Positions 1 through 64,000 of a stretch of DNA of 64,000 nt are shown here, one piece after another. Origin of the DNA: a virus (taxonomy: Duplodnaviria > Caudoviricetes); the IMG/VR virus record IMGVR_UViG_3300047313_000015, positions 1 through 64,000 of that record; one strand, written 5' to 3'. The notes under the pieces were generated by a model that saw nothing but the letters and a program-made list of their open reading frames with translations, was not told where the DNA came from and made no database searches. Each line of letters begins with the position of its first letter. The stretch's first letter is position 1. The translations under genes were made by a program, and so were the position numbers.

Positions 1-160
1 TCCTATCGAGTATCCGGAGGCACCGCAGTGAGCTGCTGGACGATTGGCCGTTGTGTTCACGTTCACGGTACCTATGTAACCCCAACGCCTATCATCCCGC
101 TTCAGCCGGTGAAAATCCCGGCGGCCTTCCGAAAAGCAACCACGCAAAGAGAGGCAGACA

Positions 161-532
161 ATGCAACTGCAACGGGACAGACTGACGAACCTGATGGACA
201 GCATACTGGGAAAAATCAAACTGTCGGATAAGGTCAAGGGAGAGGCGTCCGGCCCTCAGCTTGTCTACGTGATGGGTCCTGACGGGCCTGCGGGCGTTGA
301 CATGGGCTGGCAGTTCACTGTCTGGCTGGAGCATAACAAGCTCCTCGGTCAGGACCCTGTGGGCGTAACAGTCCCGGTGAACATCCTGCTGCCGTCGGAG
401 GATATCGTGAGGGTGGTTACTACGAGGCTGCTGGACGAGGCCCGTAAGATGCGTCATCAGGCAACGGAGACTGTGGCAGCGGAAGGAAAGGCGAGCATGG
501 CGGAGGCGATGAGGCAAGTCGGTAGGACGTAA
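161..532 (+). CDS. hypothetical phage protein
   Basis: 123-aa ORF with GAGAGG RBS, in + strand operon. Confidence 0.75.
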   Translation: MQLQRDRLTNLMDSILGKIKLSDKVKGEASGPQLVYVMGPDGPAGVDMGWQFTVWLEHNKLLGQDPVGVTVPVNILLPSEDIVRVVTTRLLDEARKMRHQATETVAAEGKASMAEAMRQVGRT

Positions 533-580
533 ACCAGTGAGGTAGTCATGGACGGACGAGCCAGAAGAAGAAGGTGGCCC

Positions 581-832
581 ATGAGCAGGCTAGCTCCCCC
601 TAAGGCTGCGGCAAAACCAGCAGAGCAGGTCAAGAGATCGTTCGGCCGCCACTACTGTGACCGCTGCGGTGTTGACCGGGATGGCAACGATATCTCTGCT
701 GCCAGGTACAAGATCATTACCAAGAAAAACGGGCCTCTCTACCTGTGCCGTCATCACTACCTTGAGCACAGCCACATCTTCCTGGCCGCAGATTACCCTG
801 TCTCCCTCGAAGAGGTTGACACCCACGTGTAA
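581..832 (+). CDS. small Zn-binding protein (CDRCG...LCxHH, resembles small actinobacterial DUF7455-like proteins)
   Basis: CDRC and LCRHH motifs; AAGGTGG RBS before ATG 581 (alternative start 548). Confidence 0.65.
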   Translation: MSRLAPPKAAAKPAEQVKRSFGRHYCDRCGVDRDGNDISAARYKIITKKNGPLYLCRHHYLEHSHIFLAADYPVSLEEVDTHV

Positions 833-843
833 GGTGGTACACT
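833..843 (+). promoter_or_regulatory. extended -10 promoter for a leaderless mRNA
   Basis: GGTGG-TACACT followed by 6 nt and then ATG 850. Confidence 0.55.
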
Positions 844-849
844 GGTTCT

Positions 850-1173
850 ATGGACACCACCGAGACTCAGACAGAGCGAGTGTGCGGCTACCGTAGCTGC
901 GGCAAGAGCCTGAAGGGCCGCCACGGCAAGACCCGGTACTGCAACAGCGAGTGCCGCACGTTGCAGCTTACTACCAAGATCGATGACGTGACTGGCGAGG
1001 AGCGCGAGCTTCGCGTTTCGTTCGGCTGCGAAAACCCCCGCGCTCAGCAGGCCGAGATCACGCCACGCTATCAGGGCCGCCGTCACCCCTACGCGGGTGA
1101 CCGTCCTCAGTGGTCTGGCTACTGCGTCTACATGGACTGCGAGTGCTCATGCCATGGAGGCGACGATGCCTGA
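850..1173 (+). CDS. Cys-rich Zn-finger protein
   Basis: CGYRSC...YCNSEC and C-terminal CxxxxCxCxCH. Confidence 0.7.
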   Translation: MDTTETQTERVCGYRSCGKSLKGRHGKTRYCNSECRTLQLTTKIDDVTGEERELRVSFGCENPRAQQAEITPRYQGRRHPYAGDRPQWSGYCVYMDCECSCHGGDDA

Positions 1174-1477
1174 ACCCGGCGGAGACTGGAAGAACTATCT
1201 GCATGTCAATGACGACGGGATGACCATCTCAGTCAGAAACAACAAGAACACACCATGGACCGAAGCCCAGACCTGGTCCCTGAGTGAGGCCGAGCAGCTA
1301 GTCGGTGCGCTCCGGGACACGGTCATGCGTGCTCGCCTGTCCACCCCGTCCGTGAAAAAACTAGCTAACCTGCTTCGTGATCTGGACGGTGAGTCATCCT
1401 TCGAGCACATCGCCCTGACCCTGGTCGATATGGGCTGGCACGACCTAGCCGCCTGCCCTTTCGGCAGATGCAGATAA
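1166..1477 (+). CDS. hypothetical protein
   Basis: GGAGG RBS before ATG 1166, overlaps upstream stop. Confidence 0.65.
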   Translation: MPEPGGDWKNYLHVNDDGMTISVRNNKNTPWTEAQTWSLSEAEQLVGALRDTVMRARLSTPSVKKLANLLRDLDGESSFEHIALTLVDMGWHDLAACPFGRCR

Positions 1478-1490
1478 AAGTGGAGGCAAC

Positions 1491-3272
1491 GTGTCAGAGC
1501 CAGTAGGCTTCGACCTGGAAACCAGTTCAGCGGATCAGCTTTTCCTGGCTGAGCGCGGCGAGTTCATCAGGATAGCCGGTTATACCGAGGGCGACGGGGT
1601 TGCCCATACAACCGATATGGATCTGCTGATCAAGCAGCTAGATACGGCACCGTGGAACTACTCTCATGGCGGGCTTACCTTCGACCTGCTGGCTCTGGCG
1701 CATCACCATGCCAGTCCTGAGTGGTGGGATGAGATCACCCGCAAGTCAGTGGACACGGAAATCCTGGCCCGGCTGGATTACCCTCCCACGGCCCGGGATA
1801 CTGGTGGGTCAGCGGACAAGTACAGCCTCGATATCGTAGCCCAGCGGCTCGGTGTCCAGGGCAAGACAGCAGACCTGAAGGAGATCGCCAAGCAGTTCGG
1901 CGGATACGGGAACATTCCCGTGGACAATCCGGAGTACCTGGACTACCTGGCCGGTGACGTGAATGCCATCCGGGCTCTCATCGGACTGCTGCCGAATTCA
2001 CCTCAGGTCAAAGGTCAGGGTTTTGAATACGCCGCCCGCGAGCACAAGGTGGCCGCACTCAACGGGCGGATGACCCTCAACGGTTTCCGCGTTGATATCC
2101 CGCTGAATGAGGAGCGGATCGCCCAGGGCGAGGAGCGAAAGACCCGCGCACTGGAAACACTGCGGGACATATTCGACCTGCCGCTGGGCAAATTCAACTG
2201 GACCGGCCGTGGTGATGACAAGATCGAGACCTGGCTGGATTTCGAGAACCCGCTGGCCTCACTTGAAGGCCGCAAATGGCTCATCAACGTGTGGAAAGCC
2301 TACGGTGTGCAGAACCCGCCTATCACCGAGACGGGTCAGCTATCCACAAAGGCTGATCATCTGAAGCCAATCGCGGAATCACCGGTCTCGCACCCGGATC
2401 TTCAGTACCTTCTCCAGTTGATGATGATCGTTACCACCACCCGGACGGTCTACCAGACGGTGGCGGATCATCTGGCTGGTGACAGGGTGCACCCGCTGAT
2501 CGTTATGCGGCAGGCGTCCGGCCGTAGTTCGGTTACCGCACCAGGTCTGACCGTGTTCGGCAAGCGTGGTGGCCGCCATGTGGAGCGCGATATCTTCCTG
2601 CCTGAGGAAGGACACAGGCTGCTGTCGGCTGACCTCAGCCAGGTGGACATGAGGGCCGTGGCGGGGCACTGTCAGGACAAGGCATACATGCGGCTGTTCG
2701 AGCCAGGCAATGACCTGCACTCCGAGATCGCCGCACAGGTATTCGGTGATATGCCCCGGGACGCACATGGTAACCACCCTCGTCGCCAGGACGCCAAGGC
2801 GATTGGTCACGGTGCTAACTATGGTCTCGGTGCTAACAAGATGATCGAGAGCGGGTTCGACCCGGAGATCGTGGAAACCTTCTTCACGCAGATGCGGAAG
2901 AGCTTCCCACGGCTGATCCAGTGGCAGAATGAAGTCAGGGCCATAGCAAAGTCAGGACAGCTTCTCGACAATGGCTTCGGCCGTAAGATGCGCCCGGATC
3001 CAATCCGTGCGTACACACAGGGACCGGCTCTCATGGGTCAGGGCGGTGCGTCTGATATCATGAAGCAGGCGCTGCTCAGGATGCCGCCGGAGTTCCGTCC
3101 GTACCTCCGGGTGACGGTTCATGACGAAATCGTGATGAGCGTGCCGGAAGGGGACTTCACCGAGATCGCCAGGGAAGTGCAGAAGGCAATGACCTTCGAC
3201 TTCCGGGGAGTTCCGATTTTGTGTGATGTCTCTCAACCCGGAGCATCGTGGGGTGAGGTCAGTGCCAAGTAG
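1491..3272 (+). CDS. polA: DNA polymerase, family A (3'-5' exonuclease + polymerase)
   Basis: ExoI FDLET, motif A ADLSQVDMR, motif B RQDAKAIGHGANYG, motif C VHDEI. Confidence 0.95.
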   Translation: MSEPVGFDLETSSADQLFLAERGEFIRIAGYTEGDGVAHTTDMDLLIKQLDTAPWNYSHGGLTFDLLALAHHHASPEWWDEITRKSVDTEILARLDYPPTARDTGGSADKYSLDIVAQRLGVQGKTADLKEIAKQFGGYGNIPVDNPEYLDYLAGDVNAIRALIGLLPNSPQVKGQGFEYAAREHKVAALNGRMTLNGFRVDIPLNEERIAQGEERKTRALETLRDIFDLPLGKFNWTGRGDDKIETWLDFENPLASLEGRKWLINVWKAYGVQNPPITETGQLSTKADHLKPIAESPVSHPDLQYLLQLMMIVTTTRTVYQTVADHLAGDRVHPLIVMRQASGRSSVTAPGLTVFGKRGGRHVERDIFLPEEGHRLLSADLSQVDMRAVAGHCQDKAYMRLFEPGNDLHSEIAAQVFGDMPRDAHGNHPRRQDAKAIGHGANYGLGANKMIESGFDPEIVETFFTQMRKSFPRLIQWQNEVRAIAKSGQLLDNGFGRKMRPDPIRAYTQGPALMGQGGASDIMKQALLRMPPEFRPYLRVTVHDEIVMSVPEGDFTEIAREVQKAMTFDFRGVPILCDVSQPGASWGEVSAK

Positions 3273-3450
3273 CGCGATAGAATGCCCGCTGTGCCAGCAG
3301 CAGACAATCCTCCGCAAGGATGGTAAGCTGGAACTGCACGGCAGTACCCCGCCCGGTCATTGCACTGGATCGGGCCACAGTCTGTACCGTGTAAAACGGC
3401 TGGTAGCCACCGGTCAGCAGGATCTGCTGGCGTCATGGCCAAGGGCGTAG
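3262..3450 (+). CDS. small Zn-ribbon protein
   Basis: CPLC...H...CTGSG motif; overlaps the polymerase stop. Confidence 0.55.
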   Translation: MPSSAIECPLCQQQTILRKDGKLELHGSTPPGHCTGSGHSLYRVKRLVATGQQDLLASWPRA

Positions 3451-3455
3451 ATGAT

Positions 3456-3572
3456 ATGATCCTGATTTTTACGATCATCGTATTCTCCCTCAGCGGAGGC
3501 ACGGGACTATGGAGCCTGTGGCTGTTCATAGACTGGGCCGCCCACGGATTCCCGCAACGATTCGAGCAGTAA
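3456..3572 (+). CDS. small membrane protein
   Basis: hydrophobic 38-aa ORF in the operon. Confidence 0.5.
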   Translation: MILIFTIIVFSLSGGTGLWSLWLFIDWAAHGFPQRFEQ

Positions 3573-3592
3573 ACAGAGGCAGGAGAGAGGCC

Positions 3593-3817
3593 ATGAAAGA
3601 CGCTTTCAATACCAAGATCTCAGTAGGCGACTCAGTGGTATTCGTCACGCTGCTGGGGCACAAGCCCGTGCTCAACCGGGCAACGGTTCTCCAGGCCGAG
3701 GAAGAGCGCATTCAGGTCCGGCCCTTCGCCCGGTCGATAGAGCCACGGTACAAGGTGCGGGAAATGCGATGGCTGCATCAGCCCGAGAACACCGTTAAAG
3801 TATCGATGAACGTTTGA
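3593..3817 (+). CDS. hypothetical protein (SH3-like beta barrel)
   Basis: GGAGAGAGG RBS; D..G..I.VGD.V-type start common in phage small proteins. Confidence 0.65.
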   Translation: MKDAFNTKISVGDSVVFVTLLGHKPVLNRATVLQAEEERIQVRPFARSIEPRYKVREMRWLHQPENTVKVSMNV

Positions 3818-3827
3818 CGAGGTGAAC

Positions 3828-4190
3828 ATGACCAACCACACGGACTACAGCATAGACGACTGGACTAACATTCTGGAGCCTTACGGGTACGTGGACATCA
3901 CCACACACGCTCCAGCGTGCCTGCACGGCTCTCCGCATCTGATTAGCATCCGGTTCAATATTGCTCTGAAGGAAGAGACAGTCGATACCAAACTCAACGA
4001 ATGGGAACGGCGCCTAAAGGTGATGAATACCGCCAGGCTTGCCGTAGAGGCAGTGCAAGCGCATGGATTCACTCTCGAAGACGCACCCCGGATAGAGTTT
4101 GGCGGTAACTACTACCACCTCATGGGACGCCAGGAGATTATCTGGAACGCGGAAGCCAGATTGATGTTCGAGGTTTACACTACATACTGA
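3828..4190 (+). CDS. hypothetical protein
   Basis: GAGGTG RBS, operon position. Confidence 0.65.
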   Translation: MTNHTDYSIDDWTNILEPYGYVDITTHAPACLHGSPHLISIRFNIALKEETVDTKLNEWERRLKVMNTARLAVEAVQAHGFTLEDAPRIEFGGNYYHLMGRQEIIWNAEARLMFEVYTTY

Positions 4191-4205
4191 GGAAAAGAGG
4201 CAAAC

Positions 4206-4817
4206 ATGACATTCGTTATAGGGCTTGACCTGGACGGAGTGTGCTACAACTTCGTCCGTACCGCCAATTACATGCTCCGGAAAAGAATTTCGGACAGGGG
4301 CGAAGCGATCCCGGAGGTTCTGACCCGAGACTGGAATTACTGGCACGAGATCGAGGAGAAGATCAGCACCGAGGATTTCATGTGGCTCTGGACAGACGCC
4401 GCAGGGGCGGGGCTCTTCCGCTATGGCCATGTCATCAACGGTGCTATCGAGGGAGTCCGGGACCTCAGCACCTTTGGCGATGTTGTAGCTATTACTCACC
4501 GGCCAAAGGCTGCTGTTCATGACACGCTGGCATGGCTGACGTTTATGTTTGATCAGTCACCCCTCGCTGGCGTAGTGATTCAGTCCCATGGGCAGAAGAA
4601 AAGCGAAGTGCTTCCCACCCCAGACGTGTATATCGATGATGCTATCCATGTCGCAGAAGAAATTCTGGACAATATCGAGTCGGACGTAGTTCTTTTTGAT
4701 CAGCCATGGAACCAGGACTACCCCGGGAATGATCGTCTCACCCGTGCTAAGGGATGGGGCGACGTAATTGAAGCGGTATCGCGCATAAGAGATGAGGCAT
4801 ACTATGCGGGAGTTTGA
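4206..4817 (+). CDS. 5'(3')-deoxyribonucleotidase, HAD superfamily
   Basis: DLDGV motif I, ITHR, YIDD, FDQPWN typical of NT5C. Confidence 0.85.
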   Translation: MTFVIGLDLDGVCYNFVRTANYMLRKRISDRGEAIPEVLTRDWNYWHEIEEKISTEDFMWLWTDAAGAGLFRYGHVINGAIEGVRDLSTFGDVVAITHRPKAAVHDTLAWLTFMFDQSPLAGVVIQSHGQKKSEVLPTPDVYIDDAIHVAEEILDNIESDVVLFDQPWNQDYPGNDRLTRAKGWGDVIEAVSRIRDEAYYAGV

Positions 4818-5364
4818 CACCGGGGCAACCCGGGACAATGACGAGAACAAACTAGATTACGAAGGTTTCCTGTCACCCATCGTGCTGGAACGATTCGCCT
4901 GGTACATGCACCTGCACCGGCAGCAGGCCGATGGTAAGCTGCGTTCGGCAGACAACTGGCAAAAGGGCATGCCGCTCGACGTTTACATGAAGAGCCTGTT
5001 CCGGCACTTCATGGACCTGTGGGCTATCCACAGGGGTGAAGAACAAATCGCCATTAACGTGTACACCGAGGAAGTTCTTTGCGCGATCATGTTCAACGTG
5101 ATGGGTTATCTCCACACGGTGCTGAAGGCGCAGACCCCGGATGACACGGGACAGAAAGCCTTTGCCTCCCGGTTCTCGTCCTACGAGGGTCGCCTGCATC
5201 CGGGTGAAACGGTGTCCGGCCCTGATGGCCGCCTGTACCAGGGACAGGTGATGGTCAGTGGCGCTGACCTGGAGAAGGTGCTGGTCGAGGCGGCTGAGCT
5301 GGTAGGCGGTAAGGACAACGCGGCATATACCCGGCTGCTTGCTGCGGTAGGTGTCCAGCAGTAA
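4804..5364 (+). CDS. dATP/dGTP diphosphohydrolase-like (DUF5664-type) protein
   Basis: FDTGATRD..KLDY, DNWQKGMP, SLFRH, AIMFN motifs. Confidence 0.7.
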   Translation: MREFDTGATRDNDENKLDYEGFLSPIVLERFAWYMHLHRQQADGKLRSADNWQKGMPLDVYMKSLFRHFMDLWAIHRGEEQIAINVYTEEVLCAIMFNVMGYLHTVLKAQTPDDTGQKAFASRFSSYEGRLHPGETVSGPDGRLYQGQVMVSGADLEKVLVEAAELVGGKDNAAYTRLLAAVGVQQ

Positions 5365-5399
5365 TCAAACAACCGTAGAGGCACTTATGAAAGGAAGCC

Positions 5400-6005
5400 A
5401 TGACCATCTTCTACGGAGACTATTCCAGTTTTCAGGCGGGTGTCGATCTGAGCGGCACAGTAGCCGCCTGCATCAAGGCCACCGAGGGAACGTTCTACTC
5501 CAACCCTGCATATGGCGCTACCCGAACGGAAGCCATTATGCAGGGTGCTTATGTGTTTGCCTATCATTTCCTGCGTGCGGGCAATGGTGACGCTCAGGCC
5601 GATTTCTACTATAGCCAGCGCGGGAACCGTCCGGTGATGGTGGACTGGGAGGTAGCCGGTGACGGATCACACCCGAGCCTGACCGACATGTTCAACTTCA
5701 TCAACGGCGTGAACAACCGTGGTGGCCGGTGCCACCTGGCCTACATCCCGCACTGGTTCTGGCAGCAGGTTGGATCTCCTGATCTGACCGGCCTGCGGCA
5801 GTGGCCGGTACGGCTGGTAAGCTCGCAGTATACCGCTTACAGCGACACCGGCCCAGGCTGGTTTCCTTATGGTGGCATGTACCCGCAGATCTGGCAGTAC
5901 ACGGACAACTTCAGCATGAACGGCACCCGGTGTGACTTCAACGCTTTCAGGGGGACCGTTCAGCAGCTTGCCGACATGGCAGAGACCGGAGCACTACCAC
6001 AGTGA
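5400..6005 (+). CDS. GH25 muramidase, catalytic domain only
   Basis: DYSSFQ, IKATEG, AYHF, DWE, WQYT, DFN motifs. Confidence 0.88.
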   Translation: MTIFYGDYSSFQAGVDLSGTVAACIKATEGTFYSNPAYGATRTEAIMQGAYVFAYHFLRAGNGDAQADFYYSQRGNRPVMVDWEVAGDGSHPSLTDMFNFINGVNNRGGRCHLAYIPHWFWQQVGSPDLTGLRQWPVRLVSSQYTAYSDTGPGWFPYGGMYPQIWQYTDNFSMNGTRCDFNAFRGTVQQLADMAETGALPQ

Positions 6006-6139
6006 TCGAGAATGTAAGGGTCGTGATGCGGCGATGGGAGGCCATCGTCTATCTCGGTGAGGATCTCGTCGGGGTGACACTGCGGGCGAGGGTGACGGAC
6101 TGATTTACTACAACTCACTAGAGGCATTCGAGGCAGACT

Positions 6140-6295
6140 ATGGCGAAATCACAGATCCGTAAAACAGTGGAGAAGAAGGTGTTCGGGCCGTGCGGGACTT
6201 GTGGCAGGACTAACACACCCGGCCACACTTGCCGCCTGAGGTTCACCCCGGCAAACGCCGCCAGGCTCAAGAGCCGGATGGACAAGCGAAAATGA
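6140..6295 (+). CDS. small basic Zn-binding protein (51 aa)
   Basis: MAKSQIRK...CGTCG...HTC; GAGG RBS; ATGA overlap with the next gene. Confidence 0.55.
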   Translation: MAKSQIRKTVEKKVFGPCGTCGRTNTPGHTCRLRFTPANAARLKSRMDKRK

Positions 6296-6429
6296 CCAGC
6301 CTCTTCATGGACGTCCTGGATGATCTGAAGGACTGGCTGAGAGAAGAAGAAACCCGGGAAGAACTGGCACCTTCCTCATGTGAGGCCGTCCTGGACAAGA
6401 TCAAGGAACTGGAAGAACTTAACAGCTAA
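6292..6429 (+). CDS. small acidic protein
   Basis: ATGA-coupled to the upstream ORF. Confidence 0.55.
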   Translation: MTSLFMDVLDDLKDWLREEETREELAPSSCEAVLDKIKELEELNS

Positions 6430-6447
6430 CCCCGGAAAGGGAACTGA

Positions 6448-8514
6448 ATGAAAGACTGGGCAGCTATCCGTGCCAGGGAAAAGACCACAAGAGATAGAGA
6501 CGAGGAATTTCATTATCTTAGTTTCCGCATGTCCGATGAATTCTTCCATGAGTGGCAGGATACTGAACCAGACTGGGGCTTTCCAATCGGTGGCAATAAC
6601 ACGCTGGGAGAGTACGCGTGGGTGACCAAATACTCCAGGCTCAAGGAAGACGGAACCAAGGAACGGTTCTGGGAAGGACTGCGCCGGGTAATAGAGGGCA
6701 TGTACAGCATTCAGAAGGACCACGCCCTGCGCAACCGGCTGCCATGGAATGAGTACACCGCGCACAAGAGCGCGCAGGAAGCCTATACCCGTGCGTTCGC
6801 TGGTAAGTGGTCACCGCCCGGCCGTGGCTTCTGGATGATGGGCACGGAATTTGTCAACGGCAGGAATGACTCCTCTGCCTTGCAGAACTGCGCCTTCCTG
6901 TCCACCGCCCGCATAGCGGAGGATCCGGCCAAGGCGTCCGAGCCCTTCTCTACTCTCATGAACATGAGCATGCTCGGTATCGGTGTCGGGTTCGACACGG
7001 CAGGCGCTGGCAAAGTGGAGATCCATGACCCGCGAGAGAGCAATAGCACCTTCACGATTGAGGATAGCCGTGAGGGATGGTGCAAGTCGGTTGACCGGCT
7101 GCTGCTCGCTTACCTTCAACCGAACAAGACGATTCCTGCGTTCGACTACAGTATGGTCCGCAGGGCCGGAAGTCCTATCAGGGGGTTCGGGGGTACATCA
7201 GCCGGACCAAAGCCGCTTAGGAAGCTGCACAGGCAGCTACAGAGCCTACTGAGGGACCGTGCCGGTGAGATGCTCACCTCCACCGACATCGTTGACATCA
7301 TGAACATGATCGGCAAGTGCGTGATCGCTGCCAACGTGCGAAGCTCGGCGGAGATCGCACTGGGCTCATCCGACGATGAGGCCTTCCTGGACCTGAAGGA
7401 CTACCGGGTCAACCCGGATCGCATGGGTCCGGACGGCTGGGGCTACACTTCCAACAATTCCGTTATTGCCCGGGTAGGGGAAGATTACAGTCCACTGGCT
7501 GAAAGGATGGCACTCAATGGGGAGCCTGGTATTCTATGGCTCGATGTGGTACGAAGTCATGGACGACTCGTTGACGGAATCAACACAAAGGATCATCGCG
7601 CAGCAGGTTGTAATCCATGCGGGGAACAACCTCTTGAAGACAACGAACTATGTACCCTGGTGGAAACTTACCCGACCAGATGTTCAGATCTCGATGACTA
7701 CAAGCGCACACTGAAGTTCGCTTACCTGTACGGCAAGACCGTCACACTGCTCATGACCCAGTGGCCAAAAACCAATGAGGTCATGATCCGTAACCGCAGG
7801 ATCGGCACCTCCATGACTGGCATTGCCCAGTTCGCGGAACAGCACGGATGGTCAGAACTACGGAAGTGGCAGGACGAAGGTTACCGGGAGATCCGCCGCT
7901 GGGACGAGATCTACTCCGAATGGCTGGGCGTGCGTGAGTCGATCAGGGTCACCACCGTCAAGCCGTCCGGCACCGTCAGTCTCCTGTTCGGTGTTACGCC
8001 TGGCTGTCACTGGCCGAAGGCGTCAGGCCGCTATATTCGCACGGTAAGAGAGAACGCTGGCAGCCCCATCGTGGAACTGATGCGGGAAGCCGGTTATCAC
8101 GTAGAGCCATCGATCTCCAACCCGGAAACCACGATGGTCATCTACCTTCCCACCGAGGGACCGGAGATGCGCAGCGAGGCAGAAGTGAGCATCTGGGAAA
8201 AGGCATCCCTGGCAGCTCATTGCCAGCGCTGGTGGTCAGACAACTCCGTGTCGGTTACCCTCACCTTTAATCCGGATAAGGAAGCCGATCAGATCGTTCC
8301 GGTTCTAGGTGCGTTCGACGGCCAGCTCAAGTCGGTATCGTTCCTTCCGGACGCGGAGGGTGTCTATGTCCAGGCACCGTACCAGAAGTGGACAACGGCT
8401 TTGTCGCTCGGGCTGAAGAAACTCGACTGGGACCGGCTCTACGATGGCCCAGGCGGTCAGGACGCGCAGGGGGAAAGATTCTGTAACAACGATTCGTGTG
8501 AAGTTTCACGATGA
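6448..8514 (+). CDS. nrdJ: class II (adenosylcobalamin-dependent) ribonucleoside-triphosphate reductase
   Basis: PPGRG, NCAF, NPCGEQ, TTVKPSGTVS, C-terminal CxxxxC. Confidence 0.93.
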   Translation: MKDWAAIRAREKTTRDRDEEFHYLSFRMSDEFFHEWQDTEPDWGFPIGGNNTLGEYAWVTKYSRLKEDGTKERFWEGLRRVIEGMYSIQKDHALRNRLPWNEYTAHKSAQEAYTRAFAGKWSPPGRGFWMMGTEFVNGRNDSSALQNCAFLSTARIAEDPAKASEPFSTLMNMSMLGIGVGFDTAGAGKVEIHDPRESNSTFTIEDSREGWCKSVDRLLLAYLQPNKTIPAFDYSMVRRAGSPIRGFGGTSAGPKPLRKLHRQLQSLLRDRAGEMLTSTDIVDIMNMIGKCVIAANVRSSAEIALGSSDDEAFLDLKDYRVNPDRMGPDGWGYTSNNSVIARVGEDYSPLAERMALNGEPGILWLDVVRSHGRLVDGINTKDHRAAGCNPCGEQPLEDNELCTLVETYPTRCSDLDDYKRTLKFAYLYGKTVTLLMTQWPKTNEVMIRNRRIGTSMTGIAQFAEQHGWSELRKWQDEGYREIRRWDEIYSEWLGVRESIRVTTVKPSGTVSLLFGVTPGCHWPKASGRYIRTVRENAGSPIVELMREAGYHVEPSISNPETTMVIYLPTEGPEMRSEAEVSIWEKASLAAHCQRWWSDNSVSVTLTFNPDKEADQIVPVLGAFDGQLKSVSFLPDAEGVYVQAPYQKWTTALSLGLKKLDWDRLYDGPGGQDAQGERFCNNDSCEVSR

Positions 8515-8657
8515 TTCGCTTTTTGTACTGGGACTCGGTTAATTTCTGGCGCGTAGCACCGCACAAACATGCCGTGTTCCCCAGCCATTGGTACGACAAA
8601 GATTCGACCCGGCGTATATGCGGACGATGCCACCGCTGGTACGAGCCACCTGCATAA
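8511..8657 (+). CDS. small CxxC protein (48 aa)
   Basis: ATGA overlap with the nrdJ stop; CGRC. Confidence 0.45.
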   Translation: MIRFLYWDSVNFWRVAPHKHAVFPSHWYDKDSTRRICGRCHRWYEPPA

Positions 8658-8700
8658 AAACAACCACCTGCGGTACACAGCAGGAAGCCAGTTTTACGCA

Positions 8701-8737
8701 GGCGACCCTCTGATGTATGAGGTCAGGGGGTTGTTTG
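8701..8737 (+). terminator. intrinsic terminator
   Basis: GGCGACCCTCTGA / TCAGGGGGTTGTT stem with T-rich tail. Confidence 0.55.
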
Positions 8738-8747
8738 CTGTCCGGGG

Positions 8748-8777
8748 TTGGCAGCTTGATCGATCTTGTGCTATGCT
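8748..8777 (+). promoter_or_regulatory. sigma70-type promoter
   Basis: TTGGCA-18nt-TATGCT with TG extension, just after the terminator. Confidence 0.5.
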
Positions 8778-8928
8778 GCTTGCAGCCGGACGATACCGGT
8801 GGTACCCTACAAGTGAAGGCCTGCCGCCACTGGGTAGGTTCCGGTCTCCCGGAACCGTGGTGATCAGTACGTAGTTGCTGATCACTTGAAAATCCCGGTG
8901 GGCAGGCCTTTATCCAGGAAGGATAACC

Positions 8929-9441
8929 ATGAGCAACAGTACCATGGAACGTACAAGAACCTGCTCCGTCTGCGGGGAACCGATCACCGAGCGCAACAAA
9001 ACCGGCATCTGCGCCCGGACTTTCGATTGCCGGTCAGCCCTGCAAGGGGTGAGACATGCCAACGCGAAGAGCGGGAAAACCACCCACGTTGAGCTGCTCC
9101 TGCCGCCCGCTTACGAGCTGGAAGACGAGGGCGATGAGTATGCCCGGGATGCGCTGGGTAATCTCATCGAGATGGTAGACGAGACCGCCATCCGGATCGC
9201 GGTGTCCGGTGTCCGGTGCGTACCGATGACCGAACGGGAGCGGCGCATCGCCGTGCAGAAGATGATCGATCTGGGGTACCGTCTCAGAGAGATCGCCGCC
9301 AACATCGGCACCAGCTCCACCAAGATCCGTCCTGTGATCGAGGGCCTGGGCTACGAGCTGATTCCGAGGCGCCATCCAGGAGGTCATGGACTGCGGGAAG
9401 CTACCGAGATCAGAAAAATCAGGGATGAGGTTGCAAGCTGA
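8929..9441 (+). CDS. HTH DNA-binding protein with N-terminal Zn motif
   Basis: CSVCG...C; C-terminal LREIAANIGTS HTH; GGAAGG RBS. Confidence 0.7.
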   Translation: MSNSTMERTRTCSVCGEPITERNKTGICARTFDCRSALQGVRHANAKSGKTTHVELLLPPAYELEDEGDEYARDALGNLIEMVDETAIRIAVSGVRCVPMTERERRIAVQKMIDLGYRLREIAANIGTSSTKIRPVIEGLGYELIPRRHPGGHGLREATEIRKIRDEVAS

Positions 9442-9492
9442 CGCGAGAGCGTGTATGCTGACACTAACAACGATCAGCCAGGAGGCAAGACG

Positions 9493-9684
9493 ATGGCCAA
9501 CGGCCAGACGGCAGGGGCGCACGGTACGACCCGGCGTAACTCACTGCCCCGGGTCAGCTCACCGCAGGGAAGAGCGGCACGTCAGAAGAGGCGAGCCGCC
9601 GCCACCCCTGTCACATCCGACAAGTTCCGGAGCGGCTACACGCGGCCTGGTTCCGGGAACCCTCGCAAGGTGGGGAGAGGCTGA
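9493..9684 (+). CDS. small very basic protein
   Basis: GGAGG RBS; R/K-rich. Confidence 0.6.
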   Translation: MANGQTAGAHGTTRRNSLPRVSSPQGRAARQKRRAAATPVTSDKFRSGYTRPGSGNPRKVGRG

Positions 9685-9686
9685 CC

Positions 9687-9851
9687 ATGCACAAGAACGA
9701 CCTACAGGAGCGCCTGGTGTCCAAGCACCCGGGCAGCAAGCTCCACAAGCGCGGCAAGTCCCTGCGCCAGAAGCACCGGGACAAGATTGTGAAGCTGAGG
9801 CGGATCCGTGAGGCACGGGTCCTGACGGTACGGAGGAAGCGAAATGCCTAA
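9687..9851 (+). CDS. small very basic protein (54 aa)
   Basis: GGAGAGG RBS; MHKNDLQERLVSKHPGSKLHKRGKSLRQKHR... Confidence 0.55.
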   Translation: MHKNDLQERLVSKHPGSKLHKRGKSLRQKHRDKIVKLRRIREARVLTVRRKRNA

Positions 9852-10104
9852 GCAGACCTGGGTGTCACCGCACGTGCTGGCACCGAACGACCGCGTCTAC
9901 CAGCGCTACAGCCCATGGAACACGGGTACGGTCAGCAAGGTGGTGAAGGGTCACACCTTCACAGTGGTCTACGATGACCCTGGCCGTAAGCCAGGTCAGC
10001 CCCGGCAGCGGTACACTTACCCTGCCAGTCTGCAACGGAACTTCCTGGTCGGCAACCCGCCAGATTCAGGGGTTCCAGCTCCGGTCCATGTGGACGAGAA
10101 CTGA
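9844..10104 (+). CDS. hypothetical protein (SH3/Tudor-like)
   Basis: GGAGG RBS, operon position. Confidence 0.6.
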   Translation: MPKQTWVSPHVLAPNDRVYQRYSPWNTGTVSKVVKGHTFTVVYDDPGRKPGQPRQRYTYPASLQRNFLVGNPPDSGVPAPVHVDEN

Positions 10105-10105
10105 C

Positions 10106-10408
10106 ATGGAAGATGAGCAGCTAGAGCTATCGCTAGGATGGCCTGAGGGCAGCTACGAGTTCTACCAGGTGTACTTCGGCCGCGCCGTGAAATGCACCGT
10201 TCCGGTGCCCTTCTGGTCCGATGACTGGCACGATGGTATGCGATCCCGGAGCTATATCGGGAACGTGTGTTCCTGCCACAAGGGCGGGATCTGCCTTCAG
10301 CCACCCATCCGGGAACAGGGGGTCCCGGAGGAAAGAGGTCAGTGTTTCCTGCTTACCTCTGACATGACACTGGAACTACTACCCGGCAAGCTGCGAGATT
10401 ACGAGTAA
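10106..10408 (+). CDS. hypothetical protein
   Basis: follows the upstream stop by 1 nt. Confidence 0.55.
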   Translation: MEDEQLELSLGWPEGSYEFYQVYFGRAVKCTVPVPFWSDDWHDGMRSRSYIGNVCSCHKGGICLQPPIREQGVPEERGQCFLLTSDMTLELLPGKLRDYE

Positions 10409-10423
10409 CAGAGGAGAACGGAA

Positions 10424-10801
10424 ATGATTGAGCTGCCAGAGGCGCAGGAGATAGCGAAGGAAATTCTCCTCTCCAACCCAGACGCACGATTCGGGCCCGC
10501 GAATTGCACGTACTTCGATGATGAGCAGAAGCCACGCTGCGTTATCGGGTATGTATTCGCCAGGATCGGTATTCCGTCAAGCCTCATGAAGCCTCATTTC
10601 ATGGGCCACACCCCGAACACATCCAGGCTGGAATGCCTGATCCGCCCCACCGCCCCTGACTTTCTTTCTGTTCACTGGAACAACAGGGTCAGCCCGGCAG
10701 CCAGCGAACTCTTTGTGAAAATCCAGGATCTTCAGGACACTGGCGCATCGTGGGGCGAGGTTTACGAGCAATTCTTCGGAGGCAGTGATGAAGAGGATTA
10801 A
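10424..10801 (+). CDS. hypothetical protein (paralog of 11975-12328)
   Basis: CVIG..F.RIG and QD.G.SWGEVYE motifs shared with 11975-12328. Confidence 0.7.
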   Translation: MIELPEAQEIAKEILLSNPDARFGPANCTYFDDEQKPRCVIGYVFARIGIPSSLMKPHFMGHTPNTSRLECLIRPTAPDFLSVHWNNRVSPAASELFVKIQDLQDTGASWGEVYEQFFGGSDEED

Positions 10802-11975
10802 CAGCAAGCTTCTCAACTGGGCCAGTATTCTCGACCCAGCCACCCTGCGGCAAGCAGAGATGACGGCGCGCATGTCGTTCATCTATCCCTGGCTGGCCCT
10901 GATGGGAGACGCGCATCTGGGCAAGGGTGCTACGGTCGGCTCCGTCATCCCTACGCTGAACTGCATCATGCCTGCTGCGGTAGGCGTGGACATCGGCTGC
11001 GGCATGATCGCCCACCGTACTCGGTTCACAGTCAACGATCTTAGTCTGGCGGCCGGTGATCTATCAGATCTCCGTGTCGCTATCGAACAGTCAATCCCAT
11101 CTTCGATGGGCCGCTATAACGACAAGGTGACGAGCAAGAACACCCGTGACCTGATCAGTCGGCTGGAGGCTATGCCCGGTATAACTCAGGCGGAGGAAGT
11201 ATCACCTAATTGGCGTATGCAGTTGGGCAGCCTGGGCAGCGGCAATCATTTCATTGAGGTAACCGCTGATGAGGAAGGCCGTATCTGGCTGTTCCTGCAC
11301 TCCGGATCACGTGGTGTCGGCAACAAGCTTGCCATGAAGCACATCAAGGCCGCGCAGGAGTATACGGTGCCAGGCTACGGCAAGCCAGCTAAGTACAAGC
11401 TGGAAAGCCCTGACCTCGCATTCCTGGAGGAGGGCACGCCTCAGTTCGATGCCTACATCGAGGCGCTTCGCTGGGCACAGCAGTTCGCCCTGTTCAACCG
11501 CGAGGAGATGATGGACCGTCTGACCAGGGAGTTCGCCGGATGGATCGGAGAGCCTGTTCTGGTGGATGATAAGATCAACTGCCACCACAACTACACCGAG
11601 CGGGAAGAGCACTACGGCAAGACCGTATGGCTTTCCCGTAAGGGTGCTATCGACGCCAGCCTGGGCCGGATGGGTCTGATCCCGGGCAGCATGGGCGCAG
11701 CCAGCTATGTTGTCAGTGGACTGGGCAACCCGGAGTCGTTCAACTCATCACCGCACGGTGCTGGTCGTGTGCACAGCCGTGGCTCAGCCAAGCGCACCTT
11801 CACCCTGGAGGATCTTGAGACCAGGATGAAGGGGATCGAATGGCGCCATGACAAGGGATTCCTGGATGAGCACCCTGGTGCTTACAAGCCGGTGGAACAG
11901 GTCATGGCTGATTCCGTGGATCTCGTTACCATCGTGCACGAGCTTCACCAGCTCGTTAACGTGAAGGGGATGTAA
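10785..11975 (+). CDS. rtcB: RtcB-family RNA ligase
   Basis: DAHLGKG, VGVDIGCGM, GSGNHFIE, HSGSRG, HHN, HGAGR, AYK, VKG. Confidence 0.95.
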   Translation: MMKRINSKLLNWASILDPATLRQAEMTARMSFIYPWLALMGDAHLGKGATVGSVIPTLNCIMPAAVGVDIGCGMIAHRTRFTVNDLSLAAGDLSDLRVAIEQSIPSSMGRYNDKVTSKNTRDLISRLEAMPGITQAEEVSPNWRMQLGSLGSGNHFIEVTADEEGRIWLFLHSGSRGVGNKLAMKHIKAAQEYTVPGYGKPAKYKLESPDLAFLEEGTPQFDAYIEALRWAQQFALFNREEMMDRLTREFAGWIGEPVLVDDKINCHHNYTEREEHYGKTVWLSRKGAIDASLGRMGLIPGSMGAASYVVSGLGNPESFNSSPHGAGRVHSRGSAKRTFTLEDLETRMKGIEWRHDKGFLDEHPGAYKPVEQVMADSVDLVTIVHELHQLVNVKGM

Positions 11976-12328
11976 TGTCAAGGCTGTCCTACCCATCAGC
12001 CAGGAAGATGCTCCGGGAAATCCTCCTGAGTGCACCGGATACCAGGTATCTGCGTTCCACCCCTCTCAGTGGTTACTACTTCAACCCGCTGACCGGTGAA
12101 CCGTGCTGTGTGGTTGGTCACATCTTCGTGAGGATCGGCGTCGAGTACGAGGATGTCTCGGCGTCCCTGGAAAATAAAACCGCTCTGGAAGCACTGGAGT
12201 GGGTCCGGATTATGGACCGGATGACTGTAAGAGCCATGACTTTCCTGCGTGAGGCACAGTGTATGCAGGATAATGAGCGGTCCTGGGGTGAGATCTACGA
12301 AGATCTATTCGAGAGCGAGGAAGGGTAA
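11975..12328 (+). CDS. hypothetical protein (paralog of 10424-10801)
   Basis: CVVGHIFVRIG; QDNERSWGEIYE. Confidence 0.7.
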   Translation: MSRLSYPSARKMLREILLSAPDTRYLRSTPLSGYYFNPLTGEPCCVVGHIFVRIGVEYEDVSASLENKTALEALEWVRIMDRMTVRAMTFLREAQCMQDNERSWGEIYEDLFESEEG

Positions 12329-12483
12329 TGGGACTCAGGATCAATCTGTGGACGCAGAGCATCGATATAGGTAACAACGTCCGTCTCGGTCTGGAACATG
12401 AGGACGTTTTCCTTCTGGACGAGCACGGTAATCCCTACGCAGTGCTGGTAAACATCAAGCGATATGAGGAGATGAAGGGATGA
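12328..12483 (+). CDS. Phd/YefM antitoxin-like small protein (51 aa)
   Basis: EDVFLLDEHGNPYAVLVNIKRYEEMK resembles the Phd core; TAATG and ATGA coupling on both sides. Confidence 0.5.
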   Translation: MGLRINLWTQSIDIGNNVRLGLEHEDVFLLDEHGNPYAVLVNIKRYEEMKG

Positions 12484-12938
12484 ACCTGGAACAGGCAGAA
12501 TACGCCAGACAGATAGCCAAATGGGCCCAGTCGGGCACCCCGGACTACAATCAGGACGAGTGGATTCTTTATTCCGGTAAAGACGAGTATGGCGATATTT
12601 CCGAGATCGTCTCTATCGAAGTCATCCGGGAGGGAAGTTGCCAGACTACTTCCTGTATCGCTGGCCGGATCGCCCTCGACCGTGCACCGGAAGGAACCAT
12701 GGTCGTAGACGGAGTCGAGCTGGTGTTTCCTGACGGGGCGGAAGTACGCATTGCTGACTTCGCAGCGGATGAGATCGGGATCACTACCGATCAGGCCCTG
12801 GCAATCTTCTGGGTTCCGGTTCCCTACGCGTCCCAGCGTCTGTTCTATGTGGCGGATCATCCAGACGCCAGTCATACCGAGATCAGGGATGCGTTCCCGA
12901 TTACGATCGAGGGAAGCACCTGGCCGGAGTTCGACTAG
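12480..12938 (+). CDS. hypothetical protein
   Basis: YNQDEW...CQTTSCIAG motif seen in actinophage proteins. Confidence 0.7.
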   Translation: MNLEQAEYARQIAKWAQSGTPDYNQDEWILYSGKDEYGDISEIVSIEVIREGSCQTTSCIAGRIALDRAPEGTMVVDGVELVFPDGAEVRIADFAADEIGITTDQALAIFWVPVPYASQRLFYVADHPDASHTEIRDAFPITIEGSTWPEFD

Positions 12939-12971
12939 GCCTCCACGGCGCTGAGAGCCACGGAGACAGCG

Positions 12972-13021
12972 AAAAGCCCCGGACCCTCTCCTACCACAGG
13001 GGGAGGCGTACCGGGGCTTCT
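12972..13021. terminator. probable bidirectional terminator between convergent operons
   Basis: AAGCCCCGG / CCGGGGCTT inverted repeat. Confidence 0.6.
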
Positions 13022-13056
13022 CCGTGCCGCTGAGAGCCGCGCAGGGCTATCTCAGG

Positions 13057-13335
13057 CTAGACGAGCTTCTTGGTCTCCGGGTAGACAGGCTTGGCCTTGT
13101 GACCCAGCAGGAAACCGAGCGCGGGGAACTTGGTCTCCAGCACCCGTGCCACCGCGTAGTACGCACCGGACAGCACAGCGGTCGCCAGAGCGGTGATCGC
13201 GACCTGCGTCGTCGGATTCACGTTCAGGCCCTTGACCGCCAGCCATGCTGCCAGAGCACCCACGCCAATCGGTACATAGGTACGGATCAGTGAAGGTACG
13301 TAATCAGATGCATCAACCTTTGCCCTCTTTGCCAT
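13057..13335 (-). CDS. holin
   Basis: two TM helices, IRTYVP motif typical of actinophage holins, next to the endolysin. Confidence 0.75.
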   Translation of the reverse strand: MAKRAKVDASDYVPSLIRTYVPIGVGALAAWLAVKGLNVNPTTQVAITALATAVLSGAYYAVARVLETKFPALGFLLGHKAKPVYPETKKLV

Positions 13336-13344
13336 CGTCTTTCC

Positions 13345-14247
13345 TTATCTCTTTGTAGTGAAATCGTGATGCGCTCGCGCGCCTCTTCTCGCCTTCAGCG
13401 AGGCAGGATTTGCCAGCACGGTTACCTTGTACCGGTTGCCTCTTCGAAGTCTGTGGAAGGTGACTCTAGGTACGGTGGTCACCTTATGGCGAACCTGCAT
13501 CTTAGGCATCTTCCGCCACAGATTAACGGTGTAGGACTTGGCTCCTACAGCAGGATCCCAGCTAACGTCAGCCTGCGTCGTGCGGGCATCCACCTTGATC
13601 CCCTGAACAGGGTTCCCGATATGATCAGCGGCAGGACGGGGCGCCGGGGGAGCGGGAAGCTTACCAGTGATAGCTATTGATTTGAACTGTGCCAGCGTTC
13701 CCTTATAGGCATTGAAGTCCACGTTGAAGCCATTGAACGGGGTATTGTCACTGTACTGCCATACGGTAGGGGACATTCCGCCGTACTGTGTCCACCCAGG
13801 TCCACCATCACTGTAAGTAGTATAGTTCGAGGACACCAGCAGCATGCCCCGGTCCATCAGCGGAGTCAGGGACGGCGAGCCGATCTGCTGCCAGTACCAG
13901 TGCGGCAGGTAGACAAGATGGATGACCCCGCCCATCCTGCGGTAGGTATCAATGAACGCCAGGCAGTCGGTCATTCCCGGTCGTGAAGAGGACGGCTCGA
14001 AGTCCAGCATAACCGGGGTCTTGCCAGCATGGGCAAGGCACCATCCCGCCTGTGCCGCAGCACTCCCTGCTGACAGGAAATGGTAGGCGAAGAAGAATGT
14101 ACCATGAGATGCGGCGTTAGCTCGCGCCCGATTGTAGTCAGGGTTGAAATATCCAGCACCCTCGGTAACTTTGCAGGCAGCAGCTACAGCTCCCTTCAGG
14201 CTAATCCCCGCCTGGAAGCTGGAGATATCCGGATAGAATATGGTCAC
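13345..14247 (-). CDS. endolysin, GH25 muramidase + C-terminal FN3 domain
   Basis: DISSFQ, KVTEG, AYHF, LDFE, WQYS; Pro linker; FN3-like tail; AAAGGGTGG RBS before GTG. Confidence 0.9.
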   Translation of the reverse strand: MTIFYPDISSFQAGISLKGAVAAACKVTEGAGYFNPDYNRARANAASHGTFFFAYHFLSAGSAAAQAGWCLAHAGKTPVMLDFEPSSSRPGMTDCLAFIDTYRRMGGVIHLVYLPHWYWQQIGSPSLTPLMDRGMLLVSSNYTTYSDGGPGWTQYGGMSPTVWQYSDNTPFNGFNVDFNAYKGTLAQFKSIAITGKLPAPPAPRPAADHIGNPVQGIKVDARTTQADVSWDPAVGAKSYTVNLWRKMPKMQVRHKVTTVPRVTFHRLRRGNRYKVTVLANPASLKARRGARAHHDFTTKR

Positions 14248-14295
14248 GGTAGACCACCCTTTCACATCGGTATTCTTCATTATACGTGCAGTGGA

Positions 14296-14889
14296 TTATG
14301 GTGCGGTTCTCGTCCAGTAACCCATGAACATCGGAACTACACGGCCGGAAATATAACTGGCATTGGCGTTGAAGTTAGTGGAAGTAGTGGCATCCACGAA
14401 CACCTGCAAGGCCACCGTGTCACCTGGGTAAAGACCCATCGGGCTCAGATCAGAGGTGCACTGGGCGGTGTCATTGGCCGTAGTGGAAACGGAGTTACCG
14501 CCACGCAGGCCGAACCGGAATGTACCGCCCGGGGCCAGGTTGGGGTTGTTAGCACCGGCCGTCATCAGGAATGCGATTCTCTCCCCGATTGTAGACGTTC
14601 CCGTCAGAAGCGGGACACAAGCCTCGAAGGCGTAATACCCCTGCGTTTGGATGGTGGGGGCGAAGCTGACACCGGAGCTGAAGAACCCGTCATTGTCATA
14701 GTCCTGCGTTCCGCCTGGCAGTGTAGTCCAGGTGTTAAGGGTAATGGACGCGGTGGCTGTCTTGTAGACCTTGAACATGGGCCGGAAGTCGATATCGGAC
14801 AGGAAACCGATAGCATCGCTGAGCTGCTGTAGCTTGGTAACGCTGGTATCACCAACGGTGAAGGACGGAATGGTAGGAAGTACAGCCAT
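14296..14889 (-). CDS. minor tail / receptor-binding protein (C1q-like jelly roll)
   Basis: TIQTQGYY motif; paralog-like to 14891-15439. Confidence 0.65.
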   Translation of the reverse strand: MAVLPTIPSFTVGDTSVTKLQQLSDAIGFLSDIDFRPMFKVYKTATASITLNTWTTLPGGTQDYDNDGFFSSGVSFAPTIQTQGYYAFEACVPLLTGTSTIGERIAFLMTAGANNPNLAPGGTFRFGLRGGNSVSTTANDTAQCTSDLSPMGLYPGDTVALQVFVDATTSTNFNANASYISGRVVPMFMGYWTRTAP

Positions 14890-14890
14890 C

Positions 14891-15439
14891 TTACACGCTC
14901 ACAAATTCCAGTGCGAAGAATGACCCGACCACCGTGTTGTTAGTAGAGTTACCAGTCGCGTCCGCGATAGCCACGACGAACAGGAAATCACCAGAGTACA
15001 GATAGAACGGCCAGATGCCACTGACCCCGGCAGCCCCTACGAAGGTGGCACCGCTGGCGATGTAACCGCCCCAGTGGTCACCACTGGTGATGCCGTTACC
15101 AGCCGGGTTGTTAGGACCGGTAGTTGACCGGATCTTGGTATTGATGGCATGGCTGCCCGTGGTAGCTATACCGACCCGGAACTTGTACCATCCGGGCGTC
15201 TGGATGGTGAGCTTGGTATTAGCACCGCTCGACCACATCGAGTCGGTATCGTAATCTTTCACGTTGAACGGTATGGTAGTCGCGGTAATACCAATGGCAG
15301 TAGATCCCAGAGAGTCATGGACCCGGGCCGCAGGTTTGGTTAGCTGGAACGTGCAGGCGTAGGCCAGTGCGTTCATCTCATCGGCCGTGGCCACATGACC
15401 GGCGGGCAATGACGGGATGGTCGGGATTACCATAGCCAT
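14891..15439 (-). CDS. minor tail protein (C1q-like jelly roll)
   Basis: DYDTDSMW...LTIQTPGWY. Confidence 0.65.
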   Translation of the reverse strand: MAMVIPTIPSLPAGHVATADEMNALAYACTFQLTKPAARVHDSLGSTAIGITATTIPFNVKDYDTDSMWSSGANTKLTIQTPGWYKFRVGIATTGSHAINTKIRSTTGPNNPAGNGITSGDHWGGYIASGATFVGAAGVSGIWPFYLYSGDFLFVVAIADATGNSTNNTVVGSFFALEFVSV

Positions 15440-15453
15440 CTGTTATTACCTCC

Positions 15454-18400
15454 TTAGACCGATACGGTGTAGGTTATGGTTAGCTGCCATGAGTTAGGGC
15501 CGCCCTTCCAGACTCCGTACTCATCTACCTTTACGGTAGACCCGTTGCCCAGAAGAATGAACTTTCCGCTCCCCTGGAAGTTGGTGGCGAACGCGGACGG
15601 CAGTGTAAAGGTAGCGGACTTACCGACATTGAACCACTGCTGCGTCACGTTACGGTTGGTAACGCTGGTAGCGTCGAATGTTCCTGCCCCCGGCACCTGA
15701 GTAGAGTACCCGAACAGACCGCGAACACCACTGCCCGCGCCAGCGCTTATATTAGTGCCGGTCAGCTTTACCGACTTGATTGCCACAATGGCGCCACCGC
15801 CTGGGTTGAGGTCTGCGTTAATCTGGCTGTACGGGAAAACAATCTGGGTAGATTCAGAACCGTTAGCATTGTTGGGTTCCGGAAGTCCCTGGTACGTGTT
15901 AAGGTCGGTGTTTCTCCTGTTCCACGGGGGATTATTCTGCTTTCCGAAATAGGCATACGTATGAGTGTTCAGGTACGTCTTGGTATTGGTGGTAGTTACC
16001 TTAGCGTTAGTAACCGTACCGCCAGTGATCAGCGAGTTGAACTGCACGCGGTCATCTATCTGGCTCCAGCCACGCCACATCATTGAGAACTTGGATCCAC
16101 CGACTCCGACGCCCGTGTTACGGGCCGCACCGCTGGACTGGAATCCGGTTACCGTTACCATATCGCCAACGCCCAGGTACATGCGGGTGGTCGGGCAGTC
16201 GATCGGGTTCTGGGTAACGACGTTGATCCTGACCTGCTCGCCCACCGGGGCGACATAGGACCCGTTGGTTACCGGGTTCACAGTGCCCGCTGCAAGGCCC
16301 TGAGCGGCAGCCTGAGCCACGCAGATGAGACCAGCGCATGCAAACCCGGCGTTGATGGTTCCTGCGGCCCAGACCAGGCTAGCGTCGATGTCATAGAACC
16401 CAGGGACGGATACCACGTACCAGTTCGGCCAGCCTGGCATCAGCCCCATACCGTTCTCGGTGTCCACGTAGATGTTGTCCCAGAACACCTGCGGGGTGCT
16501 GTTGGTGCCGCTGGGGAACGACTGCGCCTGGTTGGTAGCCCCGACCACCAGCATAGGCGGTGATGTCAGCAGGCTGAGGTTGTCGGTGATACCCCTGATA
16601 TCCAGTCCGCCCACAAACCCGTGACTGTCCGCAGCCGGGTTGTTCATGGTAGCACCGAACTGGGGTGGCCAGTAAGGACGGCCCGCGTCATGATTGGTGT
16701 TCTTGCCCGCTACCACTTCCGGGCCGGAGTCAGCCTGGCTGATACCGATCCTGGTGGTGGTGCCCAGCACGCCATAGGTGCTGTCCCCCGGCTTCCATGC
16801 TCGCTGTGTTTCAGCGGGAGAGCAGTAGAAAGCAATAGTATGTATCTGGTCGGTGATGTTCTCGGAAACGCCCTCGACAAACCATTCCCTGGACTGGCTG
16901 GCATCCGGGAAGGATGCTGGCAAGGTGCCAGTAGGCGCTACCAGTGAGTCGATATCGATAGCATAGAAGCTGCTGGTGCCCAGACCGGTCGAGGTCTTGT
17001 TCAGGGTCTTGAGGTCAATCGTGATTGATGACGGGAACATCCACGGTTCCGACCTTGAGTTAGCTTCCCATGCCGCCCTGTCATCCAGGTTAGGATCCGA
17101 GAAGTAGTAGAAGCTGGTCATGCCGAGAGAACCGAACGCCCTCGACCAGGTGATCAGCGGAAGCTGCAACGGTGAATGAACGGAGTTCTGCGCATAGATT
17201 CCGTAGTTATCCTGACTGGCCTTGTTGATAAATGACGCGCCGGTCTGGAAAGTTTGCGATGAAACGCCCATCTCATTGGTCAGGAACTGGTCGCTGACGG
17301 TCCATCCCATCTGGGTTCCGTCAAAAACATCAGGTCCCAGAAGAAGATCCGGGGATCCCTTTCCCTGGCGCCGGTCCCTGGTGTGGAACGACAGCTTACC
17401 GGTAGCATCTACAAACAGCAGGCCGTTCTCAGCCTTTTCGTATATCTGCATGGATGACAGTGCGGCAGATCCGGCAATGTCCTGGTAGTCGGTCAGTGAA
17501 AGACCGTTATGGTTACCGGTCAATGACAGCCAGAAGCTGGGCGTGTCAGAGAATGACGCGATAGTGGAGATGCAGTCGTCTGTAGTCTGCTCCCACGACC
17601 CGTACTGGCCCATCTGGCAATGGGTTCCGATCTCATTAGGGCTGAGAGCACGGTCATATACAGACGCTAGTGATACTGCGCCCCAGTGACAGCCCATGCC
17701 ACCATAGGTGCCGCCCAGAACGATGTTATCGTAGCGCTGTCCGGAAGGCAGGTTAAAGGTGGCACCGAACTGAAGGCCATCCAGGTAGGCGATGACCAGC
17801 GGCGAGGTACCGCCTATAACCACGATTGCCAGGTGGTGCGGAAGCGGGACGGAATCAGCCGGAAGGTTCTGGCTGATTGACTGGACGGTTGACGGTGGCC
17901 CGTTTCCAGGGAAGTTTTTGCCCAGGAATGCCGGTGGCTGAGCATAGGTGTTCACCTTGAATGAGTGCGGGGAAGCACCGGTCAGGAAGATACCTGCCAC
18001 GAGGGTAGAACCGTCAACCGAGTTTCCCAGCGACAGCGGTACATAAGGTCCGAACTTGGAGGCGATGTTGGTCTTTATGCCCGGGTCCATAGTGAACCAG
18101 CACTCGAATGTATAGTCGCTGGTAGCCGGTGTGAGTGGGACCGGAAGCGGTGACTGTAGCTGATAACCGATGTTGCCGGTGAACCAGTTGACCGCTGTCT
18201 GGGCCGTCAGCTTCGGCACCAGGTAAACAGATCCCTGCGGGGAGGTGAATGGTCCCGCTACCCCAGCGTCCAGACCTCTTACCGCCGTCGTAGGCTGGTT
18301 GGATCCGGGCTGCCAGAACTCTCCTCCGTCTGGTTTTCCCGGAGCCACTGCGTTGGCCAGGGTTTCCACGCCTCCGCTGGTGTCCTGCCACGCAATTGTG

Positions 18401-21243
18401 GCAGTCTTGGTGTTGTCGGAGTTCCATACCCTCAGCGTAGGACCGTTATTACCGCTAGTCTCAGAAGCCATTCCTGATCCACCGGTGTTCCCGGCGTCAT
18501 CCAGGCTCCAGTGATAGATCGGGTGACTTCCCAGAACAGATTCTTTTGTCCATCCCGCGAGCGCATCCTTGCGGCCGAGGAAGGTCAGCACATCACCCCC
18601 GCTGATGTTTACCGACGATACCAGGCCGTTGTTAGTGAAATCGTAGGCGCTGTCCGTCAGCAGGCCATCAGCCCGGGTGTTCCATACGCCGAACTCATCG
18701 GCGACATTGATCTGGTAGCGGCGGGCCAGGGTCATGTTACCACCGATAAGAGCGACAATAGAGGTGCTCTTCCCACGGGTGAACAGACCGGTATCATTCT
18801 GTAGGGTAAAGGATGCGGTAGAGGCCTGGACATCGCTCATAGCATCCTGGCGGCCCCGGGTCATACCGATACCAAGATTCATCCGGACCCACATGGACAC
18901 GTCCATGAAGCTCTGCCCGGCCCGGCTGCCCGCTGCGAATACAGGGTTAACCCAGTCGATGAGAACCTGTACATCTGACTGGGCTATATAGGACAGCTCG
19001 ATATGGTTTACATCACCCTTGTTGGACTCCGCCACTGTATATACCAGCTTGCATTTAGCGGCGGTAACCGGAGACGATCCGGAGAAGGTAAGTGGGATCC
19101 ATGCACTGCCCGGGGACGCGCTGAGAGATCCAGGATCCTGCCGGATGAGAACGTTACCGGAAGTGTACCACTGGACGTTGAGCTGGCAGTCACGCACTCC
19201 TGCGGGCAGCATGAACCCGGATGCTATATACGGCTTATTAGGCTGGACATTGTAGAACCCGGTAGCGATCTGCGTCAGGCCATCAGCAGAGCTAGACCAG
19301 GACAGACTGTTAGATCCGGCCAGTGAAATGGCTGAGTTCTGTGCCGGAGCGCCAGCATTGATATCGGCTGCCCAGGTGAACCCGCCCGTCTCTCCCGTCG
19401 CGTCAGCCGGGGTCAGAAGGTTGTTAGGCAGGGCTGTGATTGGTGCACCGCCCGCACCGCCAGGCAGGATGGTGATAGTCTGCGGGGCGTCACCTGTCAC
19501 GCTGTGAGTGTCCGTTGCACGGATGGTAAACGAGAAGGTGCCGTTCACTGAGGGAGTGCCGGAAATAACGCCTGAGGACAGGCTCAGGCCCGTAGGGAGG
19601 GTGCCTACAGGGATCGTCCACGTGTAGGGGCCGACGCCGCCTGAAGCCTCAAGGGTCTGTGAGTAGGCTTCCCCCTGGACCCCGTTGCACATGTCGAATA
19701 CGCTGATCACCGGATTGACTCTGGTGGTGATCTCACCCACTGACCAGGCGGCGGAGGTAATGGTGCCGCTAGCGGTAAGAGCAGTTGTAGCATTCACGAT
19801 CTGGTATGCCGCGCTTATCCTGGCACCTGCACCACCCTGCACGTTAGCCACCACGTTAGATGACCATGGTGCGGCCCAGGCCGGGACACCACCGGCAGCA
19901 GCATCCACGATAAAGGCGATGGCGTGTTCCTCAGCCTGTGTCAGAGTTCCTGACGATCCCGAGGTAGGAGCGGTGCTGGATCCGGAAGAGGTAGCGAACT
20001 TGTCGATTATGAACACGTTGTTGTCGCCTACTGCAATGGCTCCCTGAACGCTGGCGTTAGACGAGTAGACAACATTGATCGTGTCCACCCCGCCGGTCAG
20101 GACACTCGACTGGTCAGACTGGAATACGTGCTGCTGTGCACCAGCCTGACTAAGGTTACCCAGAATCTCCGTGTAGTTGTTACCGGCCGTGTCCGAGATG
20201 GAAACCGTCACACCGGCAGAAGCAACGAGAACACCGACAACAATGCTGTCCCCGAGCGCCACTGAATTGCTGACCGGAACCGACAGCAATGTGCTTCCGC
20301 CCGAGGGAGCGGAGTTGGATCCGACATAGTAAGGGTTGCCCGGAGTTACCGCAGGGTTGACAATGATCGTCTGTGAAGCCGAACCAGTCAGTGAGTTACC
20401 GTCCGTGGCCTGGATGGTAAAGGTGAATGTACCCGTGCCGGTAGGCGTGCCGCTCCATACGCCAGCGCTGCTGATCGAGATACCAGTCGGCAGGGTACCG
20501 GCAGTCTTTGCCCATGTGTAGGTTCCTGTGCCGCCGGATGCGGTTTCCTGCGGGGCACTGTAAGGGGAGTTCTGGACACCATTAGGAAGCGGGGGGCTGG
20601 TAACGGTAATGGTGCTGGTCGTCTTGAGGGTCAGAACCTGAGCTGTCCACTTGGCTGATGAGATGGTGCCGTTAGCCGTAACAGCAGTCGTGGCGTTGAC
20701 CCGTTTGTACGCAAGGGAAACCCAGTTACCGGTAGTTATGGTGGCACTGGTAAGTTTAGTCCATCCGGCAGCCCATGCCGGATCGCCACCGGAAGGCGCA
20801 CTTCCGATGACTCCGATAACCACCTCAGATGCTTGCGTCAAGGTGGGGGAGGTAACAGAAGGAGATGGGCTTCCCGCCGAATCCGCTACATTTTTCTGAT
20901 CCAGGGAGGTAGTGGATGTACCCGGGACGGCTATCACAATAGCGGTCTTAGTAGGTGAAGAAAGACCGTAGGTCACTGTAATGGTGTCCCCAGCCTGCAA
21001 GGCGGTGGTGGCCCCGTCAGCCAGGAATGTATAGGTAGGGATACCAAGGCCGGGGGTGTCACTTTCCTGGAGGGTGTAGGTATTACCCCTCGTGTCAGTT
21101 ACACCCGTGGCACCACCGGAACCGGAAATGACCGTACTCACAACAATATGGTCACCGGCCGCTGTAGCCTTGGTGACCGTCAGAGGGAGTGTGGTACTAG
21201 CCCAGGTCGAACCTGGATTAGTTACCACGTATGGGTCAGCCAT
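15454..21243 (-). CDS. large tail-tip protein (Ig/He_PIG repeats, carbohydrate-binding and LamG-like domains)
   Basis: 1929 aa right after the TMP; GGxGxYTW...LPxGL...ISGTP repeats; YHWSLDD...RALSPNEI LamG signature. Confidence 0.85.
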   Translation of the reverse strand: MADPYVVTNPGSTWASTTLPLTVTKATAAGDHIVVSTVISGSGGATGVTDTRGNTYTLQESDTPGLGIPTYTFLADGATTALQAGDTITVTYGLSSPTKTAIVIAVPGTSTTSLDQKNVADSAGSPSPSVTSPTLTQASEVVIGVIGSAPSGGDPAWAAGWTKLTSATITTGNWVSLAYKRVNATTAVTANGTISSAKWTAQVLTLKTTSTITVTSPPLPNGVQNSPYSAPQETASGGTGTYTWAKTAGTLPTGISISSAGVWSGTPTGTGTFTFTIQATDGNSLTGSASQTIIVNPAVTPGNPYYVGSNSAPSGGSTLLSVPVSNSVALGDSIVVGVLVASAGVTVSISDTAGNNYTEILGNLSQAGAQQHVFQSDQSSVLTGGVDTINVVYSSNASVQGAIAVGDNNVFIIDKFATSSGSSTAPTSGSSGTLTQAEEHAIAFIVDAAAGGVPAWAAPWSSNVVANVQGGAGARISAAYQIVNATTALTASGTITSAAWSVGEITTRVNPVISVFDMCNGVQGEAYSQTLEASGGVGPYTWTIPVGTLPTGLSLSSGVISGTPSVNGTFSFTIRATDTHSVTGDAPQTITILPGGAGGAPITALPNNLLTPADATGETGGFTWAADINAGAPAQNSAISLAGSNSLSWSSSADGLTQIATGFYNVQPNKPYIASGFMLPAGVRDCQLNVQWYTSGNVLIRQDPGSLSASPGSAWIPLTFSGSSPVTAAKCKLVYTVAESNKGDVNHIELSYIAQSDVQVLIDWVNPVFAAGSRAGQSFMDVSMWVRMNLGIGMTRGRQDAMSDVQASTASFTLQNDTGLFTRGKSTSIVALIGGNMTLARRYQINVADEFGVWNTRADGLLTDSAYDFTNNGLVSSVNISGGDVLTFLGRKDALAGWTKESVLGSHPIYHWSLDDAGNTGGSGMASETSGNNGPTLRVWNSDNTKTATIAWQDTSGGVETLANAVAPGKPDGGEFWQPGSNQPTTAVRGLDAGVAGPFTSPQGSVYLVPKLTAQTAVNWFTGNIGYQLQSPLPVPLTPATSDYTFECWFTMDPGIKTNIASKFGPYVPLSLGNSVDGSTLVAGIFLTGASPHSFKVNTYAQPPAFLGKNFPGNGPPSTVQSISQNLPADSVPLPHHLAIVVIGGTSPLVIAYLDGLQFGATFNLPSGQRYDNIVLGGTYGGMGCHWGAVSLASVYDRALSPNEIGTHCQMGQYGSWEQTTDDCISTIASFSDTPSFWLSLTGNHNGLSLTDYQDIAGSAALSSMQIYEKAENGLLFVDATGKLSFHTRDRRQGKGSPDLLLGPDVFDGTQMGWTVSDQFLTNEMGVSSQTFQTGASFINKASQDNYGIYAQNSVHSPLQLPLITWSRAFGSLGMTSFYYFSDPNLDDRAAWEANSRSEPWMFPSSITIDLKTLNKTSTGLGTSSFYAIDIDSLVAPTGTLPASFPDASQSREWFVEGVSENITDQIHTIAFYCSPAETQRAWKPGDSTYGVLGTTTRIGISQADSGPEVVAGKNTNHDAGRPYWPPQFGATMNNPAADSHGFVGGLDIRGITDNLSLLTSPPMLVVGATNQAQSFPSGTNSTPQVFWDNIYVDTENGMGLMPGWPNWYVVSVPGFYDIDASLVWAAGTINAGFACAGLICVAQAAAQGLAAGTVNPVTNGSYVAPVGEQVRINVVTQNPIDCPTTRMYLGVGDMVTVTGFQSSGAARNTGVGVGGSKFSMMWRGWSQIDDRVQFNSLITGGTVTNAKVTTTNTKTYLNTHTYAYFGKQNNPPWNRRNTDLNTYQGLPEPNNANGSESTQIVFPYSQINADLNPGGGAIVAIKSVKLTGTNISAGAGSGVRGLFGYSTQVPGAGTFDATSVTNRNVTQQWFNVGKSATFTLPSAFATNFQGSGKFILLGNGSTVKVDEYGVWKGGPNSWQLTITYTVSV

Positions 21244-21263
21244 TCACTTTCTTCCTGATCGCC

Positions 21264-24200
21264 TTAACCAATGCCTGTATCTCTTCCGCCCTGATGCCGC
21301 TTATAGTCGCGGATCTTCTGGATGATCCTTCTTGCCGCAGCATCTGGATCGGTATCGCCCTGGACATAGATGTTATATACATCCCCGCCACCCCGGCCAG
21401 CATGGCCGGATCCTGCGCTCATCGGAGCGAAGAACTCCGCACCATTCTCACCAAAAGCGTACTCCTGTCCCGACATCCCCCAGCCAATTACGTGCTCCCG
21501 TAGTATACCACCGGTAGAAAATCCACGGCGTCGGCCATGCGGAATCTTGAACCAGATAGAAGCTTCCTTGCCCAGGTCACGGCCTAGCTGCTGGAACAGC
21601 TTCCTCAGATGGTCACGCTGAGCGAACAGTCCCTGGTAGAACGCCTTTCCGGTCTTCCATTCTCCCAGGTCAAGAGCACTGGCAGCACCCTTGGAGATCC
21701 TGCGCTCTTCCTTGGTTAGCTGGCCTTCCTCACGATTGAGCTGCTTGATGAAGGCACCTCCACCGGAGATCAGCTCCTGCGCGTACTCAAGACCCTGGTC
21801 AGGACCCATGTCAATGATCTGGCGGAACAGTGAGCCTCGAAGTCCCATCTGGTGCAGCTTCTTCAGCGCGTTCCCGAACTTCCGCATGGTGTGTATCTTC
21901 TGGGTAAGCTGTAGCTTGATACCCTGGCCACCAGACAGCGCTACATTGTCACCGACACCAGCGGTCGGGCCGATAGTCAGCCCGGACAGATCGCCGTAAC
22001 CAGCCAGCCCCTGCATGATGTTTCTCTTGTCGGCGTACAGCTTGCTGATCGTCTGACGGTTAGCGTTGACGCGATCACGGATGTTCTCCATCGCGACCAC
22101 CTGGCGGGTCAGGACATTTTCACGCCGTATCGCTGCTGGTCCGGTGGTATACGTTCCGATTAGCGTCAGCATCTTGTCCATTATGCCGACCAGGGTCTTA
22201 TCGCTGGTCTTGCCAACGCTGATAGAACCGATAGAACGAAGAATCTGGATACCGGCTTCAGCTTCCTTGCTGATCTTTGACGTACCGGTAGCGAACATCT
22301 GAAGAGCCTGCATGGTGTGCGTGTTGTTCAGAACTTCTTCGCCACCGCGCATGTGAACCAGCTCGGGACCGCGTTCCCCGACCACTGACCAGCCTGGCTT
22401 TGCGAACGGGGTACCGTTGGCCATGAACTGAAGGTAGGCGCCATTGGTGTAGGTTGACCATGCACCAAGTCCCTGTGACCGCCACTTGTCCACAGCCATT
22501 CTGGCGTTGGTAAACTCGTTGTACGGGTTACCCGGGAACGGCAGGCCAAGAATTTGCCACAGACCAGCAGCACCGGAAGGGTTGTGGGCCATAGCACGTC
22601 CACCGGACTCGGCCATGGCGATAGCCGACATCAGGTGAGCCATGCTAGGAGGGCCACCAGCAGCAATCCATAGCTGGCCAAGCTGGTTTTCCTTGGCGGT
22701 GCCTCCAGATCCACCGCCACCCCGCATGAAGCCACCAGGCGGAATACGGAATCCCATGTTACCGGCAGTGCTGCCCATGACGGTGCCAATACCAGTACCA
22801 GCAGCATCGGCCATCCGGCCATTACCCATGCTGATTCCTACGTGACCCGGCGGCGGTCCACCGGCCGGGGAGTTGAAGAACACCATAGCACCAGGCACGT
22901 CAGGAGAGTGCTGGCCCCAGGTGTACTGCGACTCGGAGGTACGTGGCGGTGCATAGCCAAAGTGCTTGTAGATAAAGCTGGTAAACCCGGAGCAGTCCCA
23001 TCCGCTCGGGCTCATGCCGCCCCACACATAAGGATGGTTGTTACCGGTAGCGAAGGATGCTGCCAGCTTGGCGATAGCCCCGCCACCACCCGCCGCCATA
23101 GCACGCTTCATAGCGTCGAACATGGCGTGTTCCATGGACAGTGTGAACTTGTCCGTGAACCTCTGGTCAAAACCGACCGCAGCGTTGCCGGTAAGAACAC
23201 CCTTGTTACCGGCCATGATAACGCCTTCAGCATAACCAGGTACGCCGTTAGCGGCCAGCCAGGGAGCCACATACGGGGACAGGTGCTTAGGTACGACTGA
23301 CTCGCCACCCTCAAGCAGAGCCGGGAATCTGTCTCCGCCACCAAATCCTGGAAGCACCGTCACACCCTTGGCAAGCAGGTGCCCGCCAGAAGGACCGATA
23401 CCACCCGGGAACTTGGCATTGTTCGGGAAGCTTTCCCTGATGCCGAACTTACCCAGGCCGACCTCGGTGATGGTGATAGCCTTCTTCAGCGGGATATGAT
23501 CCATCTTGGCGATCATTTCCGCGATGGCCTGCTTACTGTCCCCAGCGTTGTGCATGGTCTGGATGATGGACTGGTTCATCACATCTTCGGCGGCCTTGGC
23601 CTGCTTGGACTTAACGCCCCAGTGCGCGATAGCGGTACCGTAGTTATCTACAGCCGTCTTTACCTTGCCATACTTCAGCTCAGCCATGTCCAGTTCACGG
23701 AGAAGCGTGTTAGCAATATAGCCGCCCTGGTCACGCATGGCCGTGGTCAGCAGTGATTCCTGAAGCGTAGCCTGGTCCGTTACATGCTTGACTATCCGGA
23801 GAGAATCATGCGTGTTACCCAGCCATTTCACCAGACCCTGCATCGAGGTGATAGCTGGTGCCCCGCCCTCACGGGCGAGACCGATAAGCTGTGCTGTCGC
23901 CTCAGCGCTTCCACGGGCATACTTGACCAGCGGTGCGATAGAGTCCTTCACACCACGGGTGAACATGTCACTGGTGATACCCGCCTGACGCCAGGAGTCG
24001 ATCATGGCGTTGGTATTGCTGACCTGCGTAGCAAACGCCTGGCTCAGGGCAATACCGGACTTGGACAGCGAGTCGATAGGCGCCCGGACAAGCTGAAACT
24101 TGTCCTTGATCTTCCCTACGGAAACCGATACCGCTGACCCGTTCTTGTTGGCCTTATCAAATGCCGAACTAAGAGTCTGGATACCCTGAACAGTGGTGTC

Positions 24201-26135
24201 GAAGCTGGTCTGAGTGTTAGTAAGGTTGCCGATGAACTGGTCCCATGCCTGGTTAAGCTTCTGCATGGCCTGGTACTGATCGGTGATACCGACGTCCATG
24301 ACCTTCAGGTCATTGCCAAGCGTACCGGACTGCTGGCCCATGGCCTTGTAACCAGCCAGCGTGCCGTTCATCTTCTGAGTCAGGATCAGCCATCCCTCAG
24401 CCGACTTATCCTGCCATTCCTGCTGTGTTACACCGGCCGCCGTCAGTAGCGCGGCAGCATTCTTGGTGCCGCCGTAAGCTCTAGCCAGACCGTTCATCCT
24501 GCCCTGGCTGAACTGCATCTCCGCAGAGAATCTTCTCGTCTGTCCCTGGAGACCCTGCACGATACCCTGCTGCTCACGGTACGCGCCGGAAACAACCCGG
24601 GTAGTCATACCAGTGTGGACATTGACAGCATCCATGTACTTCTGGGTACCGGCCAGCTTAGCCTGAGCCGCATTCAGTCTGTCAGTGGTGGCAGTGAGAG
24701 CGAACTGGGTGAGCTTGAATCCCTGTGACACACTGGAAGCGTTATCGATGTTCTGCTGAAGCGAGTCACCCCATTTCTGTGTCTCGTCCTTGTTCTTGGA
24801 CATCCAGAACGCAAGGCCAGCCAGGGCACCGATGGCGGCACCGATCCAGATCAGCGGGTTATCTGCCAGGAGAGCAAGGGCCCCCGATAGGGCGGTGGAG
24901 GCAGCCGTCGCAATACCCTCAGTGAAGGCCAGAACGGTAATACGGGCAATGAATATGGCGAGGGTCTTGATGGCACCGCCGATAACAGTGGCGCTAAGAG
25001 CGATAATGGCCTTACCCAGGAAGAACGCAGCGGAAGCGCCAAGACCAGCCCAGACGATGAACCCGTGGATACGCAGGCCAAGGCCGATAACAGGTTCCAT
25101 GGCCCGGGTTACGAACTCAGCCAGCCTCAGGAACCCGTCACCGAAGGCCAGCAGAATCTGGGCATAGCCAGGCATAACATGCAGGATGTTACCGATGATC
25201 CCGAACAGGTTACCGAAGGCGTCCGTGACCTTGGCCAGGTCAGGGATGGCGTTCTTCATGAACTCGCCAAATCCCTTACCTGATGTAATAGCCACCGTCA
25301 TACGTGCTGCCAGGTGAGTCATTACCCCGGCAGTTCCGGTAGCCAGCGTCTTGAAGAGGCCAGTCTTCTCGTTCATGATCGTCAGTGCATCACCGAAGAT
25401 CTGGTAAACCGCAGGACGGACAGCTTCGTGGAGCTTCTCCATATTACCCGTCATGGGCTTAATGACCTTGTTGGTCGCGTCCATGACGATATGGAGGTTG
25501 TTCATGTGGTTATAGACTTCACGGGCAGCGTCAGAACCGGCGATACCGAAGGCACCCAGAGCCAGGGTAGCCGGGATAATAACAGCCAGTACCTCAGCGA
25601 TAGCGTCAACCAGCAGGTGAACGGCACCGATACCACCGGCAAGACCGCCGAACAGCGCTACCTTACCGCCGACCAGCCCGCCAAGCAGACCAAACCCCTT
25701 GCCCGGGGTGAACATCCTGGTCAGGCGGGTGCTTTGCTTATCCGCTTCGTTACCGAAATCAGCAACACTTCTTTGCAACTTGCCGAATGCCAGGTCGGTA
25801 GATGCCACCAGCGTGTTAGCCCTGGCTAGTTGATCGGTACTGATCTTAGGTTTGATAAAGATCTTATCCAGCTTCAGGAACGCCTGTTCGACACGGGCAG
25901 CCGCCAGCAGGGAAGGCTTGTCATCAGCATCGATAGTCAGCTTAGTGTGGAGATCCTTCAGGGTCTGTAGTGTGGCTCTCAGACGAGCTAGCTTGGCATC
26001 AGGCGTGTCCGCATCGATCTTGACAGTCGTTTTTGACTTGTCAAGCTTCTCGCGCTCCCGGTTTGTCCAGTCCATCTCCGCGCGGGCATGGCGACCGTCA
26101 CCCATGATCTTCAGCGTGACTATCCTGATCGGCAT
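21264..26135 (-). CDS. tape measure protein with NlpC/P60 and lysozyme-like domains
   Basis: 1623 aa; YVWGG...DCSG...HVGI; AIAMAESGG...GLWQI. Confidence 0.92.
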   Translation of the reverse strand: MPIRIVTLKIMGDGRHARAEMDWTNREREKLDKSKTTVKIDADTPDAKLARLRATLQTLKDLHTKLTIDADDKPSLLAAARVEQAFLKLDKIFIKPKISTDQLARANTLVASTDLAFGKLQRSVADFGNEADKQSTRLTRMFTPGKGFGLLGGLVGGKVALFGGLAGGIGAVHLLVDAIAEVLAVIIPATLALGAFGIAGSDAAREVYNHMNNLHIVMDATNKVIKPMTGNMEKLHEAVRPAVYQIFGDALTIMNEKTGLFKTLATGTAGVMTHLAARMTVAITSGKGFGEFMKNAIPDLAKVTDAFGNLFGIIGNILHVMPGYAQILLAFGDGFLRLAEFVTRAMEPVIGLGLRIHGFIVWAGLGASAAFFLGKAIIALSATVIGGAIKTLAIFIARITVLAFTEGIATAASTALSGALALLADNPLIWIGAAIGALAGLAFWMSKNKDETQKWGDSLQQNIDNASSVSQGFKLTQFALTATTDRLNAAQAKLAGTQKYMDAVNVHTGMTTRVVSGAYREQQGIVQGLQGQTRRFSAEMQFSQGRMNGLARAYGGTKNAAALLTAAGVTQQEWQDKSAEGWLILTQKMNGTLAGYKAMGQQSGTLGNDLKVMDVGITDQYQAMQKLNQAWDQFIGNLTNTQTSFDTTVQGIQTLSSAFDKANKNGSAVSVSVGKIKDKFQLVRAPIDSLSKSGIALSQAFATQVSNTNAMIDSWRQAGITSDMFTRGVKDSIAPLVKYARGSAEATAQLIGLAREGGAPAITSMQGLVKWLGNTHDSLRIVKHVTDQATLQESLLTTAMRDQGGYIANTLLRELDMAELKYGKVKTAVDNYGTAIAHWGVKSKQAKAAEDVMNQSIIQTMHNAGDSKQAIAEMIAKMDHIPLKKAITITEVGLGKFGIRESFPNNAKFPGGIGPSGGHLLAKGVTVLPGFGGGDRFPALLEGGESVVPKHLSPYVAPWLAANGVPGYAEGVIMAGNKGVLTGNAAVGFDQRFTDKFTLSMEHAMFDAMKRAMAAGGGGAIAKLAASFATGNNHPYVWGGMSPSGWDCSGFTSFIYKHFGYAPPRTSESQYTWGQHSPDVPGAMVFFNSPAGGPPPGHVGISMGNGRMADAAGTGIGTVMGSTAGNMGFRIPPGGFMRGGGGSGGTAKENQLGQLWIAAGGPPSMAHLMSAIAMAESGGRAMAHNPSGAAGLWQILGLPFPGNPYNEFTNARMAVDKWRSQGLGAWSTYTNGAYLQFMANGTPFAKPGWSVVGERGPELVHMRGGEEVLNNTHTMQALQMFATGTSKISKEAEAGIQILRSIGSISVGKTSDKTLVGIMDKMLTLIGTYTTGPAAIRRENVLTRQVVAMENIRDRVNANRQTISKLYADKRNIMQGLAGYGDLSGLTIGPTAGVGDNVALSGGQGIKLQLTQKIHTMRKFGNALKKLHQMGLRGSLFRQIIDMGPDQGLEYAQELISGGGAFIKQLNREEGQLTKEERRISKGAASALDLGEWKTGKAFYQGLFAQRDHLRKLFQQLGRDLGKEASIWFKIPHGRRRGFSTGGILREHVIGWGMSGQEYAFGENGAEFFAPMSAGSGHAGRGGGDVYNIYVQGDTDPDAAARRIIQKIRDYKRHQGGRDTGIG

Positions 26136-26137
26136 AT

Positions 26138-26323
26138 CTACCCTCCCCGCTGCTGTTGCTGTTGCTTCCGATGTTCCATTACCTGTTCAACGAAAAGGAC
26201 GAGCTTCGCAAAATCGTGCATGCGCAGCCCGTCCAGTTCACGTGGTCCTATGTGAAGAATTTCAGCGAAGAGGCCGAGGAACCGATTACGCAGCTCCACT
26301 ATGTCTCCGCCCAGTAGCCTCAC
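26138..26323 (-). CDS. tail assembly chaperone, frameshift extension (gpT-like)
   Basis: in the -1 frame reached from slippery CCCAAAA at 26350-26356. Confidence 0.75.
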   Translation of the reverse strand: MRLLGGDIVELRNRFLGLFAEILHIGPRELDGLRMHDFAKLVLFVEQVMEHRKQQQQQRGG

Positions 26324-26343
26324 AGTGTTGTAATCAGGTGGCC

Positions 26344-26652
26344 TTACTCTTTTGGGGCCGCTCCTTCTTCTTCGCTGGCTTCCTTCTCAGCGGCTTCCTT
26401 CTCCACCGCGTCCTGAATGGCGTTCGCCAGCTTCACGATCTTGAAGTTGACATCATCAATGTCCACCCGCTGCCCGGACTGGGTTAGCATCAGCCAGTAG
26501 ACGGCTCTCAGCGCGTCAGGATCGCCCTCGGTAAGACCCGTGTCCAGGGAGAGCAGGGTGAGCCCCAGCTTCCGCTTCAGAACGGTAGCCTGCTGAACGT
26601 CGATATCCTCAAGATCGAAGTTAAGTACCTGATCCTCGTAATGAACCTTCAT
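26344..26652 (-). CDS. tail assembly chaperone (gpG-like)
   Basis: upstream of TMP, ends GCC CCA AAA GAG TAA. Confidence 0.8.
   Translation of the reverse strand: MKVHYEDQVLNFDLEDIDVQQATVLKRKLGLTLLSLDTGLTEGDPDALRAVYWLMLTQSGQRVDIDDVNFKIVKLANAIQDAVEKEAAEKEASEEEGAAPKE
26350..26356 (-). other. -1 programmed frameshift slippery site C CCA AAA
   Basis: X XXY YYZ heptamer; -1 frame is open into 26138-26323. Confidence 0.75.
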
Positions 26653-26667
26653 GCCTCTGCCTCCTAA

Positions 26668-27033
26668 TTAAACGTATCCGGACTCCTTCGCCCAGATGCC
26701 TATTGTTACGTCTGCGTATACATCGGCTGCTTCATCCATCGATTTTTCCGCGCCGATCTCCATGAACGGACGGTAGGGCTGGGTGTACCAGTGGCGTCTG
26801 TTACCGAACAGCGGGTGACGGGCACCGGCTTCCTCGAACATCCAGGCGTTCGGGGCCTCATGACCACCGACACCACCAGCGGTGACGTAAGCAATACCGG
26901 CCCTGATGAACATCCTGATAGTGGGCGGGATCTTCTTCGAGGGCAGGTCTCTTGCGGCCTGCCAGATACCGTCTTCAATGACCGTCGCAGCAGCCTTCAG
27001 GCCCTCATCCTCTGCGGTTCTGCTAAGTGCCAT
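26668..27033 (-). CDS. neck / tail-completion protein (HK97 gp10-like)
   Basis: RHPLFGNR..W..QP.RPF motif. Confidence 0.65.
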   Translation of the reverse strand: MALSRTAEDEGLKAAATVIEDGIWQAARDLPSKKIPPTIRMFIRAGIAYVTAGGVGGHEAPNAWMFEEAGARHPLFGNRRHWYTQPYRPFMEIGAEKSMDEAADVYADVTIGIWAKESGYV

Positions 27034-27298
27034 TTGTCTCCCAGGCCATACCGTTAGCGGTGAGCCATTCGTCGTCCTGCTCAGTCCGGTAGAAATCTCC
27101 CATTGCCGTCCGGGTAGTTACCTTCTTGTTCCCGATGACGGACGCGTGGTTGGCGAACATGTTCCCCTGAAACAGGATAGTCTGCCGGTAAATGGGTGTG
27201 TGCTTCTCCAGCACCCGGCGCCCGCATTCGTAGCAGATCCATTCCCCGACGCCGTTTTCCATGGGACCGTTGAGGTACATCTCGTGAACCCCTGACAT
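27023..27298 (-). CDS. hypothetical protein
   Basis: GGAAGG RBS; CYECG. Confidence 0.55.
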   Translation of the reverse strand: MSGVHEMYLNGPMENGVGEWICYECGRRVLEKHTPIYRQTILFQGNMFANHASVIGNKKVTTRTAMGDFYRTEQDDEWLTANGMAWETNGT

Positions 27299-27327
27299 GG
27301 CACACCTTCCCAGTGCCAGCCTGGCAC

Positions 27328-27705
27328 TTAGACGCGGGCGCTGTTCTGGAAATATAGTCCTGCTGTGTCACCAGTTACAGTACCAGACTTGTCAATCTGG
27401 ATAAGTCCGCTACCATCGTTATAGTTCGAAGGGCCCCATGGTCCCAGAATGTAGGTAGTGCTGGCGGCCACTGCTATGACCAGCGGGGCGGGCAGTGAAC
27501 CATCGGTCGCCCTCGTGAAGATAATGCTGATGTTACCGTTGTTACCAGCGGCCACGACGTACCTCAGAAGGATACCGCCGTTATTGGCAAAGTTAACGCC
27601 AGTGAAGCCGGTGATAGAGGTAGCTTCTGCGGCTGGCAGAGCAAGTCCAGCGCCAGGACCAGGCCCGAGGAACAGCGTAGGGGCTGGAAGTAGGGTACGA
27701 GCCAT
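27328..27705 (-). CDS. virion structural protein
   Basis: beta-rich ORF after the major tail gene. Confidence 0.65.
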   Translation of the reverse strand: MARTLLPAPTLFLGPGPGAGLALPAAEATSITGFTGVNFANNGGILLRYVVAAGNNGNISIIFTRATDGSLPAPLVIAVAASTTYILGPWGPSNYNDGSGLIQIDKSGTVTGDTAGLYFQNSARV

Positions 27706-27747
27706 GTTGGTTTCCTTCTACTTGAGAGCGGCTGGTAGGCTGTCTGT

Positions 27748-28164
27748 ATGAAGATTGATCCTGCCGCGAGAGCGGCCATCCATGAACTACGTGCTACCGG
27801 ACTGACCATGCAGGCCATCGCGGATAAGATTGGGTGCAGCTTGACTACGGTGCACCACATTCTGTATCCAGATCAGGAAGCTCTACGTCAGAGACGTAAC
27901 GCAAAAGACCGAGCCTTCGTAGATCGCCGCCGCAAGAAAATTCAGGACATCAAGATGGCTCGCGGTTGTGCTGACTGTGGTTACAACAAGTATCCTGAAG
28001 CGCTGGATTTTGATCATCGGCCCGGCACTGAAAAGTTGATCACCATCGGTGGTCAGCTTAAATCAGGTACATGGCAGTCTGTACTGGACGAAATAGCCAA
28101 ATGTGATGTAGTTTGCGCGAACTGCCACAGACATCGAACCAAATTGAGAAGATGTCCGATATGA
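27748..28164 (+). CDS. HNH endonuclease with N-terminal HTH, antisense insertion
   Basis: CADCG...LDFDH...CANCH; own leaderless promoter GCTGG-TAGGCT. Confidence 0.85.
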   Translation: MKIDPAARAAIHELRATGLTMQAIADKIGCSLTTVHHILYPDQEALRQRRNAKDRAFVDRRRKKIQDIKMARGCADCGYNKYPEALDFDHRPGTEKLITIGGQLKSGTWQSVLDEIAKCDVVCANCHRHRTKLRRCPI

Positions 28165-28167
28165 CCT

Positions 28168-29244
28168 TTATACGGTATCTAGGCTCTGGTAGGTGATTTG
28201 TATCTGATTGTCTACTTCGTTGTCGAGACCCGTGAAAGCAAGAGCCTGGGTAACCAGCGCAGGACCGCCAGCCTTAGGTGACTCAGCGTCGAACTTGATG
28301 TTCGGGATCAGGATATCCAGCAGTTCAGGAGCACCACCGGAAACACCGACCGTAGGACCAGTGAACTTCAGTTCAATGGCCAGGGAGGTGTCGGCAGCGA
28401 ACAGGTTGTAGTTGGTTGCGGCAGCAAGCCACTCAGCGGTGAAGGAACCGGTGATAGAACGGAAGCCGTTCTCAATCGGCTCAGCGGCGAAACCACCGCC
28501 GCCCAGGAAGTAGCGGGTGTCGTCAAAGGCCAGGGTGTGCTTGATGCTGGCGTCCTTGATGTTGGCCAGCGTGGTAGCACCGGTCAGGGAGGTGACACCG
28601 GCAGACGTGGTAGGAGTACCAGTCAGCAGGTTGGCCTCACGGAAGTGGAAGATGTCCATACCGGGGGTTACCGTATAGGTGGCCAGACCTGGAACGGAGC
28701 CGTTCAGCGGGTCAGAGTTACCCGCACCGCCAAGTTCGTTCCTGCCGTCAATGGTCAGGTCGAGAGAGGCCAGCGCTCCGGTGGCTACCGAGATCGTCCA
28801 GTCGGAAACCTTGCAGCCCACATAAGTAAACGGCATGACTGTTCCGTCTACGGCAGGGACACCCTTCTGGAACACCAGTGAGTGACCACCAAGGTTACCA
28901 GGAGCATGGACTGCCTTCTGGACGGTGGTAGTGCCGATCTGGGTCAGAGTCGCCAGTGCCTGACCATAGGAACCCAGCATAGCGAACAGTAGCTTGTTGA
29001 GCTTCCTGGTCTGGAGGTCCATGGAGATACCGCCACCAGCGTCATAGTTCGTCAGAACCCTGCGCCCTGCGCGGTCATACAGACCACCACCGTGAAGCCC
29101 CTGGCCCTGCACAGTGGTCTTCTTCAGTTCGAGAGTCTCGCTCTTGAACTCAAGCGCCTGTGCAGTAGCCAGTGAGGGAGCCACCCCGTAGGTAGTCTCG
29201 TCCATGTAGACGAGCTGGGAGGCGATACCTGAACCGATAGCCAT
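28168..29244 (-). CDS. major tail tube protein
   Basis: E.TYG start, YVGCKV.W, RSITGSF motifs of phage tube proteins. Confidence 0.85.
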   Translation of the reverse strand: MAIGSGIASQLVYMDETTYGVAPSLATAQALEFKSETLELKKTTVQGQGLHGGGLYDRAGRRVLTNYDAGGGISMDLQTRKLNKLLFAMLGSYGQALATLTQIGTTTVQKAVHAPGNLGGHSLVFQKGVPAVDGTVMPFTYVGCKVSDWTISVATGALASLDLTIDGRNELGGAGNSDPLNGSVPGLATYTVTPGMDIFHFREANLLTGTPTTSAGVTSLTGATTLANIKDASIKHTLAFDDTRYFLGGGGFAAEPIENGFRSITGSFTAEWLAAATNYNLFAADTSLAIELKFTGPTVGVSGGAPELLDILIPNIKFDAESPKAGGPALVTQALAFTGLDNEVDNQIQITYQSLDTV

Positions 29245-29246
29245 TG

Positions 29247-29570
29247 TTAGCCCTCATTCTTTTCTTCGTCGTCCTTGGCTGCTGACTTTGCCTTGCCGCT
29301 TGGCTTGCGGGCGGCGGTCTTGCCTGCACCCGTCAGAGCCCGCTCCTCGTTTTCATCAGGAGTGTCGCTTCTGGTCTTTACGACCGGACCCGGGTCGAAT
29401 TCTTCCCCGTCAGAATGCCTGAGCTGAACGCCTTCCAGCGAAGCCGGGACATGATCAGCATCGAAATCGAGCGGAACGAAGTAGAGATCACTGAACTCGG
29501 CATCGTCGGGGAAATCTCGCACATCACCCACCTGGCACATACCGAAAGCTTGAATGCAAACTACTTCCAT
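29247..29570 (-). CDS. hypothetical structural-region protein
   Basis: AGGAAG RBS, operon position. Confidence 0.6.
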   Translation of the reverse strand: MEVVCIQAFGMCQVGDVRDFPDDAEFSDLYFVPLDFDADHVPASLEGVQLRHSDGEEFDPGPVVKTRSDTPDENEERALTGAGKTAARKPSGKAKSAAKDDEEKNEG

Positions 29571-29579
29571 ATCTCTTCC

Positions 29580-30026
29580 TTATGTTAGGCTGTCAATTCG
29601 CTGCTGGCAGTTGACCTTGAATTCCACGGATCCCAGTGTCTTTCCCGTAGTGTCGGAGCTGGGAATAAAGTCGTAGTCCGTAATCTGAGCCCACCGGACA
29701 ATGTTCCCGAATGTGTAATCATTTCCCACGGCCACGCTGAGGAGCGCCCATGCTGTTTGTGCCTCAGCCATTCTGGCTTCCAGGTCATCGTCACCCTGGT
29801 AGCTGGAGACGCAGCAGTCAATGTCGAAGGTTTCCTCGCGCCTCGCCTGCGGGCTAAGCTCAGCGGGGATCTGGCTGCCCTTGAATCCGTACACCTGCAA
29901 GGTGAGGGGAGCGGAGAAAACCATTTGAGCGCCGCTCTTCCTGAGAACCACGAACGAGTCATCCGGCAGAACTGACCTGGCCAGTTGCAGGAAGTAGGAA
30001 GTGGCTGCGGCGGCTACGCTTGACAT
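29580..30026 (-). CDS. tail terminator-like protein
   Basis: size, position and REETFDI motif. Confidence 0.6.
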   Translation of the reverse strand: MSSVAAAATSYFLQLARSVLPDDSFVVLRKSGAQMVFSAPLTLQVYGFKGSQIPAELSPQARREETFDIDCCVSSYQGDDDLEARMAEAQTAWALLSVAVGNDYTFGNIVRWAQITDYDFIPSSDTTGKTLGSVEFKVNCQQRIDSLT

Positions 30027-30045
30027 CGTGCCTCATTCTTGATCG

Positions 30046-30387
30046 TTAGAATCCGAAGGTAGGCCACTGGATCCGGAGCGTGTCATTGAGTGACTGGGTG
30101 GCTGGTGGCTGCTGCCCGGCCGGTGCGATCCTGATTGAATAGGATCCTGAGATCACCGCACCACCGGTATCGGTCATGGACAGGGTGAAGGTGAACAGTC
30201 CGGGAGTGGTGGGTGTGCCAGTCAGCCTGGTGTGGTCCGCGTTGAAGGTGACACCGGTAGGAAGGGCTCCCGTGCTGACGCTGCCAGCAGTGACAACAGT
30301 GGCACCCGTATACCCGATAGCCTCCTCGTAAGGAACACCGACGAATCCAGGATTCATCTTCACGGTCGTGTATACGATGTCAGGCAT
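30046..30387 (-). CDS. Ig-like (He_PIG) virion decoration protein
   Basis: VGVPY...LPTGV...LTGTPT..G.FTF; C-terminal LRIQWP. Confidence 0.75.
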   Translation of the reverse strand: MPDIVYTTVKMNPGFVGVPYEEAIGYTGATVVTAGSVSTGALPTGVTFNADHTRLTGTPTTPGLFTFTLSMTDTGGAVISGSYSIRIAPAGQQPPATQSLNDTLRIQWPTFGF

Positions 30388-30405
30388 CGATTACTCCTAT
30401 CTGGG

Positions 30406-30753
30406 CTAGCTCAGTGGCCACTGGATTCTTACTTCGGTGGCGGCGGAATAGTTGGTATCCAAGTCGATACCCGGCGTTACCACCCGGATGGTCAGGTTAC
30501 CGGTCTGCGAGGCCCCAGCCGTATCAGTCAGGGTCACCTTGAAGGTAAACAGGCCGTCAACTGTGGGTGTACCGGTAATCCTGGTGAACGGAAGAGCCGC
30601 ATCCAGGGTCAGACCCGGAGGCAATGATCCGGAAGAAACAGAGCTGGCAGTAATCGGGGTAGCGTCACCCTGGTAAGCTAGAGCGGCCTCATACGGAACC
30701 CCTACCTGAGCATCGGGGAAGATAACGGTCTTATGTACGATGTCCGCTGGCAT
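30406..30753 (-). CDS. Ig-like (He_PIG) virion decoration protein
   Basis: VGVPY...LPPGL...ITGTPT; C-terminal VRIQWP. Confidence 0.75.
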   Translation of the reverse strand: MPADIVHKTVIFPDAQVGVPYEAALAYQGDATPITASSVSSGSLPPGLTLDAALPFTRITGTPTVDGLFTFKVTLTDTAGASQTGNLTIRVVTPGIDLDTNYSAATEVRIQWPLS

Positions 30754-30759
30754 GAAATG

Positions 30760-31086
30760 TTACTCCTCGTCGTCACCCAGGTTGATGCCTGGCCACTGAA
30801 CTCGCAGTTCATTTTCTACGGAGTAGTTCTCCGCGAAAGCGTCAGCACCATGGTCAGAACGGATCCCTGGGCGCTTCTCAAGCTTCACGGATTCCTGAGC
30901 CCTCTCGGCCCGCTCTGCGCCATCACCGGCTTTTGAATCCTTCGCCATGGCGGCAGAATCCTTGCTGGCTCCCGTGTCCTTGGCTGCGCTGGTGGCCTTG
31001 TCGTCCTTCTCTTCAGCCTTAGATCCGGCTGCTGCCTTACGGGCAGGAGTCGTTCGGGTGTCCTTGGTGTTCTCGGCATCAGCCAT
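30760..31086 (-). CDS. low-complexity protein with C-terminal LRVQWP motif
   Basis: AAGGAG RBS; K/A/D-rich, predicted disordered. Confidence 0.65.
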   Translation of the reverse strand: MADAENTKDTRTTPARKAAAGSKAEEKDDKATSAAKDTGASKDSAAMAKDSKAGDGAERAERAQESVKLEKRPGIRSDHGADAFAENYSVENELRVQWPGINLGDDEE

Positions 31087-31104
31087 TGCACAATCTCCTT
31101 GGGA

Positions 31105-31539
31105 TTAGCTGTTCTGCGATGGTCCGGTCAGCGGCCACATACGGAGAAGATAATCCGCAACGGGCAGACCAGGGCCGTGATCGACCTGATCAACTGTGGT
31201 CATGGTGCTTCGGTTGGCCTCAGTTCCGTGATAACCCTGTGCGTCTGGACCGTCCGCTGAGTTGTTAACGGCGGTGCTAACACAGGTTCCAGTGGCTGAC
31301 AGTGTGTCAGTTGCGGTAATAGTGGCCGTAAATGTACCGGCTACCAGGGTCGTTGGCCCCCGACCCGCTACAACGGCCTGGTTGTCGTTGATCCTGGTGA
31401 CCGTGAAACCGGCCGGTAGGGCACCAGACGTGACAGCCCATGTGTAAGGACCAGTTCCGCCAGTGGCCGTCAGGGTTAGCTGATAGTGAGCGTTCTTCTT
31501 CGGCGCTGGCAGTGCGGCTGGGGCGACAGAAATGGCCAT
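31105..31539 (-). CDS. Ig-like (He_PIG) virion protein
   Basis: GGTGPYTW..GALPAG; C-terminal LLRMWP. Confidence 0.75.
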   Translation of the reverse strand: MAISVAPAALPAPKKNAHYQLTLTATGGTGPYTWAVTSGALPAGFTVTRINDNQAVVAGRGPTTLVAGTFTATITATDTLSATGTCVSTAVNNSADGPDAQGYHGTEANRSTMTTVDQVDHGPGLPVADYLLRMWPLTGPSQNS

Positions 31540-31551
31540 TTGTTTTCTCCG

Positions 31552-32193
31552 TTATCCTATGAAGGGCGTAGCCCGGTACGCCTTGATCATCTCGATGATC
31601 CTCCAGGGAATCCCCTGGTTGATCGACGTATACTGTGCCCCGCCTGAACGTGGGATTTCCTGGTCAACCGCGCCGTACCCGGAAGCGCTGAGCTGAGAGC
31701 TTGCCCGCTGCTGGGAGTTCTGCCACCAGAAGGCGATCAGTTCCAGTGAGGCCAGCTTGATCAGGGAAGGGATCGGCACCCGACCGGCCGTGTAGGTGAT
31801 CCGGATGTTAGCCTGCCCCGGGTTGAACCGGGTGACCACGTTCCCTGCGGAGCGCCTGGTAAGGATACCTGTCTCGGGATCATCAATCGAGTAGGCGAAC
31901 TGTGATCCGGAGCCGAGAGAGCTTGGCTGGATACCGTCCAGCGTGAAGTTCGCGAATCCCCAGCCTTCCAGGATTCCGTCTACGCTGAGAATAGGTGTGT
32001 GGCGAAGGAAGATGGTGGGCTGACCGCCGTTGTAGACCTCATCGTAGGTACGCGGGATGATCTCCCCGCATTCCTTGCGGATCGCGTCGTCCGAGGCTTC
32101 GATGTGAAGCTGAAGGGCTGCGTCGTCCATGGTGTCCGCGATCGGATAGCGCAAATGCGCCCTAACTTCGTCAAGGCTAACGATGTTTCCCAT
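31552..32193 (-). CDS. head-tail connector (adaptor)
   Basis: VSLDEVRAHLR...DD..L; ITYTAG..P..IKLA. Confidence 0.85.
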   Translation of the reverse strand: MGNIVSLDEVRAHLRYPIADTMDDAALQLHIEASDDAIRKECGEIIPRTYDEVYNGGQPTIFLRHTPILSVDGILEGWGFANFTLDGIQPSSLGSGSQFAYSIDDPETGILTRRSAGNVVTRFNPGQANIRITYTAGRVPIPSLIKLASLELIAFWWQNSQQRASSQLSASGYGAVDQEIPRSGGAQYTSINQGIPWRIIEMIKAYRATPFIG

Positions 32194-32257
32194 AGTTGAC
32201 TTCCTTTACCTCCGGTCGGCTTCCTTGCTGGTACACTGTCCTCAGGAGGTGTGTGTC

Positions 32258-32890
32258 ATGGCCAGAAAAGCCCTGGTTATCCCGGTAGGAACCCACCAGC
32301 CGAACGGTCGTCTTGCCACCGTAGGTGAGACCAAGATCCAGACTGTCGGGGTGAACCCCGTAAAGTATCGTAGTGCTGTGGACTGCATCTGTGACTGCGG
32401 AGCCCTAACTACCATTTCCGCGTCTAAGTTTCTAGATGAAAAAACCAAGTCCTGTGGATGTCACCGACGCGACCACTTGACCCAGATCGCTGTGAGTCGT
32501 CATCTCGGACCTGAATATCGTCGCATCCCGGCTCACTACGGCCCGGCGCTGCTGACAGAACAAGGACTGATTTGTGCATGGCCCTTGTGCAACGAAGCAC
32601 TGACTCTTCCCATCAACGTTGATCACGATAGACGACACTGCGATTCAAGACTTTGCTGTGCCTACTGCCCACGCGGACTCGTACATCAACGGTGCAATAG
32701 TGAAATTACAGTGTTCGAGCGACGACGTAATCTCATCGTACTTCCTGATTCAGTTATTACGTATCTAGATTACCGACGATCTAATCCTCTATCTTCTTCT
32801 GGGCTTACCAGAGCGGACAGACTAGGAGGTTGGGCGGCCCGGCGAGGCATTCCGAGCCACCCTCCCTCGTCTGTGGGTGGCCAGGTTTAG
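32258..32890 (+). CDS. endonuclease VII-like homing endonuclease, antisense insertion
   Basis: CICDCG, KSCGC, VDHD...RGLVH..CN; AGGAGG RBS. Confidence 0.8.
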   Translation: MARKALVIPVGTHQPNGRLATVGETKIQTVGVNPVKYRSAVDCICDCGALTTISASKFLDEKTKSCGCHRRDHLTQIAVSRHLGPEYRRIPAHYGPALLTEQGLICAWPLCNEALTLPINVDHDRRHCDSRLCCAYCPRGLVHQRCNSEITVFERRRNLIVLPDSVITYLDYRRSNPLSSSGLTRADRLGGWAARRGIPSHPPSSVGGQV

Positions 32891-34239
32891 CTAGCCGGTG
32901 CTCGGTACATACTTACGGCGCGCAGGTCATTGCTACGGGAGTCCATTCGGACGAAGCCCAAAAATCCAACCTGTAGAAAATCTGCGTAACGTTCGTCCAA
33001 ACGCATAACGCCCGCCTGGTTAACCTGCCTAACAACCATGCAGGTCTGGAAGTCACCGAAATACATGCCACCGTCAGTTGAAGCGACGGTAGAAATGTCA
33101 CCGATGTTCTGGTCGATCAGCACCGGGTAACCGTAGATACGATCCTCCCCGCCTACCTGCACGTTCGGGTTCCACAGAGGGTGACCCTGAGTGTCGGTGA
33201 TTGAACGGATCTTCCACTGGGTGTTGTCGTTCATCACCCAGGTGCAACGGCCACCGGCACGGTATGCCGGATCGATCTTCGCGGTCATCGCGATAACATC
33301 ATCGAAGCCAGGCGTGCCACCAGCCAGCTTGTTAAGCGGGGTAGCAACGTGACCGATGGTGGTTACCGTACCGGCTGCGGTCGGCTGGTAAACGCCGCCC
33401 TGAGCACCGGTCTTGACGCCGTAAGCGGTAAGCGCGGTCTTAAGACCCAGAAGGGCAGAAGAACCAGTACCGGTGTGAAGCTCAGCAGCGACGAATCGCC
33501 CGATGCTCTCACCGATACGCTCACGGACGAAGGTCTCCACGTCGAACGCGGTGTCGTTGATCGCTTCGATTGAAGCCAGCGCAACGTTCGAGGTGATAGT
33601 CCAGGCATTCATCATGCCCTGACCGAACACGTAGTCCTGGAATCCGAGCTGAGTACCCTGTGCGCCAACGTAGTTACCCACGATAGCGGTCGGGTCAGTG
33701 GTCGGCCATGGCATCGGGTTACCGGTTGAGGTTTCCACGATCTTCGCCACGTTCAGAAGCCCGCCGAACTGCTTCAGCGCAACCTGTAGGTTGTGCCAGA
33801 ACCCCTGCGGAACCAGGAAGCCAGCGTTCGATGCGCCACCCACGGTGTACAGGGCGTTCACGTCGTTCGTAACACGCTGCTCAAGACCTGTCAGTGCACG
33901 GCGGTCCTCACCGGCAAGACCGGCAATACCGTGGCGCAGGTAGTTAGAGAAGGCGCGAGCGTGCGCGTCCTTGCTCTTGGCCTCGTACTCATCACGGGAC
34001 TGGCCTGCGGTGTCCGCAGCGTTCTCGCGAGCGTCGTTGAGCTTGTTGAAGTCAACGATTCGCTTCAGGTCTGAGTCCAGACCACGTAGTTCCTTCTCAC
34101 GCCGGTCATACTCGACCGACTCCTCGGCTGACAGAGAGCCCTCCTCGTTGAACTTCTCCATCAGATCGGCCATGCCACCATAGACGGTGGCGCGCTGCTC
34201 GCGAATGCCCTTCTCGCGGGCTGACATAACTCTAGCCAT
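32887..34239 (-). CDS. major capsid protein (HK97 fold, with delta domain)
   Basis: GFLVP, GTG, IYGYPV, FGDF, RMD motifs. Confidence 0.95.
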   Translation of the reverse strand: MARVMSAREKGIREQRATVYGGMADLMEKFNEEGSLSAEESVEYDRREKELRGLDSDLKRIVDFNKLNDARENAADTAGQSRDEYEAKSKDAHARAFSNYLRHGIAGLAGEDRRALTGLEQRVTNDVNALYTVGGASNAGFLVPQGFWHNLQVALKQFGGLLNVAKIVETSTGNPMPWPTTDPTAIVGNYVGAQGTQLGFQDYVFGQGMMNAWTITSNVALASIEAINDTAFDVETFVRERIGESIGRFVAAELHTGTGSSALLGLKTALTAYGVKTGAQGGVYQPTAAGTVTTIGHVATPLNKLAGGTPGFDDVIAMTAKIDPAYRAGGRCTWVMNDNTQWKIRSITDTQGHPLWNPNVQVGGEDRIYGYPVLIDQNIGDISTVASTDGGMYFGDFQTCMVVRQVNQAGVMRLDERYADFLQVGFLGFVRMDSRSNDLRAVSMYRAPAS

Positions 34240-34353
34240 AGCTAGACCCTCCTCGGGACAGTGCCTCGTTCATTTGGACTATCCCCGGAGTGCTAACGCG
34301 GCTGCCGGGTACGTAACCCTCTTGCGGGTCTCACGACTGCAAGGGCGGGCTTT

Positions 34354-34854
34354 TTACGAATTGTGAACTATATTCCAGACCGGAGCGGTAAACTCAATCA
34401 GGATTCGTTCCACTCTATCCATGTGATCTTCAGACTCACATCTGAAAAACTCCACATGATTAACTTGTTCTCGCTTTACCGGGTCTGACAAATGCTTTCC
34501 CAGTCGAGCGTAGATGTTGGTGCTTTTACCGATATACAACAAGGTGTCGCCTTCCCCAACGAGGAAGTACACGTAGCACCCGTCTACATCGGGAAGCCGG
34601 GAAGATCCGGTAAAGCGTCCTGTTCGCTTACTCAGCGCGTCAACTTCGGCAGAAGTAAGTTCGAGAGTCCGGGCTAGCACACCGGTCCACTCCTGCCTCT
34701 TCTTCCCGGCGGTCTCCCGTCCACTGAGAGCGTGGCTCACATATTTTCGGGAGTATCCGGTAGCGGTGGCGATCTGGGCGATATTGAGCCCGCTGATCTT
34801 CAGAGTCTGGATTCGTTCGGTACGCTTCTGGATCTGGTCAGCGCTGAGTGACAT
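34354..34854 (-). CDS. GIY-YIG endonuclease with N-terminal HTH
   Basis: YVYFL...LLYIGKS..RL..H...E..LI..P.WN. Confidence 0.85.
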   Translation of the reverse strand: MSLSADQIQKRTERIQTLKISGLNIAQIATATGYSRKYVSHALSGRETAGKKRQEWTGVLARTLELTSAEVDALSKRTGRFTGSSRLPDVDGCYVYFLVGEGDTLLYIGKSTNIYARLGKHLSDPVKREQVNHVEFFRCESEDHMDRVERILIEFTAPVWNIVHNS

Positions 34855-34968
34855 TTCACGGCGTCCTTCCGGTACGTGTGGTCCTAGCTACGGTGCCCCT
34901 GTGCGGCCCTGAGCGGGTGCCTGCGGGGATAAAACTGTGGGGGTGCCCTCAGACGAGGGACTTTCGGA

Positions 34969-36429
34969 TTACAGGTTCCTGTCGATGGCCTGAAGCCGTG
35001 CCTTGGCTTCCTCGAAACGAAGCTGCATGTTCTCTGGCTTCATCCACTCCGCGTCCGGCTCATCTTCCGGATCCGGTGCTTCAGCCTCGGCGCGAGTCAG
35101 CTCAGACAGATACGGCTCGGCTCGGTTGAGGATGGTGAGAGCGGCGTCCGTAGGCGGCAGGTTGACAGCGGCCTCATAGATGGCGGTCATGTCACGCACC
35201 GCATCATCACTGGCGACGGCACCGATCTGACCGGCTGGACCCCAGTATTCCGGTAGGAGATCTGCCAGGCCAAGATTGCCAGCCAGATCGATAGCGGCCA
35301 TGCGGGTCGGCGCGTCACACGCAGCCTTGATCGCCTGTGCCAGCTTGTTAGCGTCATCAGCTCGCACGTATGCGCCTGGACCGACCCCAAAACTCACGTC
35401 GTTCAGATCTCCTTCAGAGTCCTGCCCCTCGGTCATCTCACGGAAGTCGCAAAGAAGCTGCCAATCCTCAGTTTTCTTCTCGTCACCGATCTTGACACCG
35501 AACTGGGTCAGAGCGGCACGGATCTTGGACTTGATGCTGGCTAGCTGCTGTGCGGTGTACTCGGCGGCGTTGTCACCCTGATTGATGTAGCTCCAGGCTG
35601 CCTTTGCCCTCTTCTTGCTGTTCAGCGGGTAACGCTTCTTGCCGTCCTTCTGGTAGCCGGGGTCAGCGTACTTAACGTCACCATATGGCTTCTTGGCACC
35701 GTTACGGTTCTCGCAGACGTGCTCCTCAGACCGGTCTTCAATTTCAGAGCCGCATGAAGAGCAGTAGTTTCCAGCAGGCTGACTTGATGACATGGGCTCT
35801 CCGCAACTTGTGCAATATTCTCCGTACTGGCTGGTGGAACCGCATTCACCACAGGTGGCCAGGTCCCCGTATGTGGCAGCGGCAGCTCGTTCGTCCTTAA
35901 CGCCCCTGGCTGAGTTGACCTGGGCGCGAGCGGATACCGTGGTATCGCCGTAAGCGGGGAAGGTGCAGACCGAGATCTCATGGACCTTCATTTCAACGAT
36001 CTCACGATTGGTTCCGTCCAGCGCTGTAGCTGGGTTCCCATCGTCGTCGGTCCACTTGTCCTTGATTACCTCAAAACCGAAAGAACAACCACCGTAATTA
36101 CCCGCTCTAACGTTCTTAACAACGTCTCTGGCATAAGATGTGTCGGTAACTTTAGCATTCCAGTCACCGCCATTTGATCCATCTGTTAGCACTAGTGTAC
36201 CAGCCGACATTCTTGCCAGCGGCTGATGGGTCTGGTGATTGTCAAGAAGCACGATGTCACCATCGTTAATGCTCTTCTTCCCGGCCCCCGTCTTAATGAC
36301 TTCACGGAAGCCATAAGGGCCCTTCCCGATCATCGTTGGCGACCCATACGGCCACGCGCGGCCATGAAGGGAGTTGTCGTCACCAGCTTCAGGTGCGGCC
36401 CTGCGCATGTAGCGGTATTCTACGGTCAT
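34969..36429 (-). CDS. HK97-family prohead protease with long C-terminal extension
   Basis: NH, GCSFGF, EISVCTFPAY; then CxxC repeats and KRYPL...AWSYIN. Confidence 0.9.
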   Translation of the reverse strand: MTVEYRYMRRAAPEAGDDNSLHGRAWPYGSPTMIGKGPYGFREVIKTGAGKKSINDGDIVLLDNHQTHQPLARMSAGTLVLTDGSNGGDWNAKVTDTSYARDVVKNVRAGNYGGCSFGFEVIKDKWTDDDGNPATALDGTNREIVEMKVHEISVCTFPAYGDTTVSARAQVNSARGVKDERAAAATYGDLATCGECGSTSQYGEYCTSCGEPMSSSQPAGNYCSSCGSEIEDRSEEHVCENRNGAKKPYGDVKYADPGYQKDGKKRYPLNSKKRAKAAWSYINQGDNAAEYTAQQLASIKSKIRAALTQFGVKIGDEKKTEDWQLLCDFREMTEGQDSEGDLNDVSFGVGPGAYVRADDANKLAQAIKAACDAPTRMAAIDLAGNLGLADLLPEYWGPAGQIGAVASDDAVRDMTAIYEAAVNLPPTDAALTILNRAEPYLSELTRAEAEAPDPEDEPDAEWMKPENMQLRFEEAKARLQAIDRNL

Positions 36430-37775
36430 TGCTGCTTTCCTCCGATGCCGTTTCCTCCGACGCCTGCCGGTGCTTTGGGTTGCATGGGTGATGCTGGTAC
36501 TGCCTGCTTCGCGGGAAGTGCTCCTGGCTGCATATGCTCAAGATCTCCTGGTCCCATGTTCAGTGCGATGATCGGCTCATCCAGACCGTCAAGTGGCTCC
36601 ATGTTTTCCTTGGTCCTTGCTTCGTTACGGGTCAGCCACCCGGCTGAGATGCCCTGCGTGTAAGCGGCGAATCTTTCGGTCATGCTGCCCCGCAGCAGAT
36701 GGTCAAGGTCGAACTCACTGTACTGCTTGCGGATGTTGATGATCTCCCGGCTGACCCGCTGCTCAATCCTGTTCGTCCAGCCTGCTACGGTATAGCTGAC
36801 GAAACCGGTGTTCTGGGTCTCGATACCAGTACCCCAGGAGGTTGACTTCTCGACATCGCCCACAAGGTGCGGTGGGATACCGAAGATACGGGCGATCTCG
36901 TTGGTCTGCCATCTACGTGACTCAAGGAACTGCATTGCGTCAGGGTCGATGGTCAGCGGCTGGAATTCAGTTGCTGCATCCAGGACGCCAACCTCAGCGG
37001 CGTTACCTACGCCGCCCATCTTCTGAAGCCACTTGGCACGAATAGAATCGGCCTGCGTCTGGTTAGCCAGCGGGGCCTTGACCTTGATGATACCGCTCAG
37101 GATGGAACCCTTTGAGAAATACCGGGCAGCCAGCTTGTCACCGGCCATAGCGGTACCGAATGTCCTGGCCGCCCACATGATAGGGCTAAGACCCTTCAGT
37201 CCGTCATAGCCCAGACCCGGGATGTGCATAACCTCGAAGTCAGTGAAAATAATAGGGCGCATATCCGTAGGCTGCACATCTTCCGGGAAGACCCGCTTCA
37301 CCTCGAAGATCTTATTGCCTTCACGGTCACGCTTGACATCCACGCGATCCGGGTAGATCGGCTGCAAGTCCACGATCTGGTCCGTGAGCGGGTTCCTGAT
37401 CTTCCGGATGTATGCGTTGCCCCATAGGCAAAGATGGACAACTACCAGCTCCCACAGCTCATACTGAGTGTAAGCCATCTCGTTGTTGCCACGGTCAAGC
37501 AGCGCGGGGAAAACCTCAATCTTGCCAGGGTCACGGTAGGTACGGATCGGGCAACCGGCGATAACCGTCCCCAGCAGGCCCACGCAGCGGAACACGGTCG
37601 GCAGGACCATGGAGTTCTCGGGGGTGACAGCCTCACCGGAGTCGGTGGTGGTCATGCCGCCGAAGATGTTGTCAAGACCGACAGAAGTCAGCGGGAACGC
37701 TGGATTTTCAAACGGATTGAACGTGCCACCGAATCCACTGGAACGCTGCTCGGTACGTGCGTTGAACAACGTCAT
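36426..37775 (-). CDS. portal protein (HK97 family)
   Basis: GNAY, GLSPI, IARIFGIPPHLVG, NEAR..EN. Confidence 0.95.
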   Translation of the reverse strand: MTLFNARTEQRSSGFGGTFNPFENPAFPLTSVGLDNIFGGMTTTDSGEAVTPENSMVLPTVFRCVGLLGTVIAGCPIRTYRDPGKIEVFPALLDRGNNEMAYTQYELWELVVVHLCLWGNAYIRKIRNPLTDQIVDLQPIYPDRVDVKRDREGNKIFEVKRVFPEDVQPTDMRPIIFTDFEVMHIPGLGYDGLKGLSPIMWAARTFGTAMAGDKLAARYFSKGSILSGIIKVKAPLANQTQADSIRAKWLQKMGGVGNAAEVGVLDAATEFQPLTIDPDAMQFLESRRWQTNEIARIFGIPPHLVGDVEKSTSWGTGIETQNTGFVSYTVAGWTNRIEQRVSREIINIRKQYSEFDLDHLLRGSMTERFAAYTQGISAGWLTRNEARTKENMEPLDGLDEPIIALNMGPGDLEHMQPGALPAKQAVPASPMQPKAPAGVGGNGIGGKQQ

Positions 37776-37778
37776 GGA

Positions 37779-38048
37779 TTACTGCCTTTCTGCCACCACG
37801 ATGGCTCCGATACCGCCGACGACAAGAGCAACCGGCGCCGAGAACAACAGGGCAAGCCCGACAAGAGCCATAGCCGCACCGGCTGTCTGGAGAGCGGTCA
37901 TCCTGAGGCTCTTGTGGGCTACTACGAAAAGCGTGGTATTCAGGCTGGCAATTTGCAGTCTCTTCCTGATTACTACAAATCTATCACGCCAATTGTTAGG
38001 CTCCTCAGGAGGTCCCTGGGTCAGAGCCACTGGCCGTATATCAGACAT
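37779..38048 (-). CDS. membrane protein
   Basis: hydrophobic C-terminus, between TerL and portal. Confidence 0.65.
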   Translation of the reverse strand: MSDIRPVALTQGPPEEPNNWRDRFVVIRKRLQIASLNTTLFVVAHKSLRMTALQTAGAAMALVGLALLFSAPVALVVGGIGAIVVAERQ

Positions 38049-38059
38049 GCCGCCTCAAA

Positions 38060-39643
38060 TCAGTAGACAAAGCCGATCTGACTGACCGGCTTACTGTGCT
38101 CATTGCCTTCCTCGTCCTTCCAGGTATAGACAGGCTCATCAAAGATTTCCTGAGTAAGCCAGTACCCGGCGCGGTCTGTAGCCATGACGCCTGCGACGGC
38201 GAGGTCAATCTTCCTGGGGGACTGGCGTGCGTCCTTCATCAGCCTGGACCCACGGGAGTCAGTCTTGAGCTGGGCGTTCTCCAGATGACGGGCCAGTCTC
38301 GGGTCACCATCATGGGAGATCTTCCTGGTAGAAACCATCTCGTAAAAACGTTGCGTGGCCGGTCCCATTCTGCCCAGCGTCTGCGGGAACACAACGACCG
38401 GCAGTCCCTCATCTTCTAGATCCTCCGCCGCGTCCAGCCATAGGTATTCGTCCCAGGCGATCTCACGTACACGGTAGTCCCGGCAGGCCTGGCGGATAGC
38501 GTCCTTGACAACACCTCGGGGCACGCGCCAGTCCGCATCATCGGATGGTTTCTCCCACAGGCCTATAACTTTGATTCTCGGGTCCGACTCGATGGTGACC
38601 GCGACAAGAGCAGTGCAGTCCCCGTTCTTCGAGCCGTCGAATCCGAGAACAACACCCTTACGGGGCTGTACGAAACCACGGTCGGAATCACGGCAGGCTT
38701 CCCAGCTTCCCTGCGGGAGCCATGCCTTCGCCTGGCTGACCCACTGGTTGAGTCTCTTGGTCCTGAACTCGTTCTCATGAACCTTCCTGACAACGGAGGA
38801 GAAGTCCTCTGGATCGATAAGATCCCCGTAACCCGGATTTGCGGCTTCCCAGACGGCGGGGTCACGGTGGTCTGCGCCTTTCGGCGCCCCGTACCACACC
38901 ATGAAGAACGTGGGGTCTGTCTCTTCGCCATTGGCGATCTTCTCGCCGTGCTGGAAACGGCGGTAGCAAATGGAGTCACCACCGGTCTGGTCCGTTTTTA
39001 CCCCGGCGGTTGTGATGATGATCAGCAGCGGGTCCTTGCGGGCTCCGAAAGCCTGTACCATAACGTTGTACAGCTCGTCGGTGGGCGCTGCGTGAAGCTC
39101 GTCGTAGATGACTACGGAAGGGTTAAGACCTTCCTTCGTGAAAGCCTCGGAAGAAAGAACCTTATAGATGGAACCGTTCTCCGTGTACTCCAGTGCGTCC
39201 CGGTAGATCTTGATCATGCCACCCTGGGAGGCGTCCAGCTCCGGGTCCAGTTCCACCATCCTGCGGGCGACGTTAAAAACGATCCTGGCCTGGTCCTTGT
39301 CCGCAGCACAGGAATAGACCTCTGCGCCAGGGTCACTGCCAATAAGACCGTAGAGGCCATAGGAGGAACCAAGAGCGCTCTTTCCGTTCTTACGGGGAAG
39401 GCCGATCAGTGCCTCACGATGACGAAGCCTGCCATCAGGACGCCTGGCAAAAACACGGGCGGTATCGATGGACTGCCATGGCCGCATTCGCAGCAGCGTA
39501 CCGGCGGATCCTCCCCAGGACTCCTTGGTAATCCGGCAGTAGGACTCTATGAATTCCGTGACAATGGCACCTTCGCCGCGCTCGATATCAGCGTCGGGCA
39601 CCGGGGTCATGATCAGAGGAACAGCAGACATTTCAGAATTCAC
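38060..39643 (-). CDS. terL: terminase large subunit
   Basis: PRKNGKS Walker A, YDELH Walker B, GFDGS, KIDLAVA. Confidence 0.95.
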   Translation of the reverse strand: MNSEMSAVPLIMTPVPDADIERGEGAIVTEFIESYCRITKESWGGSAGTLLRMRPWQSIDTARVFARRPDGRLRHREALIGLPRKNGKSALGSSYGLYGLIGSDPGAEVYSCAADKDQARIVFNVARRMVELDPELDASQGGMIKIYRDALEYTENGSIYKVLSSEAFTKEGLNPSVVIYDELHAAPTDELYNVMVQAFGARKDPLLIIITTAGVKTDQTGGDSICYRRFQHGEKIANGEETDPTFFMVWYGAPKGADHRDPAVWEAANPGYGDLIDPEDFSSVVRKVHENEFRTKRLNQWVSQAKAWLPQGSWEACRDSDRGFVQPRKGVVLGFDGSKNGDCTALVAVTIESDPRIKVIGLWEKPSDDADWRVPRGVVKDAIRQACRDYRVREIAWDEYLWLDAAEDLEDEGLPVVVFPQTLGRMGPATQRFYEMVSTRKISHDGDPRLARHLENAQLKTDSRGSRLMKDARQSPRKIDLAVAGVMATDRAGYWLTQEIFDEPVYTWKDEEGNEHSKPVSQIGFVY

Positions 39644-39680
39644 CTTTTAGTATACCAGCCATGATTGTTACCGGCGTCAT

Positions 39681-40016
39681 TTATGTAACTTTTGGCATAG
39701 GCCCGGAGTCATCCCCGTTAGCCTGTGACCTCCTGCGGAGCCTGATGTTCTCTCGGTTGAGCCGGATAATCTCATCGTTCTGGTCAGTGAGCTGGCTGCC
39801 CTGACGCTGGACTTCCCGCTCTAGCTGGTCGATGGTGCCCTCATAGATGGTTTTCGCACGGCCCCATGCGTCATTGTCCACCGAACGGAAATATGACCCA
39901 GGATCCTGCTGAGTCACCTGAGTAGATACGGCACGGGTAGACGCCATCCAGATAACAACTGTGATTGCAATTCCGATGACACCGATGATAAGAGCTACGA
40001 GAGTTCCTGGGTCCAT
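39681..40016 (-). CDS. membrane-anchored coiled-coil protein
   Basis: N-terminal TM helix then heptads. Confidence 0.65.
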   Translation of the reverse strand: MDPGTLVALIIGVIGIAITVVIWMASTRAVSTQVTQQDPGSYFRSVDNDAWGRAKTIYEGTIDQLEREVQRQGSQLTDQNDEIIRLNRENIRLRRRSQANGDDSGPMPKVT

Positions 40017-40421
40017 TTACCGATCCTCCACCTTAAATCTTCTCTGCTCAGGCCAGAAGGAAACGATGCCGGTCAGCATGGCGAAGCCCAGGAAAACCGT
40101 GGCGGTAATCCACCCGTAGGGGTTGGAGCCATTGAACCAGGCCACGAACATCTGCATTCCCCAGAGGAACTGAATAAGAACGGACAATGAGAAAGCCAGC
40201 CTGTCCCAGATTGCAAAAGCCTCCACCAGGCATATGACCCCCGCCATAATCCACGCAATGCCCCATGCCAGAGATGACGGGAAAAGGTGGATAACAGCGA
40301 GTGCAGGATTGGTGATCGAGATCAGTGACCACCCGTAAACAAAATCAATCAGGGCGAGGAACAGAAGAAAGCTTCCTCTCCGCCCCACGCGGACTACCAG
40401 TCCCCTCAGCTTGTTCAGCAT
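40017..40421 (-). CDS. 4-TM membrane protein
   Basis: GRRG then four hydrophobic segments; common actinophage membrane protein type. Confidence 0.7.
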   Translation of the reverse strand: MLNKLRGLVVRVGRRGSFLLFLALIDFVYGWSLISITNPALAVIHLFPSSLAWGIAWIMAGVICLVEAFAIWDRLAFSLSVLIQFLWGMQMFVAWFNGSNPYGWITATVFLGFAMLTGIVSFWPEQRRFKVEDR

Positions 40422-40930
40422 CAGCTTGCCTTTCCCTTGCGTTTTTCACTTATCTTTTTCTGGAGACCGGCCATCTTGGACTGACGCTCAATTTCGGCCA
40501 GGCCAAGACGTGCCCTGTCAGTGGGACTGAAGCCTATGGTTGAAAGGCATTTACGGATCACTGCTTCCGCGTCACGGATCTCACGGAGCAGCGGGTTGGC
40601 GGCCATATGACCGGCGTACCCCTTTACGATAAGGCCGGTCTTATCGATCTCCTCGCGGAATGCCGTGATGTCGTCATAGGCCCGGGAGACCATTTCCACC
40701 CAGTGGTAATCCTGGTCCGGGTGCAGCCATATTCTACCAGCGGTCCATACCTTGTGCCATTCCTCGACTCCCCTGGGGCCAAGGCCATCCGGAGGGTCTG
40801 GAGTTACCGCTACCACTTTCCCGGTGACTACCATATCGGTGCCAGGGCGGTGACCGCCCGGGAGCAGGCCGTCTCCCCGGGCTGATATCTCCCGGCGCTC
40901 TCTCGGGATTGGCGGTCGTCCTGCTGGCAT
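40421..40930 (-). CDS. terS: terminase small subunit (P27 family)
   Basis: GRPP start, NPL, GFSPTDRARLG. Confidence 0.88.
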   Translation of the reverse strand: MPAGRPPIPRERREISARGDGLLPGGHRPGTDMVVTGKVVAVTPDPPDGLGPRGVEEWHKVWTAGRIWLHPDQDYHWVEMVSRAYDDITAFREEIDKTGLIVKGYAGHMAANPLLREIRDAEAVIRKCLSTIGFSPTDRARLGLAEIERQSKMAGLQKKISEKRKGKAS

Positions 40931-41271
40931 TAAACCCTCTTAATGATCTCTACCGGATTGGAAGTGTTACCGAAATCGAACCACTCCCCGTCCGGGCGGA
41001 TTCGTTCACGGGAGAAATGCTTATGCAGCCAGTCCTCATACTGAAAGGAGTCAGGACGGTACATGATCGCCTTCACTTCCAGCCGCCACGGGCATCCCGT
41101 CTGAAGAGTAGCCAGCCGCTTTTTAAGATCCTTCGTAACGCCGATCTTGACGATACCGTTGAAATGAGGATCCTCGAAGCCGATGATATAGAGGCAAAGG
41201 CTGGATGCCGGTTCCCTCCTAGTAGTCGTCGTCCGGCTGCTCGATCTGAATAGTATGTCTCGTAGTGCCAT
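40930..41271 (-). CDS. GIY-YIG (T5orf172/MUG113-like) nuclease
   Basis: LYII...VKIG...RL..LQTG...E..LH...GEWF. Confidence 0.8.
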   Translation of the reverse strand: MALRDILFRSSSRTTTTRREPASSLCLYIIGFEDPHFNGIVKIGVTKDLKKRLATLQTGCPWRLEVKAIMYRPDSFQYEDWLHKHFSRERIRPDGEWFDFGNTSNPVEIIKRV

Positions 41272-41569
41272 TACCGTTGCCTCCCGATATCTTATGACTA
41301 ATTATAGTGGCGGAGATCACCTGGTTCCCTTCCTGGGCTTTTGTCAGCGCGCCTTCAAGAATCTTCCAGCTTGTCACAGTGTCCAGCCGAATGCGAAGAA
41401 TGAACCCGAGGGCTGTAACGAACCCGGTAGCCATGCTGATAACGGCAATAGCAAGAAGCATCAGGATAGATCCCTGGAATATCACCGCTACGATTGAGGC
41501 GACAGTGATTCCCAGAACCAGTCCTATCACGCTAGCGGTGATGGTCAGCCTGGATATTATCTTACGCAT
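41219..41569 (-). CDS. 2-TM membrane protein
   Basis: two hydrophobic helices, coupled to the FtsK gene. Confidence 0.65.
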   Translation of the reverse strand: MRKIISRLTITASVIGLVLGITVASIVAVIFQGSILMLLAIAVISMATGFVTALGFILRIRLDTVTSWKILEGALTKAQEGNQVISATIISHKISGGNGNGTTRHTIQIEQPDDDY

Positions 41570-43358
41570 TCTCGTACCACCTCATGATGCCGTCCTTCGG
41601 GTAGATGTGAGGTGCCCTCGGCCCGTTCCCCCTGCGTCCCACCGACTCGGGGAACTTACCGTCCATTGCGGCTACGCTCCTGTCTCTTGCCTTCCGGATA
41701 GCAGCCAGGGTCTTTCCTGAACATAGACGCTGAGCCTCCGCCAGGGTTACTGTCTCCAGCGTTGGGACTACCTTAACGTCGTCCTTAACGATCTCCCCGG
41801 TGATCACCGGTATCGCGGGAAGTGGATCACTTACGACAGCAGGCACTGATGTCCATGTCGGGAAGGGGGTGACGGTTCCATTGCTGGCCAGCTCCCTGGC
41901 CTCCGCCCCGGTCAGGTAGGCCACCTGGCACATCTGGATCTTTGATGTCACGACCTGAACCCGGCCAGGCTTCATTGACCTCGGTGGCATATCATGCTCG
42001 GGGACCAGCATCTTCCAGGCATTGCGGGTATAACGGCCGAGAATACGGATGCCCATATTCTCACGGGCTGCTCCTGAGCCTGCCGCGAGTGCCGTCATCA
42101 TCTGCGCTACAGCGAACATGTTGATTCTCACCTGACGGCCCATGAAGAGCGCGCCCTCCAGGGCCTCGATAGCCGGTGACTTCTTCCCCTCATCCTTGGC
42201 CCGGTTGTCCGTCCAGTAGCGACGGAGCCTTGCCATTCCCTCGTTCATCTCCTCCGCGATAACCAGGATTCTCGGTCCTACGTTAGCATGGACTTCACCT
42301 TCAAGGTCCACACCTACATCGGCCACCTGGGTACGGCGGTTAATCTCATGCTCCAGCCATAGAAGTGCGTCATGAATCTCCTTGATAGAACGTGCATAGC
42401 GGACGTTCGGAAGATCTCTGGCCCAGGTATGGGAAAGTCGCTTGATGTCGAGGATCATGACGATACCGCCATTGTGGAGGATCTGTGCTGCGGCAAGACG
42501 GGCCAGTTGTGACTTGCCTCCGCCTGCTGCGATGGATAGGCCGAAGTGGGGCGAATCCGCCGCGATGCTTACCCTTACCACTTCGTTACCACGGCCAAGT
42601 CCAAGCACCACACTGTCCTGGGTGCTGGCCTCGATAGCCGGAACGATGTCGGCCAGGGAGACCTTCTCCGGTGGTGGCTCCTGGGACTTCACTTCCACCC
42701 AGGATGAGTTGTCTTTCAGGTTCCAGACTACGGCGGAGTCATCAGCCATTCCCACCGTTTCCCTGATTATGTTCGTGATCTTGGTTCGGTCACCGTCACC
42801 AGGATGGAAGTTCTTGGGCAGGAGGGCGCGAACGGTGTTGCGGTCAGAGGAAACATTGATCCACTGCCTCGGCTTGGCATTCAATGGGACACCCACTACC
42901 GGGGCCAGTGTCTTGTGGAGAGGCTTGGCCACAGTCTTATCGTTCTTGAACCGGACCCGGATCTTCGTCACTCTCCAGACGAACTCGCCAACGATCATAA
43001 AGACACAAGCCACAAGAAACAAATCCCATCGAAAAGCAAAGGTGGACCCGGGAAGGTACACGTTAGCTAGCCAGGTGAAGAGGGCGACTGGCGGGCCAAG
43101 GGTCCATCCTGTACGCTGGAGCGCTTTGTGCACACGGATCTTAGCCTCGTAGCCCCCCTGGTTAGGATCATAGACCGCCTTATAGCGGTGTTTGTTATCC
43201 TTGCTGATACCGTGGTGCTGCCGCCCGGAGAACCAGCGGTAGAGAACAGGCAGAAGCCCATGACGGCGCACATGCGCCCGGAAGGACTGGTACAGTCCAG
43301 CGATAACGATCATGATCACGCCTAGCAAGATCAACGCCGCAAGGATCATGAGACACAC
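41562..43358 (-). CDS. FtsK/SpoIIIE-family DNA translocase (TraB-like)
   Basis: N-terminal TMs, SPH...GGGKS, LDIK, ILVIAEE, GR.VRI...Q, PGR; C-terminal HTH-like domain. Confidence 0.8.
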   Translation of the reverse strand: MCLMILAALILLGVIMIVIAGLYQSFRAHVRRHGLLPVLYRWFSGRQHHGISKDNKHRYKAVYDPNQGGYEAKIRVHKALQRTGWTLGPPVALFTWLANVYLPGSTFAFRWDLFLVACVFMIVGEFVWRVTKIRVRFKNDKTVAKPLHKTLAPVVGVPLNAKPRQWINVSSDRNTVRALLPKNFHPGDGDRTKITNIIRETVGMADDSAVVWNLKDNSSWVEVKSQEPPPEKVSLADIVPAIEASTQDSVVLGLGRGNEVVRVSIAADSPHFGLSIAAGGGKSQLARLAAAQILHNGGIVMILDIKRLSHTWARDLPNVRYARSIKEIHDALLWLEHEINRRTQVADVGVDLEGEVHANVGPRILVIAEEMNEGMARLRRYWTDNRAKDEGKKSPAIEALEGALFMGRQVRINMFAVAQMMTALAAGSGAARENMGIRILGRYTRNAWKMLVPEHDMPPRSMKPGRVQVVTSKIQMCQVAYLTGAEARELASNGTVTPFPTWTSVPAVVSDPLPAIPVITGEIVKDDVKVVPTLETVTLAEAQRLCSGKTLAAIRKARDRSVAAMDGKFPESVGRRGNGPRAPHIYPKDGIMRWYENA

Positions 43359-43575
43359 CTCATCTGGAGGAGGCCTTCTGTCATGATGTTTCTTGGTATG
43401 TTTCGGTTAGTTTGCCTCATGGTTAGTTCTAAGCCCTCTCGCCTCTCTCACGCTGGCAAAAGCCATTAGCCAGGCTAATGAGTCTTGCTAACTAAGCCAT
43501 TCTTTTCCGGCTGCAAAAACCATTAGCACGGGTAACTACCGCCGGTTTGACTTCCGGGGCTCCAGCGGGTAATCT

Positions 43576-43824
43576 CTAGGTATGAATACCGCACCGAGGA
43601 TCACAGCCCGCACCTGCAACGGTCACCTGCATGTCAGGGTCCGGCACGGCTGGATAGACGCCGAAGGACTGACCGCAGTGATCATTATTATCATTATAGT
43701 GGCCGCACGAATCGCGCGGGCGCTTGTGCTCATGATGACCAGGATAACCGTCCGTGCCATCATGCTCATCGTCCCGGTGGCCGCGCGGCTGGTCAAGATC
43801 GTTACTATATGGTCTGCCCGCCAT
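43576..43824 (-). CDS. hypothetical His/Asp-rich protein
   Basis: operon orientation; weak support. Confidence 0.4.
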   Translation of the reverse strand: MAGRPYSNDLDQPRGHRDDEHDGTDGYPGHHEHKRPRDSCGHYNDNNDHCGQSFGVYPAVPDPDMQVTVAGAGCDPRCGIHT

Positions 43825-43856
43825 CTGGCCGGTATCGTTCTGGCCTTCCGCGCTTT

Positions 43857-44405
43857 CTACGTGCCGTAGTGGTTATCGAGGATGAATTTCTCCCAATCGG
43901 CCGGAGTGACATGCCGGTAATCCCTCGGTGACGGGCACGGCAGATTAGCCCGGTCATACCCGTATGCGGCCAGTGAGCTGCACACGATATGGCCGGGCAG
44001 TTTGCCGTCCACCTTCTCATGCCAGATATCCGCCAGCCCGAATTTACGGGAGAATATCTGCCCGCCATCCTCAGCTATAGCAGCCCAATCGTAGGCCGTA
44101 CCTATCATCGCTTCCATGATGACGGCAATGGACATTCTGGCCTCATCGGTAATCGCCTGGCTTGTGTTGGCAACGGTCAGCGGGTGAGCGATGTATTTGG
44201 CGCAGTCCACCCATCCAACACCCCCTGGGCGGCCCTCTATGCCCCACAGAACGCCGTTGGGCGCGATGTGGTGGACTACTGCCACATGATGCGCTGCGGG
44301 CTCACCGTCGAATACAGCGCCGATCTCGATCGACTCAGCGACGACAGAGGATCCTCCGCAGATCACCAGAATGCTGGCGGGTTTGAGGTCTTTGGTGTTG
44401 ATCAT
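43857..44405 (-). CDS. permuted papain-like amidase (YaeF/YiiX, C92-like)
   Basis: HVAV...IEG, IGTAYDW, VCSSL, TPAD; AAGGAG RBS. Confidence 0.7.
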   Translation of the reverse strand: MINTKDLKPASILVICGGSSVVAESIEIGAVFDGEPAAHHVAVVHHIAPNGVLWGIEGRPGGVGWVDCAKYIAHPLTVANTSQAITDEARMSIAVIMEAMIGTAYDWAAIAEDGGQIFSRKFGLADIWHEKVDGKLPGHIVCSSLAAYGYDRANLPCPSPRDYRHVTPADWEKFILDNHYGT

Positions 44406-45079
44406 GGTTTTACTCCCTTGCGGATATTGCATCCCAGATGGGCCGCTTGCACATTATCCCAGACATGCCCACCACCCCTGGACATGGCAATAATGTGATC
44501 AATGGAACCGTATCCCGGATCCGGGTATTTGACATCTCTCCTGATCACGGGAAAGTCACAGCCAAGCTGACATAGCCAATTGTCACGGTCTAGGACATCC
44601 TCTCTAGTGATAGATCGATCGAACGGGACACCAAAGCGTTTGGCACGGGCACGGTGGTTTTTGGGAAGTGGAATGTAGTCTGCCCATTTGATCCGATTGG
44701 CTTCACCCGCGCCGCGAGACGCCCTTTTCTGGGCGCATGGACGGCTGCATGTCATAGCTTGGTTCCGTTTTGCCATGAATATTTCGCCGCATTCGGGACA
44801 GATTTTCTCGTATTTGGCTATTTCATGATCATGACGCCATGTATTCCGGCAGATTCGAGAACAAAACCGTCCTACAGGGTTTCCTCGGGTGTAAACCGAC
44901 CCGCACCGGTCACAATTTCTAGTTTGGGGTCCTCTGTAACCTTTCCGGATTCGCTCTTGTTCTTGCCGTGCTGTTTTTCGGCATACGTCCGAGCAATATC
45001 GGGTCGGGCGACCCGCTGATGCAATGACCTGCTGAAACTCTGCTTCGCAGTAGCCGCAGATCAATACCTTTATCTTCAT
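44402..45079 (-). CDS. HNH endonuclease with Zn-ribbon repeats
   Basis: RDNWLCQL, IDHII...GG.H...N.Q.AH..CN..K. Confidence 0.88.
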   Translation of the reverse strand: MKIKVLICGYCEAEFQQVIASAGRPTRYCSDVCRKTARQEQERIRKGYRGPQTRNCDRCGSVYTRGNPVGRFCSRICRNTWRHDHEIAKYEKICPECGEIFMAKRNQAMTCSRPCAQKRASRGAGEANRIKWADYIPLPKNHRARAKRFGVPFDRSITREDVLDRDNWLCQLGCDFPVIRRDVKYPDPGYGSIDHIIAMSRGGGHVWDNVQAAHLGCNIRKGVKP

Positions 45080-45149
45080 AAATGCAGTATATCAGCGGTG
45101 ATGGGAGTGGGGAGGTGGGTGCATAACTATGCAGGTCAGGACCATGATC

Positions 45150-45245
45150 ATCTAAAACCGGGAAACATACGGCGCAAAGTGTACAGACTGGCGAAGCACG
45201 GGTCCGTAAGGCCATTGTTTGGCGACTTTTGACCCCCCTACCCCT
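45150..45245 (-). other. candidate cos / packaging-initiation region
   Basis: minus strand GGGTAGGGGGGTCAAAAGTC...GACCCGTGCTTCGCC resembles the G-rich signature beside cos in HNH/P27-TerS phages; boundary of divergent transcription. Confidence 0.45.
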
Positions 45246-45299
45246 GCCATTCCCCTATTGGTATGCAAATGACTGCATAACTATGCACAGTGCCATTGT

Positions 45300-45925
45300 A
45301 TCTGCCTGCCTGATGAATGGCACGTGATAGGCACGGGCACGGCACCCTATTGGCAGGTCATAGGCACAGTGGCCACGGTGCCCGGTCACCATCCCTACTG
45401 GCATTGGGCACGGCTGAGTGGTGACCATGGCAAGCATGCCTATTTACCTCCGCTATGCATGGTCACTGATGACCATGGTTGTTAGCTAGGCTAATGGCAT
45501 GCTATGCGCATATAGGGACTGCCCGCCTATGCATAGGGACTGTCACCCCATCACCAGTGGCCAGCCTGCCTGCTATGCACAGACCATGGCCACGTATGGG
45601 CACAGTGCCAGGCCACTAGCTGGGCACGGTGCGCACTGGTGGCCAGCCTGCCTGCCCTACTGCCTGCCCGGCCCGCTAGCTACGGCCAGCCTGCCTGCCC
45701 TGCGTGCTAGCTGCGCGGCCCCACATGCCACGGTGGCAGCCTGCCAGCCTGCCCGGGTGCACCGGCCCTAGGTCGGTAGCTAGTCCGCTCTGCCTGCCCC
45801 GTGGTGGGCATGCGCGACCAGGTAGCACACATGAGAGTGACTCTCACTTACATAAGGCCTGGTCAGGGGGCCGCCGGGATAGCTGTATCTCGATATTCAG
45901 TGGCCAGCCTGCCGCTAGCCTGCCC
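45300..45925 (+). repeat. oriented 8-mer repeats (A/T)GCCTGCC in a noncoding region
   Basis: AGCCTGCC at 45563, 45645, 45688, 45738, 45746, 45906, 45917; TGCCTGCC at 45303, 45661, 45791. Confidence 0.7.
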
Positions 45926-46104
45926 TCCCACGTATATGCAGGTCAGAGGGCATGCTCACTATGCGGTAGTTAGTTAGCAGCAGTAACGACTGAACCGGAC
46001 ATATGGGTGCATAATCAAGATCAACAAATAAAGTTTCAAGATTCTTTAGCGGACGTTTCCGCAGGTCAGACGGGGTGATACCCGTGGAATCGGACATATC
46101 GGTG

Positions 46105-46133
46105 TTGACTCTGCCCAGATATCTACTTAAGCT
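46105..46133 (+). promoter_or_regulatory. strong sigma70-type early promoter
   Basis: TTGACT-17nt-TAAGCT. Confidence 0.8.
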
Positions 46134-46139
46134 CAGCGT

Positions 46140-46570
46140 AGCTTCACAGAACGGCAGCAAGGCAAGGCGGTTGGAACAGCCGCCGGGTTCGCGGGTAAGG
46201 CCCCGATTCACGGGCACGCCAGCACCGGCCAGACTTTCACCGCACCGGGGCTACAACTCCCATGCAAAACGCGAGTATGGGATCCCCCGCCACAAGGGCA
46301 ATGCCTGAAAATGACACCCCTCTTGCTAACTGGCACATCGTGAGATTCCGCCTCTGTTCAGCGCGTGACCGTTCGGGCTATCTGCCCTGGTCCGCATGCG
46401 CAACGTGTGCACGGGAATCTCTTCCGAACTAACGTTTTACCGCTTTTCCAGATAGTTTCACCGATCACAACCTAGGAAGATACAGCGCACCCAATCCGGC
46501 AGACTTAACCGTCTGGTGGATTGCTAGCCTGTTGATTGCCTGGCACGGTTCGCGACCGATTGTGATCGCT
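46140..46570 (+). ncRNA. candidate structured leader / ncRNA
   Basis: no credible ORF; several nested stems. Confidence 0.5.
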
Positions 46571-46572
46571 AC

Positions 46573-46636
46573 GGCAACGCTGCGCATGGTGGCCAGCGGA
46601 TGATAGCCCGTGACGGTTCGATTCCGTCCGTTGCCA
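46573..46636 (+). ncRNA. tRNA-like element with stunted anticodon arm
   Basis: GGCAACG/CGTTGCC acceptor, GACGG-TTCGATT-CCGTC T arm, discriminator A. Confidence 0.65.
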
Positions 46637-46659
46637 CGTAAGGCAGAGAATCACTTGAG

Positions 46660-46715
46660 CTAGTGCTCTTACTGGCGGATAGGCACCATGCCTATCCGCT
46701 CGGTATGTCCGCTAG
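46660..46715 (+). promoter_or_regulatory. conserved intergenic hairpin, copy 1 (CTAGTGCTCT...TGTCCGCTAG)
   Basis: same ends as the copies at 48373 and 48731. Confidence 0.7.
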
Positions 46716-46737
46716 ACCAACCAAGCGAGGGGCAAAA

Positions 46738-47019
46738 ATGGACATCACCGTCAACGTCTATGTCGGGGCGGATAACGCTACCGGCACAATCGACACTGAC
46801 AAGATCGCTGCAATTGCCGCACGCAGGCACGATGGCTTCACTATCCTGCCCGCGCTTGGCTACTGGCAGGGACAGTCCGAACCGTCCGTCATGATCGTTA
46901 TCGCTGACGACAGTGACAAGATCTCTGCCACCGTCAGCGACCTGGGCCGCGAATTGGCGCAAGACGCCATTGCAGTTCAGACCGTCAACCCACTCACTTT
47001 CGTGAGCGATTACCGCTAG
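46738..47019 (+). CDS. putative SAM lyase-like (T3 0.3-like) small protein
   Basis: GYWQGQSEPS...LAQDAIAV matches the G(Y/W)..E.S...Q(D/E).V pattern; first gene of the cassette. Confidence 0.5.
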   Translation: MDITVNVYVGADNATGTIDTDKIAAIAARRHDGFTILPALGYWQGQSEPSVMIVIADDSDKISATVSDLGRELAQDAIAVQTVNPLTFVSDYR

Positions 47020-47067
47020 CTGATTTGTCCGGGCACGGTGCGAACCGTGCCCGTTCATGTTCGCTAG
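47016..47067 (+). promoter_or_regulatory. intergenic hairpin variant (CTAGC...TGTTCGCTAG)
   Basis: CGGGCACGGT-GCGA-ACCGTGCCCG upper stem. Confidence 0.6.
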
Positions 47068-47090
47068 ACCCAACGATGAAAGGTACTGAC

Positions 47091-47426
47091 ATGACATTCC
47101 GCACCGGCGACCGTGTATGGTCCGCTAACGGCAATCTCGGCACCGTGACCAACGTTTCCGACGGTAGCCTGCTGGTCTCTGTCCTGCTGGACACCGGGCA
47201 CACCGTTACCTGCCTGGCCAGGCTGTGCACGGTTGCGCCATACGTGATCGATCCCGCCAACCTCACCGATGCGGAGATGGCCGCCGGTATCCAGCGCGGA
47301 CTGTCGGACGGTTCGCTCATCGACGCAGCCGACTGGATGGCGGCGAACGCGCCGGAAAGCCACCCATTCAACGATGATGGCAGCGATCCCGGCAACTGTG
47401 CCACGTGTCATTTCTTCCACAAGTGA
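47091..47426 (+). CDS. hypothetical protein
   Basis: GAAAGG RBS. Confidence 0.7.
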   Translation: MTFRTGDRVWSANGNLGTVTNVSDGSLLVSVLLDTGHTVTCLARLCTVAPYVIDPANLTDAEMAAGIQRGLSDGSLIDAADWMAANAPESHPFNDDGSDPGNCATCHFFHK

Positions 47427-47437
47427 GGATAGACGCC

Positions 47438-47611
47438 ATGCGTAAGCCCACCAGCGTTCAGCTAGCAAACGCTCGCAGGTCCATTCCTGTGCATCACCCG
47501 GCAACGCCGGACTTGCGCGAGTCATGGTCCGTGGATAACCCGCACGGTGCGGAAATCCACTACCCAACGCACGATGAGGCAGCCGCAGCGGCGCGCACCG
47601 GTATTTACTGA
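47438..47611 (+). CDS. hypothetical protein
   Basis: GAGGA RBS. Confidence 0.55.
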   Translation: MRKPTSVQLANARRSIPVHHPATPDLRESWSVDNPHGAEIHYPTHDEAAAAARTGIY

Positions 47612-47702
47612 CCGGTAGTGAGCACGGCGCACAATCTCCCGGGAATGTGCGCGGTGTCCTTTACCGGACCAACCAAAAATCCTGCACATGAGAGGCCCTA
47701 AA

Positions 47703-48254
47703 ATGAACACCAATCGAATCGCAGAAATGACGGCACGATTGCACACCGCATGGAATGCCGCCACTGATGACCAGATTGCACGCGGGCGGGTATGGTATCC
47801 AGTCGCGCATGACCTGGCAGAAATGATCGGCAACGGCGATGTCCGTACCGGTGCCGGTATCATCGCGGCACTGTCCCCCCGCATGCAGTGGGACCGTAAC
47901 GCGCGGCTGGCCATCGATGCTGGCAACGGCAACGTGCACGGCGCGATGGGAGCGAGTCTGACAAAGGTCCAGCGCATCATAGACGGTGAGGATCCGGCCG
48001 ATGTTCTGCCCGCCGACGCCAAAACCGGGCACTTTTTCCAGAACATCCTGAACCCGGCCGACCCTGCCTATGTCACGATCGACGCGTGGGCATATCGCGC
48101 CGCTACCGGCGACTGGTCCGCAGCCGGGCCCAAGAATGCGCGTGACTATGCGGAGGTTGCCGCTGCCTACATCGCATTCGCTGATGACATTGGCGAGATT
48201 GCCAGCGTTGGCCAGGCCGGTGTCTGGATCTGGGCACGGGAGACCAAGCACTAG
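47703..48254 (+). CDS. DUF7178-like phage protein (possible HhH glycosylase-related fold)
   Basis: GRVWY, AALSP..W..N, KT..F..NI, VTID.WA, QA..W motifs. Confidence 0.65.
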   Translation: MNTNRIAEMTARLHTAWNAATDDQIARGRVWYPVAHDLAEMIGNGDVRTGAGIIAALSPRMQWDRNARLAIDAGNGNVHGAMGASLTKVQRIIDGEDPADVLPADAKTGHFFQNILNPADPAYVTIDAWAYRAATGDWSAAGPKNARDYAEVAAAYIAFADDIGEIASVGQAGVWIWARETKH

Positions 48255-48265
48255 AGAGGAGCATC

Positions 48266-48376
48266 ATGAAGCGATCAACCGTCCGCGCGTTTGCCATCCT
48301 GGCACTTATCGCTCTTACCCTGGTTATCATCGCTATTCTGGCATTTCTCGCCATTAGCATAGCGCTGGTGATCTAG
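48266..48376 (+). CDS. small membrane peptide (36 aa)
   Basis: GAGGAG RBS; single TM. Confidence 0.6.
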   Translation: MKRSTVRAFAILALIALTLVIIAILAFLAISIALVI

Positions 48377-48426
48377 TGCTCTCAATCGTGATCAGCCTCA
48401 CGGCTGATCTCGGTTGTGTCCGCTAG
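48373..48426 (+). promoter_or_regulatory. conserved intergenic hairpin, copy 2
   Basis: CTAGTGCTCT-CAATCG...CGGTTG-TGTCCGCTAG. Confidence 0.7.
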
Positions 48427-48449
48427 GTCGAAATGAAAGGACAGAAACA

Positions 48450-48734
48450 ATGGCCAGCACCGAACTATGCAGGCGATTCCCCTCACATCAGGGATTCGCT
48501 ACCAAGTATGACATCCCTACCAACACTGACCTGACATCATATGCGCTTACCGCGCATATGGACGGACGGCTAAGTGATCACCGGCTGGCGCTGATTCTCA
48601 CGTCATTCCGGTTGTATGCCGATAACGATCACTGGGCATCGATCGGAATCCGTGATCGCGCGCTACTCATGGCGGACGGTATGGGATATCAGGCTGAGCT
48701 AATCCGGATTGAGGCCACTGTCCGGCAGAGCTAG
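48450..48734 (+). CDS. hypothetical protein
   Basis: GAAAGGA RBS. Confidence 0.65.
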   Translation: MASTELCRRFPSHQGFATKYDIPTNTDLTSYALTAHMDGRLSDHRLALILTSFRLYADNDHWASIGIRDRALLMADGMGYQAELIRIEATVRQS

Positions 48735-48825
48735 TGCTCTGCATGGCAACCTAGGTAAGCACGGTTATAGACCGTGACAAGTAGGCGACATATTGCCTAG
48801 CCTAGGTTGCCGTGCTGTCCGCTAG
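48731..48825 (+). promoter_or_regulatory. conserved intergenic hairpin, copy 3
   Basis: CTAGTGCTCT-GCATGGCAACCTAGG...CCTAGGTTGCCGTGC-TGTCCGCTAG. Confidence 0.7.
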
Positions 48826-48867
48826 GTCCGTCAGCGATAACCGCTGGCATAATGAAAGGATACGGAC

Positions 48868-49767
48868 ATGTCCGCAGAGGGTCAGGACAAGATCTATACC
48901 ATGATCACCGACAAGATCATGGACGCACTGAAGAATGGCACCGTGCCATGGCGTAAGCCCTGGACCGCTGGTGGATGGCTGCCAGTGTCGATGTCCAGCC
49001 GTAAGCCGTATCGTGGCGTCAACATATGGCTACTGGCCATGGAGGCCGCAGAGCGTGGATATGACTCACCGTTCTGGGGCACATTTAAGCACATTGCGGA
49101 ACTGGGCGGCCAGGTCCGCAAAGGCGAAAAATCGTCAATCGTGGTTTTCTGGAAAAGAATCATGGTGGATGACAAGAATGCGCCTGACGGCAAGAAGGCC
49201 TTGTTCATGCTCCGCTACTATCGCGTGTTCAACGCCTGCCAGGCTGACGGTCTGCCGGATCGGTTTTACCCGGCTAAGGACAGTCCAGACAAGCCCGTAG
49301 AGGTGCTGGATGACGCGGAGGCCATCGTCAAGGGCTATCTGTCCGGTGACGGCCCTAGGCTGGTCAAGGTGGTTGGTAACCGTGCATTCTACACACCCGC
49401 TACGGACACGATCACGCTGCCAGAAGATGGGCAGTTCAGTTCAGCGGGCGGACGGTACTCGACCGTATTTCATGAGTGCGCCCATTCCACGGGTCACGCA
49501 TCCCGGCTGAGCCGTCCCGGACTGACCGATTTTGATCACTTCGGTTCCGGTCAGTACGCGCAGGAAGAACTAGTGGCTGAAATGACTGCTTCCTACCTGG
49601 CCGGTGTCTGCGGTATTGACACCGAACTAGACCAGAGTGCGGCCTATATCGCTAGTTGGCTCACGAAACTAGCGAACGATCACAAGATGGTCATCAGGGC
49701 CGCTGCGCAGGCACAGCACGCCGCCGACCTTATCCGTGGAATCAGTCACACGAATAACGAGAGCTAG
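48868..49767 (+). CDS. ardC: ArdC-family antirestriction ssDNA-binding protein with metallopeptidase domain
   Basis: PWRKPW, YRGVN, VRKGEK, VFN..Q, HE..HSTGH..RL.R, YA.EELVAE, SAAYI.SW. Confidence 0.92.
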   Translation: MSAEGQDKIYTMITDKIMDALKNGTVPWRKPWTAGGWLPVSMSSRKPYRGVNIWLLAMEAAERGYDSPFWGTFKHIAELGGQVRKGEKSSIVVFWKRIMVDDKNAPDGKKALFMLRYYRVFNACQADGLPDRFYPAKDSPDKPVEVLDDAEAIVKGYLSGDGPRLVKVVGNRAFYTPATDTITLPEDGQFSSAGGRYSTVFHECAHSTGHASRLSRPGLTDFDHFGSGQYAQEELVAEMTASYLAGVCGIDTELDQSAAYIASWLTKLANDHKMVIRAAAQAQHAADLIRGISHTNNES

Positions 49768-49926
49768 AGGGGTTTGATCGGGGCCAGCCCTGACGGTACA
49801 GCCTGGACTAGTTCTGTGCGGCCCTCAGCGTGGAGCTGAGGGCTTCGCAGTGCCAGCCCTAGGTCATCACAAGGGTTCGCAGATCGATCTTGTCAGGATC
49901 GCTTACAGAGACGGGAGGTGGGCACA

Positions 49927-50124
49927 GTGCACGCTGTGAAGGAGGCAGACAAGAAATTCCGCTGGCAGGTATGCCCACTGGACGGCTGCGGCAAGCGATA
50001 CAAGCAATTTGCCGGTGCGCCGCTGGGCGCATGCGATGAATGCCTAGGTCGCTTGTGCGATGAATTCTGGATGGTCTACAACCGGAACCATCCAGCCAAG
50101 CACTCAACAGAGGGAGCAACGTAA
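49927..50124 (+). CDS. small Cys-rich protein
   Basis: GGAGG RBS; CPLDGC...CDEC. Confidence 0.55.
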   Translation: MHAVKEADKKFRWQVCPLDGCGKRYKQFAGAPLGACDECLGRLCDEFWMVYNRNHPAKHSTEGAT

Positions 50125-50537
50125 TGCGCCTGGTCAGAAACCATGTCCGTGTCGTCACGATTTTTGGGGCGGTATTCTCCAGTGCTGCGGCAACGCTGGC
50201 CGCGCTGGCCGCTATCGGCGTAATCGCGCCTCCGGCCGGTGCAGCCACCAGCCCGAAGCTTCCGGAATGGGTGCAGGTGGAGCACTACCGCTACAAGTCC
50301 AGTGGTGAGGCTTGCGTCCTGGTCGGCACAGCCGGGCACAAGCACGTTGGCGCGGTCTGCCGCGATGGCAGCGCACACCGGCTGCCGGACAGTACGCCGC
50401 ATAACGCGCTCATCTCACCAAGTGCGCTGCCGCCCTGGCTTCACTCCTGGGGTGGTGGCCGGGTGATCGTGATCGGTGGCGGTAACGCTGACAGCACTCT
50501 GCGCCTCCGGGTGACCGGAGGTGTGGCTGAGAGCTAG
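50124..50537 (+). CDS. secreted / membrane protein
   Basis: signal-peptide-like N-terminus. Confidence 0.6.
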   Translation: MRLVRNHVRVVTIFGAVFSSAAATLAALAAIGVIAPPAGAATSPKLPEWVQVEHYRYKSSGEACVLVGTAGHKHVGAVCRDGSAHRLPDSTPHNALISPSALPPWLHSWGGGRVIVIGGGNADSTLRLRVTGGVAES

Positions 50538-50654
50538 ACACTGCCTATCGGGGTGGTCCGGACTGTCGGACCACTCTGGTAGAGTGTGCCTAGATAAGCA
50601 CACCGGCTAAGGCAGCAAGCATGATGCCGCTGCCAGGAAGAGAAGAGGAATGTC

Positions 50655-51746
50655 ATGTCAAAGGAATTTCTGGGCGAGGTCAAGGTCTGCCGCAGCGCCT
50701 ACGCTGTGGACCGTTCGGAGCCGCTGTTCATTTACCTCGGCGTGTGCACCGTGCATAACCGGCCGGTTCGGGTGGACATGAACCGGAACTTCGGTTCATT
50801 CACACAGATCCCGTGCCCGGAAGGCGACACGGTGAAGGGTGAGCGGCTGAACGCGGTCACCACTACGCTGGAATGCGACGGATCATGCCGTTCCGCATTT
50901 CACTCCGAGTGCGTCTGCGGCTGCGGCGGAATGAATCACGGGCTGTCATTCCTTAACAAGCTGATCGCGGAGTCTGGTGGCACTCATTTCGTTACCGGTG
51001 CGGTGCTGGATGAGCAGCACGTCACCGATTCCGCGCTGGCCACGTGGCGCGTTCGCCGCCAGAAGGTGGAAGAGAAGCGCGTGCAGCGGCAGGCCGCAAA
51101 GGCTGACCATGCGCGTGTCGCCTTTGACGAGTGGGCGGAAGTGCACAGCGATGTCGTCCGTGCCCTGGACGGCTGGCATGAGCACCGTACCGACACGGCG
51201 TGGCAGGACGCTACCGGCGTTAAGTGGGGTGCCCACATTCTGGTGGACTTCGCTATCCAGACTCACGGCGGCTGGAACGGCAAGCCCAAGCCGCTGACTG
51301 AGAAGCAGATTGCCCTGGCATTCAAGCTGCTCGGTGAAGGTGCGGAGCGCGTGTCCAAGAATGCTGCACGGGCCGCCGACGCCAAGCCCGCACCGGAAGG
51401 CCGCGTCACGATTGACGGCACGATTGTCAAGGTCACGGCCCGTGAGGGATTCAGCTACGACCAGATTCAGCATCAGATGATCGTTTCGAGTGACGGATTC
51501 GCTGTGCTGATGACTCTGCCTACGGCGATAGCGCAGGAGGCCTACCGGCTGAGCACGTCCAGCACTCTGCGGGATTCTTACGACGGTCCCGATTACGAGG
51601 CCATCGGCGCGCGGCTGACCGGCGTTCTGAAGGGTGCTTTCATCCGGGTTACCGTGAATGTCGAGCGATCCCGCAAGGATGAGTCATTCGGCTTCGGGAA
51701 GCGTCCCAGCGTCGTTAGCTGGGAACTGCCTGGCAAGCAGAACTAG
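50655..51746 (+). CDS. hypothetical protein (Cys-rich N-terminus, OB-fold-like C-terminus)
   Basis: CDGSC..A....C.C.CGG.NHG; LTEKQ; FGFGKRP. Confidence 0.75.
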   Translation: MSKEFLGEVKVCRSAYAVDRSEPLFIYLGVCTVHNRPVRVDMNRNFGSFTQIPCPEGDTVKGERLNAVTTTLECDGSCRSAFHSECVCGCGGMNHGLSFLNKLIAESGGTHFVTGAVLDEQHVTDSALATWRVRRQKVEEKRVQRQAAKADHARVAFDEWAEVHSDVVRALDGWHEHRTDTAWQDATGVKWGAHILVDFAIQTHGGWNGKPKPLTEKQIALAFKLLGEGAERVSKNAARAADAKPAPEGRVTIDGTIVKVTAREGFSYDQIQHQMIVSSDGFAVLMTLPTAIAQEAYRLSTSSTLRDSYDGPDYEAIGARLTGVLKGAFIRVTVNVERSRKDESFGFGKRPSVVSWELPGKQN

Positions 51747-51798
51747 GCGGTAAGGTGGCCGGGTGCAATGCCCGGCCACCTCGATCAGAGGGGAAGCA

Positions 51799-52269
51799 AT
51801 GAGAGACATCGATCACTACCGGCAATGGAACCGGGCATTCGATAGTGCCCGCGCCGCTGCGGCGGAAACTCTCGCCAATGACAGTGCGCTGGTCCTGCGA
51901 TCAATACACGCCGGGCTCCAGAGTCATCTGTCGGAGAACCCGAACGACGCTCGCTCGCTGGGCTTGTGCGCCGGTATCACTGACGTGCTGGATCAGAGAG
52001 TGCAGCAATTCGAGCCGGAAGGGCCACAGGAGCCGGAGCGTGTTTACTACGTTCAGGTGAAAGCCAGCCCGCGAAGTCACACGCTCACTTACAAGGGCCC
52101 TTTTTTCATCCCGGTGGGGAGTACGGTAACGCTCCCGCCACTTCCGTGGATGAACCACGAATGGACCGCCGAGGTTATCGGCACCGATAAGGGTGAGGGG
52201 TACAACGGCGAGGGGTACAACGGCGATATCAAGTCCGTTCTTTCCGCTACCTTCAAGCAGCGGAACTAG
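51799..52269 (+). CDS. hypothetical protein
   Basis: GAGGGG RBS. Confidence 0.65.
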   Translation: MRDIDHYRQWNRAFDSARAAAAETLANDSALVLRSIHAGLQSHLSENPNDARSLGLCAGITDVLDQRVQQFEPEGPQEPERVYYVQVKASPRSHTLTYKGPFFIPVGSTVTLPPLPWMNHEWTAEVIGTDKGEGYNGEGYNGDIKSVLSATFKQRN

Positions 52270-52275
52270 TTCGTA

Positions 52276-52448
52276 AGGCACGTTACAGATACCACGTCCG
52301 TGTCCGGGGCTTGGGGATAGTGCCAGCACGCTACGCGACTGGCACGGTTACCGGTACGTAGTTGCCGGTAACTGATTCACCTGGGAGGTTTCGCAATGCC
52401 AGGCCATTAGGTGCCTGGTAAACAGCGGCCGGTAATGTGGGAGTGCCT
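52276..52448 (+). ncRNA. candidate multibranched structured RNA
   Basis: closing AGGCAC/GTGCCT plus at least three internal hairpins. Confidence 0.5.
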
Positions 52449-52485
52449 GTTCTCGATAATTCAGCAAACGGAAGGAATGTGGAAA

Positions 52486-52611
52486 ATGACACACCCAATC
52501 GTCACAATTGACAGTTTCAACCGTACGTGGGTCGGCGGCCGATTGCTGACTGCGGATGAGGCCCGGCGTTACTGGCTGGACCGGGACGCCGACCGCGCGA
52601 AACTACGCTAG
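52486..52611 (+). CDS. small hypothetical protein (41 aa)
   Basis: GGAAGG RBS. Confidence 0.5.
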   Translation: MTHPIVTIDSFNRTWVGGRLLTADEARRYWLDRDADRAKLR

Positions 52612-52658
52612 GAGAGAGTGTCAGGGGGTGCCGGTACACTGGTGCTGGCACCCTTCAC

Positions 52659-52737
52659 GGGACTGGGCGGTATCGACGGATAAGGAAAACCGCACGCGGA
52701 CCTTATCCGGACCTGGGTTCGATTCCCAGCAGTTCCA
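52659..52737 (+). ncRNA. mini-tmRNA: tRNA-like domain only, no mRNA-like domain
   Basis: GGGACTG/CAGTTCC-A with G3.U70; D-loop GGTATCGAC; P2 CGGATAAGG/CCTTATCCG; GAC linker; T arm CTGGG-TTCGATT-CCCAG. Confidence 0.8.
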
Positions 52738-52752
52738 CGTAATTGCATAAAG

Positions 52753-53015
52753 TGTGTGCCCTGTTGAGGGTGTGCGTGCGGGCTAGCGAAAGCTAGCGGG
52801 GCCAGAAGCAAGCGCAAGACGCCTGGTCGCGCCGGATTTATCCGGCCCATGGTGGGGAGAAGCCCGAAAGGGCCTAATCGCATGTAAAGGCTGCATGCAG
52901 ATCCTTTGGCAACGTCAATAAGACCATAGGTACGACGGGTTGGCCGGATTTGTGTGGCGGTAAGGTCTACTGCCCTGTCCCACGTGCCGCACGTACAACC
53001 CCATCGGGGCACACG
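52753..53015 (+). ncRNA. candidate ~260-nt structured ncRNA
   Basis: long closing stem, two GAAA tetraloop hairpins, no credible ORF. Confidence 0.6.
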
Positions 53016-53040
53016 TAAACCAATGAGAGAAGGAAACGGC

Positions 53041-53463
53041 ATGACCATTATAGAGATACGGGCTCAGCTAGACGCTCAGATCGCCGAGCCGGTTAACATC
53101 AGGGGCATGACCCGTGACCAGCGCCGGGCGGATATGGACCGCTGGCTGGCGGACTGCCTGGCACAGAGCGAGCGGCTGGATGAGGAGCATTTGCTCCTCG
53201 GGATCGGCCGTACTGCTGCGGTTAACATGACGCACGAACTCATCTGGGAATGGCAGTATGCCACATCCTCCAGGTGGTTCCTGGCTCTTCCTGAGCGTTA
53301 CATGACTCCCGATAGTATGTCTCGCCCGGACTGGGATCACAGCCACTACCCCCACGACGAGCACGGGAACATTGGCCGGGTTGCCACTCTTCAGCGCCCA
53401 GAGACCGCCGAGGATCGACGCGCTGCGGAGATGGTCCGCGCTGCGCTTGCAAGTAACGACTAA
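53041..53463 (+). CDS. hypothetical protein
   Basis: GAAGGA RBS. Confidence 0.65.
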   Translation: MTIIEIRAQLDAQIAEPVNIRGMTRDQRRADMDRWLADCLAQSERLDEEHLLLGIGRTAAVNMTHELIWEWQYATSSRWFLALPERYMTPDSMSRPDWDHSHYPHDEHGNIGRVATLQRPETAEDRRAAEMVRAALASND

Positions 53464-53500
53464 GCGCAACCGCGCTCTACGGAATCAGAAAGGTCAGGTC

Positions 53501-53692
53501 ATGATTCTTACCTTCACCGAAACACCACTCAGTCCCGAAGATGCTTACGCCGCGCTGCGGGCGCTTGGATACGGCAGTAGGTTCGCCGGGCAGGCTGTCG
53601 CGGAGGCTGAGGCTGAGGGACAATTCTACGGCCCCGATCTCGAAGTCACCTCAAGTGACGCCGGGATCATGTTCACCGTTCGCAGCATTTAG
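53501..53692 (+). CDS. small protein with RuvA C-terminal-like motif
   Basis: EDAYAALRALGY. Confidence 0.55.
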   Translation: MILTFTETPLSPEDAYAALRALGYGSRFAGQAVAEAEAEGQFYGPDLEVTSSDAGIMFTVRSI

Positions 53693-53701
53693 GGAGGCAG
53701 C

Positions 53702-53860
53702 ATGAAGGTACGTGTGGTCCTGGTGGTCGAGCTTGACCCGAAGGCCTGGCAGGAAGAGTACGGCGTGACCGATGTCCGCGAGGATGTCCGCGAGTACGTG
53801 CTGAACATGGCACAGAGTGAGATAGCACGAACCGGCGTTAGCGTTACGTTGGGAGGGTGA
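53702..53860 (+). CDS. small hypothetical protein (52 aa)
   Basis: GGAGG RBS; MKVRVVLVVELDPKAWQEEYG. Confidence 0.6.
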   Translation: MKVRVVLVVELDPKAWQEEYGVTDVREDVREYVLNMAQSEIARTGVSVTLGG

Positions 53861-53866
53861 CTGACG

Positions 53867-54013
53867 ATGATAGCCCTAGGGCATTTCATCCTGGTCCTGA
53901 TGGCGATATCCTTTGTGGCCGGTATGGCACATGAGATCTGGACTAAGATCCAGGCTGCTAAGGTAGCAAAGGCAGAAGCGGCAGAGCGGGACACCGAAGA
54001 GAGCACCCGGTGA
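53867..54013 (+). CDS. small membrane protein (48 aa)
   Basis: GGAGG RBS; single TM. Confidence 0.55.
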   Translation: MIALGHFILVLMAISFVAGMAHEIWTKIQAAKVAKAEAAERDTEESTR

Positions 54014-54095
54014 CCAGCTACTGCCCCCGGTGCCACCGCCCCTATGTGGACTGGGACCGGCACCTGAAGATCTGCACGGGAAGGAAGAGGTAACG

Positions 54096-54452
54096 ATGGC
54101 CGGGTGCACTTGCGCGATGGGCCAGGGTCAGTGCGGGATCAACGCCTGTCACTGCACTACGACAATCATGGACTGCATTGTCCATGGCACAAGCGAGATC
54201 GCGCAGCGGGAGCGTGAGCTAGCTGAACCCGCACTGGTGCTGGTGATCGCTCACGACTACCGGGATTACGTGACCTGGTGCCGGGAGAACCCGGATACCT
54301 ACCGGGACTGCCGCGTTATCTATGCCCGGGACGAGCGGTCATTGCAGGGCCTGGTGGGACCGGCTGAGGTAATCACGACTATGCGCGGCTACTTCCGGCG
54401 GGACATTATGGATATCCGCCGCGCCGTCCGTGTCGTTCAGCAGCATGCATAA
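54096..54452 (+). CDS. hypothetical protein
   Basis: GAGG RBS; Cys-rich N-terminus. Confidence 0.6.
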   Translation: MAGCTCAMGQGQCGINACHCTTTIMDCIVHGTSEIAQRERELAEPALVLVIAHDYRDYVTWCRENPDTYRDCRVIYARDERSLQGLVGPAEVITTMRGYFRRDIMDIRRAVRVVQQHA

Positions 54453-54457
54453 CAGAG

Positions 54458-54488
54458 AGGGCCGCCCCGAGAGGGGCGGCCCTTTTTT
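54458..54488 (+). terminator. intrinsic terminator ending the early cassette
   Basis: GGGCCGCCCC-GAGA-GGGGCGGCCC-TTTTTT. Confidence 0.9.
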
Positions 54489-54629
54489 ACTGTCTGAAAC
54501 TAGTTGCTGATCGGCAAGCAAGGATCGCGGCCCTGAGAGCCCCTGTAAGCCCCGTAAATTCTGGACCCACCCGATCACCCCACCCCGGTGCCTTCAGGCC
54601 GTCTCCGTGGATCTGGGGGCCGGGAAGAG

Positions 54630-54975
54630 CTATCTGTGTCGTCTGCGCCAGGCTGAGTTGCACTTGAAAGTGAGCCGGGGCCAGATTACCTAGATCATTC
54701 CCACCCCCAAGGCGTTTGGGCACCAGATGCTCGGCAGTGATCATCTCTTCCAGCCCGAACGGCTGGCCGCAGATCACGCACGGGCGGCCGGTCTCCCTGG
54801 TATGCCTGACCATGGCACGGCGATTCTGGTCATACTCCGCGTCATACCCGCGAGCCTGCCGGGACGGACGGTTAGCCGGTTGCCTCCGCTGCTGTGGCGG
54901 GCGCAATGCCAGGCACGTATCGCACATCGAGGCCCGTACCGGCGTGCCACATACGAAACATGGCCGCTTAAGCAT
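54630..54975 (-). CDS. packaging-associated HNH endonuclease, split by a +1 frameshift
   Basis: RPC..CG, RGYDAEY, C..CG, EH...GG...NL.PAH; final CN lies in the +1 frame after CAC TTT C (54667-54669). Confidence 0.75.
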
Positions 54976-55307
54976 TAGCTCGCCTTGATCGTCAGAGGCC
55001 CGTAGAACACGACGAAAATCGCGTTATTGGTATCGGTGAGAGTGAGTTTCCACCATTGCACACCTGAAGTTGTAACGTTGGCGTGCGGGATAACAAGCTT
55101 AAGCTGACCGAGTGCAGAACTTACGATTGTCAGCCCGGAACCCACCTGGTAAAGAGTGGCCCCGCTGTCGAGCGCGTCCTTGGTGGCTTTCTGGTATGCC
55201 TTGGGAGTAAAACCTGTCAGCGGGAGAATTGCACCGTTCAGTGTGACATTAAGATTGAACGCGGTGTCACTGTTGGCCAGAACCATCAAAGGGAAGTATT
55301 GCGACAT
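54975..55307 (-). CDS. virion structural protein (BppU N-terminal-like Ig fold)
   Basis: beta-rich 110 aa, follows the repeat protein. Confidence 0.6.
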   Translation of the reverse strand: MSQYFPLMVLANSDTAFNLNVTLNGAILPLTGFTPKAYQKATKDALDSGATLYQVGSGLTIVSSALGQLKLVIPHANVTTSGVQWWKLTLTDTNNAIFVVFYGPLTIKAS

Positions 55308-57392
55308 CTAGGTTTTCGCCCCTCCCAATCGGTCAGTAGTAATTGTCCCGCCGTGCCTGTCGGTTGCTATCTTCCCGCCGTAATTTACCGAGGCCGTATC
55401 GATAGAGCCCGCGAAACTATCATGCGAGATCGTGCCTGAGTAGTGGTCGGCCTGTGTGATCGTCCCGCCGAGGCCGGTGGTCAGCGTAAGGATAACCCCG
55501 ACCACGGCAGCCAGCGTGTCTGCGCCTGCACCGGTATCAGCCAGGAACACGTGCACGGCCAGCGTCAGGATGTCCGAGCCCGCACCTGCCTCTGCCAGCG
55601 GCACAGCGGCACTGGTAGCCAGCGATGAGGATCCCGTCCCGGAATCGATTAGCTGTATGCCGGGTGTCAGTGTGTCCGCGCCGGAACCGCTATCAGCGAA
55701 CGATACAGTCACCGTGACGGTAAGCGTGTCAGTCCCGGTGCCCGTATCCGCCAGGCCTGCCGTTGCCGTAACGCTGAGAGCGTCTGTACCGGTGCCGGAA
55801 TCCGGGAGAGCCACCGGAGTACCGGTCGCTACTGAAAGGCTGTCAGATCCAGCCCCAGCGTCGGCCAGGGCTATGGCCGCGTTCGTGCCCAGCGAGTCGG
55901 TGCCTGTACCTGCATCAGACAGACTGACCGTTACAGTCAGCAGATCCGTGCCGGTGCCGGAATCGGTCAGGAAGGTTGTCAGGCCGGTGGTGAGCGAATC
56001 GCTGCCAGTGCCAGAATCAGATAGCGGAATACCGATCTTAAGAGAATCGGATCCCGAACCAGAATCCGTCAGTGGTGCGGTGGCTGTCAGTGACAGCGCG
56101 TCAGATCCTGCACCCGAATCAGTTAGCTGGACAGTAATAGCCAGCGAGTCGGTGCCTGTACCTGAATCAGATAGCAAGGTCTGCTGACCGGATAGCAGGA
56201 TATCGCTACCTGTACCGGAATCAGAGAGTGCTATCCCGATGATAAGGGAATCTGCACCCGCGCCGCTGTCCGTTAGCTGGACCGAAGCCGAGGTGGTAAC
56301 CGCGTCGGTGCCAGTACCCGAGTCAGATAGCCGGTTGGTTATTGCCAGCGCATCTGCGGCAGTGCCTGAATCGGTAAGTGATACCGCTGCACTTACCGCA
56401 AGGGCATCGGAGCCAGAGCCGCTATCTGTAAGGTTTACAGATACTGACAGTGCGTCCGTACCGGTGCCGGTATCTGCCAGCGGAACAGCGACCGATACCG
56501 TTAGCACATCGGAGCCGGTTCCCGCGTCGATCAGTGATTGTGCTGCCGCCGTGCTAAGTGCGTCTGTTCCTGCGCCTGAATCGGAAGTCCCAATCGCCGC
56601 ATCGGCGGCTAGCGCATCAGCGCCCGTACCCGAGTCAGCAAGGGAAATGCTGGACGTGCCGTTAACGGCATCCGGAATGACCGGAGTAAGTCTCTTGCGT
56701 CCGCTTCGGTTCTGTCGCCAGTATTTACCCCCGTGCGGAATCGGGTAACCTGGGGGAGCCGCAGCCGCGCCCAGTACCTCGACCGCGACAATACCCCAGA
56801 AGTCCGAGTTAGACTCGGAGAATCCAGTAGTTACGGTTCCGCCGGTAGTAGTCCAGGTGCCACCGGCTGTGTTGTCGGCGGCAGTATTTCCGTCGCCACC
56901 CTGACTCCAGCGGGTAGTAGCCCCAGTGCCAGTTGCAGATATAGATCCGGCTAGGGAACCAACGCTGGCCGTTGCTGCTATCAGGTTGCCGCTGGTCGTA
57001 CCGGTAACGTTGACCGATACCGAAGTACCCGACGTGAATGAAGTGAATACGGTGCCGAACCCGGAAGCACCGGTAAAGGTGATCGAGCCACCGGTAACAT
57101 GGTTAGCACTGACATCAGAAAAGGTTACCGATACCGTGTTAGAACCTGTCGGCAGCGTATCTGATTTCAGTCCCCAGAAATCGATACCGCCAGGACCGAC
57201 ATTGTTAGCTGCTATCTGGCCCAGCCGGGAGAGCGCAACACCGCCATAGGAAACGGCGGTAACGGTAGAGCTTGTGCCGGTTCGGTAGTTGACGCCAACT
57301 ACAATTGCATTACCAGCATTGGAATGCAGCCAGGTGCCGGGGCTAGTGGTTATCGCGGCGCCGGAAGCAGTAACGGCATCGAAGGCGACCAT
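55308..57392 (-). CDS. repeat-rich virion fibre protein
   Basis: roughly 25-30 tandem 13-15 aa units LxDSGxGxDxL. Confidence 0.8.
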   Translation of the reverse strand: MVAFDAVTASGAAITTSPGTWLHSNAGNAIVVGVNYRTGTSSTVTAVSYGGVALSRLGQIAANNVGPGGIDFWGLKSDTLPTGSNTVSVTFSDVSANHVTGGSITFTGASGFGTVFTSFTSGTSVSVNVTGTTSGNLIAATASVGSLAGSISATGTGATTRWSQGGDGNTAADNTAGGTWTTTGGTVTTGFSESNSDFWGIVAVEVLGAAAAPPGYPIPHGGKYWRQNRSGRKRLTPVIPDAVNGTSSISLADSGTGADALAADAAIGTSDSGAGTDALSTAAAQSLIDAGTGSDVLTVSVAVPLADTGTGTDALSVSVNLTDSGSGSDALAVSAAVSLTDSGTAADALAITNRLSDSGTGTDAVTTSASVQLTDSGAGADSLIIGIALSDSGTGSDILLSGQQTLLSDSGTGTDSLAITVQLTDSGAGSDALSLTATAPLTDSGSGSDSLKIGIPLSDSGTGSDSLTTGLTTFLTDSGTGTDLLTVTVSLSDAGTGTDSLGTNAAIALADAGAGSDSLSVATGTPVALPDSGTGTDALSVTATAGLADTGTGTDTLTVTVTVSFADSGSGADTLTPGIQLIDSGTGSSSLATSAAVPLAEAGAGSDILTLAVHVFLADTGAGADTLAAVVGVILTLTTGLGGTITQADHYSGTISHDSFAGSIDTASVNYGGKIATDRHGGTITTDRLGGAKT

Positions 57393-57408
57393 AGGTTACC
57401 GCCTTCTG

Positions 57409-58011
57409 TTAGTTCTCCCCATAGAACTTGTACCGGTCCATGCGGATAAGGTTGGCAGCGTTGGACGTGTTGCAGGCTACGCCAATGTGCAGGTCGTAGG
57501 TTACCGACTGCGAATAGTTGGTGATCGTGTTGGTGGATACGTTGTTGTCAGGCAGAGTTGCGAAGAAGGGGGAGATAAATCCCTTAGGTGATTTGATCTC
57601 TCCGAATGTGGTGAACTGAGATGTACCAGTAGCACCGCTGTCCTCATTGACGTTATCCATCCACATGTCCAGCTCCAGGCTATATGGATCCAGAGTTTGT
57701 GACGCGACCATTTGGAGTGTTGCGAAAGTTCCCAACAGCAAACCACCGCCCGCGCTGAATGCCGTACCGTGCGCAAATAGCCGGGGAGTGATCGTGAAGA
57801 TAGGGCCGGTAGTGGTCGAGCCCATCTTGCCCCACGCCTTGAACTTCAGGGTACGGCCAACGGAAGTGTTGTTAAAGAAGTAATAGGCCGGAATCTTCGG
57901 GATCAGAATACCACCCATCAGGCTGGCTTCGGTGGTAAAGGTTGCCAAAGTAGTTCCAGCAGCGATAGACGCCGATAGAACTTCGTTCTTAGTCGGGGTG
58001 TAATCACTCAT
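57409..58011 (-). CDS. virion structural protein
   Basis: beta-rich, in a structural cluster. Confidence 0.6.
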   Translation of the reverse strand: MSDYTPTKNEVLSASIAAGTTLATFTTEASLMGGILIPKIPAYYFFNNTSVGRTLKFKAWGKMGSTTTGPIFTITPRLFAHGTAFSAGGGLLLGTFATLQMVASQTLDPYSLELDMWMDNVNEDSGATGTSQFTTFGEIKSPKGFISPFFATLPDNNVSTNTITNYSQSVTYDLHIGVACNTSNAANLIRMDRYKFYGEN

Positions 58012-58014
58012 GGT

Positions 58015-58290
58015 TTATCCCGGAAGAAAATTGATATCTAGGTGTGGATCGAGAAGTAGGTCTCGAAGAAATTGTGCGATGGCCTCCCGAATAGCCTGAT
58101 CGGAATCTCCATAGTGCAATGGCACTGCCATACTTCCGGGATTGGCACCGTTGTCTGGTAGTGTAGCCAATGTATCATCAGGCCGCAGGATCAAAAATGA
58201 CACAGATAGACCCACTGGCTGGATGTCCGGAATATCTGTTCGCCACCCAGCGTCCATAATTTGCACATATGCCTTATTGTTCTGTGTCAT
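58015..58290 (-). CDS. hypothetical protein
   Basis: GGAAGGA RBS. Confidence 0.6.
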   Translation of the reverse strand: MTQNNKAYVQIMDAGWRTDIPDIQPVGLSVSFLILRPDDTLATLPDNGANPGSMAVPLHYGDSDQAIREAIAQFLRDLLLDPHLDINFLPG

Positions 58291-58304
58291 GGAATTCCTT
58301 CCGA

Positions 58305-58949
58305 TTAGGTAAAGCTAAGGGTTGCGGTAGCGGTCCAGGTTCCGCCTGCCTTGGTTCCTGCGCCAATGTTGGTCGAATGGTTCATCATCGGTGCGGTAGC
58401 GGTAACAGTCGGGCCTGCACTGGAGGTTCCCTGATCAACAGCGAATTCATTCCATGCGCCAACGGCATCGGTTGCACCGAAGGTGGCAACGAATACCACC
58501 GTGCCGGGGGTAGCTGCGGAGGTAACGGTCGGGAGCGCGCCGCAGAGCTTCCAGTTGTTACCGGTAAGGCTGGCTACCGAGCCCAGAGCGGTATCTGTCG
58601 CTGCGGCTGCGGAGACTGACGTACCGATCCCAATACGGCCCACGGTGGCTGAGAACAGCGTTGGGGAGCCAACCGTAACGGCCTTGAACAACTGACCCCA
58701 GCCAGCCTGGGTGATCAGGTTGCCATTATAGGTGAACTCCTCATACGGCTTAACACCCGCCTCCGCGAAATGATGCGGCTTAAGTATGATTGAATTTACT
58801 GGGATGCCGAATCGCATAAAAGCCCAGTTGGTCTGCTCCTCATCCCACTTCTGGACTACCAGCTTAGTGCGTTCACGGCCACTATCCACCATGGGAGCGG
58901 TCGCCTGGATCGCCATGTGGTCGAATCCAAACCCCTTGTCGATTGCCAT
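58305..58949 (-). CDS. tail-fibre/baseplate-like structural protein
   Basis: NLIT.AG...IGIGT...DTAL...WNE.A motif of phage tail-collar-type proteins. Confidence 0.65.
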   Translation of the reverse strand: MAIDKGFGFDHMAIQATAPMVDSGRERTKLVVQKWDEEQTNWAFMRFGIPVNSIILKPHHFAEAGVKPYEEFTYNGNLITQAGWGQLFKAVTVGSPTLFSATVGRIGIGTSVSAAAATDTALGSVASLTGNNWKLCGALPTVTSAATPGTVVFVATFGATDAVGAWNEFAVDQGTSSAGPTVTATAPMMNHSTNIGAGTKAGGTWTATATLSFT

Positions 58950-58960
58950 GTGTTCCTCTC

Positions 58961-59302
58961 CTAAATGGATGTGGGCGTCCAGCCCGATGCTTTTAGTACG
59001 GTATAGAGAACCTGGCTAGCGCCAAGCGAGAAGTTTACCGGGAAGCTGTGAACCTCTATGAATGGCAGACCCTGCACCCGGATAAAACAGGTCCACAAAA
59101 GCTGACCCGCACTGAAGTTGTCGGACGCCAGCAAGGACGCGGAAAGGATACCGGTTCCTCCGGGCATATTGTTTCCCCGGATAATAGGGGTAACAATTGC
59201 CGCGCCGGTATCATCCGCCAGTGTGCCGCCAGCCACGAACAGCCAGTCGGCCGGTACGCCCGAGCCGAAGGCCTCAGTGAGAGTGACCAGATTGGCAGTC
59301 AT
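58961..59302 (-). CDS. hypothetical structural protein
   Basis: TAATG-coupled to the protease gene. Confidence 0.6.
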   Translation of the reverse strand: MTANLVTLTEAFGSGVPADWLFVAGGTLADDTGAAIVTPIIRGNNMPGGTGILSASLLASDNFSAGQLLWTCFIRVQGLPFIEVHSFPVNFSLGASQVLYTVLKASGWTPTSI

Positions 59303-60225
59303 TAGGCTAGCCCGCTGTCAATCTCCCACTGCTGGATAGCCGCTGCCAGGTTTCTGTCCCGGTGGCTGTAGTGGTAACGACCGGCCCATGGGCCAGCTAC
59401 CGTGTCCAGCGTAACGTCCTTCAGCAGCGGGCCTGACGGATCCGGAGTCGGCGTAGGGTCAGGCGTAGGAGTGGGGTCTGGCGGGACCGGAGTCGGCGCA
59501 GGAGCGGTTACCGGAACCGGGACGGTGCAATCGCCCTCCTCGGCCAGCAGGCGTTCCATGGTGGCGTAGGAGAAGCTGAAGGTGCCATTCAGTCCCCAGG
59601 ATTCTCCCCAGGAGTTTACCGCATAGAAAACCTTAGCCTCGGGATCTATGCCAAGAACCTCGACCTCATGGCCGCCACGGACATATGCGCTCTTGCCAAT
59701 GGCCACATAACCGTTAACATCCGGTACGTCGAAGCTGGAATACCAGTTCATCCCGATTGCGGTTGGGCCATTCTGAAGAGCCAGCTCCATTGTGGCAATG
59801 TCGGTGCAGTGCGTATATCCGGATAGCATGCCCATCTGCACAGCAGCTTTGCATCCGTCGATTCCGTCCGAGCCGGTGTCGTTCGGCGGGTATGCGCCCG
59901 GGTACGGGTCGAGGGTAGTGGCCAGCGAATAGACCTTGACCGCCAGCGCCTCGTCCAGCACCGGATGATCCTTCAGCAGGTTCTCAAATACCGGTGTCGT
60001 ACCTGTACATCCAACCACCGCATTACCGACACAGGATCCGCGATTACCCTGATCCAGCACGGGAATGCGGCGTGTCCATGCCTGAGCCACAATTCCACCG
60101 CGAGGTACTTTCGCCTGGAATGGGTAAAACGCACTGCGGGAGTCAGTATGGACATGACGGCCGAGTGGCATCCCGGCGATCTTAATCTCCGGGATGCGGC
60201 GGCGATAAATTGTTACGGTGGCCAT
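59302..60225 (-). CDS. papain-like (C1) cysteine protease
   Basis: DQG.RGSCVG (Gln/Cys), GGHEV (His), NSWGESWG.NG (Asn). Confidence 0.88.
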   Translation of the reverse strand: MATVTIYRRRIPEIKIAGMPLGRHVHTDSRSAFYPFQAKVPRGGIVAQAWTRRIPVLDQGNRGSCVGNAVVGCTGTTPVFENLLKDHPVLDEALAVKVYSLATTLDPYPGAYPPNDTGSDGIDGCKAAVQMGMLSGYTHCTDIATMELALQNGPTAIGMNWYSSFDVPDVNGYVAIGKSAYVRGGHEVEVLGIDPEAKVFYAVNSWGESWGLNGTFSFSYATMERLLAEEGDCTVPVPVTAPAPTPVPPDPTPTPDPTPTPDPSGPLLKDVTLDTVAGPWAGRYHYSHRDRNLAAAIQQWEIDSGLA

Positions 60226-60234
60226 TGGTTATTC

Positions 60235-60360
60235 CTATCGGGCGATGGTAAAGATCAGGAAGATCAGGACGACGATGAACAGAATCCACAGCAGGTGGAT
60301 GCTGAATCCGCCAAAGCCGAATAGCATCAGCAGCAGGATGAGGACTAGAATCAGGGCCAT
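60235..60360 (-). CDS. small hydrophobic membrane protein (41 aa)
   Basis: MALILVLILLLMLFGFGGFSIHLLWIL... Confidence 0.55.
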   Translation of the reverse strand: MALILVLILLLMLFGFGGFSIHLLWILFIVVLIFLIFTIAR

Positions 60361-60363
60361 TAC

Positions 60364-60843
60364 CTATTTCCTTTCCTTATTTGCGGACCTATCTTTCGCG
60401 CATTGCTTACACTGACGCACTTCTTTTCCATTCCTCATCCGGGTGTAGAAGTCAGCATTGCTGTCCAGCCGATGTTTTCCGTTACCGCACAAGTGAGGAA
60501 GGCTTTTTCGTATAACTGCGTCGAATTTTCGGTGGCAGGAGGCACACATGGATACATATTCATCTTTGTCGCCCTGTTCACCTATTCGGTGCGCCCATTC
60601 ATAAGGCCCTTCATGACCCCATGGGCAAGAGTTGGCGTTACCTAGAGCACGGTATACTCTGCCGTGCAGAGCACCGTATCCTGCATTATCGCCCTTCCAG
60701 ACTGGATTAGCGTTTCCAAGTCGGGAACAGGTGCGAGAGCAGTACGTTCTTCTAACCTGGATCCATTTACTAACCGTACAAGCAGGACAGGTCTTGATTT
60801 CGTAGGGATGATGGGTGTCCCCATCAAAATATTTGTAAGTCAT
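60364..60843 (-). CDS. HNH-like endonuclease
   Basis: WKGD...Y..LH..V, YEWAH, MCASCH..FD; leaderless GGTGG-TATAAT promoter. Confidence 0.8.
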   Translation of the reverse strand: MTYKYFDGDTHHPYEIKTCPACTVSKWIQVRRTYCSRTCSRLGNANPVWKGDNAGYGALHGRVYRALGNANSCPWGHEGPYEWAHRIGEQGDKDEYVSMCASCHRKFDAVIRKSLPHLCGNGKHRLDSNADFYTRMRNGKEVRQCKQCAKDRSANKERK

Positions 60844-60872
60844 GGGTACATTATACCACCCGTATGCGTGAC

Positions 60873-61064
60873 CTACTGACCTCCTTTTTGTTGATACCCC
60901 TTTACAAACGCTTCCGCATTAGGCTCAAGAACCGCATCGATTTCGTCAAGGAGGTCATCGACATCCTCGGTTAGCTTGTCGTTCTGGATATTGGCTACCT
61001 TGTCATCGGTCTTTTCGGGCTGCCTGGTTTTCTGGACCTGAACTTGCTTCTGCTTCTGGTGCAT
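60873..61064 (-). CDS. pup: prokaryotic ubiquitin-like protein Pup homologue
   Basis: 63 aa ending KLTEDVDDLLDEIDAVLEPNAEAFVKGYQQKGGQ-stop; GGAGG RBS before ATG 61064. Confidence 0.92.
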   Translation of the reverse strand: MHQKQKQVQVQKTRQPEKTDDKVANIQNDKLTEDVDDLLDEIDAVLEPNAEAFVKGYQQKGGQ

Positions 61065-61164
61065 AACCCACCCTCCGCGTACAAAAAGGGGACGGGACCG
61101 GATGGTCTCGCCCCTTGGCACAATTCCAGACTTTTCCCTTCACTCAACAGTGGTGAACTTTTAT

Positions 61165-61240
61165 TGGCTGCTGGAGCTGGACTCGAACCAACATTGTCCT
61201 GACTCAGAATCAGGAGGGCTACCGATTACCCCACCCAGCA
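61165..61240 (-). tRNA. tRNA-Gln(CTG)
   Basis: full cloverleaf, CCA encoded. Confidence 0.88.
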
Positions 61241-61313
61241 TTGGAGGTGTTTCGTATGGAGTCGAACCAAAGAGAGAACCGCAGAACTCCTGCCGATTTA
61301 GTACGGCCCATAG

Positions 61314-61390
61314 CTGGCAAGTGGCGGATCGAACACCTTGAGCGCGGGGTTGGAAGCCGCGACCGGCCCAGCCGGTTTATCTACTCACCA
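61314..61390 (-). tRNA. atypical tRNA-Trp(CCA)
   Basis: TGGTGAG/CTTGCCA acceptor, loop TTCCAAC, long D hairpin, C-C mismatch in the anticodon stem. Confidence 0.5.
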
Positions 61391-61425
61391 TTGAGAGAGC
61401 TGATTTTCAGCTCTCTGTCTTACTG

Positions 61426-61605
61426 TTAGCCGAACAGGCGCTTGGTGGCTTCGCGACGTGCCGCACTGTAGGCGTCACGTGCTACCTGCAAGTCAGCCGC
61501 TGCCGCCTGTACTGCCGGGTCTGCGCTGATCTCGGCTGCCGGGTTCGTATGAGCGGCATCCCACTCTGCACTAGCCCGTGGACTGAGGGTGTCCTTAAAC
61601 AGCAT
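61426..61605 (-). CDS. small Ala-rich protein (59 aa)
   Basis: GGAGGAG RBS; MLFKDTLSPRASAEWD... Confidence 0.6.
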   Translation of the reverse strand: MLFKDTLSPRASAEWDAAHTNPAAEISADPAVQAAAADLQVARDAYSAARREATKRLFG

Positions 61606-61669
61606 TTTCTCCTCCTATCAACCGGTCTGCGACCGGTAACGTTACGGCCTGTTTTGGCCGTACCATTTG

Positions 61670-61741
61670 CTGACCTAGCTGGATTCGAACCAGCACCTTC
61701 CGGATTAACAGTCCGACGCTCTGCCGTTGAGCTATAGATCA
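61670..61741 (-). tRNA. tRNA-Asn(GTT)
   Basis: canonical cloverleaf. Confidence 0.92.
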
Positions 61742-61893
61742 TTATTGCGGGAGTACCCTTCCCGCTCCAGGGCGACAAGTTACCACCGGTTTCCCGGCCG
61801 CTCCCCTTGCTCCCCCAGACAGCGCGCGTTCTGCCTGGGCTACCCTGCCCGAGTCTCTGATGATTCGATGATACGTTTAACTAATCATTCTGG

Positions 61894-62100
61894 TCACGAC
61901 GAGTGGTGGTGCCCTGCATCCGGCACGCAATTCCACGTGTCATCCTGCGTCAGGTGGCTATGATACTCGGCGTGCTGGTGAGCCGGGCAGTGATCGGAAC
62001 CCCTCGTACCAAGCGGACTGCATCCACCACCACCAGATACCAGGGCCACCCCAGCGGCCACCGCTGCCAGCTTCATAACGATATGGTGCCTCAGCCACAT
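61894..62100 (-). CDS. small putative lipoprotein
   Basis: hydrophobic signal then GGGC; GAGAGG RBS. Confidence 0.5.
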   Translation of the reverse strand: MWLRHHIVMKLAAVAAGVALVSGGGGCSPLGTRGSDHCPAHQHAEYHSHLTQDDTWNCVPDAGHHHSS

Positions 62101-62190
62101 CTCAGTTCCTCTCGTAGGGTCTGTGCGGCCCTCAGATCGTCTGTAAGGCCCTGAAACTCGCTGGGCTAGGGAATCACCCTACCCCGGGTT

Positions 62191-62292
62191 CTACAAGTCG
62201 CCAGCGGCCAGCTCAAGCCCGCGCAGCCACCATGGAGAGCCTTCGGGGTTCTCGTCCATCAGTTCCCAGCCTCGCTCTTTCCATGCTTCCAT
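62191..62292 (-). CDS. small protein (33 aa)
   Basis: GGGAGG RBS; MEAWKERGWELMDENPEGSPWWLRG. Confidence 0.45.
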   Translation of the reverse strand: MEAWKERGWELMDENPEGSPWWLRGLELAAGDL

Positions 62293-62310
62293 GCTTGCCT
62301 CCCTCTTACG

Positions 62311-62399
62311 TGGACCTGGCGGGATTCGAACCCGCGAGCACCACAGCGTTCAGGCGAGGGGTCTCGCTTCACCGCTGACGACTAGTCGGTTTCAGGCCC
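62311..62399 (-). ncRNA. Ala-identity, anticodon-less tRNA/tmRNA-TLD-like RNA
   Basis: GGGCCTG/CAGGTCC-A (G3.U70), T arm GCGGG-TTCGAAT-CCCGC, long hairpin in place of the anticodon arm. Confidence 0.7.
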
Positions 62400-62403
62400 T
62401 TAG

Positions 62404-62486
62404 ATGCGGAGGCGGGATTTGAACCTCTTAGCTGCGATCTCCAGATTATGAGTCTGGCGAGGACGACCGAACTCCTCTACTCCGCA
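62404..62486 (-). tRNA. tRNA-Met(CAT) with an insertion in the T stem
   Basis: CCAGA-CTCATAA-TCTGG; T stem 5' strand GC[AGCTAAGA]GG. Confidence 0.75.
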
Positions 62487-62503
62487 TTGATCTTTCACTG
62501 CTT

Positions 62504-62514
62504 AGTATACCAGC
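62504..62514 (-). promoter_or_regulatory. extended -10 promoter in the tRNA array
   Basis: GCTGG-TATACT. Confidence 0.5.
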
Positions 62515-62519
62515 AGTAG

Positions 62520-62590
62520 AAGCCCCAGCCGGGTTCGAACCGGCGTAACCTGGGTTGCAGCCAGGCACCTCACCACTCGGCCATGGGACT
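62520..62590 (-). tRNA. tRNA-Cys(GCA)
   Basis: canonical cloverleaf, U discriminator. Confidence 0.9.
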
Positions 62591-62812
62591 TAGCCTGCCT
62601 ACCGTAGGTGCGGGGCTGATCATTGTCAGCCGTCTAACTGGGGTAGGTCAGGACCTTTCGAAAAATACGCTGATCGGAGTTCCCGCCATCTGATCAGGAG
62701 CAGCGGCCACGGCAGTGACCACGGGTTGCTGTGAACGGGCTCATACGAGCTATTACCGTTCCGCGTAATCAGGTCTGCCGACCTGTCTCGTGAGGTCCCC
62801 TGGACCTCTTAG

Positions 62813-62889
62813 CGCGGGTGATGGGATTCGAACCCACATGCATCCAGTTACCTTTTCGACTGTTTAGGAAACAGAGAGGATACACCCGT
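62813..62889 (-). tRNA. non-canonical tRNA-Arg(CCT)-like RNA with rewired D/anticodon topology
   Basis: acceptor and T arm normal; anticodon hairpin CTGT-TTCCTAA-ACAG precedes the GGTAA D-loop-like segment. Confidence 0.65.
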
Positions 62890-62952
62890 GTGTCTAAACG
62901 ATCTTGAACTTTTGTACCTCCGGAGCGGGCCGGAAGCCCGGAATTCATTCCG

Positions 62953-63031
62953 TACCCCCGCTAGGAATCGAACCTAGCTTGCCAACGGCGTGAGTTTTAC
63001 AGACTCACTGCTGCACCAGCAGCACGAAGGT
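62953..63031 (-). tRNA. tRNA-Tyr(GTA)
   Basis: GTGAGT-CTGTAAA-ACTCAC, short variable arm, T arm. Confidence 0.8.
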
Positions 63032-63032
63032 G

Positions 63033-63104
63033 TGGTGACGAGCCAGCCATCGAAGGACAACGCTTGAGAGTTTATGAGGCTCTCTCGGCCAACCTGCGCC
63101 CGTC
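63033..63104 (-). tRNA. degenerate tRNA (CAT; Met or Ile2)
   Basis: GACGGGC/GCTCGTC-ACCA, CTCATAA loop, weak D and T arms. Confidence 0.5.
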
Positions 63105-63109
63105 TTGTG

Positions 63110-63182
63110 TAGACCCGGTGGGACTCGAACCCACGATTACCTGTTTGTAGGACAGGAGCCCTTGCCGCTGGACGACGAGTCT
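63110..63182 (-). tRNA. tRNA-Val(TAC)
   Basis: cloverleaf; loop CCTACAA (C33). Confidence 0.85.
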
Positions 63183-63196
63183 GTATTTTTACTGCG

Positions 63197-63271
63197 CACT
63201 CCTGACAGGGGTCGAACCTGCATGATCCATTACCCTTTCATCTGGTTCGAAGCCAGAGGGGATACAGGAGC
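63197..63271 (-). tRNA. non-canonical tRNA-Arg(TCG)-like RNA with rewired D/anticodon topology
   Basis: same architecture as 62813-62889; CTGG-CTTCGAA-CCAG. Confidence 0.65.
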
Positions 63272-63283
63272 CTATATCTTACG

Positions 63284-63357
63284 CGCACCCAGAAGGACTC
63301 GAACCTTCACAAGACGCGGCTCCGCAAGCCGCCGCACGTCCCTCGTGCTGTGGATGC
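63284..63357 (-). tRNA. tRNA-Arg(GCG)
   Basis: GCGGC-TTGCGGA-GCCGC, complete cloverleaf. Confidence 0.8.
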
Positions 63358-63430
63358 TAGCCCGGAGTCTCTCTATATCCCGCCTGTCGGCTCTCCGGAT
63401 CACCTTTCGGTGCTGCCCTGCGGCAGGGGA

Positions 63431-63564
63431 CAAATGGAGGGGCGTTCTCTCCGCTGAACTATCACTCGTAACTGCACCGATATCAAATGCAGCCTCCCAG
63501 CCTACTTGCGCGCTTACTCGGCGGGAAGAGAGTGAGCCGGATTCGAACCGACGTTTCCCCTTTG
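63431..63564 (-). ncRNA. circularly permuted tRNA mimic (YrlA Y-RNA-like topology)
   Basis: order GGGG-AAAC-T arm-TCACTC...GAGTGA-TA-D arm-G-CCCC. Confidence 0.7.
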
Positions 63565-63638
63565 CGGTGACTACGGGATTTGAACCCGCGATCTTCCGGG
63601 TGACAACCGGGTGCTCTGCCTGACTGAGCTAAATCACC
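63565..63638 (-). tRNA. tRNA-Asp(GTC)
   Basis: canonical cloverleaf. Confidence 0.9.
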
Positions 63639-63724
63639 TTGGACAGTTTTGTTGTAAGGACTTCTGCCAACCTTCAGGCGGGTACTTCCATCGCAGTTTA
63701 AGAGCTACTAGTATCACCGCTTCG

Positions 63725-63805
63725 AGCCAGGTACGGGAATCGAACCCGCGCCGCTAATCCGGGGTGAAAACCCGGCGACTCCTAAGCCAACAGAGTAAAC
63801 CTGGC
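63725..63805 (-). tRNA. tRNA-Glu(TTC)
   Basis: CCGGG-TTTTCAC-CCCGG; enlarged variable loop. Confidence 0.8.
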
Positions 63806-63809
63806 GGGA

Positions 63810-63894
63810 GTGAGTGCTCTTTATCGCTCTGAGCTATATCCGGACTCGCCTAGGTTACCGGTAATAGGAGCGCGCGACTGCTCCGACCTCTCAC
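63810..63894 (-). ncRNA. second circularly permuted tRNA mimic, degenerate T loop
   Basis: GTGAG-AGGTC-GGAGC..GCTCC-closed acceptor-TA-GCTC..GAGC-A-CTCAC. Confidence 0.55.
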
Positions 63895-63896
63895 CG

Positions 63897-63973
63897 TACC
63901 GATGACCGGAATCGAACCGGCAACTCCTCTGCTTGAGGGGCAGGGTGCGAACCACCAGATGGCGCGCATCGGC
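63897..63973 (-). tRNA. tRNA-Glu(CTC)
   Basis: GCCGATG/CATCGGT, loop CCCTCAA, T arm. Confidence 0.8.
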
Positions 63974-64000
63974 TTGAGTCCAGCAACAACCGTACTGGAC

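What the first reader, a model, noticed from the sequence alone, without database searches (positions are those of the whole stretch)
63431..63564. Circularly permuted tRNA mimic (YrlA Y-RNA topology) directly after tRNA-Asp
Seen (minus strand): CAAA-GGGG-AAAC-[GUCGG-UUCGAAU-CCGGC]-UCACUC-(about 60 nt with two hairpins)-GAGUGA-UA-[GUUC-AGCGGAGA-GAAC]-G-CCCC-UCCA-UUUG. The tRNA 3' half comes first and the 5' half second: the acceptor is closed internally and the free ends sit where the anticodon loop would be. Known: this is the topology of bacterial YrlA Y RNAs (partners of Ro60/Rsr, often encoded near rtcB) and of permuted tRNA genes. No Rsr gene or obvious Ro-binding consensus is visible in the window. 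Inference: an elbow-mimic decoy with no anticodon loop to cleave, or a permuted precursor matured with the phage RtcB.
Basis: partly seen in the sequence, partly recalled or inferred. Interest (0 to 1): 0.8.

Follow-up and report, generated by a model that had tools for sequence, protein, structure and literature searches.

The report
Handle-less permuted tRNA mimic in phage
A soil phage's tRNA gene cluster holds an intact "back-to-front" tRNA look-alike with no anticodon loop; it has the shape of the known bacterial YrlA RNAs but lacks both the protein-binding handle and the Ro60 partner gene that related phages carry, so it is an unusual variant of a known kind of tRNA mimic, not a new kind.

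Summary
On the minus strand at 63561-63438 lies a complete circularly permuted cloverleaf: anticodon-stem 3' strand, variable loop, T arm, acceptor 3' strand, a 60-nt two-hairpin linker, acceptor 5' strand, U8-A9, D arm, G26, anticodon-stem 5' strand. It starts 3 nt after tRNA-Asp.

Related phages carry 72-nt permuted tRNA-like genes inside their tRNA arrays. These have strong covariation, a covarying terminal stem with a YrlA-like motif, and a TROVE (Ro60/Rsr) gene in 5 of 5 records. They are phage YrlA-type Y RNAs.

The window's element has the same architecture but fails YrlA membership. It has no handle, no TROVE gene in the 87%-complete record and no Rfam hit, and its D arm is of the phage tRNA-Arg type. 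One syntenic relative (L017) has a decayed homologue at the same site, and another (L015) has none.

My best reading (0.45) is a functional, non-decoding tRNA-elbow mimic released by tRNA processing. The main rival (0.3) is a remnant of a tandem tRNA duplication. Maturation into a real tRNA by RtcB is unlikely.

The parts
63565..63638 (-). tRNA-Asp(GUC), directly upstream. Its 3' processing would set the 5' end of the element.
   Evidence: ARAGORN and Rfam tRNA at 65.3 bits.
63562..63564 (-). 3-nt leader CAA between the tRNA-Asp discriminator and the element. With A63561 it can pair with UUUG 63434-63431.
   Evidence: Sequence.
63557..63561 (-). Closing helix 5' strand AGGGG, equivalent to tRNA positions 39-43.
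   Evidence: Pairs with CCCCU 63442-63438 in the MFE. In L017 the A-U pair becomes U-A.
63553..63556 (-). Variable-loop equivalent AAAC. C48 can pair with G15.
   Evidence: Sequence; scanner.
63536..63552 (-). T arm GUCGG-UUCGAAU-CCGGC.
   Evidence: The T hairpin is kept in L017 with two compensatory pairs and one broken pair.
63529..63535 (-). Acceptor 3' strand UCACUC(U).
   Evidence: Six Watson-Crick pairs with GAGUGA, plus a C1-U72 mismatch.
63469..63528 (-). 60-nt linker closing the acceptor stem. It holds two hairpins: CUUCCCGCC...GGCUGGGAGG and CUGCA...UGCAG.
   Evidence: MFE. The family model treats it as a 62-nt insertion where relatives have a 7-nt loop.
63460..63468 (-). Acceptor 5' strand (C)GAGUGA plus U8-A9. 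The predicted RNase P site is 5' of this strand.
   Evidence: Sequence. The RNase P site is inferred from M. smegmatis YrlA (PMC4201824).
63444..63459 (-). D arm GUUC-AGCGGAGA-GAAC.
   Evidence: Together with the flanking U8-A9 and G26 it is identical, 19 of 19, to the stretch TAGTTCAGCGGAGAGAACG of an ordinary phage tRNA-Arg(ACG) in L011, and the same D arm with A or G at one loop position occurs in other phage tRNA-Arg genes.
63438..63443 (-). G26 and the closing helix 3' strand CCCCU, equivalent to tRNA positions 27-31.
   Evidence: AACGCCCC is conserved in L017.
63358..63437 (-). 80-nt structured trailer (CCAUUUG, then three hairpins) reaching to the 5' end of tRNA-Arg(GCG).
   Evidence: Folds. 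It is not conserved in L017, where a canonical tRNA-Arg(UCG) occupies this place.
63283..63357 (-). tRNA-Arg(GCG). RNase P cleavage at its 5' end would bound the trailer.
   Evidence: ARAGORN.
10785..11975 (+). RtcB RNA ligase gene. This is context only; no link to the element is shown.
   Evidence: Pfam PF01139, E 2e-108.

Best explanation
The locus encodes a non-decoding, L-shaped tRNA mimic whose parts are in circularly permuted order. Its acceptor stem is closed internally by a 60-nt linker, and its free ends sit where the anticodon loop would be. This is the architecture of the tRNA-like module of YrlA Y RNAs, but here it stands alone, without the Ro60-binding handle. It most likely arose from tRNA-Arg-type genes within the array.

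Shown: the anatomy and the intact tertiary-contact residues; that related phages make YrlA-type RNAs from the same kind of array; and that the element predates the split from the L017 phage and has stayed intact in this lineage.

Inferred: it is co-transcribed with the tRNAs. Its outer ends are set by 3' processing of tRNA-Asp and by RNase P at tRNA-Arg. Because its acceptor stem is nearly tRNA-length (6 pairs plus one mismatch), RNase P and 3' trimming with CCA addition may cut out the linker, as happens to M. smegmatis YrlA. That would leave a two-piece, anticodon-less tRNA body. Through its D/T elbow it would then bind a tRNA-recognising factor, such as a host tRNA-targeting nuclease, a modification or processing enzyme, or host Rsr-associated machinery. 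It would act as a decoy or tether that can be neither decoded nor cut in an anticodon loop.
For: Anatomy and uniqueness. The cloverleaf lies within 2.6 kcal/mol of the MFE in the 207-nt context.

Family model: R1, built from relatives, matches the element end to end at 34.8 bits (E 1e-8), with the linker as an insertion.

Relatives: a 72-nt permuted tRNA-like family is found in L033, L088, L043, L097, L099, L102, L098, L095, L096 and L090. In the nine distinct sequences of the alignment counted (L090 is not in it), 95.8% of cells are paired and 11 pairs show compensatory changes. The covariation score is 0.552 against 0.168 in shuffles (0 of 500 shuffles reach it). In L043, L088, L033, L097, L099 and L102 the RNA lies among tRNA genes on the same strand. 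It matches Rfam YrlA below threshold: 32.4 bits, E 4e-5. TROVE genes occur in 5 of 5 records, and one of them has TROVE plus vWA domains.

Age and constraint: L017 has a homologous element directly after its tRNA-Asp, with the closing pair A-U changed to U-A and two compensatory T-stem pairs. The flanking functional tRNAs of the two phages are only 56-67% identical, yet the window's copy keeps every stem and every elbow residue.

Precedent: M. smegmatis YrlA, which has a 7-bp acceptor stem, is cleaved by RNase P and receives CCA (PMC4201824). YrlA folds like tRNA and is thought to bind an effector through its elbow (10.1101/312249).
Against: No transcript, processing or binding data exist. The fold energy is no better than that of shuffles (z -0.64; z 0.0 with the trailer). 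Only one homologue was found, and it has lost the D arm and the acceptor pairing. The other syntenic relative, L015, lacks the element. No partner protein was identified: there is no TROVE gene and no Pfam family in 23 of the 25 further ORFs scanned near the array and RtcB, where the only hits were a ribonucleotide reductase and a lysozyme-type protein. The R1 score does not separate it from tandem tRNAs (45.7 bits for the Ile-Ile pair). Its D stem differs from the D stem that is invariant in YrlA and in the phage family.
Confidence: 0.45

Rival explanations
1. It is an evolutionary by-product with no function. A tandem duplication of a tRNA-Arg-type gene was followed by loss of the first copy's 5' part and the second copy's 3' part. 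That leaves 3' half, spacer and 5' half, which are complementary simply because they came from paralogous tRNAs.
For: The stretch TAGTTCAGCGGAGAGAACG (U8-A9, D arm and G26) is identical, 19 of 19, to that of an ordinary phage tRNA-Arg gene. The element sits in an Arg-rich part of the array, and L017 has a canonical tRNA-Arg(UCG) immediately after its copy. Complete tandem tRNAs give the same signal (the Ile-Ile pair at 45.7 bits), and PMC4201824 discards such cases. L017's copy is decayed and L015 has none. A second, much weaker permuted arrangement at 63806-63897 is absent from L017. There is no partner gene and no thermodynamic signal.
Against: Both boundaries fall exactly at the ends of the anticodon stem, and a complete tRNA-Asp abuts the element. 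All 20 pairs and all tertiary residues are intact, although the element is older than the split from L017, across which real tRNAs have diverged to 56-67% identity. The closing helix and T stem show compensatory changes between the two phages.
Confidence: 0.3
2. It is a true Y RNA (YrlA) that works with Ro60/Rsr. The Rsr would be either the host's own or a phage copy lying in the missing 13% of the record.
For: Related phages have Rsr plus YrlA-like RNAs in their tRNA arrays. The record is 87% complete and linear. Some actinobacteria such as M. smegmatis have Rsr (PMC4201824).
Against: There is no terminal stem and no GNCGAA-type motif, because tRNA-Asp ends 3 nt upstream. No upstream-downstream helix stands out from chance. 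Rfam YrlA gives no hit at E<=10. No TROVE gene was found with the HMM or with a relative's protein. In most of the relatives checked Rsr lies within about 2 kb of the RNA in or beside the array (11 kb away in G004), and both flanks of this phage's array are present in the record.
Confidence: 0.12
3. It is a permuted pre-tRNA. Its ends are joined (for example by the phage RtcB) into a circle, and RNase P and 3' processing then open the linker to give a normal decoding tRNA, as in Cyanidioschyzon merolae.
For: The gene order (3' half, intervening sequence, 5' half) is that of permuted tRNA genes. The phage encodes RtcB, whereas the five Rsr/YrlA-bearing relatives have none. The de-permuted halves are a good tRNA body.
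Against: There is no bulge-helix-bulge motif, only a one-sided 4-nt bulge between two 4-bp helices. With CCCCU/AGGGG as the stem, no junction gives a 7-nt loop with U33. The apparent Trp anticodon CCA is out of register, the body is unlike the relatives' tRNA-Trp, and a candidate Trp(CCA) gene lies elsewhere. The phage has no splicing endonuclease. By established knowledge of these enzymes, RNase Z-type processing of tRNA-Asp would leave a 5' phosphate, which RtcB cannot use. UCCA is not conserved in L017.
Confidence: 0.07

Closest known systems
YrlA Y RNAs (Rfam RF02553; Salmonella, M. smegmatis and mycobacteriophage examples; Chen et al. 2014, PMC4201824; Wang et al. 2018, 10.1101/312249)
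   Same: The tRNA-like module is circularly permuted: T arm, internally closed acceptor stem, D arm, with the ends on the anticodon-stem side and no anticodon loop. The elbow residues are canonical. Like M. smegmatis YrlA, the acceptor stem is nearly tRNA-length. Like the YrlA-type RNAs of related phages, it lies inside a phage tRNA array.
   Different: It has no Ro60-binding terminal stem or GNCGAAN0-1G motif and no rsr gene in the record. It scores below any Rfam threshold. Its D stem is GUUC/GAAC, not the conserved GCUC/GAGC. A 60-nt two-hairpin insert closes the acceptor where relatives have a 7-nt loop. It directly abuts a tRNA.
Phage YrlA-like/TROVE family found here (L033, L088=G002, G003, L043, L097, G001, G004, G005, L096, L098)
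   Same: The order of elements and the helix lengths are the same, the T loop is identical (UUCGAAU), the U8-A9 and D-loop pattern match, and the location is within tRNA arrays of phages related through the peptidase-like gene.
   Different: Those RNAs carry a covarying 7-9-bp terminal helix plus an NCGAWG motif and have a TROVE+vWA gene nearby. The window's element has neither. Homology, as opposed to convergence from tRNA genes, is not established.
Circularly permuted tRNA genes (Cyanidioschyzon merolae and some green algae; Thermofilum pendens; recalled from the literature)
   Same: The 3' half is encoded upstream of the 5' half, with an intervening sequence across the acceptor ends.
   Different: Those genes have a bulge-helix-bulge junction cut by a splicing endonuclease, and they regenerate a normal anticodon loop. 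Neither feature is present here.
Two-piece (permuted) tmRNA and split tRNAs of Nanoarchaeum
   Same: A tRNA-like body is assembled from segments that are not in the usual order, or from two pieces.
   Different: There is no G3-U70 alanine identity, no tag reading frame, no long complementary leader/trailer, and no Rfam tmRNA hit at this locus.

Membership tests
YrlA (Rfam RF02553) | tRNA-like module in permuted order (T arm, closed acceptor stem, D arm), ends on the anticodon-stem side, no anticodon loop | tested here: met
   Sequence and fold; scanner; end-to-end match to family model R1.
YrlA (Rfam RF02553) | tRNA tertiary-contact residues that form the elbow | tested here: met
   UUCGAAU T loop, GG in the D loop, U8/A14, G15/C48 and G53-C61 read directly. 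No 3D test was possible.
YrlA (Rfam RF02553) | Terminal stem from the 5' and 3' ends carrying the Ro60-binding GNCGAAN0-1G motif | tested here: not met
   tRNA-Asp ends 3 nt upstream, and only CAAA/UUUG can pair. No flank-to-flank helix exceeds chance.
YrlA (Rfam RF02553) | Encoded with or near an rsr (TROVE) gene | tested here: not met
   No TROVE gene by HMM or with a relative's TROVE+vWA protein. The record is 87% complete, so absence from the whole phage is not proven.
YrlA (Rfam RF02553) | Score at or above the Rfam gathering threshold (69 bits) | tested here: not met
   No YrlA match even at E<=10. The relatives' RNAs reach 32.4 and 21.6 bits.
YrlA (Rfam RF02553) | Strongly conserved D stem (GCUC/GAGC) and T stem | tested here: not met
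   The D stem is GUUC/GAAC. It is invariant GCUC/GAGC in the phage family and conserved in YrlA (10.1101/312249). The last two T-stem pairs, GG/CC, are kept.
Permuted tRNA gene (C. merolae type) | 3' half upstream of the 5' half, with acceptor ends linked by an intervening sequence | tested here: met
Permuted tRNA gene (C. merolae type) | Bulge-helix-bulge motif formed by leader and trailer at the junction | tested here: not met
   Only a one-sided 4-nt bulge (UCCA) lies between GGGG/CCCC and CAAA/UUUG.
Permuted tRNA gene (C. merolae type) | The junction regenerates a 7-nt anticodon loop with U33 and a usable anticodon | tested here: not met
   Read from the sequence: with the 5-bp stem CCCCU/AGGGG, the next bases are CC. 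ARAGORN assigns a different anticodon for each artificial junction.
Permuted tRNA gene (C. merolae type) | Splicing endonuclease and ligase available | tested here: not met
   No tRNA_int_endo gene. RtcB is present. Host enzymes are unknown.
Canonical tRNA (RF00005) | Contiguous cloverleaf with an anticodon arm | tested here: not met
   Not called by ARAGORN or the Rfam tRNA model at this locus.
Two-piece tmRNA | G3-U70 alanine identity, tag reading frame, tmRNA model match | tested here: not met
   The pair is A3-U70, and no tmRNA-clan hit overlaps 63431-63564.

The most novel reading that the evidence does not exclude
The element is a Ro60-independent, free-standing tRNA mimic made from a phage tRNA operon. 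RNase P and 3' trimming split it into a two-piece, anticodon-less tRNA body. That body serves the phage as an uncleavable decoy for host tRNA-targeting defence nucleases, or as a cofactor or substrate mimic in the RtcB repair pathway. It would also be a snapshot of how Y-RNA-type mimics are born from tandem tRNA genes.
Probability: 0.2. Interest if true: 0.7.

Novelty: new variant of a known kind. Interest (0 to 1): 0.45.

Why it matters
tRNA mimics of the YrlA type are known only as partners of Ro60/Rsr, and what their tRNA-like module binds is still unknown. A phage that keeps an intact module without the Ro60 handle and without a Ro60 gene would show that the module has a job of its own, most plausibly in the conflict over tRNA cleavage and repair. 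It would also give a small, simple construct for fishing out the unknown elbow-binding partner. Its tRNA-Arg-type D arm and its position in an Arg-rich part of the array make it a possible example of how such mimics arise from tandem tRNA genes. If instead it is a duplication remnant, it is a useful warning for annotating phage tRNA arrays.

Tried and rejected
1. tRNA-Trp idea. ARAGORN finds tRNAs for 19 amino acids plus a suppressor but none for Trp, and CCA follows the stem. I rejected it because the register gives no U33 or 7-nt loop, the relatives' tRNA-Trp genes are unlike this body, and a candidate atypical Trp(CCA) gene lies at about 61318-61395.

2. 'UCCA' as an encoded NCCA 3' end. 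It is not conserved in L017 or in the YrlA-like family.

3. Flanking self-cleaving ribozyme or another known RNA. There are no Rfam hits in 63358-63564 at E<=10.

4. A hidden Ro-type handle formed with the conserved Glu-Asp spacer or the trailer. Only helices of 8 bp or less, at chance level, were found.

5. Linker-trailer alternative pairing (CUCUCUUCCCGCC with GGCGGGAUAUAGAGAG). It appears in the 207-nt MFE, but the duplex energy is not unusual: 50 of 500 shuffles do as well.

6. Partner protein DUF7873, a lead from earlier scan notes. 23 of the 25 further ORFs scanned near the array and RtcB match no Pfam family, and none matches DUF7873. I could not search by family because I lacked the accession.

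7. Homologue hunting. Exact or degenerate patterns for the T arm plus acceptor, the Glu-Asp spacer and its variants found nothing in viral or genome collections. GenBank phages gave only ordinary tRNA hits. A generic T-loop...D-arm pattern returned tandem tRNAs only. The 592-aa array ORF has no relatives.

Full report
**Setting.** The window is the first 64 kb of a 97,339-bp IMG/VR phage record that is linear and 87% complete. A minus-strand tRNA array runs from 61165 to 72282. It holds 29 ARAGORN tRNAs covering 19 amino acids plus a UUA suppressor. The phage encodes RtcB at 10785-11975 (Pfam E 2e-108). GenBank similarity points to actinobacteriophages.

**Observation.**
- The order of parts is: CAA; AGGGG; AAAC; T arm GUCGG-UUCGAAU-CCGGC; UCACUC(U); a 60-nt linker with two hairpins; (C)GAGUGA; UA; D arm GUUC-AGCGGAGA-GAAC; G; CCCCU; then CCAUUUG.
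- The RNAfold MFE of the 134 nt is this permuted cloverleaf, though its energy is not better than that of shuffles (z -0.64).
- With the 80-nt trailer added, the enforced cloverleaf lies 2.6 kcal/mol above the MFE.
- A purpose-written scanner finds it as the only hit in the genome and finds none in 20 shuffled genomes.
- The de-permuted halves are called a tRNA by ARAGORN for any junction.
- The residues needed for the L shape are all canonical: U8, A14, G15/C48, GG in the D loop, U54-U55-C56-A58, G53-C61, G26/A44, A9/A23-U12.
- A complete tRNA-Asp ends 3 nt upstream. No T arm follows before tRNA-Arg(GCG) at 63357. So these are not two overlapping ordinary tRNAs.

**Relatives carry a real family of permuted tRNA-like RNAs.**
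- *How they were found.* I used the peptidase-like ORF (59302-60225) to fetch 80 metagenome loci. The scanner found clean 72-nt permuted elements in L033, L088 and L090. A covariance model built from two of them (R1) found more in L043. After a pattern scan, it also found them in nine IMG/VR contigs.
- *Core covariation.* The core is strongly supported. 95.8% of cells are paired and 11 of 21 pairs show compensatory changes. The covariation score is 0.552, against 0.168 in shuffles (0 of 500 reach it) and 0.139 or less for slid controls.
- *Terminal helix.* The flanks form a terminal helix that covaries completely between members: TTGACAGC/GCTGTCAA, TATACCGA/TCGGTATA, GGATCTG/CAGATCC, GCGACACCG/CGGTGTCGC and CGAGGCGG/CCGCCTCG. 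It is followed by an NCGAWG motif that resembles the YrlA GNCGAAN0-1G Ro-binding motif (PMC4201824).
- *Rfam and partner gene.* Rfam YrlA matches L088 at 32.4 bits (E 4e-5, below the gathering score of 69) and L090 at 21.6 bits. All five IMG/VR records tested encode a TROVE protein, and the one I checked has TROVE plus vWA domains. In G001 the gene ends about 500 nt upstream of the RNA. In G005 it lies within about 1-2 kb, and in G002 and G003 it is adjacent across the record ends.
- *Location.* In L043, L088, L033, L097, L099 and L102 the RNAs lie inside tRNA arrays on the tRNA strand, for example Trp-Asn-RNA-Ser.
- *Conclusion.* These are phage YrlA-type Y RNAs. This kind is already described for mycobacteriophages (PMC4201824) and was noted earlier by this scan in other phages.

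**How the window's element compares.** R1 aligns it end to end at 34.8 bits (E 1e-8), with the linker as a 62-nt insertion in the acceptor loop. That score is not specific, because the complete tandem tRNA-Ile pair at G000 64934-65083 scores 45.7 bits. The element fails every YrlA feature other than the tRNA-like module itself:
- It has no terminal stem or motif, because tRNA-Asp is 3 nt away, and no flank-to-flank helix exceeds chance.
- Rfam YrlA gives no hit at E<=10.
- No TROVE gene was found by HMM or with a relative's protein.
- Its D stem is GUUC/GAAC, whereas GCUC/GAGC is invariant in the phage family and conserved in YrlA (10.1101/312249).

Together with U8-A9 and G26, its D arm is identical, 19 of 19, to that of an ordinary phage tRNA-Arg(ACG) gene. 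The same D arm recurs in other phage tRNA-Arg genes. I therefore cannot say whether it descends from the YrlA-like family or arose separately from Arg tRNA genes. The five Rsr/YrlA-bearing relatives lack RtcB, while this phage has RtcB and no Rsr. The sample is too small to interpret.

**Synteny and age.** L015 and L017 share this phage's gene order: Glu, Asp, Arg, Val, Tyr, Cys, Met, Asn, Gln, Pup, peptidase.
- L017 has a homologous element directly after its tRNA-Asp: UGGGG-AGAU-GAGAG-UUCGAUU-CCCUC ... AACG-CCCCA. Identity is 55% over the interval.
- L017's copy has lost 13 nt of the D arm and the acceptor pairing. The closing pair has changed from A-U to U-A. The T stem shows two compensatory changes and one broken pair.
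- L015 has no such element.
- The neighbouring functional tRNAs of the two phages are only 56-67% identical. The element is therefore old, and in this lineage it has kept every pair and every elbow residue. I read this as evidence of purifying selection. It rests on a single comparison.

**Mechanism.** I commit to a non-decoding tRNA-elbow mimic that is transcribed with the array and released by tRNA processing (confidence 0.45). By analogy with M. smegmatis YrlA, whose 7-bp acceptor stem makes it an RNase P substrate that then receives CCA (PMC4201824), the near-tRNA-length acceptor stem here may be opened. That would remove the linker and leave two base-paired pieces. The target of the mimic is unknown. 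A decoy or tether for a tRNA-binding factor is an inference.

**Rivals.**
- A functionless remnant of tandem tRNA duplication (0.3).
- A true Y RNA that uses host Rsr or a phage Rsr in the missing part of the record (0.12).
- A permuted pre-tRNA matured via RtcB (0.07). This is disfavoured because there is no bulge-helix-bulge motif and no junction gives U33 and a 7-nt loop. There is also no splicing endonuclease. No Rnl-type ligase or CCA-adding enzyme was found either. tRNA-Asp 3' processing would leave a 5' phosphate, which RtcB cannot use.

**Limits.** All further pattern scans for homologues were empty. No expression data exist for this uncultured phage.

**Verdict.** The element is a handle-less, insert-bearing variant of the known YrlA-type tRNA mimic, with moderate interest.

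Noticed in passing
window 63898-63973 (-): A tRNA-Glu(CUC)-like gene missed by ARAGORN and only a weak Rfam hit. It aligns with L017's tRNA-Glu(CUC) but has C at position 33 of the anticodon loop (CCCUCAA) where L017 has U (CUCUCAA).
   Followed up: partly
window 63806-63897 (-): A second, much weaker permuted arrangement: GUGAG, a non-canonical hairpin, a bulged acceptor, D arm GCUC...GAGC, then CUCAC. It lies between the Glu(CUC)-like gene and tRNA-Glu(UUC). Its MFE is no better than shuffles, R1 does not hit it, and L017 lacks it, having a 43-nt spacer there.
   Followed up: partly
window 63639-63723 (-): The 85-nt spacer between tRNA-Glu and tRNA-Asp is 81% identical to L017, more than the flanking tRNAs (56-67%). 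It folds into a conserved stem with compensatory pairs. It is a candidate small RNA or processing signal with no Rfam match.
   Followed up: partly
window about 61318-61395 (-): A candidate atypical tRNA-Trp: acceptor GGUGAGU/ACUUGCC, anticodon loop UUCCAAC (CCA), T loop UUCGAUC, and a 5-bp/3-nt hairpin in place of the D arm. No tRNA finder calls it. If real, the phage's tRNA set covers all 20 amino acids.
   Followed up: partly
L014:4934-5083 (G000 64934-65083, -): Two directly abutting complete tRNA-Ile genes (GAU and UAU/CAU type) score 45.7 bits with the permuted-tRNA model. This illustrates that tandem paralogous tRNAs mimic the YrlA signature.
   Followed up: yes
L088:12030-12190, L033:9215-9375, L043:11830-11990, L099:2290-2460 and others: The phage YrlA-like RNAs next to TROVE+vWA genes have an extra helix between the handle and the tRNA-like domain. 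They fall well below the Rfam YrlA gathering score (32 against 69 bits), so standard annotation would miss them. A second CGATGCG...TACTTC box downstream may start a second Y RNA.
   Followed up: partly
window 62311-62400 (-): A tRNA-like element with a 7-bp acceptor stem containing G3-U70 and a canonical T arm, but no normal anticodon loop. A weak beta-tmRNA hit (21.7 bits) lies beside it and overlaps only its 3' end, at 62208-62335.
   Followed up: no
window 63458-63486 (-): A sigma-70-like promoter match (TTGATA-17-GATAGT) lies inside the linker and acceptor 5' strand. One was found in the region against 0.4 expected, so it is probably chance.
   Followed up: no
G001-G005 versus G000: The five related phage records with Rsr and a YrlA-like RNA have no RtcB, whereas this phage has RtcB and no Rsr. 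The sample is too small to interpret.
   Followed up: partly
L015:161-235 and window 63197-63271 (-): The 'rewired' tRNA-Arg noted by earlier readers has a clear counterpart in the syntenic relative L015, while L017 has a canonical tRNA-Arg(UCG) at the corresponding place.
   Followed up: no
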